The translations under genes were made by a program, and so were the position numbers. The notes under the pieces were generated by a model, which worked only from the letters and a program-made list of their open reading frames with translations, made no database searches and was not told where the DNA came from. This document shows, in pieces, positions 1 through 64,000 of a stretch of 64,000 nucleotides of DNA. The DNA is from an uncultured Planctomycetaceae bacterium (GTDB lineage: Bacteria; Planctomycetota; Phycisphaerae; Sedimentisphaerales; UBA12454): NCBI GenBank assembly GCA_964619675.1, contig CAZUEO010000009.1:139-64138 (forward strand), given 5' to 3'. Position 1 is the stretch's first letter. Every line of letters starts with the position of its first letter.

Positions 1-1
1 G

Positions 2-487
2 TTGCCAAACAAAGTTTTGCTTAAAAAAAATCAAAAAAGTTTTTATCTCGGCTTCTGCCAAAGTTATCCTGATGAGCCGTTGCCTGTTCAATTAAAAATC
101 CCGGGCAGTGTTTGCTTTGCTGACTGGATTATTGAAACCGAAATTTTGTCTGCTGATAAATTCAATATCGAAAAAATCAAAAATGATAAAAATAATTTCA
201 CCGAATGGTTCGACTTTGAACTGATAAAGCCGCCTTTGATTGCTCGATGCAGACAGCAGGCAGATAGATTTAAACCCTTTGGGCTCGGTGTATCCAAAAA
301 GATTGGCAAATTTATAACATCAGCCAAGCTTGATATCGACCTGCGAAAAAAGACTTTTCTTGTCTGTGATAGCGAAAAAATCCTTTGGCTTGTGCCAATA
401 CGAAGAGGCAGCAAAGCTTCAGTAACGAATATTAGCAAATGTTTGTTGCAAATAAAAATAAGAAGCACTCAGAAACAGGATATGTAG
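2..487 (+). CDS. tilS: tRNA(Ile)-lysidine synthetase, C-terminal part (5' end cut by window edge)
   Basis: The ORF runs off the 5' edge. The segment ARCRQQADRFKPFG...KKIGKFITSAKL...ILWLVPIRRG resembles the TilS C-terminal domain. Confidence 0.6.
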   Translation: MPNKVLLKKNQKSFYLGFCQSYPDEPLPVQLKIPGSVCFADWIIETEILSADKFNIEKIKNDKNNFTEWFDFELIKPPLIARCRQQADRFKPFGLGVSKKIGKFITSAKLDIDLRKKTFLVCDSEKILWLVPIRRGSKASVTNISKCLLQIKIRSTQKQDM

Positions 488-539
488 AGTCTGTTTTGTT
501 AATATTTAAAAATTTTTAAAAAATTTTTAAATTTTTCTC

Positions 540-569
540 TTGACAATACCCCCCGATAACCTTTATACT
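540..569 (+). promoter_or_regulatory. sigma70-like promoter for the PEP-CTERM gene
   Basis: TTGACA (540-545), 18-nt spacer, TATACT (564-569). An A/T tract at 501-536 (aaaaatttttaaaaaatttttaaattttt) looks like an UP element. The 647 start has a GGAGGAG SD. Confidence 0.45.
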
Positions 570-646
570 ACGCTCAATTAAAATAACCGTAAATCCTTAA
601 GTATAGACATCTCAGAAAGTTTGGCGCAGGATTTTATGGAGGAGTA

Positions 647-1456
647 ATGAGAAAACAAGGGAAGAAGGGAAGGAGCAACATTAGGGCGGGGGTTGTATGT
701 ACACTTTTAGTTATTGTCTTTACGGCTTCTGCTTTTGGTCAAAATTTTAGTTATACTAATGTAGCTGCTCCGCCAACCGGCGAAGCGAATCATGCTGAAA
801 TCCTTCATAACATTTACGGCGGCACGTTTACCCAGCAAGCGTCATCAGTATCAGGCTTGTTAGTAGACTATGGGAACACCAGTAACATCGTGGCCAGGAG
901 AGTTTACGATTTTGACGATGAGTATGTCACTTTGGATGTACTGACAGATACGCTGGAAGGCAAAGTAGATCAAATCTGGACGGATGGTACCGTAACAGTA
1001 ACAGCAGAAGCAAAATATGCTTGTTACAACCAGTCATTCGGCTGGAATGGAGGTGGGACATCCACTGCAAACTACTACGAATTGCTTACGGATGACGATA
1101 TAGGAAATGGAGCAGCTGTTGTTGGTATTGACGGAGATTTCCTCTGGGGCAGCTGGCCTACCGATGATGATAAATGGTGGGATGAGGAGGGTGGCTACTG
1201 GTGTCCTTGGCCGGAGGAGGAAAAATGGTGGACGTATGAAATCAAGAACAATGATCTTAAAGACCACTTTGTAACGTATAAAATCGAGGGGCTTGGCGGT
1301 GAGGAAACTGTATGGCTGCTGTTCATGGAAGACGTTCATTACTGTCAGTCGGATCACGATTTTAATGATTTTGTAGTTGAGTTGTCAGCAATTCCTGAGC
1401 CGGCGACAATTGCACTATTACTCCTTGGTGGTTTGTTCTTAAGAAGAAAAAGTTAA
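647..1456 (+). CDS. secreted PEP-CTERM sorting-domain protein
   Basis: N-terminal signal peptide (VVCTLLVIVFTASAFG). The C-terminus IPEPATIALLLLGGLFLRRKS has the PEP motif, a TM helix and a basic tail. Confidence 0.8.
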   Translation: MRKQGKKGRSNIRAGVVCTLLVIVFTASAFGQNFSYTNVAAPPTGEANHAEILHNIYGGTFTQQASSVSGLLVDYGNTSNIVARRVYDFDDEYVTLDVLTDTLEGKVDQIWTDGTVTVTAEAKYACYNQSFGWNGGGTSTANYYELLTDDDIGNGAAVVGIDGDFLWGSWPTDDDKWWDEEGGYWCPWPEEEKWWTYEIKNNDLKDHFVTYKIEGLGGEETVWLLFMEDVHYCQSDHDFNDFVVELSAIPEPATIALLLLGGLFLRRKS

Positions 1457-1548
1457 GACTTTAGACGGTTGCTGAAATCAGCACCGATGCACAATATAAA
1501 TGCCCGAATCAGAGGTTCAAAATCCTGATCCGGGTAATTTTTTAATGA

Positions 1549-1818
1549 TACAATTATATCACGCCTGACTTTCCTGCATTTGGAATCATTGAGAATACCG
1601 CTAATGAGATATGGAGCGGCAGCAACGCCTATTATCACAAGTCGCAGGATGCAGGCGATGACTCAGCCGGTGCATTGTACGATTACTCATTTGCGACGGA
1701 CATTGTAAAAGCAACGGTAGCTGTGTTTGCGCAGGAAGCCATCCTGATTCCTGAACCCGCCACAATTCTTTTATTAACTTTTGGCGGTTTGATTCTGCAA
1801 AAATTCCGCAAGCCCTGA
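1549..1818 (+). pseudogene. start-less remnant of a second PEP-CTERM protein
   Basis: Frame 1 is open from the stop at 1546-1548 to TGA 1816-1818 and ends ...AQEAILIPEPATILLLTFGGLILQKFRKP*. It has no ATG or GTG and only a late TTG (1675), and no signal peptide. It is absent from the ORF track. Confidence 0.5.
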
Positions 1819-1917
1819 TTTGTGAATCATTCGCAGGTTTTAAGCTTATCGCACTGCATGCGGCCTGCAAATTCAATATTCAATCCAAAAGTCTATCTGC
1901 TTCCTGTGGATTTCTCC

Positions 1918-1946
1918 TTGACATTCCCCTGCCCTATCTCTAAAAT
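1918..1946 (+). promoter_or_regulatory. sigma70-like promoter for gap-pgk-rpe
   Basis: TTGACA (1918-1923), 17-nt spacer, TAAAAT (1941-1946), about 85 nt upstream of the gap start. Confidence 0.5.
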
Positions 1947-2031
1947 CCCTGTTCCGTAAATTTTGTAATCTGGCGGGTAAACACCCTGTCAACTTAACTT
2001 TAACTCTTATAATATGTTAAGGAGGCTCTAA

Positions 2032-3060
2032 ATGGCGACCAAAGTTGGTATTAACGGTTTCGGCAGGATAGGCCGGGCGGTGGCGAGAATCCTGATGGAA
2101 AAAAAGACAGGTCTTGAGCTGGTAGCGGTAAATGACCTGACAGACGCCAAGACAAATGCCCATATGTTCAAATACGACAGTGCAATGGGCACTTGGGGCG
2201 GCACAATAAGCGCAGCGGAAGATTCGCTGGTTATCAACGGGAAAAAAATAAAGGTACTTTCCGTAAAGAATCCCGCGGAACTGCCGTGGAGGGATATGGG
2301 CGTTGACATTGTCGTCGAGTCCACAGGCATTTTCAGGGATCGCGAATCGGCAAAAGGCGGTTATGGCGACCACATCAAAGCGGGCGCAAAAAAAGTTCTA
2401 CTGACAGTTCCGGCCAAGGATGAAATCGACCTGACAATGGTAATGGGCGTCAACGATAATATGCTGAAACCCGAACACAATTGTGTTTCAAATGCAAGCT
2501 GCACGACAAACTGCCTCGCTCCTCCTGCAAAGGTAATCCACGAGGTCTTCGGTATTGAAAAAGGTTTTATGACTACGGTTCATGCCTATACCAACGACCA
2601 GCATGTGGCCGACCTTTTCCACAAAGACCTGCGGCGCGCACGTGCAGCAGCGGTAAATATCATCCCGACCACGACAGGCGCCGCAAGAGCGGTTGGGAAA
2701 GTCATACCCGACCTGAACGGCAAGCTCGACGGCTTTGCGCTTCGTGTGCCGGTGCTCGTAGGCAGTGTGGTTGACCTTGTAGTGGAGTTGAAAAAGGAAG
2801 TTACGATTGAGGAAGTCAACGCTGCTGTAAAGAAAGCTGCCGAAGGCCCGATGAAAGGCATATTGATTTACTGTGACGAGCCGATAGTCAGCAGCGATGT
2901 TATTATGAATCCCGCTTCGAGCGTCTTTGATGCGCTGAGCACAATGACCATTCCGAAAGGCAAGGGAAAAATGATTAAGGTCGTGAGCTGGTATGACAAC
3001 GAATGGGGCTATTCAAACCGCACTGTTGATATAATGGAAAGACTTGCAAAGATGCTGTAA
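2032..3060 (+). CDS. gap: glyceraldehyde-3-phosphate dehydrogenase
   Basis: [12 protein letters not shown]-binding motif, [12 protein letters not shown] catalytic-Cys motif, WYDNEWGYS near the C-terminus. AGGAGG SD. Confidence 0.95.
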
Positions 3061-3070
3061 CCTGTTCTTA

Positions 3071-3109
3071 AAAGGCCTGTTTTTTACACAAAGCAGGCCT
3101 TTATTTTTT
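3071..3109 (+). terminator. rho-independent terminator after gap
   Basis: Stem AAAGGCCTG (3071-3079) pairs with CAGGCCTTT (3094-3102), followed by a T-run at 3104-3109. Confidence 0.7.
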
Positions 3110-3141
3110 ATTGTCTTTCTTGTTGATGTGGAGATTTAAAA

Positions 3142-4380
3142 ATGGCAAAGAAAACCGTGGCCGACATAGACGTAAACGGCAAGAAGGTGCTGATGCGGGT
3201 CGATTTCAACGTGCCATTGGATGAAAACCGCAATATTACCAGCGACGCCAGAATCGTCGCGGCACTGCCGACAATAAAGACAATCCTCGATAAAGGCGGC
3301 TGTGTAATACTGATGAGCCATCTCGGCAGGCCGGATGGCGAAAGAAAACCTGAATTCTCGCTGGCGCCGGTCGCTAAAAAATTGGGCGAACTTCTGAATA
3401 AAAACGTTATCTTCGCAAACGACTGCATCGGACAAGAAGTAAAACAAAAAGCAGCAGCACTCAGGCCCGGAGACATTATGCTGCTCGAAAATGTCAGATT
3501 CCATAAAGAAGAAGAAATAAAAGATAAAAAAGCAGTTGAAGACCCCAAACTGCGAAAAGCAAAAGACGACTTCGCAAGACAACTGGCAGAACTCGGCGAC
3601 GTATATGTCGATGATGCATTCGGAACCACGCACCGCGATAACGCATCAATGTACACCGTGCCGGAGATGATGAAAGGGAAAGATAAAGTCATCGGATTCC
3701 TCGTCGAAAAAGAACTCAAATTTTTAGGCGACGCCCTGAACAATCCGAAAAAGCCGTTTGTTGCCATATTAGGCGGAGCAAAAATATCCGATAAACTGAA
3801 AGTCATCGAAAACCTTATGAAAAAAGTGGACTGTATCCTCATTGGCGGAGCTATGGCCTATACCTTCTTTAAAGCTCAGGGATATACAGTCGGGGACAGC
3901 CTGTGCGAAAATGACTTCATCGATAAGGCAAAAGAACTTATGGCCTTAGCACAAAAAGGCGGATGCGAATTAGTGCTGCCGCTCGATAACGTCATCGTGC
4001 AGAAAATTGAGGCCAACGCAGCAAGTCAAATATCAGATGATAATATCCCTGCCGGCTGGCATGGAGTCGATATAGGGCCTGAAACGATGACACTATTCGT
4101 TAAAAAGCTCGAAGGGGCCAAAACAGTCGTATGGAACGGACCAATGGGCATATTTGAGATGCCGCCATTCGATGCAGGCACAAAAGCAGTGGCCCAGGCA
4201 GTGGCAAAAGCTACCGGTGCGGGCGCGGTAAGCGTTATCGGAGGCGGCGACAGCGTAAGCGCCATTAAAAAGCTGGGCCTTTCAAAACGAGTCAGCCATA
4301 TATCAACAGGCGGTGGAGCAAGCCTTGAGTTTATGGAAGGCAGAAAATTCAAGTGCCTGGAAATACTTGATGAAAAATAG
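3142..4380 (+). CDS. pgk: phosphoglycerate kinase
   Basis: RVDFNVP N-terminal motif, GGAKISDK, VIGGGDS, STGGGASLEF. Full length, 412 aa. Confidence 0.95.
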   Translation: MAKKTVADIDVNGKKVLMRVDFNVPLDENRNITSDARIVAALPTIKTILDKGGCVILMSHLGRPDGERKPEFSLAPVAKKLGELLNKNVIFANDCIGQEVKQKAAALRPGDIMLLENVRFHKEEEIKDKKAVEDPKLRKAKDDFARQLAELGDVYVDDAFGTTHRDNASMYTVPEMMKGKDKVIGFLVEKELKFLGDALNNPKKPFVAILGGAKISDKLKVIENLMKKVDCILIGGAMAYTFFKAQGYTVGDSLCENDFIDKAKELMALAQKGGCELVLPLDNVIVQKIEANAASQISDDNIPAGWHGVDIGPETMTLFVKKLEGAKTVVWNGPMGIFEMPPFDAGTKAVAQAVAKATGAGAVSVIGGGDSVSAIKKLGLSKRVSHISTGGGASLEFMEGRKFKCLEILDEK

Positions 4381-5044
4381 ACGTTTGCCACAAGCTGATA
4401 CAATTGAGGTTGTGCCGTCAGTATTGAGCGCGGACTTTGCTCATCTTGCAGATGAAATCGCCCAAATCGAACGGGCAGGCGTAAAAATGGTACACCTTGA
4501 CGTTATGGACGGGCATTTTGTGCCAAACATAACTATCGGCCCGCCTGTTATCGAAAAATTGCGAAAATATTCCAAACTCGTATTCGACAGCCATCTGATG
4601 ATTAGCGAGCCGGAAAAATATGCCGATGAATTTATAAAGGCAGGCGTTGACCATATTACCTTCCATATCGAGGTAGTACCCCGGCCAGAAGATTTCATAA
4701 AAAAATTACACAATGCCGGCATAACAGCAGGAATCTGCCTTAACCCTGAAACGCCTGTGTCAAAAATAGAAAAATACGCGCGATTAGCAGATATGATTCT
4801 GGTAATGACAGTTCATCCAGGTTTCGGCGGACAACATTTTATCCAGGAAGCCGCTGATAAGATTAAACCTATTCGCCAAATCGTGGGGCCAAATATACGC
4901 ATCGAGGTTGACGGCGGGATTGACCCCGATACTACGCCAATTGTAACCGGATTAGGAGCAGATACACTCGTTGCAGGCTATGCAATATTCGCCAAGCCAG
5001 ACCGCCTGCAGGCAATAGAAGCTATACGCAACGCCTGCAGATAA
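4370..5044 (+). CDS. rpe: ribulose-phosphate 3-epimerase
   Basis: VPSVLSADF, HLDVMDGHFVPN, MTVHPGFGGQ, VDGGI motifs. I chose the start at ATG 4370 (MKNRRL...), which overlaps the pgk stop by 11 nt. The longer 4313 ORF start lies inside pgk. Confidence 0.9.
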   Translation: MKNRRLPQADTIEVVPSVLSADFAHLADEIAQIERAGVKMVHLDVMDGHFVPNITIGPPVIEKLRKYSKLVFDSHLMISEPEKYADEFIKAGVDHITFHIEVVPRPEDFIKKLHNAGITAGICLNPETPVSKIEKYARLADMILVMTVHPGFGGQHFIQEAADKIKPIRQIVGPNIRIEVDGGIDPDTTPIVTGLGADTLVAGYAIFAKPDRLQAIEAIRNACR

Positions 5045-5172
5045 TCGCCGCAGAGGATAAATCGTACCTGCGGCGGATAAATCCGAAAAAGGGACAAATT
5101 ACAGCAAAACCAAAAGTTTTAATAAACCTTGCTGCTCAGCCAGAGAGGCAAATCGAAATGGAGGTCACAGTT

Positions 5173-6318
5173 ATGAAACGGATTGTTTTTGCAATTCTAA
5201 TTATCACGGTTGTATTCTCAATTGCCAATGCCAAATACTCAGGCGGCTCGGGCACTTCCAACGACCCCTACCTGATATCCACAGCCGAAGATATGAACCA
5301 AATCGGAGACAACTCCGCCGACTGGGACAAGCACTTTAAACTGACGGCTGATATAAACCTCAGCAATTATACCGGTACAGAATTCAGTCGTATCGGCACC
5401 AGTACTGTACCATTCAACGGCGTATTTAACGGTGACGGCCATACGATTTGGAGCTTTACATATACGGCAGAAAACAGCGACTACATCGGTATTTTCAGTA
5501 CCGTAGGCGGCTCAGGAAAAATCGAAGATATTTTCATTGCAGACGTAAATATAAGCGGCCGCGATTACATCGGCGGGCTGGCAGGATACAACGAAGGAAC
5601 CATCGACAACTGCAGTTCGACAGGTAAAATTACCGGCGGGAGCAGTTTGCGAAATATTGGCGGACTGGTGGGAGAAAATTGGGGTAATATCAGTAACTGT
5701 TATTCAGCGGCTGCGGTGGCTGGCGGCGAGTGGACAGGCTACATCGGCGGATTGATAGGGGAAAACTACGGAGACCTCAGCAATTGCTACGCAATAGGCA
5801 GCGTCAGCGGTGGAGATTTTTCATACAATATCGGCGGACTGACAGGAGAAAATAGCTCCGGCACCATCAGCAACTGTTATGCAGCAGGCAGCGTCAACGG
5901 CGGAGATTTTTCATACAACCTTGGCGGATTGACAGGAGAAAACTATAGCACCATCAGCAATTGCTATTTTCTTAATAGCGAACCGAATAACGGCTACGGA
6001 GAACCATTGACAGATGAACAAATGAAACAACAGAGTAGTTTTGTCGGCTGGGACTTTGTCTGGGAAATCGTTAACGGGCCGAATGATATCTGGGCGATGT
6101 GCGAAGGAGTCTGCTATCCCAAGCTTGCCTGGCAGTTTATGCCGGGCGACTGTGATAACGATAAGGATGTTGATTTCCTCGATTTTGCCCGGCTGGCTCT
6201 GAATTGGTCGCAGGCCGACCCAAACGTTTACTGCGGCGGAACAGACCTCACCGGCAACGGCTGGATCGATTACAACGACCTGGTAATAATGTGCAGCCAC
6301 TGGCTGGAGGGTGCATAA
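5173..6318 (+). CDS. secreted GLUG-repeat protein with C-terminal dockerin/EF-hand-like module
   Basis: GGAGG SD 8 nt before ATG 5173. Signal peptide MKRIVFAILIITVVFSIANA. Repeated IGGL(V/I/T)GEN(Y/W)G..SNCY units. C-terminal DCDNDKDVDFLDF and DLTGNGWIDYNDL. Confidence 0.75.
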   Translation: MKRIVFAILIITVVFSIANAKYSGGSGTSNDPYLISTAEDMNQIGDNSADWDKHFKLTADINLSNYTGTEFSRIGTSTVPFNGVFNGDGHTIWSFTYTAENSDYIGIFSTVGGSGKIEDIFIADVNISGRDYIGGLAGYNEGTIDNCSSTGKITGGSSLRNIGGLVGENWGNISNCYSAAAVAGGEWTGYIGGLIGENYGDLSNCYAIGSVSGGDFSYNIGGLTGENSSGTISNCYAAGSVNGGDFSYNLGGLTGENYSTISNCYFLNSEPNNGYGEPLTDEQMKQQSSFVGWDFVWEIVNGPNDIWAMCEGVCYPKLAWQFMPGDCDNDKDVDFLDFARLALNWSQADPNVYCGGTDLTGNGWIDYNDLVIMCSHWLEGA

Positions 6319-6370
6319 ATAAAACTCGATTCAGTTCTGCACTTCTGGTATAATCAGCCCTGCCTTATTT

Positions 6371-7243
6371 ATGAGCATAATAAAAACAATGGCAAAACAG
6401 TCAAAATCACAATGGGAGGGCTTTAGCTTAAAGCCGAGGAAGGAAATGCCTGAAGGGCTATGGCTTAAATGCCCGGGCTGCGAGAAACTCCTCTTTAAAA
6501 AAGCAGTCGAGGAAAATCTAAATGTTTGTCCTGAATGTGACTACCATTTCCGCATTGGAGCCGACAAAAGATTGAAATACCTCGTCGATAAAGGCTCATT
6601 CGAGCAGATTCTGACCGGAATGGTTACGGCAGACCCGCTGGAATTCAAGTTCAGGGGAACCACATATAAAGACAGAGCAAAGGCCGCTGAAAAGGTCTCG
6701 GCAGGCAAAGAGGCTATGCTCATCGGCAAGGCCTTTATCAAAGGCAGAGGCCTGATGCTGGCGGTAATGGATTTTAATTACCTAGGTGGCTCAATGGGAG
6801 CCGTAGTCGGTGAAAAATTGTGTACCGCTATTGAAAAGGCAATGGAAAACTCGCTGCCGCTGGTAGTGGTAAGCTCGACAGGCGGGGCAAGAATGCACGA
6901 AGGCGTCGTCTCTTTGGGGCAGATGGCTAAAACAAGCGCTGCCTTGGCCAAGTTTGATGACCAGGAAGGTCTTTTTATATCAGTCCTGACTGATCCGACC
7001 ACTGGCGGGGTTACGGCCAGCTTTGCAATGTTGGGTGATGTTATCATAGCTGAGCCGGGGGCATTGATAGGTTTTGCAGGGCCGAGAACAATCTATGAAA
7101 CCATCAAGGTCGAACTGCCTGAAGGCTTCCAAAGGGCTGAATTTCTGCTTGAACACGGCTTCGTCGATATGATTGTACGCCGCAAAGACTTACGAAGCGA
7201 AATAGCCCGGCTGATTGACTACTGCGGGAAAAACCTAGCGTAA
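6371..7243 (+). CDS. accD: acetyl-CoA carboxylase carboxyltransferase beta subunit
   Basis: N-terminal zinc ribbon CPGC...CPEC, and carboxyltransferase core LGGSMG / TGGARMHEG. Confidence 0.9.
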   Translation: MSIIKTMAKQSKSQWEGFSLKPRKEMPEGLWLKCPGCEKLLFKKAVEENLNVCPECDYHFRIGADKRLKYLVDKGSFEQILTGMVTADPLEFKFRGTTYKDRAKAAEKVSAGKEAMLIGKAFIKGRGLMLAVMDFNYLGGSMGAVVGEKLCTAIEKAMENSLPLVVVSSTGGARMHEGVVSLGQMAKTSAALAKFDDQEGLFISVLTDPTTGGVTASFAMLGDVIIAEPGALIGFAGPRTIYETIKVELPEGFQRAEFLLEHGFVDMIVRRKDLRSEIARLIDYCGKNLA

Positions 7244-7301
7244 AAACCCAAACAAAAATCATACTTTGCAATCCACACTTTTGTCCGTATAATTCCCAAC
7301 T

Positions 7302-8351
7302 ATGGGTTATTTCCGTGAAAATGTGGAAAAAATGACAGGTTACGAGCCGGGCTTTCAGCCATCTGAAACAGATATAATCAAGCTCAATACCAATGAAAAT
7401 CCATACCCGCCAAGCCCAAAAGCAACAGAGGCGATAAAGAATATAAGTCCTGCAGAGCTAAGGAGATACCCGCAGCCAATGGCGGATAGTTTCAGAGAGA
7501 CGGCAGGTAAAATTTTAGGTGTGCAGCCGAAAAATATTATCTGCGTCAACGGCGGCGATGAATTACTGAACATCGCAATAAGAGCATTCTGCGATGAGAA
7601 ACGAGCCGTTGCTTATCCTGCGCCGACATACTCGCTTTATCCTGTGCTGGCACAAATGGCAAACTGCCCTGCCGTCGAGATTCCGTTCGATAAGGAATTT
7701 AACCTGCCGGCAAAACTGGCCTCAAGCGGCGCGGCATTAACAGTCGTCTGCAATCCAAATGCGCCAAGCGGAACATTCATACCAAAAGAAGAATTGTCGC
7801 AGCTTGCAGAAGAAATAAAGGGAATACTTCTGATTGACGAGGCTTATGTCGATTTTGCAGAAGATAACTGCCTTGAGCTTGTAAAAAAATTCGACAATGT
7901 GATTATCCTTCGCACGATGAGCAAAGGCTATTCGCTGGCAGGTCTGCGATTCGGATTCGGCATCGCAAATGAAGAAATAATAAACGGCCTGATGAAACTT
8001 AAAGATTCCTATAACGTCGATGCTGTTGCGATTGCCGCTGCGACGGCTGCGATACAGGACCAGCAGTATTTCAAAAATAATATTCAAAAAATCAAGATAG
8101 AGCGAAAGTTCATGACGGAAAGATTAACGGAGCTCGGATTTGAAGTGCCCGCAAGCCAGGCAAATTTTGTGCTTGCAAAACCCTCAAAAGCCAGAGCTAT
8201 CGATATCTATGAAAAACTCAAGGACAGAAACATATACGTCCGATACTGGGCATATCCCGATATAAAAGATAAGCTGAGAATTACGGTTGGGACCGGCGAG
8301 CAGAATGAAAAACTTATTGACGCATTAAAGGAAATTTTGGCCGAGGGATAA
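7302..8351 (+). CDS. hisC: histidinol-phosphate aminotransferase
   Basis: LNTNENPYPPSP, NPNAPSG, and the TMSKGYSLAGLRFG PLP-lysine motif. Confidence 0.9.
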   Translation: MGYFRENVEKMTGYEPGFQPSETDIIKLNTNENPYPPSPKATEAIKNISPAELRRYPQPMADSFRETAGKILGVQPKNIICVNGGDELLNIAIRAFCDEKRAVAYPAPTYSLYPVLAQMANCPAVEIPFDKEFNLPAKLASSGAALTVVCNPNAPSGTFIPKEELSQLAEEIKGILLIDEAYVDFAEDNCLELVKKFDNVIILRTMSKGYSLAGLRFGFGIANEEIINGLMKLKDSYNVDAVAIAAATAAIQDQQYFKNNIQKIKIERKFMTERLTELGFEVPASQANFVLAKPSKARAIDIYEKLKDRNIYVRYWAYPDIKDKLRITVGTGEQNEKLIDALKEILAEG

Positions 8352-8354
8352 AAA

Positions 8355-8939
8355 ATGGCTGACAGAAAGGCAAAAGTAACAAGAAAAACAAAGGAAACGG
8401 ATATTAGCATTCAAATTAACCTCGACGGCGAAGGCAGATACGAAATCGACACCGGCATAGGCTTTCTGGACCATATGCTCTGCCATCTTGGCAAACATAG
8501 CAAAATCGACCTGATTCTAAAGGCCAAGGGAGACCTTGAAGTTGACCAGCATCATACCGTCGAAGACGTTGCAATATGCCTGGGAGAAGCACTCGTCGAG
8601 GCGCTTGGCGATAAAAAAGGCATCGCCCGCTACGGCAACAGCTCTGTGCCGATGGAAGATGCACTTGCAAATGTCGCTGTTGACCTGTCGGGCAGGCCCT
8701 TCTGCGTTTACAACGTTGAGTACAGAACGGAAAAGGTCGGCGATTTTGATGTTGAGTGCGTCGAAGAACTGCTCAGGAGCTTTGCAAATAATGGTAAATT
8801 CAACCTGCATATAACCGTGCCGCACGGCACAAACAGTCATCATATTGCAGAAGCAATTTTCAAGGCCCTTGGCCAGGCACTCGGACAGGCTGTTAAACTT
8901 ACCGGCAAAGATATTCCAAGCACGAAGGGAACGCTTTGA
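8355..8939 (+). CDS. hisB: imidazoleglycerol-phosphate dehydratase
   Basis: GIGFLDHML, DQHHTVEDVAI, NSHHIAEAIFKA motifs. Confidence 0.92.
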   Translation: MADRKAKVTRKTKETDISIQINLDGEGRYEIDTGIGFLDHMLCHLGKHSKIDLILKAKGDLEVDQHHTVEDVAICLGEALVEALGDKKGIARYGNSSVPMEDALANVAVDLSGRPFCVYNVEYRTEKVGDFDVECVEELLRSFANNGKFNLHITVPHGTNSHHIAEAIFKALGQALGQAVKLTGKDIPSTKGTL

Positions 8940-9448
8940 ACGGCGATTTAAACTACGAATACAGAACGGGCATAGGTACCGACATTCACCGTCTTGTCGA
9001 GGGTAAGGCATTGAAACTCGGCGGAATACTCATTCCATTTGAAAAAGGCCTGCTCGCCCACAGCGATGGTGACGTCGCCCTGCATGCCCTGATAGATGCA
9101 ATCGCGGGAGCAGCGGGACTTGGCGATATCGGAATGCTCTTTCCCGACAGTGACCCACAATTTAAAGATATTGACAGCAAAGAACTTGTTCTGAAGATTA
9201 AAAATTACATAATCGACAAAAACTGGGAAGTAGTCAACGCTGATATCATAATCACTGCTGAAGAACCAAAACTGGGGCCGTATAAAGCACAAATGAAAAG
9301 ATGTATCGCTTCTCTTTTAGAAATCGATTTTCTTAATGTAAATGTAAAGGCAAAAACCAATGAAGGGCTCGGCGATACAGGAGCAGGCCTTGCAATGTCG
9401 GCAATAGCAACGGTGCTTTTGCGAAGAAGAATTAAAAAGGCACTATAA
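8936..9448 (+). CDS. ispF: 2-C-methyl-D-erythritol 2,4-cyclodiphosphate synthase
   Basis: GIGTDIHRL and HSDGDVALHALIDAI motifs. 4-nt overlap with hisB. Confidence 0.92.
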   Translation: MNGDLNYEYRTGIGTDIHRLVEGKALKLGGILIPFEKGLLAHSDGDVALHALIDAIAGAAGLGDIGMLFPDSDPQFKDIDSKELVLKIKNYIIDKNWEVVNADIIITAEEPKLGPYKAQMKRCIASLLEIDFLNVNVKAKTNEGLGDTGAGLAMSAIATVLLRRRIKKAL

Positions 9449-9458
9449 GGAAAAGTAA

Positions 9459-10889
9459 ATGCCTCTTGAATTGTATAATACGCTGACTAAACGTAAAGAG
9501 CAGTTCAAGCCTATGCAGCCCGGCGAGGTGAAGATGTACAGCTGCGGGCCGACTGTATATTCACACCCGCATATAGGAAATTTCAGAAGCTTTCTTGTGG
9601 CTGATTTGTTGAAGCGGTTTCTCGAATTCAAAGGCTTTAAAGTTACTCATATTATGAACATAACAGATGTCGGACACCTTGTAGATGACGCCGATGAAGG
9701 AGCCGATAAGCTTGAGGAGACCGCAAGAAAGGAAAAAAAAGACCCTTTGGAAATCGCGAAAGTCTATACCGCCTCATTTATGGAGGCAAGCAGGCTTCTC
9801 AATATGAAACCTCCTGACAAATATCCCAAAGCAACGGAACATATCAAAGAAATGATTGATATGATTAAGATTCTTATAGATAAAGGTTATGCTTATGTTG
9901 TCGGGCATAATGTTTATTACGATATAACCAGGTTTCCTGATTACGGGCGGCTTTCCGGCAATACGCTGGAAGACTTAAATGCCGGTGCAAGAATTGAAGT
10001 CAATCCGGAAAAGAAAAATCCGCAGGACTTTGCTCTCTGGAAGCACGACCCCAAGCATCTTCAGCAGTGGGACAGCCCGTGGGGCAAAGGATTTCCAGGC
10101 TGGCATATAGAATGCTCGGTAATGAGCTCAAAATATCTGGGAGCAGAATTCGACATCCATACCGGCGGCGAAGACAATATATTCCCGCACCACGAATGCG
10201 AAATCGCACAGTCTGAAGCTGCAAGCGGGAGGAAATTCGTCCACTACTGGCTGCACACGCGATTTCTGGTATTCGACGGCGAAAAAATGTCCAAATCAAA
10301 GGGTAATCTGTACACAATCCAGGAGCTCATCGAGAAGGGTTTCAAGAAAAACGCTATACGATACGCACTTATTTCTTCTCATTACAGGCAAAACTATAAT
10401 TTTACCTTCGATGGCTTAAAAGCGGCAGAGCAGGCGATAGATAAAATACAACAATGCGTTCTTAGGCTGACAGATTTGTGCAAAAACAAAAAAGAAGGGA
10501 AAATCAGGGAGCAGTTACAAAATTTATCAACTGCTTGCCTATCTGAATTTGACAATGCTCTTTGTGATGATTTGAACATCTCAAAAGCTTTGGCTGTATG
10601 CTTTGATTTTATACGGGAAGTCAACAAGACGAATGATATGAATTCGACAGAAGCTTCTGCCCTGCTTGATACCATCAATAAAATCGATTCAGTACTCGGC
10701 GTTCTGGAAACCACAGACAAAGAAGTGCCGGACAAGATAAAAGAACTTGCTGAGAAAAGAAAAGAAGCCAAAATTGAGAAGAATTGGCAATTGGCTGATG
10801 CAACCCGATCTGAAATTTTTACTGAAGGCTGGAAAATTGTAGATACTCCCGGTGGAGGATACAGGATAGAACGCAGAGAGGGAACCTAA
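9459..10889 (+). CDS. cysS: cysteine--tRNA ligase
   Basis: HIGN signature ([10 protein letters not shown]), [15 protein letters not shown]. Confidence 0.95.
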
Positions 10890-11383
10890 TGAAAATTTTA
10901 GGCATTGACCCGGGACTGCAGATTTGCGGATATGCCGTGATAAACTCCAACGGCAGCGGTGAAAAACTTGTTGAGGCAGGAGTGTGCAGGACTTCCGCAA
11001 AGTTTGCTATGGAAAAAAGACTCGTGCAAATAGCAGAGGATATAAATTCGCTGCTAAAAAAACACCAGCCTGACTGCGTAGCGGTCGAAGATTTATACTC
11101 TCATTACGCACATCCGAAAACAGCGATATTGATGGGACACGCAAGAGGTGCTATACTTGCGCAGGTCTGTAAAAGCGGCATAAGAGTAAAGAGTTTTGCC
11201 GCAACAAAAATAAAAAAGTCGCTGACCGGCAACGGCAGAGCGTCAAAACAGCAGATTCAAAGGAGCATAAAAACTCTACTCGGGCTTGCGAAACTGCCTG
11301 AACCGCCGGACGTGGCAGACGCGATTGCAGTTGCGATGTGCTGCGCGAATGCAAAAAATGGATTCCCGCCTTCGCGGGAATGA
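10889..11383 (+). CDS. ruvC: crossover junction endodeoxyribonuclease RuvC
   Basis: [17 protein letters not shown]-terminus, AVEDLY, PPDVADAIAVA. 1-nt overlap with the cysS stop. The last 8 codons and the stop are supplied by a hairpin repeat. Confidence 0.9.
   Translation: MKILGIDPGLQICGYAVINSNGSGEKLVEAGVCRTSAKFAMEKRLVQIAEDINSLLKKHQPDCVAVEDLYSHYAHPKTAILMGHARGAILAQVCKSGIRVKSFAATKIKKSLTGNGRASKQQIQRSIKTLLGLAKLPEPPDVADAIAVAMCCANAKNGFPPSRE
11362..11381. repeat. GC-rich REP-like hairpin at the ruvC/ruvA junction
   Basis: ATTCCCGC-cttc-GCGGGAAT, an 8-bp stem with a tetraloop. Its last T is the first base of the ruvC TGA, and it lies 9 nt before the ruvA ATG. Analogous hairpins: CCCCTGC-gaaa-GCAGGGG (42452-42469) and TCCTCGC-gaag-GCGGGGA (about 44192-44210). 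Confidence 0.6.
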
Positions 11384-11390
11384 CAAGAAT

Positions 11391-12020
11391 ATGATTGCAC
11401 AGATTGAAGGAAAACTCGTTAGTCTTAACAGCGATACCGCTCTGGTGCAAATCGGACAGATTTGCTATGAGATACTTTTGCCCGGCTATCTTACAAATCT
11501 GCTATCCGGCAAAATCGGACAGGATATTACCCTCTGCACGATGGAATATTACGAGGGCAATATAGCAGGCGGCAATCTTGTGCCGCAAATGATTGGTTTT
11601 TTAACCGCCGGCGAGAAGGAATTTTTCAGACGGTACACATCCGTCAGCGGTATTGGCATCAAAAAAGCGCTAAAATCGCTCGCTATACCGATTGCAACGA
11701 TAGCTTCGGCTGTGGAAAGCGGCGATGAAAAAACGCTAACCGCCCTGCCGGGAATCGGCAAAAGACTTGCACAGCATATAATCGCAGAGCTTAAAGGTAA
11801 ACTAACCGACTTTGCTATCGGAGAACCGGCAAAAGGTACGCTAGAGCCGGTATTTGCAGGTTTCCAGATTGAGGCTCTTGAGATACTAATTGCGTGGGGT
11901 GAAAAACGAACAGAAGCAACGGAGCTTATCAATCTGGCATGTAGAAAATATCCGCAAATTAAGACTGCAGAAGAACTTGTGCCGCTGGTTTACAGAATGA
12001 AACAGGGAATTGAGGTCTAA
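11391..12020 (+). CDS. ruvA: Holliday junction DNA helicase RuvA
   Basis: MIAQIEGKL start is typical of RuvA. HhH motif LPGIGKRLAQHI. The longer 11286 ORF start overlaps ruvC and the hairpin. Confidence 0.88.
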   Translation: MIAQIEGKLVSLNSDTALVQIGQICYEILLPGYLTNLLSGKIGQDITLCTMEYYEGNIAGGNLVPQMIGFLTAGEKEFFRRYTSVSGIGIKKALKSLAIPIATIASAVESGDEKTLTALPGIGKRLAQHIIAELKGKLTDFAIGEPAKGTLEPVFAGFQIEALEILIAWGEKRTEATELINLACRKYPQIKTAEELVPLVYRMKQGIEV

Positions 12021-12023
12021 AAA

Positions 12024-13058
12024 ATGGCAATAGACAGGGTTTTAAACTCTGATTCGACAGGCGAGCAGGAGGAAAATTTCAATGCCTCACTGCGGCCGAC
12101 AAATCTCGCCGAATGCACAGGGCAGGAAAATGTAAAGGAAAAACTGGCTATCGCCATGGCCGCCGCAAAAAAACGAGGTGAACCGCTCGACCATATTCTC
12201 TTTTATGGCCCGCCAGGTCTGGGAAAGACAACTCTTGCTCACGTAATCGCCAACGAGATGGGTGCAAAGATAAAAACCACATCAGGCCCTGCACTTGTCA
12301 AACAGGGAGATGTAATGGGTCTTTTGAGCAATGTCAATACCGGCGATATACTTTTCATCGATGAAATACATCGCCTCAGCACTCCCGTCGAAGAGTTTAT
12401 TTATCCTGCAATGGAAGAATTCAGAGTTGATTTTACGGTTGACAGTGGTATGCACGCAAAGACGATAAACTTTCCATTGAAGCGATTTACACTTATCGGC
12501 GCGACAACACGGGCAGGCCTTTTAAGCGCACCCCTGAGGGGCAGATTCGGCATTCTTTATCATCTTAAATTTTACAGCAGCGAGGAGCTGGCGAGGATTC
12601 TGGCCCGCTCGGCAAGACTGCTTAACCTTTCCTGCCAGGACGGCACGCTCGAACTTATTGCCTCACGCAGCAGAGGCACACCAAGAATTGCAAACAGGCT
12701 CTTAAAAAGGGTACGCGATTACGCACAGGTCAAAGGAAAAGGTAAACTCACCGAAGATATTGTCGGCAGTGCCTTGCAGATGGAACAAATTGATCGGCTC
12801 GGCCTTGATGAGCTTGACAGGTTGTTTCTAAGGGCGATTGTAAACGTCTATAACGGCGGGCCGGCAGGTATCGAAGCACTTGCCGCTACGCTCGGTGAGG
12901 AAAAAGATACGCTGGAAGATGTTGTCGAGCCGTATTTACTGCAGATAGGATTTGTCCGCAGAACAAAAAGAGGCAGAGAAATAACCGATGAAGGCTGCAA
13001 ACACCTTAACATACAATTAAAAGAAAAAAAGCAACAGGATAATGCAGAACTCTTTTAG
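12024..13058 (+). CDS. ruvB: Holliday junction ATPase RuvB
   Basis: Walker A GPPGLGKTT, Walker B FIDEIHRL, GTPRIANRLL. Confidence 0.95.
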   Translation: MAIDRVLNSDSTGEQEENFNASLRPTNLAECTGQENVKEKLAIAMAAAKKRGEPLDHILFYGPPGLGKTTLAHVIANEMGAKIKTTSGPALVKQGDVMGLLSNVNTGDILFIDEIHRLSTPVEEFIYPAMEEFRVDFTVDSGMHAKTINFPLKRFTLIGATTRAGLLSAPLRGRFGILYHLKFYSSEELARILARSARLLNLSCQDGTLELIASRSRGTPRIANRLLKRVRDYAQVKGKGKLTEDIVGSALQMEQIDRLGLDELDRLFLRAIVNVYNGGPAGIEALAATLGEEKDTLEDVVEPYLLQIGFVRRTKRGREITDEGCKHLNIQLKEKKQQDNAELF

Positions 13059-13092
13059 AAACAAAAATGACAACAGGTAAAAGGGATTAACA

Positions 13093-14046
13093 ATGAGAAG
13101 AAATGCTTTGCCGATTTTGTTATTTGTCTTCACAATATTTGCAATAGCAGGCTGTCAGCAGCCTGCTAAGCGAGCCGCCGGAGGTTTACTGGCGGCAAAT
13201 GAACAGCCGGTGAATATATATTATCTTGCCGGCAAACTTGGTATGACGGTGTCGCAGGCTAATGATAACAAAATTATCTTCAGCAATACAAGCAATACCG
13301 TGACAATTTATCCGAAAAACGACCAGGTTTATGTCAACAACAATTATCTTACGCTTTTGGGCAGGACAAAAAAAATAAATGACATGCTGCACGTCCGGTC
13401 GAGCCTTCAGCAGCAGATTCAAAGCGAGCTTATAAAAACCGAGATAAAACAAGTTGCGCCGCCACCGGCAAAACCTGCTGAGAGAACGCCTGTCCGCCCA
13501 GCCGTTTCCGGCAGGACCGTCGTAATTGACCCAGGCCATGGCGGAAAAGACCCCGGCGCAATAAGCACCTACGGTTATAATGAAAAAACCGTCAATCTTG
13601 ACGTCGCCCTGCAAATCACACAACTATTACGTGATAAAGGACTTAGAGTTATAATGACCCGCGACAGCGACAGGTTTATCGAACTTGAACAGCGCGCCGA
13701 CATTGCAAACCGCAATCGAGCCGATATTTTTATAAGTATTCATGCAGATTCCTGCGCAAAGAGCAGTAAAAACGGCTTTACACTTTATGTTGAGCGGAAC
13801 AGTCAATGGGCCTCGACAAAACTTGCCAATTCGATTGACAACCGCATGGCTCAAACAGGCATAAGCAGCAACGGTGTCAGAAAAGCAGACTATAGAGTGC
13901 TTACGCATACCGGCTGCCCTGCCGTTCTGATTGAACTTGGGTATCTGTCAAACTACTGGGAGGCAAAACAGCTCAAAAACAAAGATATGCAAAGGAAACT
14001 TGCGATGGCGATTACGAATGGTATAACCGATTATATAGAACGATAA
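13093..14046 (+). CDS. N-acetylmuramoyl-L-alanine amidase (lipoprotein)
   Basis: Lipobox FAIAGC. Amidase_3 motifs [30 protein letters not shown]. Confidence 0.85.
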
Positions 14047-14053
14047 TGATAAG

Positions 14054-14872
14054 ATGACTACGACATTCCAAAATGTCTTAGTAGCATTTGGTCTGACACT
14101 TTTTGCTGGACTTTCAACCGGCATTGGAAGTGCAATGGCCTTTTTTGCCAGAAGGACCAGTACCCGATTCCTCTCAACGTCACTGGGCTTCTCGGCAGGG
14201 GTTATGATTTATGTTTCCCTGATTGAAATATTTGCCAAGGCGAAAGCCGGCCTGGTTGCCGAACTGGGTCCTGTAAAAGGCTACTGGCTGACAGTCGCTT
14301 CGTTTTTTGCCGGTATTTTTGTGATAGCAGTTATTGACAAACTTATACCTGCTATCGACAATCCTCATGAATTTCGAGATGTTGAAAAACTTGACGATAC
14401 TGCCGCTGCAGATGAATATCGCAGTCTATACAGAATGGGATTGTTCACTGCACTTGCAATCGCAATACATAACTTTCCCGAAGGTCTTGCGACATTCACC
14501 GCTGCACTAAAAGATATCCGAATCGGGATACCAATAGCCATTGCCATTGCTATTCACAATATACCAGAAGGTATTGCGGTATCCGTACCGATATATTATG
14601 CGACCGGCAGCAGAAAAAAAGCATTCTGGCTTTCGTTTCTTTCGGGCCTTGCCGAACCTGCAGGCGCCTTGCTGGGCTATATAATTCTTATACGTATTCT
14701 GAATGAAATAGTATGCAGCGCGTTATTTGCAGCGGTCGGCGGAATAATGGTATTTATCTCCATTGATGAGCTTCTGCCGGCAGCGGAAAAATATGGTAAG
14801 CATCACTACGCCGCTTACGGTTTTATCGCGGGTATGATTGTAATGGCGCTAAGTTTATTAATGTTTATTTAG
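14054..14872 (+). CDS. zupT: ZIP-family zinc transporter ZupT
   Basis: HNFPEGLA and HNIPEGIAV metal-binding motifs, with multiple hydrophobic helices. Confidence 0.85.
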
Positions 14873-14878
14873 ATAAAA

Positions 14879-15823
14879 ATGAAATTTTATCCTCTGAAAT
14901 TCAAGCCGATTTACAAGGAGCTTATATGGGGAGGTGATAAGCTGTATAAATCTTTCGGCAAAGATATTCCTGCGGGCAAAAAAATCGGTGAAAGCTGGGA
15001 GCTTGCCGATTTGCCGAATGACAAATCCGTTATTACAAACGGAGAATTTGACGGCAAAACAATTACGGAAATTTTACAAAAGTTTCCAGAGCAAATTGCA
15101 GGAAAAAAAGATTATAAGCCCCCTTTCGGACTTCTTATAAAATTTATTGATGCTGCCGATGTCTTGAGTGTTCAGGTTCATCCCGATTCACAGGCGGTAA
15201 AAAGACTCAAAACAGGAACGCCTAAAACCGAGTGCTGGTATATCATAGACGCTGAAGCTAACACTTGTATTTACAAAGGGTTAAAGGCCGGAACAACAAA
15301 AGAGCAATTTGCAGCAGCGATAAAGAACGGCAGTTGTACAGAGTTTCTTAATAAAGTGCCGGTGAAGCCCGGCCAGTGCCATTTTCTGCCTGCCGGCACT
15401 GTTCATGCTATAGGCGCGGGAATTTTAATAGCCGAGATTCAGACGCCTTCAGATACAACGTTCAGAGTTTTTGACTGGAACAGACTCCCAAATGGCAAAC
15501 CTCGCCGGCTTCATATTGAGCAGGCTCTTGAAAGTATTAACTTCAACCAAAAAGCAGAAGACCTGCCGGTAAGCACCAACGGCAGACTTGTCGATACCGG
15601 ACTTTTCAAGGTTGATAAAATCACTGCACAAGCCGGCACACCAATCCCGATTTCTGAAGGGATAATGAAAGTAATTATATTTATCAAAGGCGATGGACAG
15701 ATAAAATCAGGTAATTTGCAGATGGTTGATTTTTCAAAGGGACAGACAATCCTGCTGCCGGCAGCATTTGAGGGTCAAATGCTTTTTGACGATTACACCG
15801 AATGCCTGCAGGTTACCCTTTAA
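14879..15823 (+). CDS. manA: class I mannose-6-phosphate isomerase
   Basis: GESWELADL, SVQVHPD, PAGTVHAIG cupin motifs. Confidence 0.8.
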   Translation: MKFYPLKFKPIYKELIWGGDKLYKSFGKDIPAGKKIGESWELADLPNDKSVITNGEFDGKTITEILQKFPEQIAGKKDYKPPFGLLIKFIDAADVLSVQVHPDSQAVKRLKTGTPKTECWYIIDAEANTCIYKGLKAGTTKEQFAAAIKNGSCTEFLNKVPVKPGQCHFLPAGTVHAIGAGILIAEIQTPSDTTFRVFDWNRLPNGKPRRLHIEQALESINFNQKAEDLPVSTNGRLVDTGLFKVDKITAQAGTPIPISEGIMKVIIFIKGDGQIKSGNLQMVDFSKGQTILLPAAFEGQMLFDDYTECLQVTL

Positions 15824-15859
15824 ATTGACAGTAGTATTAATCCCTGGTACAATATACGT

Positions 15860-16414
15860 ATGCTGAAACCGGAAGAAAATCCGCCGATGGTATGGCCTGC
15901 TGATTCGAGTGTAAAAGACTTCCAGGGCATCTGGTGGGTCGCGCATACCAAAAGCAGAAATGAAAAGGCTCTTGCGTGGCAGATGCAGAAAAAAAATATC
16001 AGCTATTTTCTGCCGCTGACAGAGAAAGTGTACAGGAAAAGTCGAAGGGTATTTCGCTCAATGCTGCCGCTGTTTGGCGGATATGTTTTTTTCTGCGGCG
16101 ATGAGTCCGACAGACTGGAAGTGCTCAAAACAAACCGCGTTGCGGGCCTTCTGGAAGTAAAAGACCAGCAGCATCTGGCAGCGGAGCTTTTGCCGATTGA
16201 AAAGGTTCTTACAAGCGGAATAAATCTTGCACCGTATACCTACATCAAAGCAGGTCAGCAATGCAAGGTCATAGCAGGGCCTCTTATGGGAACGGAAGGA
16301 TTGGTTGTCAGCGACCGGAATAAAACAAGACTCATTCTTCAGGTAGATATACTCGGCAAAGCTACCTGTCTTGAAATAGATTCCACATTGCTTGAGGTCA
16401 TTGGCGGAGATTGA
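15860..16414 (+). CDS. NusG-paralog transcription antiterminator (RfaH/UpxY/LoaP-like)
   Basis: NGN-like WWVAHTKSRNEKALAWQM...FLPL...LPLFGGYVFF, and a KOW-like GQQCKVIAGPLMGTEGLVV. Confidence 0.7.
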   Translation: MLKPEENPPMVWPADSSVKDFQGIWWVAHTKSRNEKALAWQMQKKNISYFLPLTEKVYRKSRRVFRSMLPLFGGYVFFCGDESDRLEVLKTNRVAGLLEVKDQQHLAAELLPIEKVLTSGINLAPYTYIKAGQQCKVIAGPLMGTEGLVVSDRNKTRLILQVDILGKATCLEIDSTLLEVIGGD

Positions 16415-16443
16415 TTTTAAAGGATTTTTACACGGAGGTGATT

Positions 16444-16809
16444 ATGAACTGGCTGCCCAAAATCGTCGCGGTTTTAATTGTAATTGATGCGATTATAATA
16501 CTGCTGCGTCCTTATTTTTTGAAAAAATATTTTCAGCTCCTCTGCCAGGGTTTGGCGATTTACCTTGACGCTGCTATCAAGGCATTGGTAGGGATTGCTT
16601 TTCTGTTTGGCCTTTCAGACAAATGCAATGTTCCGGCTGTTATCATAGCTTTCGGCATTCTGGCACTGGCAGGAGCGGTTTTCATCGTCATTGTGCCGCA
16701 AAAAGCCAGAGCTGTGGCGGGCTGGTTTGCAGCTAAAAGCAATACGACTCTGCGGTTTTTCGCATTGATTTATCTGCTCATCGGTGCTCTTCTGGTATAT
16801 TCAGCCTAA
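16444..16809 (+). CDS. small integral membrane protein, unknown function
   Basis: GGAGGTG SD before ATG 16444. About four hydrophobic helices. 9-nt convergent overlap with the feoB 3' end. Confidence 0.5.
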   Translation: MNWLPKIVAVLIVIDAIIILLRPYFLKKYFQLLCQGLAIYLDAAIKALVGIAFLFGLSDKCNVPAVIIAFGILALAGAVFIVIVPQKARAVAGWFAAKSNTTLRFFALIYLLIGALLVYSA

Positions 16810-18855
16810 TAAGAAACTTCCAACCTGATATACGATAAGGGTAACAATGTAAGCTAATGCAGTAAGGCCTGCCCATTGGAACAGCGCCCAGCCCCATCTG
16901 CCTGTTTCCGCCCGCGTAATTGCCAGAGTTGCGACACAGGGCGCGCTTATCAGGCAAAACAACATAATACAAAATGCCTGCAATGGTGTGTAATCTTCCC
17001 TTAATTTCGCGCGAAGAACTGAAACGTCCTCATGCTCACTTATCGCATAGGTAATGCTCATCTGGGCAACAAATACTTCCTTGGCTGCAACAGCACCAAT
17101 AAGGGCAGTTACCACTTTTCGGTCAAAACCGAGCGGTTTAAAAACCGGCCCAAGAACAGTTGCCACTCTTCCAATTATTGAATACTCAAGTCTTTTCTGC
17201 CCGGCAATTTGAGATTTTATTTCCTTACCCGGCTTGGGAAAATTACCAGCAAACCATAAAATAATTGATATAACCAGAATAATTGTGCCGGCCTTTTTCA
17301 GATACAGCCAGCCTCTTTCCCACATATGAATCAGGACCGCCCGCAATGTCGGCATTCTGTATGGCGGCAGCTCCATCACAAACGGTACTGTTTCACCCTT
17401 AAGCAGCGTGCTTCTTAAAATTTTTGCCGATATAACGGCAAGGGCAATGCCAATAAAATAAATCAGCAGCATTACCGCACCCCGCCACTTTAGAGCAAAA
17501 AATGCAGGTATAAAAAGTGCATAAATGGTTATTCTTGCTCCGCAACTGAACAGAGGTAATACCAATATCGTCGTGATTTTGTTCCTGCGGTTTTCAAGTA
17601 TTCTGCAGGCCATAATGGCAGGTACAGTGCAACCGAAACCGATGAGCATCGGGATAAAGCTTTTCCCGTGCAACCCGATTTTGTGCATTATCCTGTCGGT
17701 AACAAATGCCGCCCTTGCCATATATCCGGTTCCTTCAAGAATTGCAATTGCCATAAAGAGCAAAAGAATATTAGGCAAAAAAATGACTATACTCCCCACG
17801 CCGTCTATAATACCATCGGTAAGCAGCGACCTGACAAGACTTTCCTGGCCGGCAGGCCACAGGCCGGCGACAAATCTCGAAAGCAGGCCGAAAAGATATT
17901 CAAGAGCAGCCATCGGGTATTTGCCGATTCTGAAAGTAAGGTCAAAAACTATATACATCAGAATAATAAAAATCGGCAATCCAAAGATTCTGTGCGTAAT
18001 TACCACATCAATCATATCGCTTCGGCTGTGTCTGATTTCAATGGTGTTTTTTACCGCTTCCTGACAGGCACCGGAAATAAAGCCATACCTTCTGTCGGCA
18101 ATTATAATTTCCGGTTCTTCGCCAAAAATGGTCCGGAGGTGTTTAATGCTGTCCTGGACGGTACCAGGAATTTCAGAATCCTGAATTTCTTTTATGATTT
18201 CTTCATCCTGTTCAAGAAGTTTTATAGCGACCCATCTGCCGTTATATCTTTCCAGAAGTTTTTTTTCTGCCTGCAGCTTTTGCACTAATTTTTCAAGTTC
18301 ATCTTCAATTTCTTTGCCGTATTTAATCCTGACAGCGAAATTATTTTGCTGTTGCGATGTCTCGACTACCGCTTTAAGCAATTCATCTATACCTTGCTGT
18401 TTATTTCCTACGGTTTGGACGATTCTTGTGCCAAGCAGAATTGAAAGTTTCCCGATATCAAAAACAAGCCCCCTGCGATTGGCGATATCGCTCATATTAA
18501 AGGCAAGAACCAGCGGCACATTAAGCTCCAGAAGCTGGACGGCAAGATAGAGACTTCTTTCGACATTCGAGGCATCGATAACATCGACCACAACATCAGG
18601 CTTTTGTTCAACAATAAAATTTCTTGCCACAAGCTCTTCATCTGAGTACGCGGTAAGGCTGTAGGTTCCCGGCAGGTCAATAACCTCCAGTTCGCAGCCT
18701 TGATAAAAGCACTTGCCCTGTTTTTTTTCAACGGTAACGCCGGGCCAGTTGCCGACATGCTGGCGCATACCGGTAAGCGAATTGAAAATAGTCGTTTTCC
18801 CGCTGTTTGGATTGCCGGCAAGTGCAACGGTAATTTTTTTCGCCGCTTCAGTCAA
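16801..18855 (-). CDS. feoB: ferrous iron transporter FeoB
   Basis: N-terminal G-domain GNPNSGKTTIFN, DLPGTYSL, and a large polytopic C-terminal domain. Confidence 0.95.
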   Translation of the reverse strand: MTEAAKKITVALAGNPNSGKTTIFNSLTGMRQHVGNWPGVTVEKKQGKCFYQGCELEVIDLPGTYSLTAYSDEELVARNFIVEQKPDVVVDVIDASNVERSLYLAVQLLELNVPLVLAFNMSDIANRRGLVFDIGKLSILLGTRIVQTVGNKQQGIDELLKAVVETSQQQNNFAVRIKYGKEIEDELEKLVQKLQAEKKLLERYNGRWVAIKLLEQDEEIIKEIQDSEIPGTVQDSIKHLRTIFGEEPEIIIADRRYGFISGACQEAVKNTIEIRHSRSDMIDVVITHRIFGLPIFIILMYIVFDLTFRIGKYPMAALEYLFGLLSRFVAGLWPAGQESLVRSLLTDGIIDGVGSIVIFLPNILLLFMAIAILEGTGYMARAAFVTDRIMHKIGLHGKSFIPMLIGFGCTVPAIMACRILENRRNKITTILVLPLFSCGARITIYALFIPAFFALKWRGAVMLLIYFIGIALAVISAKILRSTLLKGETVPFVMELPPYRMPTLRAVLIHMWERGWLYLKKAGTIILVISIILWFAGNFPKPGKEIKSQIAGQKRLEYSIIGRVATVLGPVFKPLGFDRKVVTALIGAVAAKEVFVAQMSITYAISEHEDVSVLRAKLREDYTPLQAFCIMLFCLISAPCVATLAITRAETGRWGWALFQWAGLTALAYIVTLIVYQVGSFLLG

Positions 18856-18863
18856 AGGTGCTG

Positions 18864-19115
18864 CTAACCCCCTGTCGGTTTCACAAAAATCTTGGCTGCC
18901 ATACCCTTGCCGAGAATTATTCGAGCGCCTTTTAAATCAATCACGAAAGGCCCGGGGTGACCGTTATTAACTATTCTAAACTGGACACCGGGCAAAAGCC
19001 CCATTGCGGCAAGTCTTGCCTTCAACCCCCTGCCGGCTTCGATTCTTAATAATCGAACTTGTGTGCCGCTGGCTGCCTTTCTCAATGAAATCTGTGCTTG
19101 AACAACCATAGTCAA
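18864..19115 (-). CDS. feoA: FeoA family iron transport protein
   Basis: 83-aa SH3-like FeoA (RLAAMGLLPGVQFRIV) directly upstream of feoB. Confidence 0.85.
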   Translation of the reverse strand: MTMVVQAQISLRKAASGTQVRLLRIEAGRGLKARLAAMGLLPGVQFRIVNNGHPGPFVIDLKGARIILGKGMAAKIFVKPTGG

Positions 19116-19564
19116 ACGCCTTTTGCCCTGCAGAACTTCTGAAACTCGGCTGCTATATCGGCGCCTTTTTTGCTGTATTTTTCAGAAAATTCCGTGAAAT
19201 TTAATAGTTTTGAAATAACAACAGGCCCTAAAGCGTGTTCAGCTCGACAGGCAGCCTGTTCTGCGGCCTGCTGCTGGACACCGAGAACATTCACAAAAAA
19301 AGATTCGATAATAGTATGCCTGCCGGCAACTGCCTTGGCCTCTTTTCCGCCTTGTTCTGTCAAAGTAACAAAACCATAAGGCTTGTAATTTACTAACCCC
19401 TTGCTGTACAAAAGCTTAAGCGCACCGGTAACCGAAGCTCTCGATACCTGCAAACTGCGGGCAATATCTCTGCTTCTGGCTACTTTAAAATCCCTGGTTA
19501 GATTGTATATAGCCTCAAGATAATCTTCCAGCGATGCACTTAATTTCTTCTTAATGGATGTCAT
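19112..19564 (-). CDS. DtxR/MntR-family metal-dependent transcriptional regulator
   Basis: LEDYLEAIYNL, ARSRDIARSLQVSRASVTGALKLL (wHTH), HTIIESFF. I chose the start at ATG 19564 (MTSIKKK). 4-nt overlap with feoA. Confidence 0.85.
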   Translation of the reverse strand: MTSIKKKLSASLEDYLEAIYNLTRDFKVARSRDIARSLQVSRASVTGALKLLYSKGLVNYKPYGFVTLTEQGGKEAKAVAGRHTIIESFFVNVLGVQQQAAEQAACRAEHALGPVVISKLLNFTEFSEKYSKKGADIAAEFQKFCRAKGV

Positions 19565-19586
19565 AATCGACCTTTTAACTGTTACT

Positions 19587-19615
19587 AATATAGTTAGTTG
19601 CACCTAACTTGTCAA
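19587..19615 (-). promoter_or_regulatory. promoter of the dtxR-feoA-feoB operon with an embedded palindromic operator
   Basis: On the minus strand: TTGACA (19615-19610), 17-nt spacer, TATATT (19592-19587). The spacer is occupied by the inverted repeat AGTTAG-N6-CTAACT (19592-19609). Confidence 0.5.
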
Positions 19616-19643
19616 ATGCTTTTTATTTTATTAAGCCCTTTAC

Positions 19644-19705
19644 AGACAATAACAAATGCGTAAAATCTTCACAGACAGGTCTTTACGTTTTTATTGTCTT
19701 TTTTT
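19644..19705 (+). terminator. long hairpin plus T-run (terminator/attenuator-like) in the leader of the glycan operon
   Basis: AGACAATAA (19644-19652) pairs with TTATTGTCT (19691-19699). Inner stem CGTAAA (19659-19664) / TTTACG (19682-19687). T-run to 19705. A TTGTCT-18 nt-TATAAT (19694-19723) promoter-like pair overlaps its 3' arm. Confidence 0.35.
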
Positions 19706-19763
19706 AGAATACTCCGATATAATTTAGTGTTCCATAAAAACATACAATTGGAAGAATAACTAT

Positions 19764-20738
19764 ATGCGAAACAATCTGGAAATATCGGTAGTTATCCCGG
19801 TTTTTGACGAGCAGGAGAATCTGGAAAATATATATCAGCAGGTTTCGGATTCCCTGCAAAACAAGTACTCATTTGAGATAATATTCATAGATGACGGCAG
19901 CACAGATGGCAGTCGAAAAGTTCTTGAGAAGATACACCTTAAAGACTCAAAAGTGAAAGTAATAATATTCCGCCGAAATTTCGGTCAGACTGCGGCGATG
20001 AGCGCAGGTTTCGACCACGCGAAAGGCCAGATAATAGTTCCGCTCGATGCCGATGGCCAGAATGACCCTGCGGATATTCCGGCGCTGGTAGAGAGGCTAA
20101 AGGAAGGCTATGATATAGTAAGCGGCTGGCGAAAAGACCGAAAGGACAGAACCATCAGCAGAAAAATCCCGTCAGTAATGGCTAACTGGCTGATTGGAAA
20201 AATGACCGGCGTTAAACTTCATGATTATGGATGCAGCCTTAAGGCATACAAACGCGAAGTACTTGAAACGATTAACTTATACGGCGAGATGCACAGATTT
20301 ATACCTGCAATTGCAAGCTGGTCAGGTGCAAGAATTACGGAAATGGTTGTAAATCATCGGCCAAGAGTTGCCGGCGTCGCAAAATACGGCCTTGAAAGGA
20401 CAATGAAGGTATTTCTTGACCTTATGACGGTCAAGTTTTTAGGTTCTTATGCCACTAAACCCATATATATATTCGGCGGCTTGGGGGTTTTCAGCAGTAT
20501 AGGCGCTATCATCTGCAGCTTTATCGTATTATATATGAAATTTATAAGCGAGGAACACCTTGGAATGAACCGCAACCCACTTCTGCTGCTTACGGCAATT
20601 CTTATAATCACGACCATTCAGCTTATACTTATGGGGCTGCTTGCAGAAATGATTGTAAGAACTTATCACGAATCTCAAAAACGACCGATATACGTGATTC
20701 GAGAAATCCTCGAGTCAGCCGTCGGAGACGGTAAATGA
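19764..20738 (+). CDS. family 2 glycosyltransferase, polyprenyl-phosphate sugar synthase type (GtrB/ArnC-like)
   Basis: SVVIPVFDEQENL, FIDDGSTDGS, PLDADGQNDP, GEMHRFIP, plus two C-terminal TM helices. Confidence 0.88.
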   Translation: MRNNLEISVVIPVFDEQENLENIYQQVSDSLQNKYSFEIIFIDDGSTDGSRKVLEKIHLKDSKVKVIIFRRNFGQTAAMSAGFDHAKGQIIVPLDADGQNDPADIPALVERLKEGYDIVSGWRKDRKDRTISRKIPSVMANWLIGKMTGVKLHDYGCSLKAYKREVLETINLYGEMHRFIPAIASWSGARITEMVVNHRPRVAGVAKYGLERTMKVFLDLMTVKFLGSYATKPIYIFGGLGVFSSIGAIICSFIVLYMKFISEEHLGMNRNPLLLLTAILIITTIQLILMGLLAEMIVRTYHESQKRPIYVIREILESAVGDGK

Positions 20739-22600
20739 CAATGGGCAGGGTAAAGGGCAGACCGGTGCATAAAGATAAGAAACCGGCTGCAGTAACAGGC
20801 AAATCCGGCTCGGAGCTGACTGCAATTATCCTTGTTGCGATTCTTGCAGGAATACCATTTGGAATCGGCCGATATCTCGAGCTCAACTACCCTGACCCAT
20901 ACGACAGCGCTGCTAATGTTTATTCTGCACAACATATCCTCAATGGGGCAAGAATCGGGATTGATGAAAAGCCAAGCGCTGCTCTGGGAACATTATTAGT
21001 CAATATTTTAGGCGTTTGGCTACTGGGGTTCAGGGAATTAGGACCTAAACTGATTCAAATGATTTGTCAAGCAAGCGCTTTAATAGCAATGTATATTGCT
21101 CTGCGGAAACTGCTTGGCAAACTGCCGGCGGCTGTCAGTGTAATCGTTGCTTCAATTTATATCTCATCCCCTCTTATCGCCAAGTTCGGTAATGTCAAAG
21201 AGCAATATATGATAACTTGTATGGTAACGGCGATGAGTCTGTTTGTGCTCAGACAAACAGGTGGAAGCTGGTGGTACAGCTTTCTGGCCGGTGCCATTGT
21301 CAGTTGGGCACCCCTTTTCAAGGAGACAGGCTTATCCGCAATAGGAGCAATCGGGTTATTTGTAATACTGCAACCGATATTCCGTCACAGAACATGGAAA
21401 CAGACTGGGATTGATATTGCCCTGCTGCTGGCCGGTGCAACAGCAGCAATGGCACCCTTGTACGTCTGGATAATCGGATGGAAGGTTCAAATATCATTAC
21501 CGTATTCATTTGTGTGGGAGAATGTCAAAGGACTCCTACCAGGACACCAGGCATTGCCACAGGCGGACACTTATGTCTCGTCACTAAGGGCAACGATACC
21601 TTTTTCCCAGCAGTGGCCGCGGGTACTTCGATTTTATCTCGCCTTGTGTCTGCCGGTCTCGCTGGCTCTTGGTTCAATCGCTGCAAGAATTGGAAAAATG
21701 GTATTAAATCCCTCGAAAAAATCCGAACCCGCAATTGTCGGACGCGATTATGACCGGTTCGTTCTGCTGTTTGCAATCTGGTGGATTCTTGATATGGCTT
21801 TTGTCTGGATAAGCCCGGCCTCTTATGAGCAGTATTACCTGCCGTTAACCGCCTCCGGTGCAATGACAGGCGGTTATCTCATAGCCGTCTGGCGAGACAA
21901 ACTTATCAGTGCAGTATTCAAAACCAAATGGGTTATTACTGGAATCGGCAGTCTTATTCTGATGGTGATTATGTCCTGGCATATATTCTTCGGTCTGCCG
22001 AGAAGTCCGTACTCAGGTATAAAGTACCCTGCAAAACGAAACGGTTACGTTCAGCGATGGAATGAAGTCTGGCACCGCAAGCACGCGGGCTGGAAAGGGC
22101 CTTGGGAGATTGCGGGTGAGTATGTCCGCGACCATACACAGCCGAGCGATAAAATTTATGTATGGGGCTGGGTGCCGAGCATATATCTGTCGGCACAAAG
22201 GTTCTGTCCTGCTCCCAAAGCCTTTGAAAGTGAAATGCACACACGACCTCCCGAGCAGCTCGAACAGATAATCGATGGACTGCTCGGCTACTTTAACAAA
22301 GAAATGCCCAAATATATCGTGGACAGCAGAAAACAGCATTTGCCGCTGGACCGGCTTAAATTCGAGCTTTGGCCTATTGTAAACTATTCCAGCCGAGGAC
22401 AACCGCAGTTTTTACAGCTTGACCCGCAAATAGTGGCCGAATTTGAAAGGCAATGGGAGCAGATAACACGGGACAGATTTGGAAACGATGAGGCTCGTAG
22501 ATTCGAGATTATGGGCAAATTCAGAAAATTCATTAGAGAAAATTACGATATAGTCCAGATGTTCGGCAATTGTGTTGTTTTCAAACTGAAGAAAAAATAA
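20735..22600 (+). CDS. polytopic GT-C-type glycosyltransferase (ArnT/PMT family 39-like)
   Basis: 621 aa with more than 10 hydrophobic helices. Early loop has a DE motif (RIGIDEKPSA). Soluble C-terminal domain. 4-nt overlap with the upstream GT2. Confidence 0.6.
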   Translation: MTMGRVKGRPVHKDKKPAAVTGKSGSELTAIILVAILAGIPFGIGRYLELNYPDPYDSAANVYSAQHILNGARIGIDEKPSAALGTLLVNILGVWLLGFRELGPKLIQMICQASALIAMYIALRKLLGKLPAAVSVIVASIYISSPLIAKFGNVKEQYMITCMVTAMSLFVLRQTGGSWWYSFLAGAIVSWAPLFKETGLSAIGAIGLFVILQPIFRHRTWKQTGIDIALLLAGATAAMAPLYVWIIGWKVQISLPYSFVWENVKGLLPGHQALPQADTYVSSLRATIPFSQQWPRVLRFYLALCLPVSLALGSIAARIGKMVLNPSKKSEPAIVGRDYDRFVLLFAIWWILDMAFVWISPASYEQYYLPLTASGAMTGGYLIAVWRDKLISAVFKTKWVITGIGSLILMVIMSWHIFFGLPRSPYSGIKYPAKRNGYVQRWNEVWHRKHAGWKGPWEIAGEYVRDHTQPSDKIYVWGWVPSIYLSAQRFCPAPKAFESEMHTRPPEQLEQIIDGLLGYFNKEMPKYIVDSRKQHLPLDRLKFELWPIVNYSSRGQPQFLQLDPQIVAEFERQWEQITRDRFGNDEARRFEIMGKFRKFIRENYDIVQMFGNCVVFKLKKK

Positions 22601-23737
22601 ATGAATATCTTAATGTTGAATTATGAATTTCCTCCCATAGGAGGTGGTGCAGGTAAAGTGCATCTGAATATGCTCAGGGAATACTCAAAACAAAAAGACC
22701 TGAACATCGACGTATTGACCTCGGCACCACAACCATCAAATCTCATTATCGAATTTTCTGATAACGTAAATATTCATAAAGTCGGTATTCATAAAAAAAA
22801 TCTGCATTTCTGGAGAAAAACAGAAATTCTTGAGTGGATTATCAAGGCCGGCCATTATTATAAAAAACTGATTAAGCACAAAAAATACGACCTGGTTCAT
22901 TCTTTTTTCGGATTTCCTACAGGCTGGTTCTGCTATAAAAGCAGAAACAAGCTGCCTTATATGGTTTCACTAAGAGGTTCGGATGTTCCCGGCAAAAATT
23001 TAAGATTTGCATTCGAATACAAGCTGCTGGGAATCATATTTAAAGCTATCTGGAGAAACGCTTCTGTCCTGATAGCATGCAGTAAGGGATTAAAGCAAAG
23101 AGCATTAAAATTTTACCCTCAGGCAAAGATAGATGTTGTGCCAAACGGTGTTGACATCGAAAAATTTCACCCTGCACCAGAAAACAAGGTAAAAAAATCC
23201 AACATAATCAGTCTTATCACCGTCGGCAGACTAAGTATTACCAAAAGAGTCGACATTTTAATCGATGCGGTCAAAATTCTTGTCGAGCAGGAGAAAAACG
23301 TCAAGTTGCTCATTGTCGGCGGAGGCTCCCTTAAAGATTCTCTTGAAAAAATTACCGTTCAGAAAAATCTTGCGGATTTTATTGAATTCAAAGGAATCGT
23401 AGATTCACAGGAAATGCCCCGGCTTTACCAAAATAATGACCTGTATATCAGTGCTACTATGCAGGAGGGAATGAGCAACGCTATGCTCGAGGCAATGGCG
23501 TGCGGTTTGCCAATTATAACAACGCCATGCGAAGGTATTGACGAACTGATAAAGAATAACGGTATAATAGTCAGCCAAGAATCGGCAGAGGCAATTGCAA
23601 AAGCGATATCAGGGCTGGTTATGGATACCGAGAAGATGGAATCAATGTCCAAAGCGGCAAGAAAACACTCCGAAAACTTTACCTGGGAATCTGTTTCGCA
23701 GGCTTATCTGAAACTTTACAAGAAAATTTTACCGTGA
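22601..23737 (+). CDS. family 4 (GT-B) glycosyltransferase
   Basis: EFPPIGGGAGKV N-terminus and the EGMSNAMLEAMACGLPIITT (EX7E) motif. Confidence 0.88.
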   Translation: MNILMLNYEFPPIGGGAGKVHLNMLREYSKQKDLNIDVLTSAPQPSNLIIEFSDNVNIHKVGIHKKNLHFWRKTEILEWIIKAGHYYKKLIKHKKYDLVHSFFGFPTGWFCYKSRNKLPYMVSLRGSDVPGKNLRFAFEYKLLGIIFKAIWRNASVLIACSKGLKQRALKFYPQAKIDVVPNGVDIEKFHPAPENKVKKSNIISLITVGRLSITKRVDILIDAVKILVEQEKNVKLLIVGGGSLKDSLEKITVQKNLADFIEFKGIVDSQEMPRLYQNNDLYISATMQEGMSNAMLEAMACGLPIITTPCEGIDELIKNNGIIVSQESAEAIAKAISGLVMDTEKMESMSKAARKHSENFTWESVSQAYLKLYKKILP

Positions 23738-24645
23738 AAACATTCTGCATAACAATCGATACCGAACCGGATTGCGATATTCACTGGAAAAGATCGCAGC
23801 CACTATCCTTCGAGTCTGTTTTGTCCGGCATTCCTTATATTCTACGGCCTATCTGGGATTTATATGGAATCAGGCCGGTATATTTCGTTTCTCCGGAAGT
23901 AATCAACAACAATCAATGCTGCCAGGCACTAAAAAACGAAATTAAATCAGGAGCAGAAATAGGCACGCACCTGCATTCGGAGTATGTAGAGCCCCAGATA
24001 AAACATAATCAGGCAGATGGAACTGCAAGCGATGAATTTCCCTGCTTTGCTTACAGTGAGGCAATAGAATTTGAAAAAATAAAAAATCTTACCAACTCAA
24101 TAAAGCAGAATTTAAATATTCAGCCTGTTTCCTACAGAGCCGCAAGATACGGAGCGGATTTATCAACTATAAAATCTCTTGAGAAACTGGGCTATAAAGT
24201 GGATAGTTCCGTTACGCCGAACATTAACTGGTCTTCTATCGGAGGGCCAGACCATTCAGCCGCATTAAAACAGCCATATTTCGTTAACCACGAAAACCTA
24301 TATCGCGCCGGCAATATGAAAATCCTTGAAGTGCCAATCACTATTTCGAAAAAACGACTGCCTTTGCTGCCTGACAAATGGCTGTTTTACCGCTGGCTAA
24401 GACCGAGCCATATGACCATTTTTGAGATGAAAATGGTAGTAAACGAGCTTCTTGCCAATTTTGAAAATCCCGTTTTAAATATGATGTTTCATTCAATGGA
24501 AATAATTGTCGGCAAAACGCCGTTTGTGCGCACTAAGTTTGAACAAAAATTTTTCCTGCGAAGACTTGAAAAAATCATACAATATATGACAAAAAAGGAC
24601 TTCAGAAATAAAACTCTTAAAGAAATTTACGATGAAAAATTATGA
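23734..24645 (+). CDS. putative polysaccharide deacetylase-like (CE4-like) protein
   Basis: FCITIDTEPD N-terminus and a GTHLHSEY His cluster. The assignment is weak. Confidence 0.4.
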   Translation: MKTFCITIDTEPDCDIHWKRSQPLSFESVLSGIPYILRPIWDLYGIRPVYFVSPEVINNNQCCQALKNEIKSGAEIGTHLHSEYVEPQIKHNQADGTASDEFPCFAYSEAIEFEKIKNLTNSIKQNLNIQPVSYRAARYGADLSTIKSLEKLGYKVDSSVTPNINWSSIGGPDHSAALKQPYFVNHENLYRAGNMKILEVPITISKKRLPLLPDKWLFYRWLRPSHMTIFEMKMVVNELLANFENPVLNMMFHSMEIIVGKTPFVRTKFEQKFFLRRLEKIIQYMTKKDFRNKTLKEIYDEKL

Positions 24646-25255
24646 AAGATATAAATCCGTAAGCACTGCCGATTACGACAAAAAGACTTTTATGTTCTGG
24701 CTTTGCCGAGTACCTTCAGACAAAAAAATACTCCCATACATATCCGGTCTGAAGAATAAAAAAATCCTCGATGTCGGTCTTGGCACAGGCTATTACGCAA
24801 AAATGCTAATTAAAAATAACAACGTCATCGGTGTCGACCAGAACATCCATCTTTGCAGATTGCCTATCCGGCTGTATCAAGGTGATGCAACACAGCTTTC
24901 AAAAATCGTTAAAAGCGAAAAATTTGATGTTGTGTTTTCGACGTGGATGACGGAATATTTGAATCCTGAACAATTAAGTGCCTTCTTAAGTGAGGCCAAA
25001 AAAGTTTTAAACGAAAATGGAACATTCATCAGCACATTTATTTCAAATTATTGTTTAGGCTACGCCTATATAAAACTTGCAAAAACATTGAAGAATATCG
25101 ATAAATATTACTATAGTAAAAAACAGATATTGGAACTCATCAGCCAGGCAGGCTTCAAAGATATCGAAATCATCAATATAAACTCCTGGCTGAATATTCC
25201 ATGGGCTTATATGGTAACTGCAGAAAAAATGGTAGATGTTCTGGCGGCAATTTGA
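24632..25255 (+). CDS. class I SAM-dependent methyltransferase
   Basis: Motif I ILDVGLGTGYYAKML, VIGVDQ, FDVVFSTWMTEYL. Confidence 0.75.
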   Translation: MKNYERYKSVSTADYDKKTFMFWLCRVPSDKKILPYISGLKNKKILDVGLGTGYYAKMLIKNNNVIGVDQNIHLCRLPIRLYQGDATQLSKIVKSEKFDVVFSTWMTEYLNPEQLSAFLSEAKKVLNENGTFISTFISNYCLGYAYIKLAKTLKNIDKYYYSKKQILELISQAGFKDIEIININSWLNIPWAYMVTAEKMVDVLAAI

Positions 25256-25324
25256 TAACATGGTGCATTATAATTGATGTGTAAATTAAAAAAAATCATA
25301 AGGTGGTTTTAAGGAGATAGAAAA

Positions 25325-26038
25325 TTGGTCAAACAGCTAAACAGCAATGAAAACAAACGGTTATTTGAGGGAATGCCAGACCATGAATATTCAGGCGACC
25401 TGATATGTAACGTGATTGCAGGTATGTCTCGGGCATATACGAAGGGCAAAGTGCTCGATGTAGGGGCTGGAACAGGGGCCTTGCTTAAAGCAATCAAAGC
25501 CAAGGTTGCTATTGGTATTGGTATTGGTATTGGTATTGGTATTGGTATTGATCTTGCTCCAAAATCCGAAGCTGTCCAACGTGGCGATTGCACACACCTT
25601 GATTTTGGCGATTGCAGTTTTGACACCGTCTTTTGCACAGATGTCATTGAACACCTATCTGATAAAGATTTAGCCGCCTGTCTAACCGAAATACACCGAG
25701 TATTAAAACCTGGCGGACACGCAATATTTACCACGAACAACAATGAGCGGTTAGAACAGCGGGCAGTTTGTTGCCCGGAATGTGGATGCCGATTTCACGC
25801 CATAGGTCATTGCCAGGTTTTTAATGAGGAAAGAATAAGGGATGTGTTTCCAAAACTTGGATTTAAAATTTGCAAAGTTCGGGTAGCCAATTTCGGTTTT
25901 ATAGCGACCTTTGGCTGGATGGCCAAGTTATTTTATTTACTACGGTTACACAAATTAAAACCAGTCTACAGAATTACAAGTGATATGTTTTTTGCGGCAA
26001 AAAAAATGGGGCCAAATCAAATAGATATTAAGCAATAG
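25325..26038 (+). CDS. class I SAM-dependent methyltransferase carrying an in-frame (GI)n repeat
   Basis: TTG start 8 nt after AGGAGA. Motif I VLDVGAGTGALL, FDTVFCTDVIEHL, LKPGGHAIF. Cys/His cluster CCPECGCRFHAIGHC. Confidence 0.8.
   Translation: MVKQLNSNENKRLFEGMPDHEYSGDLICNVIAGMSRAYTKGKVLDVGAGTGALLKAIKAKVAIGIGIGIGIGIGIDLAPKSEAVQRGDCTHLDFGDCSFDTVFCTDVIEHLSDKDLAACLTEIHRVLKPGGHAIFTTNNNERLEQRAVCCPECGCRFHAIGHCQVFNEERIRDVFPKLGFKICKVRVANFGFIATFGWMAKLFYLLRLHKLKPVYRITSDMFFAAKKMGPNQIDIKQ
25511..25550. repeat. hexanucleotide microsatellite (ATTGGT)x6 plus partial unit, inside the CDS
   Basis: Six perfect tandem ATTGGT units at 25511-25546, then ATTG. Translates to IGIGIGIGIGIGID. Confidence 0.95.
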
Positions 26039-26130
26039 TCAAAAAAGATTTACTATAATCTCTAAAAAAATATCATAAAAAGCAATACATAATATCCTGA
26101 GACGTAAATATTGTCAGGTATCTTTGAGGA

Positions 26131-27123
26131 TTGTTTTTGAACGAAAGAAATAAAAGAATAGTTAAACTTCTGGTCAGGGTCTTGATTACCTTGTTACTCC
26201 TGACATGGGTCTTTACGAAAATTGATTTCCAGCAGTTTGTTGACATTGCAAGGAAAACCAAGTGGTCTTTTTTGATTTTAAGCTGGATATTGACTCTTTT
26301 CAGCTTCTGGGTGATGTCCTTTACAATGCGCCTTATTATGAAGCGACTGGATTGTGAAGTTAGTACAGGCACCGTTTTTCTTGCATCTGCGATTACCGCA
26401 CTTTATGGAATGATACTCCCCGGCATACTGGACGTGTCTGCGAAATGGTATGTTCTTAAACTTCACACAGGTAAGCCAAGCCATGTGCTTAGCGGTATGG
26501 TGTATAATCAATTCATATCGATTTTGATGATAGTTATTTTTGGCTTGTCTGCATTAATAATATCCAACCCAACCTCGAATTTTAAGTTGCCTTTAATCTG
26601 TATTTTTTTGCTTATAATAACTATTTTATGTTGCCTATTATTACTTAACCGAATCACTGGCCCTAAAGTAACTAATTTTTTTGGTTCAATGTTAAACCGA
26701 CTGCCTGCAAGAATAAATAACGTAGGCCAAAAAATATTGGACCATCTGTCGATATTTCAAACGGCCGAGTGGAAGTTTCATTTACAAATATTATTGCTGG
26801 CCGCGTTTGCAACCTCTTTAGGCATAATAGTTTACGTTTTTGCAGCAAAAGCAGCGGGTATAACAGTTTCGTTCGGGGTTCTCGTATGGCAAAGCTCGCT
26901 TATTTACCTGTTGGGACGGCTGCCGATTTCCGTAGCTAACCTCGGTGTAAGGGAAATTACCATAGTCGGGAGTCTGACTCAATACGGGGTCTCAGCACCA
27001 GAGGCCTTGTTAATGTCAATGGTAGTATTTTCAAACAAGATTATAATGGCGATTTTGGGAGCGATTTATCAAATCTACCTGGTATTTCACGATAACAAAT
27101 CTACTCAAGCCGAAAAACATTAA
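26131..27123 (+). CDS. flippase-like membrane protein (lysylphosphatidylglycerol-synthase TM-domain family)
   Basis: N-terminus RIVKLLVRVLITLLLLTWVFTKIDFQQF and about 8 TM helices. TTG start. Confidence 0.55.
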   Translation: MFLNERNKRIVKLLVRVLITLLLLTWVFTKIDFQQFVDIARKTKWSFLILSWILTLFSFWVMSFTMRLIMKRLDCEVSTGTVFLASAITALYGMILPGILDVSAKWYVLKLHTGKPSHVLSGMVYNQFISILMIVIFGLSALIISNPTSNFKLPLICIFLLIITILCCLLLLNRITGPKVTNFFGSMLNRLPARINNVGQKILDHLSIFQTAEWKFHLQILLLAAFATSLGIIVYVFAAKAAGITVSFGVLVWQSSLIYLLGRLPISVANLGVREITIVGSLTQYGVSAPEALLMSMVVFSNKIIMAILGAIYQIYLVFHDNKSTQAEKH

Positions 27124-28855
27124 TGAATCTACCGTTACTCCTGATTTGTGTTATGAATTTATAAGGGCCTGCATCCTTGGTATTAATCAGGAAGGGTATT
27201 GTTTTGTGAAGGTTTAGAGCGCGGTCGCCCCACGGGTCCTTGCTAAGACCTTCTCTGCTTGCCCAGCAGACATAGGTAACATTTTTCTCTCTAAGTTTTT
27301 CCACAAGCTGCTCCGGACTATCAGCATAAGGAAAATTGATAAAACATTCGGCAGACCGGGGGACAAATATAGCCACCGTCTCATGCATATATACCACCAT
27401 TTTCTCGTCCGGTTTGGCATTGTCGGCATACCAGTCAGCCAGATATTTAAATTCAATGTCCTGCTGGCCGTCCCCCAGCAAAGGCGCAATGGAAAACTGA
27501 CTCGACAGTATTACAGGAATAATTACTGCTGCAATCACCGCATCTGACAATAAATGCCTGAATTTGTACAGAAAAGCTCTGGATAATACGATCAGAATAA
27601 TCACAGAAATCATAATAAAGGGCAAAAATCTGACCGCAGGACAAATCGCTGCCAATTGTCGTAAATAAGACACAAGAGGAGTTATTAAAAATAAAGCGAT
27701 AATTATCATAACTGCCTGAAAAACCATAATTACAACGCCGGGAAAATGTAATTTGTCATTTACAATGTTCCAGAACTGCCTTACGCCGAATATACCTATC
27801 AGCAGAGCTATCCAGGAAATTGTTGAATGATACCTGGGAATCGGATAAGGATAATAGGCATGAACAAGAAAATAAGGGACAAAGAAAATCAACAAGATAA
27901 ATATGAGTCGGTTTCTTTTTATAAGACCATAGACTGCCCCAAATGCAAAAGTCACCAGTGCCGTGAATTTACTGACAGACCATAACGTTTCAAACGCTTC
28001 CCGGCCTGACTTAGGGTCTATCATAAGCAAAGGTCTGAAACCCACATTCCACATCAGGCCCAAATGCTTTACTATTCCTGTACGTTCCTGACGTGTCTTG
28101 AGAAAATACTGTGTATGTCTTTTTGTAAAAACCGCCAGATAATGATCGGTGGAGGTTCCAATGTCGGTATACAGGAAAGTGCCCAAAAGCCACAACATCA
28201 GAGGAATAGAAGCCAGCACAGAGTAAACAAACGCAATAATCCTCTCCTTGTTCGTTTTTTTGTAAATCATATCCATTACAAACGCAGCAAGTATCAGTGC
28301 GGCGCCTTCATATCTTACCATCGTTGTTATAGAGGCCGTCAGATACGCCCAGCTTGAATTTCTGCAGATGAGATATATCGTCAGCAAAACAAAAAACAGC
28401 AGGGGCATTTCAGCCAGAGGCTCCCTGAGCATATATAGTGTCCAGGGAGTAATCGAGACAATTATAGCAAGCCATATGGCGCCCCTGCCAATCAGTCTCT
28501 TGCCGATTAACCACAGAAGAATAAGATTCAACGGATTAAGAATGGAATTCAGCAGCCAGCCCCCTCTTAAATCAGGAAACCTTCCTCCCGCCAGTTTGCC
28601 GAAAAGAATCTGCAGAACACCCGTCACAGGCCCTCGTTTAAAATCTGATGGACGCTGGAAAGATAAAATCTCACGCCCCGTTTGTACAAAGGCGGGAAAA
28701 TCGGATATCGGTACAATCTTATGCCCAAAAAGAATAAAACTCTGATAAATACCGACAGCCACCAAAATACAAACTGCAAAATACTCAAAGTATTTATCCT
28801 GTTTGTCCGTGTTTATCTTTACCTCAATATGCTTTGACCGCTTTTTTGCCTTCAC
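27101..28855 (-). CDS. large polytopic membrane protein, GT-C-like glycosyltransferase candidate
   Basis: 584 aa with more than 10 hydrophobic helices and a soluble C-terminal domain. Last gene of the minus-strand operon. 23-nt convergent overlap with 26131..27123. Confidence 0.45.
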   Translation of the reverse strand: MKAKKRSKHIEVKINTDKQDKYFEYFAVCILVAVGIYQSFILFGHKIVPISDFPAFVQTGREILSFQRPSDFKRGPVTGVLQILFGKLAGGRFPDLRGGWLLNSILNPLNLILLWLIGKRLIGRGAIWLAIIVSITPWTLYMLREPLAEMPLLFFVLLTIYLICRNSSWAYLTASITTMVRYEGAALILAAFVMDMIYKKTNKERIIAFVYSVLASIPLMLWLLGTFLYTDIGTSTDHYLAVFTKRHTQYFLKTRQERTGIVKHLGLMWNVGFRPLLMIDPKSGREAFETLWSVSKFTALVTFAFGAVYGLIKRNRLIFILLIFFVPYFLVHAYYPYPIPRYHSTISWIALLIGIFGVRQFWNIVNDKLHFPGVVIMVFQAVMIIIALFLITPLVSYLRQLAAICPAVRFLPFIMISVIILIVLSRAFLYKFRHLLSDAVIAAVIIPVILSSQFSIAPLLGDGQQDIEFKYLADWYADNAKPDEKMVVYMHETVAIFVPRSAECFINFPYADSPEQLVEKLREKNVTYVCWASREGLSKDPWGDRALNLHKTIPFLINTKDAGPYKFITQIRSNGRFINVFRLE

Positions 28856-28881
28856 TTTTCAAGCTTCTAAAAATTACCATA

Positions 28882-30948
28882 CTATTTATATACCAAACCG
28901 GGCTTGTAAACAAATTTTATATGATGCCGACCCTTATCGACAGCAACCGATTTGAATGTGCCAAAAAGCAATTCTATCTCCTTTTCTTCACCGTTAACAA
29001 ACGCCTTCCAATTATGGTCCCAGTTATCAATGAAACTAACATGTCCCGCCACAGGAGTTTCAATCTCCCATTCCAGTTCATCGCCGGTATATAATAACAG
29101 ATAACCCTGGTTTTTATAATGAAATGAATCCCTCAAAAAATCTATTATATTTTCATAAGAGATAGATTCAGAGAAAAATACTCTCCTTCTGCCTTTCACC
29201 CCAAACAGAATTTCCTGAGCCTGCAAATCATCGGAGTGCCCCTTTAAAAATTTTACATAACGGTCAAAATACCAGCTCGGCAATACGCTAACATTAAAGA
29301 CAGGGCCAAGAGAAATGGAATTTTTACGATTTATTCTCGAATAACTGAACGATGCCTGATTTATGGCATCAACATCAAGCTTTATGCGTTCTTTCATGAC
29401 CCTCCCCTCGTAAGTCCAACTATGAGTTCCAACAGGCCACATCTCGCAAACGCTGATGACTATCAGCAGAATAGTAACTACGCCCAATATTTTACTCGAT
29501 TCCAGGGTATATTTTTTACTAACGGCCAATATCAACAAAACGACAGCAAAGGCCGGAATTCCCAAATACACGAACCACACATTATATGGCCAGACATTCC
29601 GGAACCAGTCTTTCCACTGCGTATCATATACTTTATTCGAAAGCAGATAAAGCTGAGTACACAGAATTGCAATATAAATCATAGCCAGCGTTATAATCAT
29701 CCCGTATCTTTTATAGAAACTTTTGCCTGCTGGCCGTCCGGAACCAGAAATCAGACTTTCAAAATGATTAAAAGACAACGATAACAGCCAGGCCAGTATC
29801 GGCAAAAGAATAATACTCAATCTGCCCCAGACGCGAAGACTGGAAAAACCCGGCATATATTTCCATAAGAATATAAAAAGATACGAATATTTACCATAAC
29901 TTATGTAGCTTATTATTCCAATCCAGAGAACAAAAAATATTTTTACCGCCGGTTCCTTCGTAAAATTTGTAAACAAATATAAAAGAACTATTAACAAAGC
30001 CGTAATACTGAAAAAATACCAGCCTTCGGCTTCCGCAGCGGGCGGATAAACCAGCGAACCAATTGTATCAACAAGATTAAATAGATAGTAATCCGTCGAG
30101 TAATCAAAATCCCTGCCCGTTCGATCTGTTGTTTGAGACATCAGATTTTTAACACCTAATAAATACGGACCGCAAACAAGAGCCACTAATACCGCACAAA
30201 CAGCGAAAGTATAAATAACCTTTTTCCATTTGATTGAATCTATACCAAATAAGCGCAGGCGGAGCGGCTTAATAAGGAAAAGAAGGAAATACGGTACGAA
30301 TAAAAACTGGGAATAATAAACATAATACAGATATCCCGCCGTGCAAAAACAAACAAGTGAGACAACAAGAGTTATACCGCCCCAAAGACTGTCTTTAAAA
30401 GACTGACTTTTAAATATTCTTGTAATCGCATAGAGCACCCATGGATACCAGGCGGCTGTATGTACGGCGTTGGGAAATCTCAATATCTCTGTTATTTTAA
30501 AGCTCACCGAAATAATAATAGTACTAAGAATCACGGCTCTTGTATTTTTGTTAATCAACCGAAGCCATTTATAAATACCAAGAGCAAATATTGAAATGCC
30601 GATTATAGTAAAAAACTGATGGTTTATCGGATTGTAACCGCCGGATATTTTATACCACACAACCAGCGGCAGATTCAGGGGATAAAATACCTGAGCGAAC
30701 GGATTTATATAAAATGGGAAACCGGCGCCTTCGGAAGGAGACCAAAGGGGAAATTTAAGTTCAGCCAGACATGCAAGCAAATAGACTTTATAGTTATAGT
30801 ACAGCATAATAAAATCATTGCCTATGGCAGTATATTGACTGTTTATTGGCAGGATTAGACGAAACAAATATATTAGCGGCCAGAGAAAAATAAAAACGCC
30901 GACAGGGTATTTAAAACCGTTTGTTTGTCTACTCTTTTTATCTTTCAA
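28882..30948 (-). CDS. large polytopic membrane protein, YfhO/GT-C-like glycosyltransferase candidate
   Basis: 688 aa with many TM helices and a C-terminal beta-rich soluble domain. 4-nt overlap with the upstream GT2-MT gene. Confidence 0.45.
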   Translation of the reverse strand: MKDKKSRQTNGFKYPVGVFIFLWPLIYLFRLILPINSQYTAIGNDFIMLYYNYKVYLLACLAELKFPLWSPSEGAGFPFYINPFAQVFYPLNLPLVVWYKISGGYNPINHQFFTIIGISIFALGIYKWLRLINKNTRAVILSTIIISVSFKITEILRFPNAVHTAAWYPWVLYAITRIFKSQSFKDSLWGGITLVVSLVCFCTAGYLYYVYYSQFLFVPYFLLFLIKPLRLRLFGIDSIKWKKVIYTFAVCAVLVALVCGPYLLGVKNLMSQTTDRTGRDFDYSTDYYLFNLVDTIGSLVYPPAAEAEGWYFFSITALLIVLLYLFTNFTKEPAVKIFFVLWIGIISYISYGKYSYLFIFLWKYMPGFSSLRVWGRLSIILLPILAWLLSLSFNHFESLISGSGRPAGKSFYKRYGMIITLAMIYIAILCTQLYLLSNKVYDTQWKDWFRNVWPYNVWFVYLGIPAFAVVLLILAVSKKYTLESSKILGVVTILLIVISVCEMWPVGTHSWTYEGRVMKERIKLDVDAINQASFSYSRINRKNSISLGPVFNVSVLPSWYFDRYVKFLKGHSDDLQAQEILFGVKGRRRVFFSESISYENIIDFLRDSFHYKNQGYLLLYTGDELEWEIETPVAGHVSFIDNWDHNWKAFVNGEEKEIELLFGTFKSVAVDKGRHHIKFVYKPGLVYK

Positions 30949-32477
30949 TTCTGAATTTCCTGTATTTTTTTGTCCTTCGCTTTATAGGCATCATCAAGCA
31001 GATGTTCCAATGTCGGCAAGGGTCTTGCTATAACCGCAATTTGGTAGGAAAACAAAGTTCTTGAAAACAAAATTAAAATCTTATTAATCCAAAGCAAAAA
31101 ACGGGCAGATTTACCTTTCCCCACAGCCACCGGAAACGGTGCCGGAATGCCTTGTTTTTTTACGACCTCATACCCATGAATTTCCAGTGTTTTTACCAAC
31201 GAGTAAAATGTGAACAAACGCGTGTGGTCAAGGTCGAGAATGCCTCTCTTGCCGTAATTAAAGCTGCCGCAAAACAAACTTAACCTGACAGGCAAAAAGG
31301 CGACATTCGCTGTTGTTATGATTATAGTCGGCCTGTCTTTTGAGAATCTTTGTCGCATCACTTTCAGAAATTGCTCCAGCGACTTGAGATGTTCGATAAT
31401 ATCAAGAAGCAGTAAGTAATCGACTTTGCCGAAATCATCGTTAAAATCGTATTTTTCAATATCTGCTTCGATACTCCTGAAGGAATTTTCCTTCACCTGC
31501 GGCTGAATCTGTAAATCGATCGAGATGGTTTTTACTTTTTTATTTTTTAGCTCTTCTGCCATAAAGCCCGGCCCGCAGCCGATATCAATTACTGTTGATT
31601 GGGGCTTGATATTATCCAGTGCAAACTGCTGCGAGCTTGGATACCCAAATTTGCTTCGATAATGAGCGTTTGAATCCTGATAATAATCAAATTTGGGCTG
31701 ATAATACAACCCAAGTCTGTTTAAACGCGATTGTATACAGGATTTAATAATCCGAAACGCATATTTAATTCCGTTAACTCTGCAAATTTCATTTCCGTAG
31801 AAAGTAGGAATAGGAATTTCCTTTATTCTTTTTTTGGTATCTACGAGCTGGACTATGATGTCAGTATCAAAATCGAAATAGTTTGAATTGTATTCAAATG
31901 GAATTTCCGAAAGCGTTTTTACTCTGTAAGCCCGATAACCGCTGTGGAATTCCGACAATTGCGATTTTATAATCCTGTTCTGGATAAAAGTCAGAATCTG
32001 GTTGCCTATCCATTTATATAAAGGCATTTGACCTTTAAGGGCATCGACGCGGTTAATCATACGCGAACCAAAAACCGCATCTGCCTGGTTATTGATAATT
32101 GGTTCTATCATCTTGCCGAGATATTCAGGGGCATATTGTCCATCGCCGTGCAGCAAAACAACTGCATCGAAACCCTGCCGGACAGCGTAGCAATAGCCGA
32201 TTTTCTGATTGCCGCCATAGCCCTGGTTTTCGGGATTATACAGCACCGTAATGAGACGTTCAGGATTAAGCTTCGAGTATTCATAAGCCCTGTAAAAGGT
32301 CCGGTCGAAAGATTGGTCATCTATGATTAACGCCTCGCTGTAATAATTTTCATTTCCCCATATCTCCTTCCCGATGCGGTCAAGAACAGGCTCTATGGTG
32401 TGTTCTGCGTTATAACATACAATAAAAATCAGCACTTTCTTTTTTCCATTTATTTCCATTTTCGCCGCTTCCGTCAT
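30945..32477 (-). CDS. bifunctional GT2 glycosyltransferase (N-terminal) / SAM methyltransferase (C-terminal)
   Basis: GT2: VLIFIVCYNAE, IIDDQSFDRT, LLHGDGQY. MT: VIDIGCGPGFMAEEL, LLLLDIIEHL. Confidence 0.8.
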   Translation of the reverse strand: MTEAAKMEINGKKKVLIFIVCYNAEHTIEPVLDRIGKEIWGNENYYSEALIIDDQSFDRTFYRAYEYSKLNPERLITVLYNPENQGYGGNQKIGYCYAVRQGFDAVVLLHGDGQYAPEYLGKMIEPIINNQADAVFGSRMINRVDALKGQMPLYKWIGNQILTFIQNRIIKSQLSEFHSGYRAYRVKTLSEIPFEYNSNYFDFDTDIIVQLVDTKKRIKEIPIPTFYGNEICRVNGIKYAFRIIKSCIQSRLNRLGLYYQPKFDYYQDSNAHYRSKFGYPSSQQFALDNIKPQSTVIDIGCGPGFMAEELKNKKVKTISIDLQIQPQVKENSFRSIEADIEKYDFNDDFGKVDYLLLLDIIEHLKSLEQFLKVMRQRFSKDRPTIIITTANVAFLPVRLSLFCGSFNYGKRGILDLDHTRLFTFYSLVKTLEIHGYEVVKKQGIPAPFPVAVGKGKSARFLLWINKILILFSRTLFSYQIAVIARPLPTLEHLLDDAYKAKDKKIQEIQN

Positions 32478-33247
32478 TGTTTTTCCAGAACTACCGTTTC
32501 AAACATTCCAAGCCATTTGTTAAAGGGACGAAGACAAACTTCCAGAAGTTTCACAAAGCCGTACATAAACGCAGGGACCAATTGCCTGTAACTCAGTCCT
32601 CCGCTCAGTATATATCGCAAAGGCGTATGAAAACTGATATTTATAATCTTTAAGTTAGGAAACTGCGATTCAAATACTTTCCTGTCTCTCTCGAATATTA
32701 TCCAAGCCAGCGCTCCGTTTGCGTCGGATAGCGGCCCGGCTTTATCCATCTCCCAGCCTGCCGAAGTGTCGAACATTTCATGATGAAAGTTTTTATACAC
32801 AAATCTGCCCCACAGTGTATTGGCAGGCTCTATCATAACGATTTTGCCGCCGCTTTTAAGACATCTTTGCGCTTCAGCCAGAAAAACTGCCGGCCTTTTA
32901 ATGTGATGCAACACATCCATCATAAAAAACGCGTCAACACTGCCGCTTTCAAAAGACATCTCTTCTGCTGAAAATACCATATCCACATTGGCAAGCTTAA
33001 TAATATCAGAGGTTATCACAGCCGGTATGATTTCCTTTATAAACCCGCCTCCGCTGCCCAATTCAACCAGCTTTTCAGCTTTTGGGCCGATTGCTTCTTT
33101 GAAAATTTTATAAAAATCGGCATACAGCTCTCTCAGAAAAACTTTTTTCTTTATAATTTGCGAATGCAGCACCGTTGTCTGAGGGGCATCAAGATTTTTA
33201 ACTTCTTTTACCTCAGGCTGCCTCAGATATTCCAGCAAACTCATCAC
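32474..33247 (-). CDS. class I SAM-dependent methyltransferase
   Basis: LVELGSGGGFIKEI motif I, DAFFMMDVLHHI, LKSGGKIVMIEP. Confidence 0.8.
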   Translation of the reverse strand: MMSLLEYLRQPEVKEVKNLDAPQTTVLHSQIIKKKVFLRELYADFYKIFKEAIGPKAEKLVELGSGGGFIKEIIPAVITSDIIKLANVDMVFSAEEMSFESGSVDAFFMMDVLHHIKRPAVFLAEAQRCLKSGGKIVMIEPANTLWGRFVYKNFHHEMFDTSAGWEMDKAGPLSDANGALAWIIFERDRKVFESQFPNLKIINISFHTPLRYILSGGLSYRQLVPAFMYGFVKLLEVCLRPFNKWLGMFETVVLEKQ

Positions 33248-33248
33248 A

Positions 33249-34652
33249 TTAACCTTTGCCCAGCCACTTTATTTTTTTGAATGCTATCCAGCTCATCTTC
33301 AGCAAAAGCCAGCCGTGCTGGAATCTGCTGATATTTGTAGTTCCATAAGTTCTTGCCTTATAATTTACCGGAATTTCAACGACTTTGAGATTTTGTTTTA
33401 CCGCACCGAAAATCAGGTCGAAATCCCCGAAGGGGTCAAACTCACCGAAATAGGCACGGTTGGCGGCGATAAGCTCGTAATTCTTTTTGCTTATCATTTT
33501 AGTCCCGCACAGCGTGTCCTTGAATCTCTGGCCCAGAATCCAGGTAAATACGGCGCTGAAAAATTTATTTCCAAGCAGATTCAGGAATCTCATTGCCTCT
33601 TTTTCCATAGGATAAACCAATCTTGTACCGTTGATATACTCGCCTTTGCCCTGGCACAATGCCCTGAAAAATTTCGGTAAATCTTCAGGCGGCGCCGTCA
33701 AATCGGCATCCTGTATCACCAACACATCGCCGCCGGCCGCTGCAAAACCTTTTCTAACCGCATCGGCTTTGCCTTTTGCCTGACCCTGATGAATTAATTT
33801 GATATTCCTTTTGGGATGAAGCTTTATCTGCCTTTTTATTTCTTCCACAGTGCCATCGGTGCTATTGCCGTCAACAAAAACAATTTCCGTCTGGCGCCCC
33901 ATCTGAGGTATTCGTTTGATAGCGTCCTCGATATTGCCTCTTTCATTTCTGCACGGCACTATTACAGATACAGAAAGCTCATCTTCAGCTATGCCGGCAG
34001 CGGCAGCCCTTGCAATTATAAGATTTACTAGGTTCAGATGTCTTATACCAGGCAGCAGAGAAAGAAAATAATTGGAAATGGAAGTTATCGGCCAGATTCG
34101 CTTGGGAAGTAAAACATAAGAATCCTGCCTGATTACGTCAAAATCAGCGACATTCAGAAGATTAATTATATCGCTCTGAGCAAGCCAGTTCTGATACTTG
34201 CAGGGCCTTCTCAACCTCAAAAGAGAACCCAGCCTAAGCACAGACTCCCAAAGGTAATTGTAATATGTTACTATAATCCGCGTTTCAGCAGTTGTTGCCG
34301 AACGCATATTTTCAAAAACCTTTTGAATATCTCCCCAGTGTCCCAGCGAATTGCATATAATTATGTAATCGAATTTTTCATTTGTCTTAAACTCATGAGG
34401 GTCGGCAATCTGAAAATCAAGCTTTGGAAATCTCTTTCTCGCCAGCTCGATATTCCCTTTGTCAGGGTCTATTCCCAGCCCGTACGAAGGATTAACCCCT
34501 GCCAGCAAATCGCCGGTTTCGCAGCCGATATGCAAAATCCTGCTGCCGGGCCTTACTATAAATTTATGAATCTTTTCTATCCATCCGTAATAATAGAAAT
34601 TTCTCTTCCTCCATTTCAAAATACCGTTTATGTCGATTTTGTCTTCACTCAT
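33249..34652 (-). CDS. bifunctional SAM methyltransferase (N-terminal) / GT2 glycosyltransferase (C-terminal)
   Basis: MT: ILHIGCETGDLL, GIDPD, YIIICNSLGH. GT2: VSVIVPCRNERGNI, VFVDGNSTDGT, VIQDADLT. Confidence 0.8.
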   Translation of the reverse strand: MSEDKIDINGILKWRKRNFYYYGWIEKIHKFIVRPGSRILHIGCETGDLLAGVNPSYGLGIDPDKGNIELARKRFPKLDFQIADPHEFKTNEKFDYIIICNSLGHWGDIQKVFENMRSATTAETRIIVTYYNYLWESVLRLGSLLRLRRPCKYQNWLAQSDIINLLNVADFDVIRQDSYVLLPKRIWPITSISNYFLSLLPGIRHLNLVNLIIARAAAAGIAEDELSVSVIVPCRNERGNIEDAIKRIPQMGRQTEIVFVDGNSTDGTVEEIKRQIKLHPKRNIKLIHQGQAKGKADAVRKGFAAAGGDVLVIQDADLTAPPEDLPKFFRALCQGKGEYINGTRLVYPMEKEAMRFLNLLGNKFFSAVFTWILGQRFKDTLCGTKMISKKNYELIAANRAYFGEFDPFGDFDLIFGAVKQNLKVVEIPVNYKARTYGTTNISRFQHGWLLLKMSWIAFKKIKWLGKG

Positions 34653-34671
34653 CTGGCATTATCCTTTTCAG

Positions 34672-36801
34672 TTACCTGTTGAAGAAAACTCTTACAATAT
34701 CATTAAATGTAATTATTACAAACAAAGCTCCTATTATGGCAAGCCCGACGTAGGTAAGCCCCTCCTGCACCTTCGCATGCACCGGCGAGCCTTTGATTTT
34801 TTCAATTATCAGCATTACAACAAGTCCTCCATCGAGTATCGGCAGCGGCAGAAAATTCATAACTGCAAGGCAGGCGCTTATCAGGCCCATAAAATAAAAA
34901 TACACCATAAATTCACGCTCTGCGATAATCCTCGAACTGGCTGCTATCATACCAACAGGCCCCATAAGACCCTTGGGGCTTATAGTGCCGAGAATAAGGC
35001 CCTTAAGCGTGATATACGTCTGCACTATAAAGACCACTGTCTTTCGGCAGCCGAGTCTTACCGCGTCAAACGGCCCCGCCGCCTTATACAGCTTCTCCAA
35101 CGGTTTAAATGGAACGTTATCAGCCAGATATGACGATAGCCCGACAGCTTCATCTTTGGGCACTTTAAATACAACCTGACCAGTCTCATCAGCCTCTGCC
35201 ATACGACATTTCAGTTTTATCTGACTGCCCTTCGATGCTCTCATTACCCGGATAACATCATAAAAGTCCGAAATTTTTTCATTATTAATACTGATTATCT
35301 CTGCCCCTGTCGGAATTGCCGGCGGCTCATAGCCGTCGACTTTTATAGTCTTGGCAACAACACTATGTTCAATATCGAGTTCAGGCAGTATCCCAATGAC
35401 GAATCTATCGCCGTCCTTGACAGGCTTGACTTCTCCAGACACCCCGGCCCCGTCCCGCAGGACCGTTATCGGCATATACTTATCACCGTATTCACCTGTT
35501 AACGTACGAAGCTCAAGAAATGTCGGGTTATTTATCTCGGCGACTTTTACGATTATATCGCCGGCCAGCAGCTCAAATTCCGGTTTGACTTCCAACTTTA
35601 TAATGCCGAAACGGCCAAAAAGTATCTTCAACCTGTCCGTGAATGCAACCTTTTTTTCCGCAATAGCGGCTATCTTTAACCTCGGCACCATTGAATAGAT
35701 GCGTCCCAGATCACTGTCCGTCCGGACTTCAAAGTTTTCTGCAAGCGAAAGTGCCAGTTTAAAGCGCATCTGAACCGGCTCGGCCTGTCCCTGCCTTTGA
35801 ACCTCAACAGGAATCTCTTTTTTGAGGGCGTCTTTAACAATTTCTGCAAATTGCCAGTACTGTTCAACTTTTTTGCCGTCTGCCGCTACAATTTTATCGC
35901 CGGGCTTTAAACCCATACTCTCGAATAAAACGTTAGGCTCTGAAACCTTTGCTATTTCAAGCGTAGCCGGCTTATAAATGCCAAATTCCCGAATCCCCCT
36001 GTCTGAAGCCTCAGGTTTTATTTCCACATTCTCTACCGTACCGTCTCTGCGTTCGATCTTTAACCCGATGATTTTATTTCTGCCCGCAAGCGCCGCCGTC
36101 ATTGCGACATCTGCGAAATCAACATTTGTTTTACCGTTAACGGCTATTATTTTGTCTCCCGCCTTCAGGCCCGCCTTGTCAGCAGGCATACCCGGCACAA
36201 CACCGCCGACAATTGCCGGCGGCATCTTGATGCCTATCGTAAAAACCGCAATGAAAAGTGCTATCGCCACGATGACGTTGAAGGTTACGCCTGCAACCCC
36301 AACCACTATTCTTTTCCAGACAGGCTTGTTTAAAAATGAGCGAGGGTTATCGCTCGGCTTGTCTGCACCGACATCCTCCTGCCCGAGAAGTTTTACGAAA
36401 CCGCCTATCGGGAAAATCCTAAACTGATATTCCGTTTCGCCTGCTTTGCAGCGGGCGGGGATTTTGAAACATAAAAGGCCTCGATTATCAGGGTCATTGT
36501 CTTTGACAAGAATGGTCGGCAGGATTCGCACCTGTAAAAAATTCTCCAATTTTTTAACGCCCACAACAACCGGCCCGAACCCTATCGCAAAAGCCTCGAC
36601 ATTTATATCGCACAGCTTTCCAGCGATAAAATGCCCAAGCTCATGCAGAAATATCACAACACCAAGCCCTACAAGAGCAGATATTACATTTACAGCTCTT
36701 TCTGCATCTGACCAGACCCAGCGGACAAACAGTCCCGTCAATATCACAAGGATTGCGGCGTTTATAAAGTTTCGTTCTATTACGTTTTTCTTTTCAGACA
36801 T
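34672..36801 (-). CDS. rseP: RIP metalloprotease RseP (site-2 protease), extended multi-PDZ form
   Basis: HELGHF zinc motif in TM1 and C-terminal NFLPLPILDGG. Four PDZ-like GD segments (KAGDKIIAVNG, KPGDKIVAADG, LAGDIIVKV, TGAEIISINN). Confidence 0.85.
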   Translation of the reverse strand: MSEKKNVIERNFINAAILVILTGLFVRWVWSDAERAVNVISALVGLGVVIFLHELGHFIAGKLCDINVEAFAIGFGPVVVGVKKLENFLQVRILPTILVKDNDPDNRGLLCFKIPARCKAGETEYQFRIFPIGGFVKLLGQEDVGADKPSDNPRSFLNKPVWKRIVVGVAGVTFNVIVAIALFIAVFTIGIKMPPAIVGGVVPGMPADKAGLKAGDKIIAVNGKTNVDFADVAMTAALAGRNKIIGLKIERRDGTVENVEIKPEASDRGIREFGIYKPATLEIAKVSEPNVLFESMGLKPGDKIVAADGKKVEQYWQFAEIVKDALKKEIPVEVQRQGQAEPVQMRFKLALSLAENFEVRTDSDLGRIYSMVPRLKIAAIAEKKVAFTDRLKILFGRFGIIKLEVKPEFELLAGDIIVKVAEINNPTFLELRTLTGEYGDKYMPITVLRDGAGVSGEVKPVKDGDRFVIGILPELDIEHSVVAKTIKVDGYEPPAIPTGAEIISINNEKISDFYDVIRVMRASKGSQIKLKCRMAEADETGQVVFKVPKDEAVGLSSYLADNVPFKPLEKLYKAAGPFDAVRLGCRKTVVFIVQTYITLKGLILGTISPKGLMGPVGMIAASSRIIAEREFMVYFYFMGLISACLAVMNFLPLPILDGGLVVMLIIEKIKGSPVHAKVQEGLTYVGLAIIGALFVIITFNDIVRVFFNR

Positions 36802-37940
36802 TCCCTGACCTCATTTCTTGCCCAGTTATCGGCTGAAAGCAAATCCTTCAGCGTCGCATTTTTCTTTACTTTGTGCTTATTGAGACAATATTCAATAAGT
36901 TCGACAATATTAACAAATTTTATGTTTCCTTCCAGAAATTCTTTGACAGCCGCTTCATTGGCAGCATTAAAGACTGCCGCTGCCGTCCCGCCTGCACGTG
37001 CGGCCTCGTAACCGAGCTTCAGCGCCCTGAACACTTCCATATCCGGCTTTTCAAACGTCAGTTTCCCTGTTTGCTCCAGTTTTAGGTGCCCTGCTATTCC
37101 CTTTACCCTTTTCGGATATGTCAGAGCATATTGTATCGGCAGACACATATCCGGCGCAGACATCTGAGCAATTATTGAACCATCGACAAACTCGACCATC
37201 GAATGCACGATTGACTCGGGGTGTACAAGGACCTCGATTTTTTCCACCGGCACATCAAACAGCCATCTCGCCTCGATTACCTCCAGTGCCTTGTTCATCA
37301 TCGTTGCCGAGTCGATGGTAACTTTTTTGCCCATATTCCAGGTCGGATGCGCCAGTGCCTGCTCAACCGTTACATCTTTAATCTGCTCGGCGCTAAAGCC
37401 CCGCAGCGGCCCCCCGCTTGCCGTCAGGATGATTCTGTTTACTTCTCCTGCCTCTCCCGACCGCATAGCCTGAAAAATTGCCGAATGTTCGCTGTCAACC
37501 GGCAGCAGCCTGGCGTTATTTTCACGCGCAATTTTTGTCAAAAGTTCGCCTGCGACAACCAGCGGCTCTTTATTGGCGATGGCAATAGTTTTGCCTGCCT
37601 GTGCAGCCGACAAAACGGCCTCGAGCCCCGCTGCACCCACAATCGCCGCTATCACTATATCAACATCTCTATCTGATGCCGCAGCGCAGAGCCCCTTCTC
37701 GCCCGTGAGAATCTCAGTATTGACGCCCTGCAGCAAAGCCTTCAATTCGTCAAGTTTCCCGGTATTGGCAACTACTGCCATTTTCGGCCCAAATTTCCTG
37801 ACCTGCTCGGCAAGCAGCTTAACGTTACTACCCGCAGTAAGTGCGACAGCTTCGTAATCGCTGCCGAGCGATTCTATAACTCGCAGGGCATTTGTGCCGA
37901 TTGAGCCTGTCGAACCAAGTATTGCTATTCTCTTGGCCAT
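36780..37940 (-). CDS. dxr: 1-deoxy-D-xylulose 5-phosphate reductoisomerase
   Basis: ILGSTGSIGTN, LPVDSEHSAIFQ, HPTWNMG, VHPESIVHSMVEF. Confidence 0.95.
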   Translation of the reverse strand: MAKRIAILGSTGSIGTNALRVIESLGSDYEAVALTAGSNVKLLAEQVRKFGPKMAVVANTGKLDELKALLQGVNTEILTGEKGLCAAASDRDVDIVIAAIVGAAGLEAVLSAAQAGKTIAIANKEPLVVAGELLTKIARENNARLLPVDSEHSAIFQAMRSGEAGEVNRIILTASGGPLRGFSAEQIKDVTVEQALAHPTWNMGKKVTIDSATMMNKALEVIEARWLFDVPVEKIEVLVHPESIVHSMVEFVDGSIIAQMSAPDMCLPIQYALTYPKRVKGIAGHLKLEQTGKLTFEKPDMEVFRALKLGYEAARAGGTAAAVFNAANEAAVKEFLEGNIKFVNIVELIEYCLNKHKVKKNATLKDLLSADNWARNEVRECLKRKT

Positions 37941-39203
37941 TTATTTCCTTCTGTTCATTTCCCGAAACTGCCTGGGCGTAACTCCGACAAGTTCCTTGAA
38001 CGTCTGCGTAAAATAACTCTGATTATTATAGCCCGTTTCGAAACATATTTCAGTACAGTTTTTATTTGTGGATATTAAAAGTTCTTTTGCAAATTCAATG
38101 CGGGCATTTGTCAGGTAATCTACAATAGTAGCCCCTGCCTGCTCCCTGAAGACATGGCTTAATCTCGAAACGCTCAAATGAGCTGCTTTCGCGATATCCT
38201 TAAGGGTCATCTGCTCGCAGAAATGTGCCTTGATATATTCGATTGCAGGCCTGATTTGTAAAACTCTTTTACTGTCCTGCGCCGAATAAACCAGCTCGAT
38301 AAAATCGTCGAGTGCGCTGCCTATCCAGACGCACAAATCCTGCTGATTGTCGATTTGCATTGCTTTATTCATATATTCGAGATTTTTTTTGAGCAGGAAA
38401 TTCGCATCGACCCCGCCTTCTACGGCGCTTCTGCTCAGAACGCTCAGAAGCTCGAGCATTCTTGCCCTCAGAACTGCCAAATCGCCGGGGTCTTTCAGCA
38501 TAATACTTGCCAGAATCATATTAAGAATTTGCCTTGCCCCGATTCGGTCGCCGATTCTGACCTTGCTCATAAGCTGTTTTTCAGCCTCTATCGGGTACTG
38601 GCCCGCACCGCTTTCTTCCTTATGCTCGCGGATAAACTCGCCGATTTCAGACTGCTGCTGACTCCTCTGCTTTCGCCACTGAATAACATAAGGGTCCAGG
38701 CCTGTCGTCTCATACAGCAGCACCAACATAAATTCAGCAGCCTGATGAATCTTCCTTGCCGCGATAACCGGCAATTTCCTTATCGCCCGAACTATCTTCT
38801 CCTCGTCTATATGTGTCGGCCCCAGCCGTTTACTAATATCTTCAATCAGCACCGTATCCGGCGCATCCTGCAGGCACTTGCCGAAAAATATTCCGCCTAA
38901 AGGTTTATCCTTATCCATTGCAGGCACACAAGCCAGTGCAATTCCCGCATGGCAGATAGTAATATATGGCTGGCCGGTGCTGAAAGCTGCTCTGACGCTT
39001 CTCAACCTTTCCTGCCGGCAGCGTTTCCGGCCGACAGGGCTGTTTTGAACGATTCTGCAAAATTCCGGCCGGCAGTTTTTACCGCAAAAGCGCACAATCT
39101 CTTTGCCGCGTGCATCCGTAACTTCGATAGCCATACCGAACTTATTGCGGAAAACGGCCTCTGCTTTCGCAAAATCTTTTTCTGTAAATAGTGTTCTTTT
39201 CAT
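37941..39203 (-). CDS. AraC-family transcriptional regulator with N-terminal PocR-like sensor domain
   Basis: Cys-rich PocR-like N-terminus (FCGKNCRPEFCRIV...RCRQ) and a C-terminal AraC HTH (LKDIAKAAHLSVSRLSHVF...GYNNQSYFTQTFK). Its stop abuts the dxr start. Confidence 0.8.
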   Translation of the reverse strand: MKRTLFTEKDFAKAEAVFRNKFGMAIEVTDARGKEIVRFCGKNCRPEFCRIVQNSPVGRKRCRQERLRSVRAAFSTGQPYITICHAGIALACVPAMDKDKPLGGIFFGKCLQDAPDTVLIEDISKRLGPTHIDEEKIVRAIRKLPVIAARKIHQAAEFMLVLLYETTGLDPYVIQWRKQRSQQQSEIGEFIREHKEESGAGQYPIEAEKQLMSKVRIGDRIGARQILNMILASIMLKDPGDLAVLRARMLELLSVLSRSAVEGGVDANFLLKKNLEYMNKAMQIDNQQDLCVWIGSALDDFIELVYSAQDSKRVLQIRPAIEYIKAHFCEQMTLKDIAKAAHLSVSRLSHVFREQAGATIVDYLTNARIEFAKELLISTNKNCTEICFETGYNNQSYFTQTFKELVGVTPRQFREMNRRK

Positions 39204-39438
39204 CTGTTAATAAAAAACGGCTATAACTCTTGTCGGCCAATTATACGCTAAAAAAATAAATTTTAGCACTATTTTGCTAAAAATTCCGTAAGTATTTGAT
39301 TTTAAAAGTCTTATATAAGTAAAATTTTCACTTTTTAGAGTTTTCTTATACTTGTAAAAGGCTGAATTTTTGCATATAACTACTTTTATTAAATTGGGTT
39401 ACTACAGATTGTAGGATGGGCTTTGCCCATACGGCTTT

Positions 39439-39475
39439 CTGATAACCGATAACTGTAAACTGATAACTGATAATT
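39439..39475. repeat. GATAAC-run low-complexity repeat abutting a start codon
   Basis: ctgataaccgataactgtaaactgataactgataatt sits immediately before ATG 39476. Related copies are at 43661-43709 and, inverted, at 46126-46157. Confidence 0.8.
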
Positions 39476-40573
39476 ATGAAACCACTTTATATCAGCGCCA
39501 CCGGCCAGGACAGCGGCAAGACCAGCGTAATATGCGGCCTGATTCAGTATTTACGCCAGCATGGCCATAACCCCGGTTATTTCAAGCCTGTCGGCCAGCG
39601 TTACGTCCAGTACGAAGGCCACAACATTGACGAGGATGCCGTCCTTGCTCACCAGGCCTTTGGATTTGATGACCGCCCTTCTGATATGAGCCCCATAGCG
39701 GTCGCGGAAGGTTTTACAACCCAGTTTATTTTAAAGCCCGATGTTTCAGCCCTCGAAAAACGGATAATGGAAAGTTTTCAAAAGCTCAGGGAAAAACATT
39801 CGATGCTCATCGTGGAAGGCACAGGCCACGCAGGCGTTGGAAGCTGTTTTGGCCTGTCGAACGCCCGCGTCGCGCAAATGCTCGGTGCAAATGTCGTCAT
39901 AGTCTCATCAGGCGGCATTGGCAGGCCGATTGATGAAATCTCAATGTCGCTCGCCTTGTTTAAGGAATACAAGATTAACGTCATTGGCGTAATCCTGAAC
40001 AAAATTTATCCGCACAAATACGAAAAAATCCGTGCTATTGCCCCCAAAGGGCTGCAGCTAATCGGCACAAAGCTGGTTGGCAATATTCTTTACGACTCAT
40101 CGCTGTCGTTTTTCACTGTCGGCCAGGTAGCCGAGGAGTTTAACTACGATGTGCTGTGCGGCAGGCAATCGCTTTCCAACAAAATCGGCCATACCGTCAT
40201 TGCCGCGATGGAGCCGCAGAATGCATTGCATTATATCGAAAAAAACACCCTTATAATCACGCCTGGCGACCGCATTGACAACATATTGCTTACTTTGGCC
40301 TTGTCCGACTCGGCCGATTTTCATGATAAGATATGCAGCGGCGGCCTTATACTCACTGGCGGCTTAAAGCCCGATTCAACAATTCTGTCGCTTCTTTTAA
40401 AGAGCAGTATTCCGGTCCTTCTTACGGATGAGGATACTTTTACTGTTACAGCCAAGATGAAGGATTTGCATTTTAAGATTCGTTCTGACGATGTCGATAA
40501 AATCGCCCGCACTCACGAGCTTTTGCGCGACAACGTCGATGTCGATGTTATTCTTCAGAACTTATCTGCCTAA
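39476..40573 (+). CDS. phosphotransacetylase-family N-terminal-type protein (BioD-like P-loop + DRTGG domain)
   Basis: ISATGQDSGKTSV P-loop, VEGTGH, and a C-terminal DRTGG-like LIITPGDR..GGLILTGG. No Pta catalytic domain. Confidence 0.65.
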   Translation: MKPLYISATGQDSGKTSVICGLIQYLRQHGHNPGYFKPVGQRYVQYEGHNIDEDAVLAHQAFGFDDRPSDMSPIAVAEGFTTQFILKPDVSALEKRIMESFQKLREKHSMLIVEGTGHAGVGSCFGLSNARVAQMLGANVVIVSSGGIGRPIDEISMSLALFKEYKINVIGVILNKIYPHKYEKIRAIAPKGLQLIGTKLVGNILYDSSLSFFTVGQVAEEFNYDVLCGRQSLSNKIGHTVIAAMEPQNALHYIEKNTLIITPGDRIDNILLTLALSDSADFHDKICSGGLILTGGLKPDSTILSLLLKSSIPVLLTDEDTFTVTAKMKDLHFKIRSDDVDKIARTHELLRDNVDVDVILQNLSA

Positions 40574-40769
40574 GTGGTTAGCCTGCACCCCCGCGGTGCA
40601 GGGTTATTAAACAACGGTTAGCCCTGCCAACATTTATCCGCCTGCGGTGGATGGTGGGGCTTGTTTCAAATTTCGACTTTCTATTCCCCCTTCCGGGGGG
40701 TGTCGTTTTCACTTGGGAAACTTCTTTGTGCAGACGGGGGGAATTAAAAACATTTGTTCCCCTAACTCG

Positions 40770-41801
40770 TCAGGAAACCTTGTCATCCTTATTATCAGTA
40801 TTCTCCTTTTTCTTTTCGTCTGAAAATTTTCCCGCTGGCCCGCCTGCTGTGAACATTATTGCGAACCGCGTAACTAATGCACCCAAAAGAAGATATCCCA
40901 AAATCGCCTGCAACGCTATGAGTATATGCCCCCATATACTCTGTGCCTTCGCATACATATCACTAAAACCCAGCGTCATCGTAATTATGGAAAAGTAAAG
41001 CGCCCGCAAAGGCACTATCCAACACGGCACTTGAACACCGTTCCTATCCACAAATAAATTATCAATAATCCCTGTCGGTGATATCAGCCCCCAAAGATAG
41101 TAGATAATCGAAAAGATAAACACCAAAGATAAGAAAACTTTTACTATTCTTTTCTCAGATAAACCATAGTCACTCATCCACCAAAAAGTCTTAAAACCCC
41201 ATTTTAATTTCGAATGCTCCTTATACCAATCCTCCCAGTTCATCCGTCTTATATTATATTTCAGAAGCTGTTTTGTAGCTGGGTCAATTCTAATACTATC
41301 CAGTCCGACACCACTAAAATCAGTAAATCTACAATCTTTGTTATATCGATTAACTTTAAGTTCCCACAGATACGCCCCTTCCAGATGTGCAGAGAATAAA
41401 TCCGCACCCTCCAAATGGGCATCGGCTAAGTCGGCACCTTCCAAGTGAGCAAACTTTAACGTAGATTTTTCAAGATGGCAACCCATAAGGCTTGCGCCTT
41501 CTAAATGCGCCCAGCCCAAATTTGCACCACGTAAATACACATCACTTTTACCTTTTCGCGAAGTATCAACAGTATCATCATCATTTAAAAAATCGACACC
41601 GCTGCAGTTTAAGTGTACATCTTTTAGGTAACACTCACCAAGAGCAGCCCCCTCTAAAAGAATATCTTCATATTCATTTTTTTCTCTCCACTCATTCCAT
41701 TCGGCCATATCTTTTTTGTCGGAGCATTTTTTAAGCAGGTCGTATTGTTCTTGGCTGAATCTTGTTGGCTGATTTTCATTTTGGTTATTTTCTTCGCTCA
41801 T
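40770..41801 (-). CDS. pentapeptide-repeat protein fused to a two-TM ion-channel (K+-channel-like pore) domain
   Basis: AEWNEWREKN N-terminus. Tandem AHLEGA(D/S/Y)L pentapeptide repeats. C-terminal TM-pore-TM with FSIITMTLGFSDMY, which has GFSD in place of the canonical GYGD/GFGD filter. Confidence 0.8.
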   Translation of the reverse strand: MSEENNQNENQPTRFSQEQYDLLKKCSDKKDMAEWNEWREKNEYEDILLEGAALGECYLKDVHLNCSGVDFLNDDDTVDTSRKGKSDVYLRGANLGWAHLEGASLMGCHLEKSTLKFAHLEGADLADAHLEGADLFSAHLEGAYLWELKVNRYNKDCRFTDFSGVGLDSIRIDPATKQLLKYNIRRMNWEDWYKEHSKLKWGFKTFWWMSDYGLSEKRIVKVFLSLVFIFSIIYYLWGLISPTGIIDNLFVDRNGVQVPCWIVPLRALYFSIITMTLGFSDMYAKAQSIWGHILIALQAILGYLLLGALVTRFAIMFTAGGPAGKFSDEKKKENTDNKDDKVS

Positions 41802-42190
41802 TTTTGTCCCTGTTTACCTGTTAAATCTATCAAATTTATAACCGCAGGTATGTTGATATTTATTTCACTGCACCAGCGAACCCAGATTGGCACATAACCT
41901 TTGTTATATGCGTGAAGGAGTTTTTTCAAGGACCACTTTTTGTTGCTGCTGTCAATCTCTATCGCGTATTGCTTTCCATCAGAGCTTTTAATTATCATAT
42001 CTACAAGCCCTTTGTGTCCATCTGCTTTTCTTCTTAATCCCAAAAACACTTCTTTTTCGCATTCAAGTCTCTGCTCACGGACAAAGTTTTCTATTGATGA
42101 AGTGATATTTTCTGTACCTCCGTTTCTGTTGCCCCTGCCGTATGAATTTAAATCAGTTTTCTTTAAACAATGCTCAAGCAAATCTATCAT
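41798..42190 (-). CDS. small Vsr/DUF559-like PD-(D/E)xK-fold protein (putative)
   Basis: 130 aa. FLGLRRKADGHKGLVDMII...YAIEIDSSNKKW fits the RRx...D...(E)xD..K layout of restriction-endonuclease-like folds. ATGA overlap with the downstream channel gene. Confidence 0.45.
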   Translation of the reverse strand: MIDLLEHCLKKTDLNSYGRGNRNGGTENITSSIENFVREQRLECEKEVFLGLRRKADGHKGLVDMIIKSSDGKQYAIEIDSSNKKWSLKKLLHAYNKGYVPIWVRWCSEININIPAVINLIDLTGKQGQK

Positions 42191-42252
42191 TTTTATTTTT
42201 TTACCTTAATTTTTAATTCTCTTCTGTATCCTGTATTCTGAATTCTTATTTC

Positions 42253-42281
42253 ATTTTCCCTCTACCTGCTCTTTTTGTCAA
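42253..42281 (-). promoter_or_regulatory. candidate promoter for the 41798..42190 / 40770..41801 pair
   Basis: On the minus strand: TTGACA (42281-42276), 17-nt spacer, GAAAAT (42258-42253). Confidence 0.3.
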
Positions 42282-42693
42282 CAAATACGTTGCGATGTTT
42301 AAAAAGCCTCTTTTTGACCCGTAAAAACAGCGTTTTTATTTCTACTCTGTGTCCGGAGTTTACCCCGCCTGCCCTGTGAAGTGTCGCAACTACTTTATCG
42401 GGGTGAGATGTCGCACTTATCTCATCGGGGTGTTTCTTCGGTTCGGAGCCTGCCCCTGCGAAAGCAGGGGTGGTTAAAAATCTCCGCCGCAGGCGGCTCA
42501 TACAACTAGCGACTAACAACCAGCGACTAATTATCGCAGCCCTCGGCCGGCAACTGCAATTTTCCTTGTCCCGCATCTATTAGGCTCCTGCCGTGAATAG
42601 GTGCGGGATTTCTCCGCCTTTGGCGAATCCGCGGTTAATTTTTGATTTTTAAACTGTGGTTTTGGGCTTTTAGCTTTAACTTTTAAGTTCCAT

Positions 42694-42832
42694 TGCTCTC
42701 TGCATCTTTGATTGATAATTATCAACTATCATCTTTAGGTTCAATTTTTGATTTTTAATATGTCATTTTGCATTTTAATTTTTGATTTTTGATATTCTTT
42801 AATAGCGACTAACGACCAGCGACTAACGACTG
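42694..42832. repeat. composite repeat unit A+B, copy 1
   Basis: A module at 42694-42764, containing the perfect palindrome TTGATAATTATCAA (42712-42725). B module at 42761-42832 (tgtcattttgcattttaatttttgatttttgatattcttta...ctaacgaccagcgactaacgactg). Confidence 0.9.
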
Positions 42833-42962
42833 ACTTTCTTGCCTTTGATTGATAATTATCAACTATCGCTTTTTTTAAAAAATCCGCCGCATGGCGTAAG
42901 CCATCCCATAGGGAGGCGGCTCCACAAATCTTCAATCTACAATCTTCATTCTTCAATTCTGC

Positions 42963-43033
42963 TGCTCTCTGCATCTTTGATTGATAATTATCAACTATCA
43001 TCTTTAGGTTCAATTTTTGATTTTTAATATGTC
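42963..43033. repeat. A module copy 2 (71 nt, identical to 42694-42764)
   Basis: Perfect 71/71 direct repeat 269 bp downstream of copy 1, with the palindrome at 42981-42994. A short A core (ctttgattgataattatcaactatc) also occurs at 42843-42867. Confidence 0.95.
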
Positions 43034-43138
43034 GTTTTTATATTTTATTTTTTAGTTTTTATTTTATTACTACTCCTTTGCTTGACACTTGCCTGCCTTA
43101 GGCGGGTATCATTCTTCGCCTCAATTATAAATTCCTCA

Positions 43139-43344
43139 GCCACTATACTTGTATGCAGTATACTGCAATGCAGCATAGTGGCAACGTTCATTTGCTTTAG
43201 GGCATAACTGCGCAGCAGATTGCTTCAACTTTGACGATTTTGTCGGCAAAGATTCGGATTTGAAATCCTGCGGGCAAACTCGTTTGCTAAGCAGGTTGAT
43301 AATCTGAATTTAAGCTACCCTTAGGGTTGTTTAGTTGAAGCAAT
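43139..43344. ncRNA. candidate structured RNA (unclassified) in the only non-repetitive part of the desert
   Basis: Nested perfect stems: GCCACTAT (43139-43146) / ATAGTGGC (43175-43182), enclosing palindrome TGCAGTATACTGCA (43154-43167). A 12-bp stem ATTGCTTCAACT (43219-43230) / AGTTGAAGCAAT (43333-43344) encloses CCTGC/GCAGG (43267-43271 / 43291-43295) around GCAAAC/GTTTGC, plus ACCC-tta-GGGT (43317-43327). Strand and ends are unknown. Confidence 0.25.
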
Positions 43345-43489
43345 ACTCTGTGTGTTCTGTGAGCTCTGTGACTAAATTGATTTATTCTTCGTGTCCTTCG
43401 TGAGCTTCGTGGTGAAAAAATATGAGAACAAGGTCTCGGCTATTGGCCGAACTCCACAAATTTTGAATTTTAAACTTTCGTTTCTCCCT

Positions 43490-43612
43490 GTCTTTGCTTG
43501 ATAGTTATCAACTATTATTTTTTGTCCGCAATTTTTGAATTTTGATTTGTCATTTTGCATTTTAATTTTTGATTTTTGATATTCTTTACTAACGACCAGC
43601 GACTAGCGACTG
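43490..43612. repeat. composite repeat unit A'+B, copy 3 (divergent A, conserved B)
   Basis: Variant palindrome TTGATAGTTATCAA at 43498-43511. B module at 43548-43612: its first 41 nt are identical to 42761-42801 and its last 24 nt match 42809-42832 at 23 positions; the 42802-42808 segment is absent. Confidence 0.85.
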
Positions 43613-43713
43613 CATAATCCGTGGTTACTTCCCAAACTCAACTGAAATTGTCCGCAAAAACCGATAACAAATAACCGAATTTCTGATAACCGGTAACTGA
43701 TAACCGATATCTA

Positions 43714-43905
43714 TTTTTTACAAAATGCGCACGTTTTTTTACAAAACGCGCATTTTTTACCATTCAAAATCAGCGTAATCCGTGTAATCCGCGGTTAATT
43801 TACAAAACGCGCACGTTTTTCGACCGAATGCGCAATTTTCTACCCTCATTTTTGGGCTGATTTTTTAAAACATGCGCAAAATGCAAAAAAACATGCGCTT
43901 TTTGC
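43714..43905. repeat. cluster of six A-run/GCGCA/T-run mini-palindromes
   Basis: tacaaaatgcgcacgttttttt (43719-43740), acaaaacgcgcatttttt (43741-43758), ttacaaaacgcgcacgttttt (43800-43820), gaatgcgcaatttt, aacatgcgcaaaatg, aacatgcgctttttg. Confidence 0.8.
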
Positions 43906-44320
43906 AAAAAAAAATCGTTCCTAACTCCTTTATTTCGATAAAAAGTTAAGTACTTACGTCAAAATTCCCAGCGCAATTAAATGACTTACAACGATATTTT
44001 GCGCAACCGCAACCGATTGACGCAAATTTTCACCTGTTCTAATTTCAATTTTCGACTCTCGATTTTCGATTTTTCTCTTCCGACCCTTCCTTTGGTACTC
44101 CTGACCCGATATCGTCGCTGTTTGGTTTCAGAGGCGCCATTTTTGAGGTAAAAACGCCCATTTTTAAGGGGTTGAAGAATTTTAAACTTGTCCTCGCGAA
44201 GGCGGGGAAGTGGTCTCAAGCAGCTTTTACCCTCTAAATAGCACAATAGTTCAAAAAAACTGTTTACTGTTTATATCTAATCTCACGTTTTTAAGCGAAA
44301 ATTGCCGTTATAAAGTAATA

Positions 44321-44351
44321 TCTCTGTGTTTTCTGTGCCCCTGTGGCTAAA
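44321..44351. repeat. CTCTGTG...CTGTGGCTAAA element directly upstream of fhs
   Basis: tctctgtgttttctgtgcccctgtggctaaa ends 11 nt before ATG 44363. Relatives: 43346-43376, 46219-43 (before folD), and variants at 46165-46185 and 43386-43420. Confidence 0.8.
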
Positions 44352-44362
44352 GGATTACATAA

Positions 44363-46123
44363 ATGCTTGACCCTACAAAACTTAAGGATTGGCAGATTGC
44401 CGAAGCTGCTGAGGCTGATGCAAAACCCATCGTCAGGATTGCCGCCCAGCTTGGCATTAAGGAGGATGAAGTTATTCCTATGGGCAGGCTATTTGCCAAG
44501 ATTGACTATAAAAAAGTCCTTAGCAGGGTTGGCTCATTTCAAAAAGCAAAATATATTGATATCACAGCTATAACCCCTACGCCGCTTGGCGAAGGTAAAA
44601 CAACTACTACTATCGGCCTTATTGAGGGTCTTGGCAAACTCGGCAAGAAGGTTTCCGGCGCTATCAGGCAACCCAGCGGCGGCCCGACCTTTAACATTAA
44701 AGGCTCAGCCGCAGGCGGCGGCCTGGCTCAATGTATCCCGCTGGCTCCTCTTTCAATCAGGTTCACAGGCGATATTGATTCAATTACCAATGCGAACAAT
44801 CTCGCGATGGTGGCTCTTACGAGCAGGCTTCAGCACGAGAACAACTATGACGACGCCAGATTAGCTAAAAGCGGCTTAAAGAGGCTCGATATTGACCCAA
44901 AAAGAGTTCAAATGAAGTGGGCGATAGATTTCTGTGCCCAGGCCTTGCGGAACATAATCATCGGCAGAGGCGGGAAAATGGACGGCTTTGAGATGGAATC
45001 AGGATTCGCGATTTCCGTTTCCAGCGAGGTTATGGCGATTTTATCCGTCGCAAAGGACCTTGCGGATTTGCGCAAACGAATGGCAAAAATCGTCGTCGCA
45101 TACGGCAAAAACGGAAACGAAGTTACCACAGCAGACCTCGAAGTTGACGGCGCAATGACAAGCTGGATGCTGGACGCAATAAATCCAAATTTGATACAGA
45201 CGATTGAAGGGCAGCCGGTCTTTGTTCACGCAGGGCCGTTTGCAAATATCGCTATCGGCCAAAGTTCCATCATAGCTGATATGCTCGGAACAAGGCTTGC
45301 CGATTATCATATTACCGAAAGTGGATTCGGTACCGATATCGGCTTTGAAAAATTCTGGAATTTAAAATGCCGCTTGTCAGGCCTTACGCCCAATTCAGTG
45401 GTTATCGTGGCGACAATCAGAGCCCTGAAAATGCATGGCGGCGGCCCTGCCGTCAAGCCCGGCGCCGCTTTAAGCGAAGAATATACCAGGGAAAACCTCG
45501 AACTCGTCGAAAAAGGCTGCGAAAACCTGCTTGCTCATATAGAAATCGTCAAAAAAAGCGGTATCAAACCAATCATCTGTATTAACAGCTTTTCTGCCGA
45601 TACCAAACCTGAAATCGAGCTTGTAAAAAGGATTGCCGAGCAAAACGGGGCTTTATGCGCCGTCTCGCAGCATTGGCTCAAAGGCGGCGAAGGTGCAAAA
45701 GAGCTTGCCGAGATGGTTATATCGGTATCGCAGGAAAAAAATAATTTCAAATTTCTCTACGAACTTACAATGCCCTTACGACAGCGAATTGAACTTATAG
45801 CAAAACAGATTTATGGCGCTGACGGCGCCGAATACAACCCACAGGCCCTGGAAAAAATAAAAACGCTTGAAAAAGATTCTAATGCCGCAAAACTTGGAAT
45901 CTGTATGGCCAAGACGCACTTGTCGCTATCGCACGACCCGAATGTCAAAGGCAGGCCAAAAGGCTGGACACTGCCCGTAAGAGATATTATGATTTTCAAA
46001 GGCGCAGGCTTTATCGTGCCTGTGGCGGGTGATATAAAACTTATGCCCGGCACGGCTTCAAATCCTGCGTTCAGGAAAATCGACGTTGACGTCGAGACGG
46101 GAAAAGTCAAAGGCTTGTTTTAA
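44363..46123 (+). CDS. fhs: formate--tetrahydrofolate ligase
   Basis: ITPTPLGEGKTTTTIGL P-loop, HAGPFANIA, GFGTDIGFEKF. 586 aa. Confidence 0.95.
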   Translation: MLDPTKLKDWQIAEAAEADAKPIVRIAAQLGIKEDEVIPMGRLFAKIDYKKVLSRVGSFQKAKYIDITAITPTPLGEGKTTTTIGLIEGLGKLGKKVSGAIRQPSGGPTFNIKGSAAGGGLAQCIPLAPLSIRFTGDIDSITNANNLAMVALTSRLQHENNYDDARLAKSGLKRLDIDPKRVQMKWAIDFCAQALRNIIIGRGGKMDGFEMESGFAISVSSEVMAILSVAKDLADLRKRMAKIVVAYGKNGNEVTTADLEVDGAMTSWMLDAINPNLIQTIEGQPVFVHAGPFANIAIGQSSIIADMLGTRLADYHITESGFGTDIGFEKFWNLKCRLSGLTPNSVVIVATIRALKMHGGGPAVKPGAALSEEYTRENLELVEKGCENLLAHIEIVKKSGIKPIICINSFSADTKPEIELVKRIAEQNGALCAVSQHWLKGGEGAKELAEMVISVSQEKNNFKFLYELTMPLRQRIELIAKQIYGADGAEYNPQALEKIKTLEKDSNAAKLGICMAKTHLSLSHDPNVKGRPKGWTLPVRDIMIFKGAGFIVPVAGDIKLMPGTASNPAFRKIDVDVETGKVKGLF

Positions 46124-46243
46124 AACAGTTATCAGAAACTCGGTTATCAGTTATCAGTAAAAGGCTTTGTGCCTTTGTGGCTTTTATAACAGTGTTAATC
46201 CGTGTCTAAAAAATTATTTCTCTGTGGACTCTGTGGCTAAAAA
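46124..46243. repeat. fhs-folD spacer built largely from dispersed repeat modules
   Basis: Inverted GATAAC run (46126-46157), ctttgtgcctttgtggctttt (46165-46185), gttaatccgtgtct (46195-46208), tctctgtggactctgtggctaaaaa (46219-46243). Confidence 0.8.
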
Positions 46244-46255
46244 ATGGAGTATAAA

Positions 46256-47140
46256 ATGGCAGCCAAAATTATCGACGGCAAACAAATCGCAGCGGATATA
46301 CGAGCCGAACTAAAGGCTGAAGTTGAAAAACTAAAGGCAAAAGGCATTACGCCCGGGCTTGGCGTTATCCTCGTCGGCGCAAATGCCGCCAGTATCTCTT
46401 ATGTAACCGCAAAGGAAAAGGCCTGCGGCGAAGTCGGGATTTATTCAGATGATAACCGCCTGCCTGCCGAGACGAGCGAGTCGGACTTGCTTGCCCTCGT
46501 CAATAAAATGAACAAAGATGCCAAAATCAACGGCATTTTAGTTCAGCTGCCCCTGCCAAAACACATCGACGAGCAGAAAGTCCTGCTTGCAATCGACCCT
46601 GCGAAGGACGTTGACGGCTTTCATCCGGTAAGCGTCGGCAAAATGGTCGTCGGGCAAAAGGCATTTTTGCCCTGCACGCCAAATGGCGCTATCCAGTTGT
46701 TACTTCGCAGCGGCGTAAAACTCGAAGGCGCTGAGGTCGTAATCGTCGGCAGAAGCAATATCGTCGGCAAACCGCTTGCAAATATGCTTATTCAAAAGTC
46801 CCCTACCGGCAATGCTACGGTTACAATCTGCCATACGAGGACAAAGGATGTAGCTGCTCATACAAGGAGGGCTGATATAGTCATTGCCGCGGCGGGCAAA
46901 GTGAATGCCATAACGGCTGATATGATAAAAGATGGTGCCGTTGTTATCGATGTCGGCATAAACAGAATTGAGGATTCTACAAAAAAGAGCGGATTCAGGC
47001 TCGTAGGCGATGTGGATTTTGAAAATGTCAGTAAAAAAGCAAGCTTAATAACACCCGTGCCCGGCGGAGTCGGGCCGATGACAATTACAATGCTGCTCTA
47101 TAACACCGTTGAAAGTGCAAAAATGGCGTCGGGCGTTTAA
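46256..47140 (+). CDS. folD: bifunctional methylene-THF dehydrogenase / methenyl-THF cyclohydrolase
   Basis: MAAKIIDGK start is typical of FolD, with GGAG 7 nt upstream; ATG 46244 is an alternative. [24 protein letters not shown]. Confidence 0.93.
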
Positions 47141-47164
47141 TTTAGGCAGATTGCCACTATTTTA

Positions 47165-47193
47165 TTGACATAACTTATTTTGTTTTTTATACT
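47165..47193 (+). promoter_or_regulatory. near-consensus promoter of the MNT/HEPN cassette
   Basis: TTGACA (47165-47170), 17-nt spacer, TATACT (47188-47193). The ATG at 47200 lies 6 nt after the -10 element. Confidence 0.5.
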
Positions 47194-47199
47194 TAGGGT

Positions 47200-47478
47200 A
47201 TGTATTCGTCAAATCTAAAACAAATAGTAAAGTCCTGTGCCGAGCAATACGGGGTGAAAAGTGTCTGGCTGTTCGGCTCCGCAGTAGAGGATGAACAGCA
47301 TGCAAACGATATAGACCTTGCGGTTGAAGGCCTGGAGCCTGAAAAATTTTTTGATTTCTACGGCAGATTGTTTTTTGAGCTGCCGAAGATGGTTGACCTC
47401 GTTGACCTTTCACAAAATCCTCCGATAACATCCATAGTGCGACAGAAGGGAATCCGCATTTATGAGCGCAGAAGCTGA
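47200..47478 (+). CDS. MNT-type nucleotidyltransferase (antitoxin-like, MntA family)
   Basis: 92 aa with the minimal NTase motif LFGSAVEDEQHANDIDLAV. Confidence 0.8.
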   Translation: MYSSNLKQIVKSCAEQYGVKSVWLFGSAVEDEQHANDIDLAVEGLEPEKFFDFYGRLFFELPKMVDLVDLSQNPPITSIVRQKGIRIYERRS

Positions 47479-47872
47479 TTATATTTCCGCAGAACGCGAA
47501 AACATTTTGCGCACAGTAAAAATGACGGAAGATTTATTGTCGAAAAAAGACATCTCCGAATATGAAGTTATCGCATTGGGAAAATTACTGCAGGATATTT
47601 ATACAGGCATCGAACGAATATTTCGCACTCAACTTGAATCAATGAATATTAAAACCGACAAAACTCAAAGCTGGCACAAAGAGGCGCTTTTAGCAGCTAA
47701 AAAGCATAGCTTGGTATCAGAGGTTCAATTTAAGTGCTTCCGTGATTTGCTTTTGTTCAGGCATATGGAAATTCACGGATACGGTTATATGCTTGATAAG
47801 CAGCGGCTTTTAGAGCTTGCCAGGCCTGTGCCTGCTGTTTGCAGGGAATTTCTGGAGCATTTAAAACTGTAA
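47462..47872 (+). CDS. HEPN-domain protein (HepT-like toxin)
   Basis: 136 aa with the Rx4H motif in LLLFRHMEIHGYG. 17-nt overlap with the upstream NTase gene. Confidence 0.7.
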   Translation: MSAEADYISAERENILRTVKMTEDLLSKKDISEYEVIALGKLLQDIYTGIERIFRTQLESMNIKTDKTQSWHKEALLAAKKHSLVSEVQFKCFRDLLLFRHMEIHGYGYMLDKQRLLELARPVPAVCREFLEHLKL

Positions 47873-47876
47873 GAAT

Positions 47877-47963
47877 TGCGGCGTCGGGCCAATGACTATT
47901 ACTACGTTATTGTACAACACGGTCGAGAGCGCAAAAACCGCCGTCACAGAGCCGCGACAGTAA
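47877..47963 (+). pseudogene. detached, divergent copy of the folD 3' end
   Basis: Encodes [27 protein letters not shown], against the intact folD tail [24 protein letters not shown]. About 43 of 57 aligned nt are identical, with differences mainly at third codon positions. Confidence 0.75.
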
Positions 47964-47972
47964 TGGAGCGGT
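47946..47972. repeat. 27-bp inverted repeat, left copy
   Basis: ACAGAGCCGCGACAGTAATGGAGCGGT. The exact reverse complement is at 49325-49351. Confidence 0.95.
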
Positions 47973-48009
47973 AATTAAAACGTCATAAATAAATTATCTT
48001 TATTTACAT

Positions 48010-48510
48010 TCAAGGTTCTGTTTTGCCTAATGCCATAATTTTGCCCTGACCTGTTTTGACATATTCAATTGCGGAATGGAGTCTTTCTTTTGTCCATATA
48101 TATTTTGTACTTCCGTGTCTTGTCCAATATTTATCAGCCGGAATATTGCCTGTTTTTTTGATTGCATTTGTGGCGTATCTTTTAAAATCAGACATCATTT
48201 TTTCTGGTTCTTCCTGCCCACTGACAACAATATGGATATGATTGCTTCTGACGTGTGCAGAATGAGCATGCCAGCCGCGAAATTTGCACACATCCAAAAT
48301 CGCCTGCAATACTATCTCTCTGCACAACGCATCTAATTTAATTGATGGATTCTTTAAATTACTTTCCTCTTTTATATTCAGCCCGGGATTATTAGGCAGA
48401 AATTTTTCACCAAAGCGATTATGTTTTTTATCCACACTAGCACGTTCATCGCCGTGCAGCCACGTTCCGTATGTTGTAAAAGTTATCAGATATGCAAGCG
48501 GATATTCCAT
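48010..48510 (-). CDS. IS200/RAYT-like HUH (Y1) transposase-family protein
   Basis: YLITFTTYGTWLHGDERASVD N-terminus, HUH motif SNHIHIVV, C-terminal Tyr region HSAIEYVKTGQG. Confidence 0.7.
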   Translation of the reverse strand: MEYPLAYLITFTTYGTWLHGDERASVDKKHNRFGEKFLPNNPGLNIKEESNLKNPSIKLDALCREIVLQAILDVCKFRGWHAHSAHVRSNHIHIVVSGQEEPEKMMSDFKRYATNAIKKTGNIPADKYWTRHGSTKYIWTKERLHSAIEYVKTGQGKIMALGKTEP

Positions 48511-48550
48511 CTCAAATCCTTACCACAGACCCGCGTGGGCTAAAGCCTCA

Positions 48551-49219
48551 TCACTTATCTTGATTCGTTACCCACCTTTTTCTCCATTCTTTATACCACC
48601 GTTTTGATTTAATACCTGATCTAAATTTCCATTTTTTTAAACGTGTTAAAAGTCCTTTATTCAAAAGCTCATCTAACGCCTCATTCTCAAAATAATAAGA
48701 CCCTTGGAGTAATTTAATCTTACAGGACTCTATTAAAAGATCGTTGAGCATCGAAATCATTTGCTTGGCGTCTTTGTTTTTTATTCTCGTAGGCACAGAA
48801 ATTCGGCTATTGACATCTATTTTACCTTTGTCTCTATCTAATCCCACATATATTGCTCTCTGTTTTTTTAATTCAAGTTGCTTTTTCTCAACGAACTCAA
48901 CAAACTTTGGTGAATAGTCAGAAGCCATCCCCCATCCAAAAAAAGCTTTATGTTTTTCATGATGGAGGTATAAAAGTTTTAACCATTCTTGTTCAAAATC
49001 TTCATCTGGCCAATTATTGTTTGTATCCGATGACCAATAATAATGTTCAACCCAATATGATTTAGCAAGTTCTTCCATCGCAAGTACTGATAGATGGAAT
49101 GAAGAAGGAAAGGACTTATTCTTATATAAGAGGATTGAATCAAAATGAAGCCTTAACCCATTCTTAAATGACTCTGTTGCAATTCTTTTAAACTTATATT
49201 TAGAAAGATTTTTTCTCAT
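48551..49219 (-). CDS. AbiV-like (HEPN-type) abortive-infection protein
   Basis: FKNGLRLHFDSILLYKNKSFPSSFHLSVLAMEELAKSYWV fits the AbiV N-terminal helix pattern (N..rL..D...L......A..L..la.EE..K). The gene is AT-rich. Confidence 0.55.
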   Translation of the reverse strand: MRKNLSKYKFKRIATESFKNGLRLHFDSILLYKNKSFPSSFHLSVLAMEELAKSYWVEHYYWSSDTNNNWPDEDFEQEWLKLLYLHHEKHKAFFGWGMASDYSPKFVEFVEKKQLELKKQRAIYVGLDRDKGKIDVNSRISVPTRIKNKDAKQMISMLNDLLIESCKIKLLQGSYYFENEALDELLNKGLLTRLKKWKFRSGIKSKRWYKEWRKRWVTNQDK

Positions 49220-49236
49220 ATATTTTAATTGAAAAC

Positions 49237-49265
49237 ATTATCCTCTCAATTTTCGCCGAAGGCAA
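49237..49265 (-). promoter_or_regulatory. candidate promoter for the abiV-like/Y1 transposase-like pair
   Basis: On the minus strand: TTGCCT (49265-49260), 17-nt spacer, GATAAT (49242-49237). It lies inside the inverted-repeat-bounded segment. Confidence 0.4.
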
Positions 49266-49324
49266 GCCTAAATAAACGCCCTGTGAGCCCCCAATGTAAA
49301 TGAGGGGTAATTTATGTTATTTTG

Positions 49325-49351
49325 ACCGCTCCATTACTGTCGCGGCTCTGT
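49325..49351. repeat. 27-bp inverted repeat, right copy
   Basis: ACCGCTCCATTACTGTCGCGGCTCTGT, the exact reverse complement of 47946-47972. Confidence 0.95.
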
Positions 49352-49509
49352 TTGTTCAAAATTTAATTTCGCATAATCTCTGTAAAGTTCTTTGGCGGCC
49401 TCGTCATAAGCCTTTGCGACCAACCAAAACCTCTGGCATTTACAACACAGGTCGGTATAATAATGCGGCTGTTTTTAAAATAAGGCCATATACGAATAGG
49501 GAGCTCAAA

Positions 49510-51501
49510 ATGAGCAGTGAACACGTTCCGCTTGCGAAGAAACAAATCGAACAGCTTGAAAAGCAAAACTGCCATTGCGGCAGCTGGAAGGATGTTCTTG
49601 TCAGCCCGGATTTTAAGCCTGAAACAATCAAAAATACGACATTTTCAGGTAAAATCCGGCTGGGCAAATTCGATAAACAAACTGCCTTTTACGGCGGCGT
49701 CAGCAAGCCGGCAGGCATTTACAACGCATATCTTCACAACTGCACCGTCGGTAATAACGTTTATATTTCCAATGTATCAAATCACATAGCAAATTACGTT
49801 ATAGAAGATGACTGCATAATTGACCATATCGACCTGCTCGCGGTTGAAGGCGAGACGACGTTCGGCAACGGGACAAAAGCGGTAGTCATAAACGAAGGCG
49901 GCGGCAGAGAGGTAACGATATTTGACGGCCTTACGGCTCAGATTGCATATATTATAGCGCTGCACAGGCACAGAACAAAGGTTCGCGAAAGAATCGAAAA
50001 GCTGACAGCACAATACGCTGAAAGCGTCAAATCCGACACAGGCGTAATAGGCAAAGGCGCCCATCTTTCAAATTGCGGCACAATCAAGAACGTAAAAATC
50101 GGCCCTGCGGCAATTATCGGGAATGTAAGACGTCTTGAAAACGGCACTATAAAAAGCTGTGCTGAAGACCGGACTGAAGTCGGTGCAGGCGTAGTCGCAA
50201 AGGATTTCATCATCGCGGAAGGCGTAAAAATCAGCGAAAGCTCGATTATCTCGGACTGCTTTATCGGCCAGGCAACAAAAATGACCAAGCAGTTCTCTGC
50301 GGAAAATTCGGTCTGTTTTGCCAACTGCGGTTTTCATCATGGCGAGATATGCTCGATTTTCGCAGGCCCCTATACGGTCAGCCATCACAAGTCCACTCTG
50401 CTCATCGCGGGACTGTTCAGTTTCTTTAACGCAGGCAGCGGAACAAACGAGAGCAACCATATGTACAAGGTCGGCAGCGTTCATCAGGGCATATTCGAGC
50501 GCGGCTGTAAAATGACGAGCGATGGTTATGTTATGTATCCTGTGTGGATTGGCGCGTTTTCGGTTATACTGGGCAGGCATTATGCGCATCCGCAGACGGC
50601 TGATATACCATTTTCGTATCTCTTTGAAGAAAATGATAAAACTTTCGTCGTGCCCGGCATAAATCTGCGAACCGTAGGAATAGTCCGTGATGGTGAAAAA
50701 TGGCCTAAACGCGACGAAAGAAAAGCACCAAATAAAACCGATTTGATTATCTTCGATGTCCTAAGTCCTTACACCGTCCAGAAGATTATAAAAGGACTCG
50801 ACCTGCTGCTCAACCTACAGCCTGCACAAACTTCTGCGTCAAACATAGTCGTCTGCAATAACCTGCATTTCAGGACCTCGGCGCTTCAGAAAGGCATAGA
50901 ATATTACTCGATTGCAATTAATAAATTCCTCGGTGACTGTCTGATAGAAAAACTGCAAAACTCACCGCTAAAATCGGCTGCGGACCTTAAAAAACTTATG
51001 GAATCTGCAGATACAAACGGTACGGAAAAATGGCTTGACCTTGCAGGCCTGCTGGCGCCGGAACTGCGCGTGAATCAACTGCTCGACGATATCGAAAATG
51101 GGAAATTAGATACGCTCGAATCCATTGCCGACAGGTTCAAACGCCTTTATGAAAATTACAGCACATTCAAATGGAACTGGGCAATTAAAAAAATCCGCAA
51201 CATTATGAAAAATCAGCAGCATTCATCCGAAACTGAAAAAGTAATACAGATTATCAACGACTGGGCAAAGGCCTGTGAAAAATTGACCTTGCTAATCATA
51301 GACGATGCGGGCAAGGAATTTTCAGCCGAGCCGAGGCTCAGCTACGGCATCGACGGCGATGAAAAAACAAGGGACGCCGACTTCGATGCGGTAAGAGGTA
51401 CTCTCGAAGGCAACAACTTAGTCCGAAAACTCAAACAACGAATCGAAACAACAAAGAAAACCGCAGAAGAAATGATAAATAAAGTCAAATCGCTTCGATA
51501 G
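49510..51501 (+). CDS. left-handed beta-helix (hexapeptide-repeat) protein, DUF4954-like
   Basis: AGGGAG SD before ATG 49510. N-terminus LAKKQIEQLEKQNCHCGSWKDVLV, repeated hexapeptide-like turns (IGKGAHLSNCGTIKNVKIGPAAIIGNV...), and a helical C-terminal domain. Confidence 0.5.
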   Translation: MSSEHVPLAKKQIEQLEKQNCHCGSWKDVLVSPDFKPETIKNTTFSGKIRLGKFDKQTAFYGGVSKPAGIYNAYLHNCTVGNNVYISNVSNHIANYVIEDDCIIDHIDLLAVEGETTFGNGTKAVVINEGGGREVTIFDGLTAQIAYIIALHRHRTKVRERIEKLTAQYAESVKSDTGVIGKGAHLSNCGTIKNVKIGPAAIIGNVRRLENGTIKSCAEDRTEVGAGVVAKDFIIAEGVKISESSIISDCFIGQATKMTKQFSAENSVCFANCGFHHGEICSIFAGPYTVSHHKSTLLIAGLFSFFNAGSGTNESNHMYKVGSVHQGIFERGCKMTSDGYVMYPVWIGAFSVILGRHYAHPQTADIPFSYLFEENDKTFVVPGINLRTVGIVRDGEKWPKRDERKAPNKTDLIIFDVLSPYTVQKIIKGLDLLLNLQPAQTSASNIVVCNNLHFRTSALQKGIEYYSIAINKFLGDCLIEKLQNSPLKSAADLKKLMESADTNGTEKWLDLAGLLAPELRVNQLLDDIENGKLDTLESIADRFKRLYENYSTFKWNWAIKKIRNIMKNQQHSSETEKVIQIINDWAKACEKLTLLIIDDAGKEFSAEPRLSYGIDGDEKTRDADFDAVRGTLEGNNLVRKLKQRIETTKKTAEEMINKVKSLR

Positions 51502-51629
51502 AGGAAATAGTCGATTATTTTACAGTTGACTTTTCAGTAGAAATGCAGGAGAATACTTGCTGCCCGATTTCTCGGGGACAAGCTTCGTTAATAATGAAAT
51601 CTGAACTATGAATACAAAGGAAAAGGCAA

Positions 51630-53261
51630 ATGTTTAACGGTATTTTTCGCGTTCCGCAGCCGGTTAACGAACCCTGTCTGCAATACGCCCCGTCCAGTCC
51701 GGAACGGGTGACGCTAAAGGCCAAGCTGAAAGAGATGCTGGGCGGGCAGGCAGAAGTGCCAATAATAATCAACGGTAAAGAGATGCGCAGCGGTAAACTC
51801 GCAGATATGCGCTGTCCGCACGACCATCGGCATCTGCTTGGCAGGTATCACCAGGCCGATGCAGAGATTACAATCAAGGCTGTTGACGCTGCTCAAAAGG
51901 CCAAAAAGGAATGGGGTCGGATGCCGTGGGAATCGAGGGCGGTAGTACTGCTTAAGGCAGCGGAACTGCTGGCCGGCAAGTACCGCCAAACGCTCAACGC
52001 GGCCACGATGCTTAATACGAGTAAAACGCCCCACCAGGCGGAAATCGACTCCGCGTGCGAGCTGATAGACTTCTGGCGATTCAATCCTCATTTTATGGAA
52101 GAGGTTTACGGCGACCAGCCGATGTCCACAGCCGGCGTGCTGAATTATATGGAGCACCGGCCACTGGACGGGTACGTTCTGGCAATATCGCCATTTAACT
52201 TTACGTCAATCGCGGGCAACCTGCCGACGGCACCTGCGCTGATGGGTAATACGGTGGTGTGGAAGCCTGCGTCGGCGTCAGTACTGCCCGCGTATTTTAT
52301 TATGAAGATACTGGAAGAGGCGGGTATGCCGCCTGGGGTTATCAATATGGTGCCCGGGCCGGGTGCGGTCGTGGCCCCGCCTGCGTTGAATGACATCCGA
52401 CTTGGCGGTATTCATTTTACCGGAAGCACATACGTGTTCTCGACTATCTGGCTGGCGATCGGCTCTGACATTCGCAAGTACGTCTCTTATCCGCGAATAG
52501 TGGGTGAGACCGGCGGCAAGAACTTTATATTCGTTCACGCAAGCTGCGATATCGAGGCAACAGCGACGGCAGCGGTGCGAGGCGCGTTCGAGTATCAAGG
52601 ACAGAAATGCTCGGCGGCATCGAGAATGTACGTGCCCGATTCGATTTGGCCGAGACTTAAAGAACGAATGCTGGATATGATAGGCGATATCAGGATGGGC
52701 GACGTAACGGACTTTGGGAACTTTATGGGCGCGGTCATTGACAAAAAGTCCTTCGATACCATTAATGATTATATCGAATCCGCCAGGGCTTCGACCGATA
52801 TGGAAATTATAACCGGCGGCAAAAGCGACAGCTCAAAAGGGTATTTCATTGAGCCGACCGTCGTGGTAAGTAAAGACCCGAAATCAAAGCTGATGGTCGA
52901 GGAAATCTTCGGGCCGGTAATTACCATATACGTTTATCCCGAAGGCGAGTACGACAGGACATTGGAGCTGTGCGACCAGACTTCGCCATACGCGCTGACA
53001 GGGTCGATATTCGCTTTGGACCGCAGCGCGATAGTCAAGGCGATGGATATTCTGCGCCACTCGGCAGGCAATTTTTACGTCAACGATAAGCCCACAGGCG
53101 CAATAGTATCGCAGCAACCATTCGGCGGTACGCGGGCATCGGGGACAAATGATAAGGCGGGCAGCTGGCTTAATCTTGAGCGATGGGTCTCGCCTCGCGC
53201 CATTAAAGAAACATTCCTGCCGTCGAGAGATTTCCGGTATCCGTATATGGAAAAAGAGTAA
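51630..53261 (+). CDS. pruA: L-glutamate gamma-semialdehyde (1-pyrroline-5-carboxylate) dehydrogenase
   Basis: N-terminus FRVPQPVNEP, ALDH motifs VGETGGKNF and the catalytic Cys in EYQGQKCSAASR. Confidence 0.88.
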   Translation: MFNGIFRVPQPVNEPCLQYAPSSPERVTLKAKLKEMLGGQAEVPIIINGKEMRSGKLADMRCPHDHRHLLGRYHQADAEITIKAVDAAQKAKKEWGRMPWESRAVVLLKAAELLAGKYRQTLNAATMLNTSKTPHQAEIDSACELIDFWRFNPHFMEEVYGDQPMSTAGVLNYMEHRPLDGYVLAISPFNFTSIAGNLPTAPALMGNTVVWKPASASVLPAYFIMKILEEAGMPPGVINMVPGPGAVVAPPALNDIRLGGIHFTGSTYVFSTIWLAIGSDIRKYVSYPRIVGETGGKNFIFVHASCDIEATATAAVRGAFEYQGQKCSAASRMYVPDSIWPRLKERMLDMIGDIRMGDVTDFGNFMGAVIDKKSFDTINDYIESARASTDMEIITGGKSDSSKGYFIEPTVVVSKDPKSKLMVEEIFGPVITIYVYPEGEYDRTLELCDQTSPYALTGSIFALDRSAIVKAMDILRHSAGNFYVNDKPTGAIVSQQPFGGTRASGTNDKAGSWLNLERWVSPRAIKETFLPSRDFRYPYMEKE

Positions 53262-53317
53262 GGCATTGCGCCGCCGTGCCGGCGGCGGCTAAACAAACTA
53301 AATATCAAATAACCGTC

Positions 53318-53372
53318 CGCCAAAGGCGGACTCCACAATTTTGCATTTTACATTTTGATTTTTAATTTTCTT
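53318..53372. repeat. CCGCC-loop-GGCGG hairpin + CTCCACAA + A/T low-complexity tail element
   Basis: tccgccaaaggcggactccacaattttgcattttacattttgatttttaatttt. Relatives at 42883-42960, 43448-43480 and 42612-42650. Confidence 0.8.
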
Positions 53373-54260
53373 TTAGTATCTGTCGATAGGCAGTGAAAGG
53401 GTTTGCGGGCGGGTCAGGTCGATGAAACTGCCCTTTTGCGCCTTCCTTAACTGGACTGTTCCCAGCTCCTGATAAGTGTTGTAGAGTAATGTCAGCTTTT
53501 CCTCGTCTTTAGCTTCGAGATGTCTGGCCCAGGTGCCTTTTTCTGCTCCCCATTTTATCTCCGTACTGTCTTTGGCGTAAAACACTATATGAGGCTGTGA
53601 ATTGCTTCTCCTTCCGTTGAAATTGCTCATATCTATCGATTTTATCTCGGCAAGGAGAGGTTTATCAGGCGCAACCTGACTATCCATTTTTTCCAAAAGC
53701 GTCAGCAGTTCAACGGCAGCAGCGACATCGTCCCTTTGCCATTTGGCGCCGACGTTACGCCAGCTCAAAAGATAGCCCGGCACACCCGTAATTTCGACAA
53801 TCGGCAGTTTGCTTAGCGGAACGTAATCGAGGACGACAAGTTCACTATCCAGATAAAATTGCTGGCGATGGTCCTTTACAAGCCCGACAGGTTTTCTGTA
53901 TCTTGCACTTACAATTATCGCCTGGTTGCCTACCCTGACCCTGACATTGTCGAGCCAGGCAAGGGTAGCAATATTTTCCCCTATCTTCATAGCAGCATCA
54001 TCGGTCAGCCTGACCGGTGATTTACCTGCCGTTGATTCTATCTTTTCTTTAAGCTCGCTGTCCGCCCAGTCGGGAAAGTCAACAAGCTGGATAGGTACTG
54101 TTTTTTCGCTGAGGTTAAGATTGCTCTTTACATACCTGTTTAGAAATACAAAACCTACGCCGGCGGCCACAAATACCGCTATGAAGACAAACACTACAGC
54201 CGTTGTGCGTATGGCTGCAAAACGCTGCTTTTTCCCCGTTTTTGTAAGTTTCTTAAACAT
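53373..54260 (-). CDS. ftsQ: cell division protein FtsQ/DivIB-like (POTRA domain)
   Basis: Single N-terminal TM helix (AVVFVFIAVFVAAGVGFVFL) and a periplasmic POTRA/FtsQ-like region. Sits directly after ddl with a 1-nt overlap. Confidence 0.65.
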   Translation of the reverse strand: MFKKLTKTGKKQRFAAIRTTAVVFVFIAVFVAAGVGFVFLNRYVKSNLNLSEKTVPIQLVDFPDWADSELKEKIESTAGKSPVRLTDDAAMKIGENIATLAWLDNVRVRVGNQAIIVSARYRKPVGLVKDHRQQFYLDSELVVLDYVPLSKLPIVEITGVPGYLLSWRNVGAKWQRDDVAAAVELLTLLEKMDSQVAPDKPLLAEIKSIDMSNFNGRRSNSQPHIVFYAKDSTEIKWGAEKGTWARHLEAKDEEKLTLLYNTYQELGTVQLRKAQKGSFIDLTRPQTLSLPIDRY

Positions 54261-55204
54261 CAGTTAGCCGCCTTCTTAATCGCTGATTTAATTATTCTCA
54301 AACACAACTGACTCATATCAATGCCCGCTCTGGCAGCAGCTTTGGGCAGGAGCGAATGCATCGTAAAACCAGGGATGGTATTTATCTCAATTACATAAGG
54401 TATATTATCCCGCCCAAGTATCATATCAACCCTGCCGAAATCTCTGCAGCCAAGCGCATTAAAACTCTTCAGGGCAACATCATTTATTCTCTGTAAAGTT
54501 TGTTTATCGGTAATAGTATCAAATAAAAATTGTGTGGTATCATCGTTATATTTCGCATCATAATCATAAAACTGACGAGCTGTTTTAATCTCGATAACAG
54601 GCATCGCCGTATTTTCCAGGATTCCAACGGTAATTTCCCTTCCTGTTATAAATTTTTCGAGCATACAATCGCCAAACTGCTCGACGCATTTTTCAGCGGC
54701 GTTTTTTGCGTCGCCGGCGCCCTCGACAATCTGAATGCCGACACTGCTGCCCTGCCTGACGGGCTTTATTACGAACTTCGGCCCTATTTTTTCAAGCTTT
54801 GGGTCGATAGTATTCAGTTGTGCGGAATTTCCGATTTCGATATCATCTGCTACGGGCAATTTTGCCTGCCGCAGAGCCTTTTTGCAGGCGATTTTATCAA
54901 ATGCCAGCCTGCTTGACTTCGAATCACAGCCTGTAAAAACAAGTTTTCTTTTTTCACATATTTCCTGCATATCCCCGCCTTCGCCAAACTGGCCGTGAAA
55001 AGCGAGAAAAAAAACGTTTATGCTTCTGTCATCGAGAATTTCAGGGCTTTGCGGCTGATAATCCTGCCGGATAACCTCTAATAATTTCGTTTTTTCGAGG
55101 GCATCTGCAATACATTTTCCGCTCTGAAGACTAATCTGCCGCTCCTGGCCGACAGCACCCATTAAAACAGCAACTTTTAATCCGGACGGTATTGTTTGGG
55201 TCAT
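54260..55204 (-). CDS. ddl: D-alanine--D-alanine ligase
   Basis: FLAFHGQFGEGG, VIKPVRQGSSVGI, EINTIPGFT. Confidence 0.92.
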   Translation of the reverse strand: MTQTIPSGLKVAVLMGAVGQERQISLQSGKCIADALEKTKLLEVIRQDYQPQSPEILDDRSINVFFLAFHGQFGEGGDMQEICEKRKLVFTGCDSKSSRLAFDKIACKKALRQAKLPVADDIEIGNSAQLNTIDPKLEKIGPKFVIKPVRQGSSVGIQIVEGAGDAKNAAEKCVEQFGDCMLEKFITGREITVGILENTAMPVIEIKTARQFYDYDAKYNDDTTQFLFDTITDKQTLQRINDVALKSFNALGCRDFGRVDMILGRDNIPYVIEINTIPGFTMHSLLPKAAARAGIDMSQLCLRIIKSAIKKAAN

Positions 55205-55265
55205 TTGAATTTAGATAATTCGGATTTGTTTCGAATTTCGGATTTCGTGCTTCGGATTTTCTTAT
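55205..55265. repeat. TTCGGATTT low-complexity repeats filling the murB-ddl spacer
   Basis: cggattt at 55221, 55239 and 55253, plus cgaattt at 55232. A similar ttcgattttcg motif occurs at about 44041-44075. Confidence 0.75.
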
Positions 55266-56144
55266 TCACCAGATTTCAATTTCAAGCTCAAGCTCAACGT
55301 CAAATTTTTCTTTAACTTTTTCCCTGATTTTTTCGATAAGCGCGACTACATCGCCGCTTTTGCAGCCATCACCAGCGATGATGAAGTTTGCGTGTTTTTC
55401 GCTGACAACGGCGCCGCCGATTTTAGCGCCCTTCAGACCGGCCCTATCTATCATCGCTCCTGCGCTCATACCGCGAGAATTCTTGAAGATACAGCCTGCG
55501 TTTTTAGTATTCAAAGGCTGTGTGTTTTTCTTGTAAATCCACACTTCCTTCAAGGTTTTCAGGAGCTGCTGCGAATCCGATTCGTAGAGCCTGATTTTCG
55601 CGCCGAGAATAAATTTTGCGGTAATATTGGTGCTTCTGTAATCGAAGGAAAGTTCCGGTTTTTCCCTTTCAAAGATTTTCCCATCGCCGTCCATAAGCGT
55701 AACAGATTCGACAGCGGAGCCGAAGTCGCCAAAGTTTCCGCCTGCGTTCATTTTTACCGCCCCGCCAATCGAGCCGGGTATTCCGGCAAGCATTTCAATG
55801 CCGCCAAGCCCTTTTCTTACACAATCAAGCACAAGTTTATTTAAGTCCGCTCCCGCGCCGGCAGTCAGTAAGTTGCCGTTGAATTCAACGGCGGCAAAAT
55901 CGCTGCCGCTCAGCCTGACTACGGCACCTTTGACACCCTCGTCCCGCACAAGCAGATTAGAACCAAAGCCAAGCACATGAACCGGCAGATTGTTTTCATA
56001 GCAGCGTCTGATAACATCAGCCAACTGGTCCACATTTTGCGGCTGAATGAGATAATCGGCATTTCCGCCCAGGCCAAACCAAGTGTTTTTGCCCAGCGGG
56101 TAATCCTTCTCAACTATTTTTTCCAAGCCATTGAATATATTCAT
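55266..56144 (-). CDS. murB: UDP-N-acetylmuramate dehydrogenase
   Basis: WFGLGGNADYL, LGFGSNLLVRDEG, GCIFKN, VSEKHANFI. Confidence 0.92.
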   Translation of the reverse strand: MNIFNGLEKIVEKDYPLGKNTWFGLGGNADYLIQPQNVDQLADVIRRCYENNLPVHVLGFGSNLLVRDEGVKGAVVRLSGSDFAAVEFNGNLLTAGAGADLNKLVLDCVRKGLGGIEMLAGIPGSIGGAVKMNAGGNFGDFGSAVESVTLMDGDGKIFEREKPELSFDYRSTNITAKFILGAKIRLYESDSQQLLKTLKEVWIYKKNTQPLNTKNAGCIFKNSRGMSAGAMIDRAGLKGAKIGGAVVSEKHANFIIAGDGCKSGDVVALIEKIREKVKEKFDVELELEIEIW

Positions 56145-57582
56145 CTGTCACCTTCCAGACGTTTCCGGCGCCCATACTAATCAGGATATCGCCGGATTTT
56201 ACATTACTTTTAAGGAAATCGCAAATTTTTTCAAATGAGTCGATAAATACAGCCTGGCTGCCCTTTTGCTTTATCGCATCTGCGAGCATTTGCGAGTTGA
56301 CTTCGCCCTTACTTTTCTCGGTGTCCCTGACAAAGTAGATTTCCGGCACAATAGTCATATCGGCAAGTTTGAAGCTCTCGGCAAAATCCTTCAGCAGAAA
56401 TCTGGTTCTGCTGTACTGGTGCGGCTGAAAAACGCAGAATATTTTCTTATCGCCGTATCTCTGCCTGACGGCTTTAAGGCTGGCCTTTATCTCCGTCGGG
56501 TGATGAGCGTAATCATCGAGAACAATAACACCGTTGATTTGGGTTTTTTTCATAACCCGCCTGTCCATACCTTCGAAACCGCCGAGACTGTCAATAACTT
56601 CTTTTGCATCAAGTCCGAGCGCCTGCGTACAGGCCAGCACAGCAAGTGCATTTCTTACATTATGCTCGCCTGCCAGCCTGATTCTCGCTCTGCCGAGCAT
56701 ATCGCTGCGATAGAAACAACCAAACTGTGTAAAATCAGGCGTATATTCAATATTTCGAGCTGAAATAGCCGCCCCTTCTATGATTCCGAAAGTCAGCAGT
56801 TCTCTCTTGTCGCCTAAACCTGCAATGATTTTTGCGACATTCGCATCCTGCACACCTGCAACAAGGATTCCATCCTGAGAAATATTCGACGCAAAATCGG
56901 CAAAGGCCTGCACAATTTCATCAATGCCGCAGTAGTAATCGAGGTGGTCCTGCTCGATATTCAGGATGGCACCGATTTTCGGATGCAGATTGAGGAAACT
57001 CCTGTCGTATTCGCACGCTTCAGCGACAAAAATATCGCTGCCGCCGATGCCGGAGGACGTGCCGAATTGCAGAATGTCGGCGCCAATTACGAAGTTAGGC
57101 TCGATGCCGAGCTTTTTTAAAACAAAAATGAGCCAGCCGCAGGTAGTGCTTTTTCCATGAGTGCCTGCAATTGCAATTCCTTTGTATCTGTCTAAAACCA
57201 GGCCAAGCATCTGAGCATATTTGTAAACCATTATTTTTCTCTGCCGAGCGGCTTGCAGCTCAGGATTATCATCTGCTACAGCAGCCGAGACAATTACGCC
57301 ATCCAGCTTTTCAGGCAGGTTATCGGTACTGTGCCCAACAATAACTTTTGCTCCGCTATTTGAAAGCCGGTCGGTAAGCGATGAGCTTTGCATATCCGAG
57401 CCGGTGATAATTGCCTTTTCCTTCATCAGCACTGCAGCCAGAGCGCTTGTACCGACACCACCGATGCCAATAAAATGATACCGCTTATTTTCAGCCGGTG
57501 ATTTTACCGCCATATTTCTTCTACCTATCGGCACAAAATACTGATGAGCGCTTTTCACAGGCTTGTAGTCAGTTATCTTCAC
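56110..57582 (-). CDS. murC: UDP-N-acetylmuramate--L-alanine ligase
   Basis: HFIGIGGVGTSALA, GTHGKSTT, DDYAHHPTEI. GTG 57582 has GGAG 6 nt upstream; ATG 57513 is an alternative start. 35-nt overlap with murB. Confidence 0.92.
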   Translation of the reverse strand: MKITDYKPVKSAHQYFVPIGRRNMAVKSPAENKRYHFIGIGGVGTSALAAVLMKEKAIITGSDMQSSSLTDRLSNSGAKVIVGHSTDNLPEKLDGVIVSAAVADDNPELQAARQRKIMVYKYAQMLGLVLDRYKGIAIAGTHGKSTTCGWLIFVLKKLGIEPNFVIGADILQFGTSSGIGGSDIFVAEACEYDRSFLNLHPKIGAILNIEQDHLDYYCGIDEIVQAFADFASNISQDGILVAGVQDANVAKIIAGLGDKRELLTFGIIEGAAISARNIEYTPDFTQFGCFYRSDMLGRARIRLAGEHNVRNALAVLACTQALGLDAKEVIDSLGGFEGMDRRVMKKTQINGVIVLDDYAHHPTEIKASLKAVRQRYGDKKIFCVFQPHQYSRTRFLLKDFAESFKLADMTIVPEIYFVRDTEKSKGEVNSQMLADAIKQKGSQAVFIDSFEKICDFLKSNVKSGDILISMGAGNVWKVTDEYIQWLGKNS

Positions 57583-57646
57583 AGCAGTCTCCGTTTTCCA
57601 TCAGCTTTTTAGACTTCATTTATAGCCTTAAAATCCGTATTTGCAA

Positions 57647-57678
57647 TAAAAAAAAGCCCCCGTACGCGGTACGGGGGC
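57647..57678 (-). terminator. rho-independent terminator after the DUF11 gene
   Basis: GCCCCCGTAC (57656-57665), loop gcg, GTACGGGGGC (57669-57678). On the minus strand it is followed by a T-run of 9 (A-run at 57647-57655). Confidence 0.8.
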
Positions 57679-57703
57679 TTTTGTATGTGAGCTTTGGAGC
57701 CGC

Positions 57704-59296
57704 TTATTCGTATAATCGTGTGGCCTCAGTCTCTTCAACGTCCCTGTCGAGCTGGTCATTTCTCATTGTCGCCTTGAAACGGATATCCCCGGCAGCTTTG
57801 GCTTTAACAGTAACTTCCCATACCGCTCTCGACCTTGCCGCAAGCGAAGGCAGCGGAGCAAAGGTAATTGTATCGCCGGCTAACGTGCCCTGCGTTGCAC
57901 CGGCACTGCTTACATATTCCATTTGCGGCTCAAGCATTGCCTTGACAGCAATATTGGTGCCCACGGCAGAGCCCTGGTTTGTAACCATAATTCTGTAGGT
58001 TGTTTTATTACCAATCCTTACAGGGTCTGTCAGGTCGACAACCTCAAGCAGCACGGCAGGCACACCTCTGACTTCAGTTTGTGTGGTAGCAGTAACCGCA
58101 TCGGCACAGACTGCTGAAGCCTTTACGGTATCAACTACTGTTCCGATATTTTTCGGCATATACGTAACCGAGGTCTTGGCGGTAGCTCCGGGATTGAGAC
58201 TGGCGACCTTCCACATAACCTTATTCTGTACGAGCACGCCGCCCTGGCTTGCCCTGACAAAAGTAGCTGCCGCAGGAATTTCATCTTCTATAATGGTACT
58301 AACAGCGGGCCAGTCGCCCGTGTTGGTCACAGAGATTTCGTAAGTAACCTCTCTGTCGATATATTGGGTTTCAGGGCCTGTTTTTGTTATACTCAATTTT
58401 GGCTGCCTGACGGCGGTTGTTACAATAGATGATTGAACATTTATACCCCCATCGGCAACAGCAACGGCATTATTAGTATATGTGCCGCTCCTTTGAGCCC
58501 TGGCGACAACCGAGATATTTCGAGCGGTGCCGGCAGCGAGAGTGCCGATAGGCGCTTCAATCCTGCTGGCGCCCTGAGCGGTTACAAGACCGCTGGGAAG
58601 CTGGTCAACAACCCTGACGTTATTAGCAGGGCCTGTGCCGGTGTTTTCAACTCTTATGGTGTAACTAATCGTATCGCATATCGATATCTCTGCAGGAGCG
58701 GTTTTCGTAACAACGATAATCGGCTGAACACTTACAGCCTGCAGGCAAACCGGCATCTTATAGGTAACATCCGCACAGTTCTGGACGACCCCGCTGGCGG
58801 TGGCAATTGCAATACCGGTGATTTCCTTCGTTTCTCTTGGTGCTACGCTGGGAAATACCCAGATAAGCTTATTGCCCTGAACAGTTGCCGGCGGATTTGA
58901 ACTCCTATGCTGGAAATTGCTGACGAGCGTATCCGTTACGACAACATCAGCCAGTGCAGAATCGGTCTGGTTCGTAACCCTTATTTGATATTCGAATTCC
59001 GCGCCTGTCTGTACCTGCGAGGGCATACACTTTTCAAGCTTTACAACACCGCAGTCTCCGCAGGGATAAATTCTTGTCGCACAATTGGGAACAGGCGCCG
59101 GCTTGGGACAAGGCGGTTCACACTCTTCCGGCAGCGGCATAGGCGCCGAACGACAGTTCTGGTCCCACATAAACTTTGCTGCCGGATCCGCAGGTTTCTG
59201 ACCCTGCATACCCATCCACGTCTCACAGCTATAGCAGCCCCCAGCTACGACTAAACAGGCAAGTAATAATGTCAATAAAACCTTCTTCATAACCAT
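57704..59296 (-). CDS. DUF11-repeat, Cys-rich envelope protein (OmcB-like)
   Basis: Signal peptide with a possible lipobox (LVVAGGC), a Cys/Pro-rich N-terminal region (ECEPPCPKPAPVPNCATRIYPCGDCG), then four or more DUF11-type repeats (VTKTAP..., ITKTGP..., YRIMVTNQG...). Confidence 0.75.
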   Translation of the reverse strand: MVMKKVLLTLLLACLVVAGGCYSCETWMGMQGQKPADPAAKFMWDQNCRSAPMPLPEECEPPCPKPAPVPNCATRIYPCGDCGVVKLEKCMPSQVQTGAEFEYQIRVTNQTDSALADVVVTDTLVSNFQHRSSNPPATVQGNKLIWVFPSVAPRETKEITGIAIATASGVVQNCADVTYKMPVCLQAVSVQPIIVVTKTAPAEISICDTISYTIRVENTGTGPANNVRVVDQLPSGLVTAQGASRIEAPIGTLAAGTARNISVVARAQRSGTYTNNAVAVADGGINVQSSIVTTAVRQPKLSITKTGPETQYIDREVTYEISVTNTGDWPAVSTIIEDEIPAAATFVRASQGGVLVQNKVMWKVASLNPGATAKTSVTYMPKNIGTVVDTVKASAVCADAVTATTQTEVRGVPAVLLEVVDLTDPVRIGNKTTYRIMVTNQGSAVGTNIAVKAMLEPQMEYVSSAGATQGTLAGDTITFAPLPSLAARSRAVWEVTVKAKAAGDIRFKATMRNDQLDRDVEETEATRLYE

Positions 59297-59464
59297 CCTC
59301 CTTCAAAGGATATTCTCAAAAGGATATTCTCGTAAAGTAGTATTATAACACCTATAAGCAGAGTAATAAAGTACTTTTTCAAGAAAAATTACCTATTTTG
59401 ACAAAAAGTCTTGTTCTACCGCAATATTGGGTCTAAAAAATCTTCAATTTACTGCTTTATAATT

Positions 59465-59493
59465 TTGACGATTTTGGGCAGAAGGGCTATAAT
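59465..59493 (+). promoter_or_regulatory. near-consensus promoter for rmuC
   Basis: TTGACG (59465-59470), 17-nt spacer, TATAAT (59488-59493). Confidence 0.55.
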
Positions 59494-59528
59494 TTCAAAA
59501 AAATTGAACTTGTCGGGAAACTGGTAGA

Positions 59529-60494
59529 ATGGAACAGATACTTATCATTGTTTTAATAATGGCCGTTTTGACGGTAATAGGGGTTTTACTGTGGTTTGCT
59601 ATCCGCTCGCAGCTGGCGGAGATTAAGAAGGCACAGGAGAATCTGTCTGCCAGCCTTCAGCAATCTCTTATTTCAGGTCAGGATACAGTAAACAAAAATC
59701 TCCAGTTCCAGGTCCAGACCTTAGAGAGGCTCAATAATCAGCTCGGCCAGCTCCAGAGCACCGGCCAGAGGATAATGGAGCTAAGTTCGGATTTGAAAAA
59801 CCTCCAGCAAATACTTGCAAGCCCCAAGCTCCGCGGCGGATTCGGGGAATGGTCGCTTGAAAAAATCCTGGCTGCCCTGCTGCCAGCCGATAGTTTCACC
59901 ATTCAGCATTCGTTCCGCGACGGCAAAAAAGTTGATGCCCTGATAAAAATGCCGCAGTATTCAGTCCCGATTGATGCGAAATTTCCGTTGAGCAATTTTG
60001 AAAAACTCCAGCAGGCCCAAAGTGATACTGAAAAACAACGATTCCACAAGGATTTTCTGAAAGATGTGCAGAAACACATCGACAAAATCGCAGAAAGCTA
60101 TATCAAGCCTGACGAAGGAACGCTGGACTTTGCGATTATGTATATCCCCGCCGAAAATATCTATTATGAAGCAATGGTGAAAACCGCCGAAGATACAATA
60201 AGCGTTCAGGATTACGCGATGGAAAGGAAGGTTTTTCCGGTTTCGCCGAACCTGCTTTATGTCTATCTTATGACGATAGTGATGGGTCTTCACGGCCTGC
60301 AAATAGAAAAACAGGCCGCCGAGATACGGCAAAATCTCAAAACTCTCAATACCTCATTTGCGGATTTTATCACGCTGTGGGACACGCTCGGCACACACCT
60401 GCGAAATGCACAGGGCAAGCACGACGAGGGCCAGAAAAAACTCGACAAATTTGTAATGCAATTAGGACAAATACAAAACGAAAATAAGGTATGA
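59529..60494 (+). CDS. rmuC: DNA recombination protein RmuC
   Basis: N-terminal TM helix, a coiled-coil, then the RmuC nuclease-like core VDALIKMPQYSVPIDAKFPL...MYIPAE. Confidence 0.85.
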   Translation: MEQILIIVLIMAVLTVIGVLLWFAIRSQLAEIKKAQENLSASLQQSLISGQDTVNKNLQFQVQTLERLNNQLGQLQSTGQRIMELSSDLKNLQQILASPKLRGGFGEWSLEKILAALLPADSFTIQHSFRDGKKVDALIKMPQYSVPIDAKFPLSNFEKLQQAQSDTEKQRFHKDFLKDVQKHIDKIAESYIKPDEGTLDFAIMYIPAENIYYEAMVKTAEDTISVQDYAMERKVFPVSPNLLYVYLMTIVMGLHGLQIEKQAAEIRQNLKTLNTSFADFITLWDTLGTHLRNAQGKHDEGQKKLDKFVMQLGQIQNENKV

Positions 60495-61252
60495 TATACG
60501 AAGATTTAAAAGGTAAAAGGGTTCTTGTAACAGGTTCATCGAGCGGAATCGGGGCTGCGACGGCAGAAATGTTTGCCGAGCAGGGCTGCTTCGTTGGTGT
60601 TCATTACTTCAGGACAAAAGAAGGTGGCGAAAAGACCTTTGCCGAAGTGAAAAAACTTTCCAATGGCTGTCTGCTTAAAGCTGATATGCGGGACAAAAAA
60701 CAGGTAACCAAACTTATAGATGATTTTGTCAAAAACGCAGGCGGTATCGATGTCCTTGTCAATAACGCAGGCTCACTTATAGCAAGGCAATTTTTTGCCG
60801 ATGCAGCCGAAGAATATCTCGAAGATGTCTTTGCAACAAATGTTAAAAACGTATTCTTTGCGGCACAGGCAGTTCTCGAGCATTTAAAAAAGACAAATGG
60901 TTGTATAGTTAATATCGGCTCAATTGCCGGCCATAGCGGCGGAGCAGGTGGCGGTGGTATTTATGCCGCTGCAAAGGCAGCGGTTGCGACAATGACGATA
61001 GCAATGGCAAAGGAGTTTGCTCCCTTCGGCATCAGAGTCAACTCTGTTCTACCGGGTCTGATTGAAACCCGCTTTCACGAACAGTTCAGCACACCTGAAA
61101 GACGCAAAGCCGTTGCCCAGCAAACACCGCTCGGCAGAAACGGCAGAGCTGAAGATGTTGCAAAGGCGATTTTATTTCTCGCAAGCGATGCGGCAGGATT
61201 TATCACGGGTGAATATATCGCTGTCAACGGCGGCCTGTATATGAGAGCATAA
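60491..61252 (+). CDS. SDR-family oxidoreductase (FabG-like)
   Basis: VLVTGSSSGIGAATA, NNAG, YAAAKAAV (YxxxK). Confidence 0.85.
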   Translation: MIYEDLKGKRVLVTGSSSGIGAATAEMFAEQGCFVGVHYFRTKEGGEKTFAEVKKLSNGCLLKADMRDKKQVTKLIDDFVKNAGGIDVLVNNAGSLIARQFFADAAEEYLEDVFATNVKNVFFAAQAVLEHLKKTNGCIVNIGSIAGHSGGAGGGGIYAAAKAAVATMTIAMAKEFAPFGIRVNSVLPGLIETRFHEQFSTPERRKAVAQQTPLGRNGRAEDVAKAILFLASDAAGFITGEYIAVNGGLYMRA

Positions 61253-61258
61253 AATTAT

Positions 61259-62638
61259 ATGTTGAAAAAACTCTCAGTCCTAATTTTATTGCCCTTACTT
61301 TTTGCCGTTTTAAGCCGATTTTCAGGATTGACTAATCAGCAGGCAATAATCGTCGGTGTTTTTTCAGTCTCCATTCTCGGCACGCTGCTTTTCTGGGATT
61401 TAAGATTAGGTTTTTTATTCGTCGGCAGCGGTGTGCTTTTTATGATTCATAGCATAAATATGGAGCAATTTATCCAGTATGCCTCGCTTGATGTGATTTT
61501 TTTCCTCGTGGGTATGATGATAGTTGTTGCCTCTATGAGGGACTGCGGCCTATTCGAATGGCTGGTAAGCGTCATATTAAAAACCAGAAACCTTAGCGGG
61601 ATGGAGATGTTCACAATAATAATGGTTCTTTCAGCCGTCTTTTCCGGCCTTACAGGAGAGGCGGCCTCAATTGTTGTTATGATAGCCATCATTCTTGAGC
61701 TTTGCGATTTACTTGAAGTCAACCCTGTCCCGTTAATCATCTCCTCCGTTCTGGCAACGAATATAGGTTCGGCTGCAACATTGTTCGGCAATCCCATCGG
61801 CATCATTATAGCTTTAAGGGGAAAACTGAGTTTTGAGGATTTCCTTACTCATGCACTGCCAACTTCTGTTTTTCTTCTCGTAATTACTGTTTTTATCCTC
61901 GGTCTGTGGTATCGAAAATATATAAAGGAACTTTCGTCAAAACTCAAATCCAAACGCGATGAAATACTCAGGCGGCATACGATTGGCTGGGATATGGGAA
62001 AGCAGACAAGCCTTATTATTTTCACTGTAATGCTTTTTATTATAGCAATGCACAAAAGGCTGGAAATTTTATTTAGTCTTGAAAACAATACTCTTCTTAT
62101 AATCACACCAATCGTTTTCGCAGGGTTTATAATATTTTTACATCGCGATAGAGCCATAAATTATATAGAAAACGGGGTCGAATGGGCATCTTTGCTGTTT
62201 TTTATGTTCCTTTTCGTGCAGGCAGGCGTGATACAATCCTCCGGCGTCGCAGGATTTTTTGCCCAGCGGCTTATGCACAGCAGCGGCGGCCAGGACCAGT
62301 TATTGTGCGGTATTACAATTTTTTCCAGCGGTCTTTTGTCCGGGGTTCTGGATAATACGGTTGTAGTAGCTTCATTTGTACCTGTCGTTAAAAATCTGCA
62401 TATGACGCATATGACATTGCGGCCGCTTTGGTGGTGTTTGCTGTTTGGCGCCTGCTTAGGCGGCAACCTGACCGCAATTGGCTCGACAGCAAATATTATC
62501 GCAGTAGGTATGCTTGAAAGACAGCGGAAAATAAAAGTGAACTTTATAGAATGGCTGAAAATCGGAACAATTGTCAGTTTAGTTACTCTGATTGCAGCGT
62601 TTATTTGCATAACCCTGCTGCCTTTCTTCAATAAGTAA
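61259..62638 (+). CDS. ArsB/NhaD (SLC13-like) family permease
   Basis: 459 aa with about 12 TM helices. Motifs SAVLDNTVVVA-like (SGVLDNTVVVASF) and GGNLTAIGSTANI. Confidence 0.65.
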   Translation: MLKKLSVLILLPLLFAVLSRFSGLTNQQAIIVGVFSVSILGTLLFWDLRLGFLFVGSGVLFMIHSINMEQFIQYASLDVIFFLVGMMIVVASMRDCGLFEWLVSVILKTRNLSGMEMFTIIMVLSAVFSGLTGEAASIVVMIAIILELCDLLEVNPVPLIISSVLATNIGSAATLFGNPIGIIIALRGKLSFEDFLTHALPTSVFLLVITVFILGLWYRKYIKELSSKLKSKRDEILRRHTIGWDMGKQTSLIIFTVMLFIIAMHKRLEILFSLENNTLLIITPIVFAGFIIFLHRDRAINYIENGVEWASLLFFMFLFVQAGVIQSSGVAGFFAQRLMHSSGGQDQLLCGITIFSSGLLSGVLDNTVVVASFVPVVKNLHMTHMTLRPLWWCLLFGACLGGNLTAIGSTANIIAVGMLERQRKIKVNFIEWLKIGTIVSLVTLIAAFICITLLPFFNK

Positions 62639-62678
62639 TATGGATTAAACGACCTGGTTTTGTTATAATAAGGAAAAT

Positions 62679-63599
62679 ATGAAAAAGGCAAATATAATTG
62701 TAATGTGGATAACCGGCATAGTTTTGCTGGTTGCGTCAGCGTTAAAGATTCATCAACTGCTTACCGAGCCGATTATCAGTAAAACTTTTTGGGAGTCGTG
62801 GGAATTTTTTCTTATTCAAATACCGCTTGAGGCAGGTCTCGGTATCTGGCTGATAAGCGGCCTGTTCAGGAAGGCCGGCTGGCTGATCGTATTAATCGCC
62901 TTCGGCGGATTTATCGGTGTTACATTATATAAAGGTTTTATCGGTGCCGAGTCCTGTGGCTGTTTCGGTGCTGTTCACGTTAATCCCTGGGTTACGCTTG
63001 CTGCAGTTGATATCCCAATATTTATATTACTCGTGATTTTCAGGCCTAAAGGCTGCAAATTATTTCCCCCGCCATGGCCTAAACCGGCTCACTTCTTCGC
63101 TATTGCTATACCGACTTTTATTCTGCTGCCGGCGATTGAATATATCCTTATCACAAACAAGCCGCCGCTGAAGACCGACAAATACGAAGTTGTCGACACA
63201 AATGAGTGGACAACGTCAGAGCAGAATCTCTGGCCGATGCTGGAATACGTTGATATAAGAGAGCAGTTACAGACCGGCCTGTGGGTGATATTGATGTATC
63301 ATTATGACTGTCCCGATTGCGCCCAAGCGATACCGGAATACGAGCAAATACACAAATCGCTTAAAGGCAATGAAAACGCAATAAACTTTGCTTTTATTGA
63401 GATACCGCCATACGGCAATGAAAAACAGCAGATGGTAAGTCCCGACAGCGAGGTCGTCTGCGGCAGATTAAGCGACAAAAAGAAATGGTTTTTACAGACG
63501 CCTGTGGCTGTCGTTCTCGATAACGGCCAAGCTCTCAAGGCCTGGGAAGGCACAGCTCCCGACTTTGACGAACTTCTCAATGCCGTCTTCGGCCAATAA
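62679..63599 (+). CDS. MauE/DoxX-like membrane domain fused to a thioredoxin-like CxxC domain
   Basis: Four N-terminal TM helices (VASALKIHQLL...) and a C-terminal soluble domain with YHYDCPDCAQ. Confidence 0.5.
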   Translation: MKKANIIVMWITGIVLLVASALKIHQLLTEPIISKTFWESWEFFLIQIPLEAGLGIWLISGLFRKAGWLIVLIAFGGFIGVTLYKGFIGAESCGCFGAVHVNPWVTLAAVDIPIFILLVIFRPKGCKLFPPPWPKPAHFFAIAIPTFILLPAIEYILITNKPPLKTDKYEVVDTNEWTTSEQNLWPMLEYVDIREQLQTGLWVILMYHYDCPDCAQAIPEYEQIHKSLKGNENAINFAFIEIPPYGNEKQQMVSPDSEVVCGRLSDKKKWFLQTPVAVVLDNGQALKAWEGTAPDFDELLNAVFGQ

Positions 63600-63600
63600 A

Positions 63601-63987
63601 CTAAAGTTTCAATTCGATTGAATCCGTGAGATGTTTACCTTCAGCGGTGAAGCAGACTGCCTGCAAAACATACGTTTTATCGCCTGCGAGGTCAATATCA
63701 AGATTAAGCTCAAACTTATAGCATCGCAGGTAATCCTGCCAAAAGCTGTAGTTTGTTTTTGCATCGGCAAGATTTACATCCGGCCAGAGATATAATCTTG
63801 TGCCCTTCGACTTAGACGAGCGCGGCACATATTCGTAAAGCTCAAACCGCCAGATACCTGCCGTTTTTATACGTGCACCAAACTGGTCGAGCATATCAAT
63901 ATAAGCGGCTATCTGCCAGTTTTGGGTAAATTCGGCAAGCTGGTTGAATCTGATTTTTTCCGGAACAAAAAGGCACTTTTTCTGCAT
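63601..63987 (-). CDS. hypothetical protein (may extend upstream beyond the window)
   Basis: 128-aa ORF with no recognisable motif. The frame stays open upstream of ATG 63987 to the window edge. Confidence 0.35.
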   Translation of the reverse strand: MQKKCLFVPEKIRFNQLAEFTQNWQIAAYIDMLDQFGARIKTAGIWRFELYEYVPRSSKSKGTRLYLWPDVNLADAKTNYSFWQDYLRCYKFELNLDIDLAGDKTYVLQAVCFTAEGKHLTDSIELKL

Positions 63988-64000
63988 TTCGACGGCTGGA

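Follow-up and report, generated by a model that had tools for sequence, protein, structure and literature searches.

We analysed a 64-kb stretch of DNA (the window) in which two genes lie between perfect 27-bp inverted repeats. With a probability of roughly 0.8, this locus is a class 3 TnpA-Y1 REPtron in which an AbiV gene has been inserted into the REP cluster in this strain, and the association of the two genes is incidental. Such a REPtron would consist of one chromosomal gene for a HUH/Y1 ssDNA endonuclease, bracketed by its cognate REP hairpins. Class 3 TnpA-Y1 was described by Quentin et al. (2018, BMC Genomics 19:475; PMC6006769), and the locus as found is a further instance of this published, little-studied Y1/REP family with a known defence gene beside it. 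It also calls for caution, because genes may be enclosed by perfect inverted repeats that are REPs and not transposon ends. The features of the locus are given in Table 1. The original prediction had placed the two genes, their 40-nt gap and their common orientation correctly, and the perfect repeats were confirmed by sequence matching.

Table 1. Features of the AbiV-Y1 locus and its borders, in window coordinates.
Feature	Position	Strand	Remarks
MNT (Polbeta nucleotidyltransferase)/HepT-like toxin-antitoxin pair	47200..47872	+	further accessory module at the putative hot spot
Foreign folD 3'-end remnant	47878..47945	+	68 nt; frame runs into REP (...SAKTAV, then TEPRQ and stop)
Left inverted-repeat arm	47946..47972	+	REP hairpin unit; conserved 3'-side reverse-oriented REP of the REPtron
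Decayed REP variant CAGAACCTTGAATGTAAATAAAGATAAT	about 47992-48021	-	overlaps Y1 stop codon; homologous to REP of L218/L262
Class 3 TnpA-Y1 gene, RAYT-like HUH/Y1	48010..48510	-	166 aa; profile, motifs, predicted fold
3' tail of AbiV module	48511..48550	-	the 40-nt spacer to the Y1 ATG; replaces native inner REP(s)
AbiV-family HEPN protein gene	48551..49219	-	222 aa; profile matches
AbiV module promoter	49237..49265	-	sigma70-like, TTGCCT-17-GATAAT; kept upstream of AbiV in L014, L258, L016
Third REP copy GTGAGCCCCCAATGTAAATGAGGGGTAAT	49283..49311	+	degenerate, compensatory stem; head-to-head doublet with right arm
Right inverted-repeat arm	49325..49351	-	outer 5'-side REP of the REPtron
HNH-AP2 gene 3'-end remnant	49352..49417	-	last ~22 codons; frame runs into REP (...DYAKLNF, then EQTEPRQ and stop)

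The Y1 gene and its REP hairpins

The 166-aa protein belongs to the class 3 TnpA-Y1 family, among the Y1/HUH enzymes of the RAYT/IS200 superfamily; its earlier description as Y1/RAYT-like is borne out by the profile, the invariant motifs, the structure model and the fold comparison. Its score against the Pfam profile Y1_Tnp (PF01797) was marginally above the cut-off (24.5 bits, cut-off 23), and it scored 19.5 bits against the NCBIfam IS200/IS605 profile NF033573 (cut-off 55) and 21 bits against the canonical RAYT profile NF047646 REP_Tyr_transpos (cut-off 80). An alignment of 27 homologues contained the HUH motif N90-H91-I92-H93 (H91 invariant, H93 at least 90% conserved), the motif W129-T130 with an invariant W129, and the tyrosine motif Y150-V151-K-T-G-Q155, in which Y150, V151 and Q155 are invariant. 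A profile search of the PDB by sequence returned nothing meaningful, and fold comparison alone gave matches. When the AF2 model (pLDDT 80.3, pTM 0.76) was submitted to Foldseek, the top match was 4er8, the E. coli RAYT bound to REP, and the leading matches (4er8, 2f4f, 2xma and 2vih) all had a probability of 1.00 and a TM of about 0.5.

The published traits of class 3 are the motifs NHVH, W[TA] and Y----Q, and hairpins with a CnGA foot (PMC6006769). We found NH(I/V)H, W-T and Y-x4-Q, an extended conserved N-terminus, the same taxonomy (Planctomycetes/Acidobacteria) and a gene flanked by atypical CnGA-foot hairpins. The 2018 study had 24 class 3 sequences; we now count more than 1,500 homologues, most of them from Planctomycetota. 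With these homologues and a cross-phylum REP consensus backed by covariation, class 3 enzymes are well suited to a first biochemical test; no class 3 protein has been shown to be enzymatically active (PMC6006769).

The left arm reads ACAGAGCCGCGACAGTAATGGAGCGGT, and the right arm is its exact reverse complement. Besides these two arms, no further match to the 27-mer was found in the 64 kb at up to 3 mismatches (0 in 100 shuffles), and within the window REPs are confined to the AbiV-Y1 locus. Inward extension of the repeat gave 36 nt with 89% complementarity. The left-arm hairpin is made up of the foot CAGA, the stem GCCGC/GCGGT, a tandem G·A, a 2-bp inner stem and a GTAA loop, and its sequence agrees with REPs that Quentin et al. 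list for class 3 in their Table S1 (PMC6006769). In that table, CAGAGCCGCGACCGTTAGGGAGCG and CCGAGCCGCGACCGTAAGGGAGCGGA are the same element as the window 27-mer, and the class 3 REPs of Solibacter usitatus and Legionella are near-identical to it; Solibacter has about 600 class 3 hairpin copies (PMC6006769). Covariation supports the hairpin, its inner stem being paired in 90% of cases versus about 50% in shuffles, and among the REP variants there is a compensatory change from CCGC/GCGG to CCCC/GGGG. An Rfam scan of 47100-49600 at E <= 1 gave two chance-level hits only, so no curated RNA family covers the REP.

The 27-bp arms are the outermost 5' and 3' REP copies of one REPtron, and the suggestion that they were flanking REPs of the RAYT type was correct. 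Their identity reflects the master sequence, present in both arms, of a dispersed and strongly constrained REP population, and not a functional pairing. The original prediction had seen only two genes and a promoter between the arms. This holds for the gene content, but two more REP copies, one degenerate and one decayed, also lie inside (Table 1). The degenerate copy and the right arm are an inverted pair (49283-49311 on the plus and 49322-49350 on the minus strand) with a 10-nt spacer, the arrangement of a REPIN/BIME. The same doublet occurs in the nearest relative, L002, at 2688-2749, and the right arm plus its inner flank is 96% identical to L002 2688-2744. Similar doublets were found in L034, L038, L072, L083, L086 and L137, and at the Y1 3' ends of L218 and L262. 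In both of the latter, the Y1 3' end carries an intact REP, CAGAGCCCCGAATGTAAATGAGGGGTAAT, homologous to the decayed copy of the window, and the position of the left arm relative to Y1 is also kept. The decayed REP at the Y1 stop codon once formed a 3' REP doublet with the left arm.

The window differs from published class 3 loci in that its 5' REPs are displaced by ~0.74 kb by the AbiV module, the inner REP is lost, and the REP overlapping the Y1 3' end has decayed. Canonical RAYT/TnpA-REP (class 2; E. coli 4er8) shares the HUH/Y1 fold and is the best Foldseek match; it too is a single gene in inverted REPs, with doublets, tandem arrays and dispersed copies. However, the window foot is CAGA, with no GTAG/GT[AG]G, the protein has no YxxxNP motif, and the REP has a short, weak stem with a tandem G·A. 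The REP sequence is moreover conserved across phyla, and not species-specific as in canonical RAYT systems. IS200/IS605 TnpA (class 1; IS608, ISDra2) is alike in its fold, its Y...Q type tyrosine motif and its recognition of subterminal hairpins, whereas the window Y1 falls below the NCBIfam cut-off and the 64-kb window has no tnpB and no multi-copy IS. If it works like E. coli TnpA-REP, the Y1 protein may bind folded single-stranded REPs and cleave and rejoin DNA beside the CnGA foot, and such cleavage and rejoining could maintain or disseminate the REPs. For TnpA-REP, cleavage and strand transfer have been assayed on single-stranded REP oligonucleotides (PMC8266576).

The AbiV module and the borders of the segment

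The 222-aa protein is of the AbiV family, as had been proposed, with scores of 78.7 bits against Pfam HEPN_AbiV (cut-off 27.1) and 58.3 bits against TIGR04498 (cut-off 27); PADLOC gave a partial AbiV match (E 1e-6). It has 252 homologues across phyla. Its clade occurs in Planctomycetota, Bacteroidota and other groups, with R23-L-H25, K53-x5-H59 and H86/K89 invariant. Zhu et al. (2024; review PMC13064643) have described Lactococcus AbiV as a HEPN RNase that forms a type III TA system with abiV2 RNA (~296 nt, upstream). The window protein resembles it as a HEPN_AbiV domain protein of similar size, encoded in a stand-alone module with its own promoter. However, the canonical R-x4-6-H motif was not recognised in the window AbiV, and a conserved upstream RNA gene of ~300 nt is not evident; about 45-57 nt 5' of the AbiV ATG are conserved, the limit lying at 47-57 nt in four contexts. 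As a putative abortive-infection toxin with HEPN RNase activity, AbiV would act on its own.

The AbiV gene, its promoter and a conserved 3' tail make up an autonomous module of about 0.75 kb (48511-49276). The boundaries and promoter are kept in contexts free of both REPs and Y1, namely L014/15 (94.5% nucleotide identity), L258-260 (88%) and L016/17 (83%), and the module homology upstream of AbiV stops at 49266-49276. The promoter had been predicted from the window, and it recurs upstream of AbiV homologues in unrelated contexts. At the other end, the ~40-nt tail also follows AbiV in the Y1-free L258 and L016. The 162-166-aa ORFs beside AbiV in L016/L017 were suspected to be Y1 genes and were rejected by tblastn. 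Upstream of Y1, CGCGGGTCTG (about 48521-48533) may look like a half REP. We gave it no weight, as most of the 40-nt spacer is the AbiV 3' tail seen in L258 and L016, although the same 10-mer is also present upstream of Y1 in L218.

Where the window has the 40-nt spacer before Y1, the relatives have an inner reverse REP. We suggest that the module entered the site between the Y1 start codon and the 5' REP doublet, with illegitimate recombination as the probable route, and would have removed the inner REP(s) in doing so.

GC content is 33-40% in the segment and 41-51% in its flanks, and the low value is mainly due to the AbiV module. The segment had been noted as more AT-rich than folD and a DUF4954-like gene on either side. 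The difference is real, but neither gene adjoins the segment: the MNT/HepT pair and the folD remnant intervene on the left, where folD had been taken for the immediate neighbour, and on the right the HNH-AP2 remnant comes before the DUF4954-like gene. The folD remnant is 78% identical to the folD of L002, and the functional folD end is 86% identical.

Distribution of the two genes and of the REP

Among Y1 relatives of seven lineages (95, 90, 88, 78, 74, 68 and 60% identity), AbiV was absent in all. Conversely, Y1 and REPs were absent beside AbiV relatives of 92, 85, 82 and 68% identity (five AbiV lineages examined). The CAGA foot and flanking REPs were found in the window and in all 7 Y1 lineages, and the REPs tightly bracket Y1 alone in L002-L007, L008-L013, L263-266, L267 and L270.

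We also explored the dispersal of the REP. Its degenerate consensus, which is conserved across phyla, matched 120 or more loci in genomes of Planctomycetota and Acidobacteriota, with Y1 within 8 kb at only 1 and AbiV at 0. The exact 26-mer was found on at least 120 metagenome contigs, of which 1 carried Y1 and 0 carried AbiV. A common dispersed REP, the 27-mer shows no preference for the AbiV-Y1 pair, an outcome that the original prediction had itself named as counting against a cassette. Of 137 REPs at the 120 genome loci, 87 fall within stop-free stretches. In genomes of this kind, with ~62% GC and long spurious ORFs, the count is uninformative about REP position relative to ORFs.

We found no evidence for the mobile or invertible two-gene cassette that had been proposed, nor for a defence system in which Abi and HUH act together, the REP being dispersed, the genes unlinked elsewhere, Y1 alone bracketed by REPs in the relatives, and the orientation relative to folD the same in the 95% relative. 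The idea of AbiV as cargo survives only in a weak form: in this strain the REP cluster has received an AbiV insertion.

Other readings of the locus

An incidental insertion may understate a real hot-spot property, because 3 of 4 close relatives carry some gene in the REP-bounded slot. The 5' slot holds AbiV in the window, a 222-aa TM protein in L218, a 327-aa weakly TIR-like protein in L262 and nothing in L002. L218 and L262 have flanks, REPs, promoter and RBS in common up to the cargo ATG, and behind these the cargo ORFs are unrelated; in other lineages, TA modules, HNH-AP2 and Band_7 genes cluster beside Y1. These observations could mean that slots beside class 3 Y1 genes repeatedly gain and swap accessory or defence ORFs, AbiV being one of them, through REP-REP recombination or through Y1, which would cleave and join ssDNA at REP feet. 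We consider this unlikely, however. The sample covers only about 4 close and 4 distant contexts, the donor-type contexts of AbiV have no REPs, and the AbiV junctions are off the REP feet, one lying ~6 nt from a REP and the other at the Y1 RBS. Many variable intergenic sites also collect accessory genes without a dedicated mechanism. It is similarly improbable that class 3 REPtrons are gene-capture platforms, with an integron-like role for a domesticated HUH transposase. If the hot-spot reading were true, REPtrons would offer a new starting point in the search for defence and TA genes of PVC and acidobacterial genomes. A literature search found no paper joining REPtrons or TnpA-REP with abortive-infection or defence cargo.

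Class 3 has been likened to IS elements as well as to REPtrons (PMC6006769), and 47946-49351 might transpose as a whole by Y1 "peel-and-paste" with AbiV as a passenger. Consistent with such transposition, the segment is AT-rich against its flanks and the neighbourhoods of the Y1 locus differ among close relatives. Those of 88-95% identity fall into two neighbourhoods, folD and dprA, which leaves some room for mobility of the unit. Nevertheless, transposition of the whole segment is very unlikely. Y1 is single in the 64-kb window, the unit was found on no other contig, the Y1 relatives do without AbiV, and the AT-richness comes mainly from the separately mobile AbiV module. At their ends, IS200/IS605 elements carry subterminal hairpins on the same strand instead of terminal inverted repeats. 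The plasmid and phage collections searched contained no Y1 homologue. An empty site, with folD directly beside DUF4954, was sought in the relatives and none was seen; L002 differs beyond HNH-AP2.

Last, a functional two-gene defence system, or an on/off defence switch inverted through the 27-bp repeats, would suit the perfect repeats and the two co-oriented genes, whose 40-nt gap has no predicted terminator, but it is extremely improbable and largely refuted by the lack of linkage in the 7 Y1 and 5 AbiV lineages examined. The REP master sequence accounts for the identity of the arms. Because the promoter is internal to the segment, an inversion would leave expression unswitched. Y1 and folD are convergent both in the window and in the 95% relative, therefore giving no sign of inversion. 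Under the preferred reading of a REPtron with an inserted AbiV, read-through from AbiV into Y1 would be likely but incidental; Y1 is generally close to and co-oriented with whichever gene lies upstream.

Composition of the segment and its two genes

The segment at 47946–49351 is bounded by ACAGAGCCGCGACAGTAATGGAGCGGT and its exact reverse complement, the only two copies of this 27-mer in the 64-kb window at up to three mismatches (0 in 100 shuffles). Inwards, the arms extend to 36 nt with 89% complementarity. Between them lie two co-oriented genes separated by 40 nt, AbiV and Y1, and the GC content is 33–40% inside versus 41–51% outside. Repeat searching, ORFs and measured GC agreed with the original prediction on the inverted repeats, the two genes, the promoter and the AT-richness. 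However, that description was incomplete, because it left out the toxin-antitoxin pair, the folD copy, the HNH-AP2 end and two more REP-like copies between the arms.

Features of the window and related features in compared contigs (L-numbers)
Feature	Location	Strand	Remark
folD (functional)	46244–47140		left of segment
MNT/HepT toxin-antitoxin pair	47200–47872		inserted between folD and left arm
folD 3' end, diverged copy	47878–47945		68 nt; adjoins left arm
Left arm	47946–47972
Y1	48010–48510	minus	166 aa
AbiV 3' tail	48511–48550; L258 1942–1985; L016 10649–10690		~40 nt after stop codon; kept in three contexts
AbiV	48551–49219	minus	222 aa
Promoter-like site TTGCCT-17-GATAAT	49265–49237	minus	upstream of AbiV
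REP variant	49283–49311		~6 nt from upstream end of AbiV module
Right arm	49325–49351
HNH-AP2 gene, last ~22 codons	49352–49417	minus	directly at right arm
Other HNH_3/HNH_3-AP2 genes	L002 1244–1687; L263 2325–2900; L014 1030–1704; L016 7061–7738

As had been proposed, the 222-aa protein clearly belongs to the AbiV family of HEPN proteins (Pfam HEPN_AbiV, 78.7 bits, cut-off 27.1; TIGR04498, 58.3 bits, cut-off 27; PADLOC AbiV, E = 1e-6). Judging from its family, it would act as a HEPN RNase abortive-infection toxin. Lactococcus AbiV degrades rRNA and is restrained by an upstream RNA, abiV2 (PMC13064643). In contrast, no conserved upstream RNA gene comparable to abiV2 was evident at the window AbiV or in the compared contexts. 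The AbiV tail might thus serve this clade as a regulatory element or an RNA antitoxin.

The 166-aa protein matched Pfam Y1_Tnp marginally (24.5, cut-off 23) and fell far below the NCBIfam cut-offs for RAYT (21 vs 80) and IS200 (19.5 vs 55); a PDB sequence-profile search found nothing. The predicted IS200/RAYT-like fold was borne out by an AlphaFold2 model (pLDDT 80.3, pTM 0.76), whose top match was 4er8, the E. coli RAYT-REP hairpin complex, followed by the IS200, ISDra2 and IS608 TnpA proteins (probability 1.00 each). We found 1,562 homologues, for the most part in Planctomycetota (Phycisphaerae, Sedimentisphaerales). H86, R88, H91, W129, H132-G-S-T135, Y150-V151 and Q155-G156 were invariant in an alignment of 27 homologues, and H93 was conserved in at least 90%. 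Quentin et al. (2018) defined class 3 TnpA-Y1 as a rare group, mostly in Planctomycetes, Acidobacteria and Proteobacteria, with the motifs NHVH, W[TA] and YV..EQ (Y----Q), an extended conserved N-terminus, and about 600 copies of its hairpin structures in Solibacter usitatus (PMC6006769). Every sequence feature of that description is found here; the window Y1 belongs to class 3. By analogy with E. coli TnpA-REP (PMC3333891, PMC8266576), Y1 would bind folded single-stranded REPs and would cleave and rejoin them near the conserved foot, so that the REP population is maintained.

The arms as REP copies

The class 3 REPs in Table S1 of PMC6006769 include CAGAGCCGCGACCGTTAGGGAGCG (Solibacter) and CCGAGCCGCGACCGTAAGGGAGCGGA (Legionella), with the structure (((((..((....))..))))). 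The window 27-mer, CAGAGCCGCGACAGTAATGGAGCGGT, is this element too, and its predicted fold is identical. A genome scan with CAGAGCCGCGA-N8-RAGCGGT gave at least 120 loci; the matches listed were in Phycisphaerae, Planctomycetaceae, Pirellulales, Thermoguttaceae, Bryobacterales, Solibacteraceae and others, on several contigs per genome. Within 8 kb of these listed matches, a Y1 fragment occurred at only one locus and AbiV at none. Likewise, the exact 26-mer was found in at least 120 metagenome contigs (GC 39–68%), and among the matches listed one carried Y1 and none AbiV. Conservation did not extend past about 30 nt.

Of 50 distinct variants, 90% had positions 1-8 and 2-7 of the unconstrained N8 paired; the figure for shuffles was about 50%, and 68% at most. 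The pairs were CG, GC, AT and TA among others, with a GTNA loop, and the outer stem covaried from CCGC/GCGG to CCCC/GGGG. Because the REP is dispersed and its hairpin covaries, the perfect identity of the arms reflects the REP master sequence, not recent duplication or functional pairing. The arms are dispersed REP copies, not a pair of element ends.

Typical REPs are species-specific. The consensus and the exact 26-mer are common to different phyla (Planctomycetota, Acidobacteriota) across 39–70% GC, a breadth that suggests very strong constraint imposed by the Y1 enzyme, horizontal REPtron spread, or both. Directly 3' of Y1 in L002 (3304–3440), four units stand in tandem with a 36-nt period, and the foot of the three distal units is ACGTCC instead of CAGAGC. 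One genome locus (L117, 2101–2625) has five same-strand REPs spaced 103–139 nt apart, an irregular array that is not CRISPR-like.

Relationship between AbiV and Y1

REPs bracket Y1 alone, 521–573 nt apart, in the 95% (L002–L007) and 78% (L008–L013) relatives, with additional tandem and inverted copies beside Y1, and likewise in the 74%, 68% and 60% relatives. AbiV was absent near the Y1 relatives (95, 90, 88, 78, 74, 68 and 60% identity), and both Y1 and REPs were absent near the AbiV relatives (92, 85, 82 and 68%). These comparisons indicate that AbiV and Y1 are not linked, which argues against a new defence system combining AbiV with a HUH enzyme. The locus is a class 3 REPtron, a Y1 gene bracketed by REPs, and its AbiV insertion is strain-specific. 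The original observation was thus confirmed and its interpretation supported in part: the locus is neither a new defence system nor a composite transposon, nor is it an invertible switch.

Similarity to the AbiV-relative contigs (94.5%, 88% and 83% identity) is restricted to about 48529/48555 to 49266/49276, a span that takes in the promoter and tail, so AbiV is a self-contained module of about 0.75 kb. Its tail extends to the Y1 ATG, the site of inner reverse-oriented REP(s) in relatives. At the left arm, the window keeps the conserved 3'-side REP, which L218 and L262 carry in the same place. The REP that once partnered it, overlapping the Y1 stop codon, has decayed in the window.

The gene upstream of Y1 is generally close and co-oriented, whether Band_7, deoxyhypusine synthase, ribF or cargo ORFs, and thus the co-orientation with AbiV carries no special meaning. 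Since AbiV and Y1 have no terminator-like site between them, transcription could plausibly read through from the first into the second. A terminator-like minus-strand hairpin after Y1 is built from the left REP and its flank, at a chance-level count.

Possible gene exchange around the REPs

Bounded by the outer forward REP(s) on one side and Y1 on the other, the slot is empty in L002. In L218 it holds a 222-aa membrane protein and in L262 a protein of 327 aa, whose match to CAP12/Pycsar TIR is sub-threshold (22 bits, cut-off 24.7). L218 (1–2300) and L262 (971–3490) have in common dprA, the REP(s) and a TTGACA/TAnAAT promoter with RBS up to the cargo ATG. Past the ATG the ORFs are unrelated, and homology is back 19 nt upstream of Y1. 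In this REP-bounded slot, ORFs have thus been swapped while the expression signal ahead of them was conserved. Since the slot holds different genes in close relatives, REPtrons might act as gene-capture sites; we consider this improbable because the sample is small and the AbiV junctions are non-REP.

The folD remnant is about 77% identical to the functional folD end. Compared with the folD of the closest relative, the functional end is 86% identical and the remnant 78%; therefore the remnant is foreign. Together with the toxin-antitoxin pair inserted after folD, the duplicate (both within 47141–47945) resembles a scar, att-like or left by recombination, and marks a mosaic hot spot. The folD and HNH-AP2 remnants both read into a REP and have a common REP-encoded tail, TEPRQ-stop (47946–47969; 49328–49351), as does an unknown ORF in L218 (2297–2325). 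Y1 proteins of the family end in REP-encoded TEP, TEPSACGG or QSPERK. With these three and the Y1 proteins all terminating in such tails, REPs thus insert at the 3' ends of genes or supply them.

In more distant relatives, Y1 neighbours are BrnT/BrnA pairs or HNH-AP2 genes. Homing-endonuclease-like HNH_3 or HNH_3-AP2 genes recur beside class 3 Y1 in three lineages and also adjoin AbiV homologues in three contigs.
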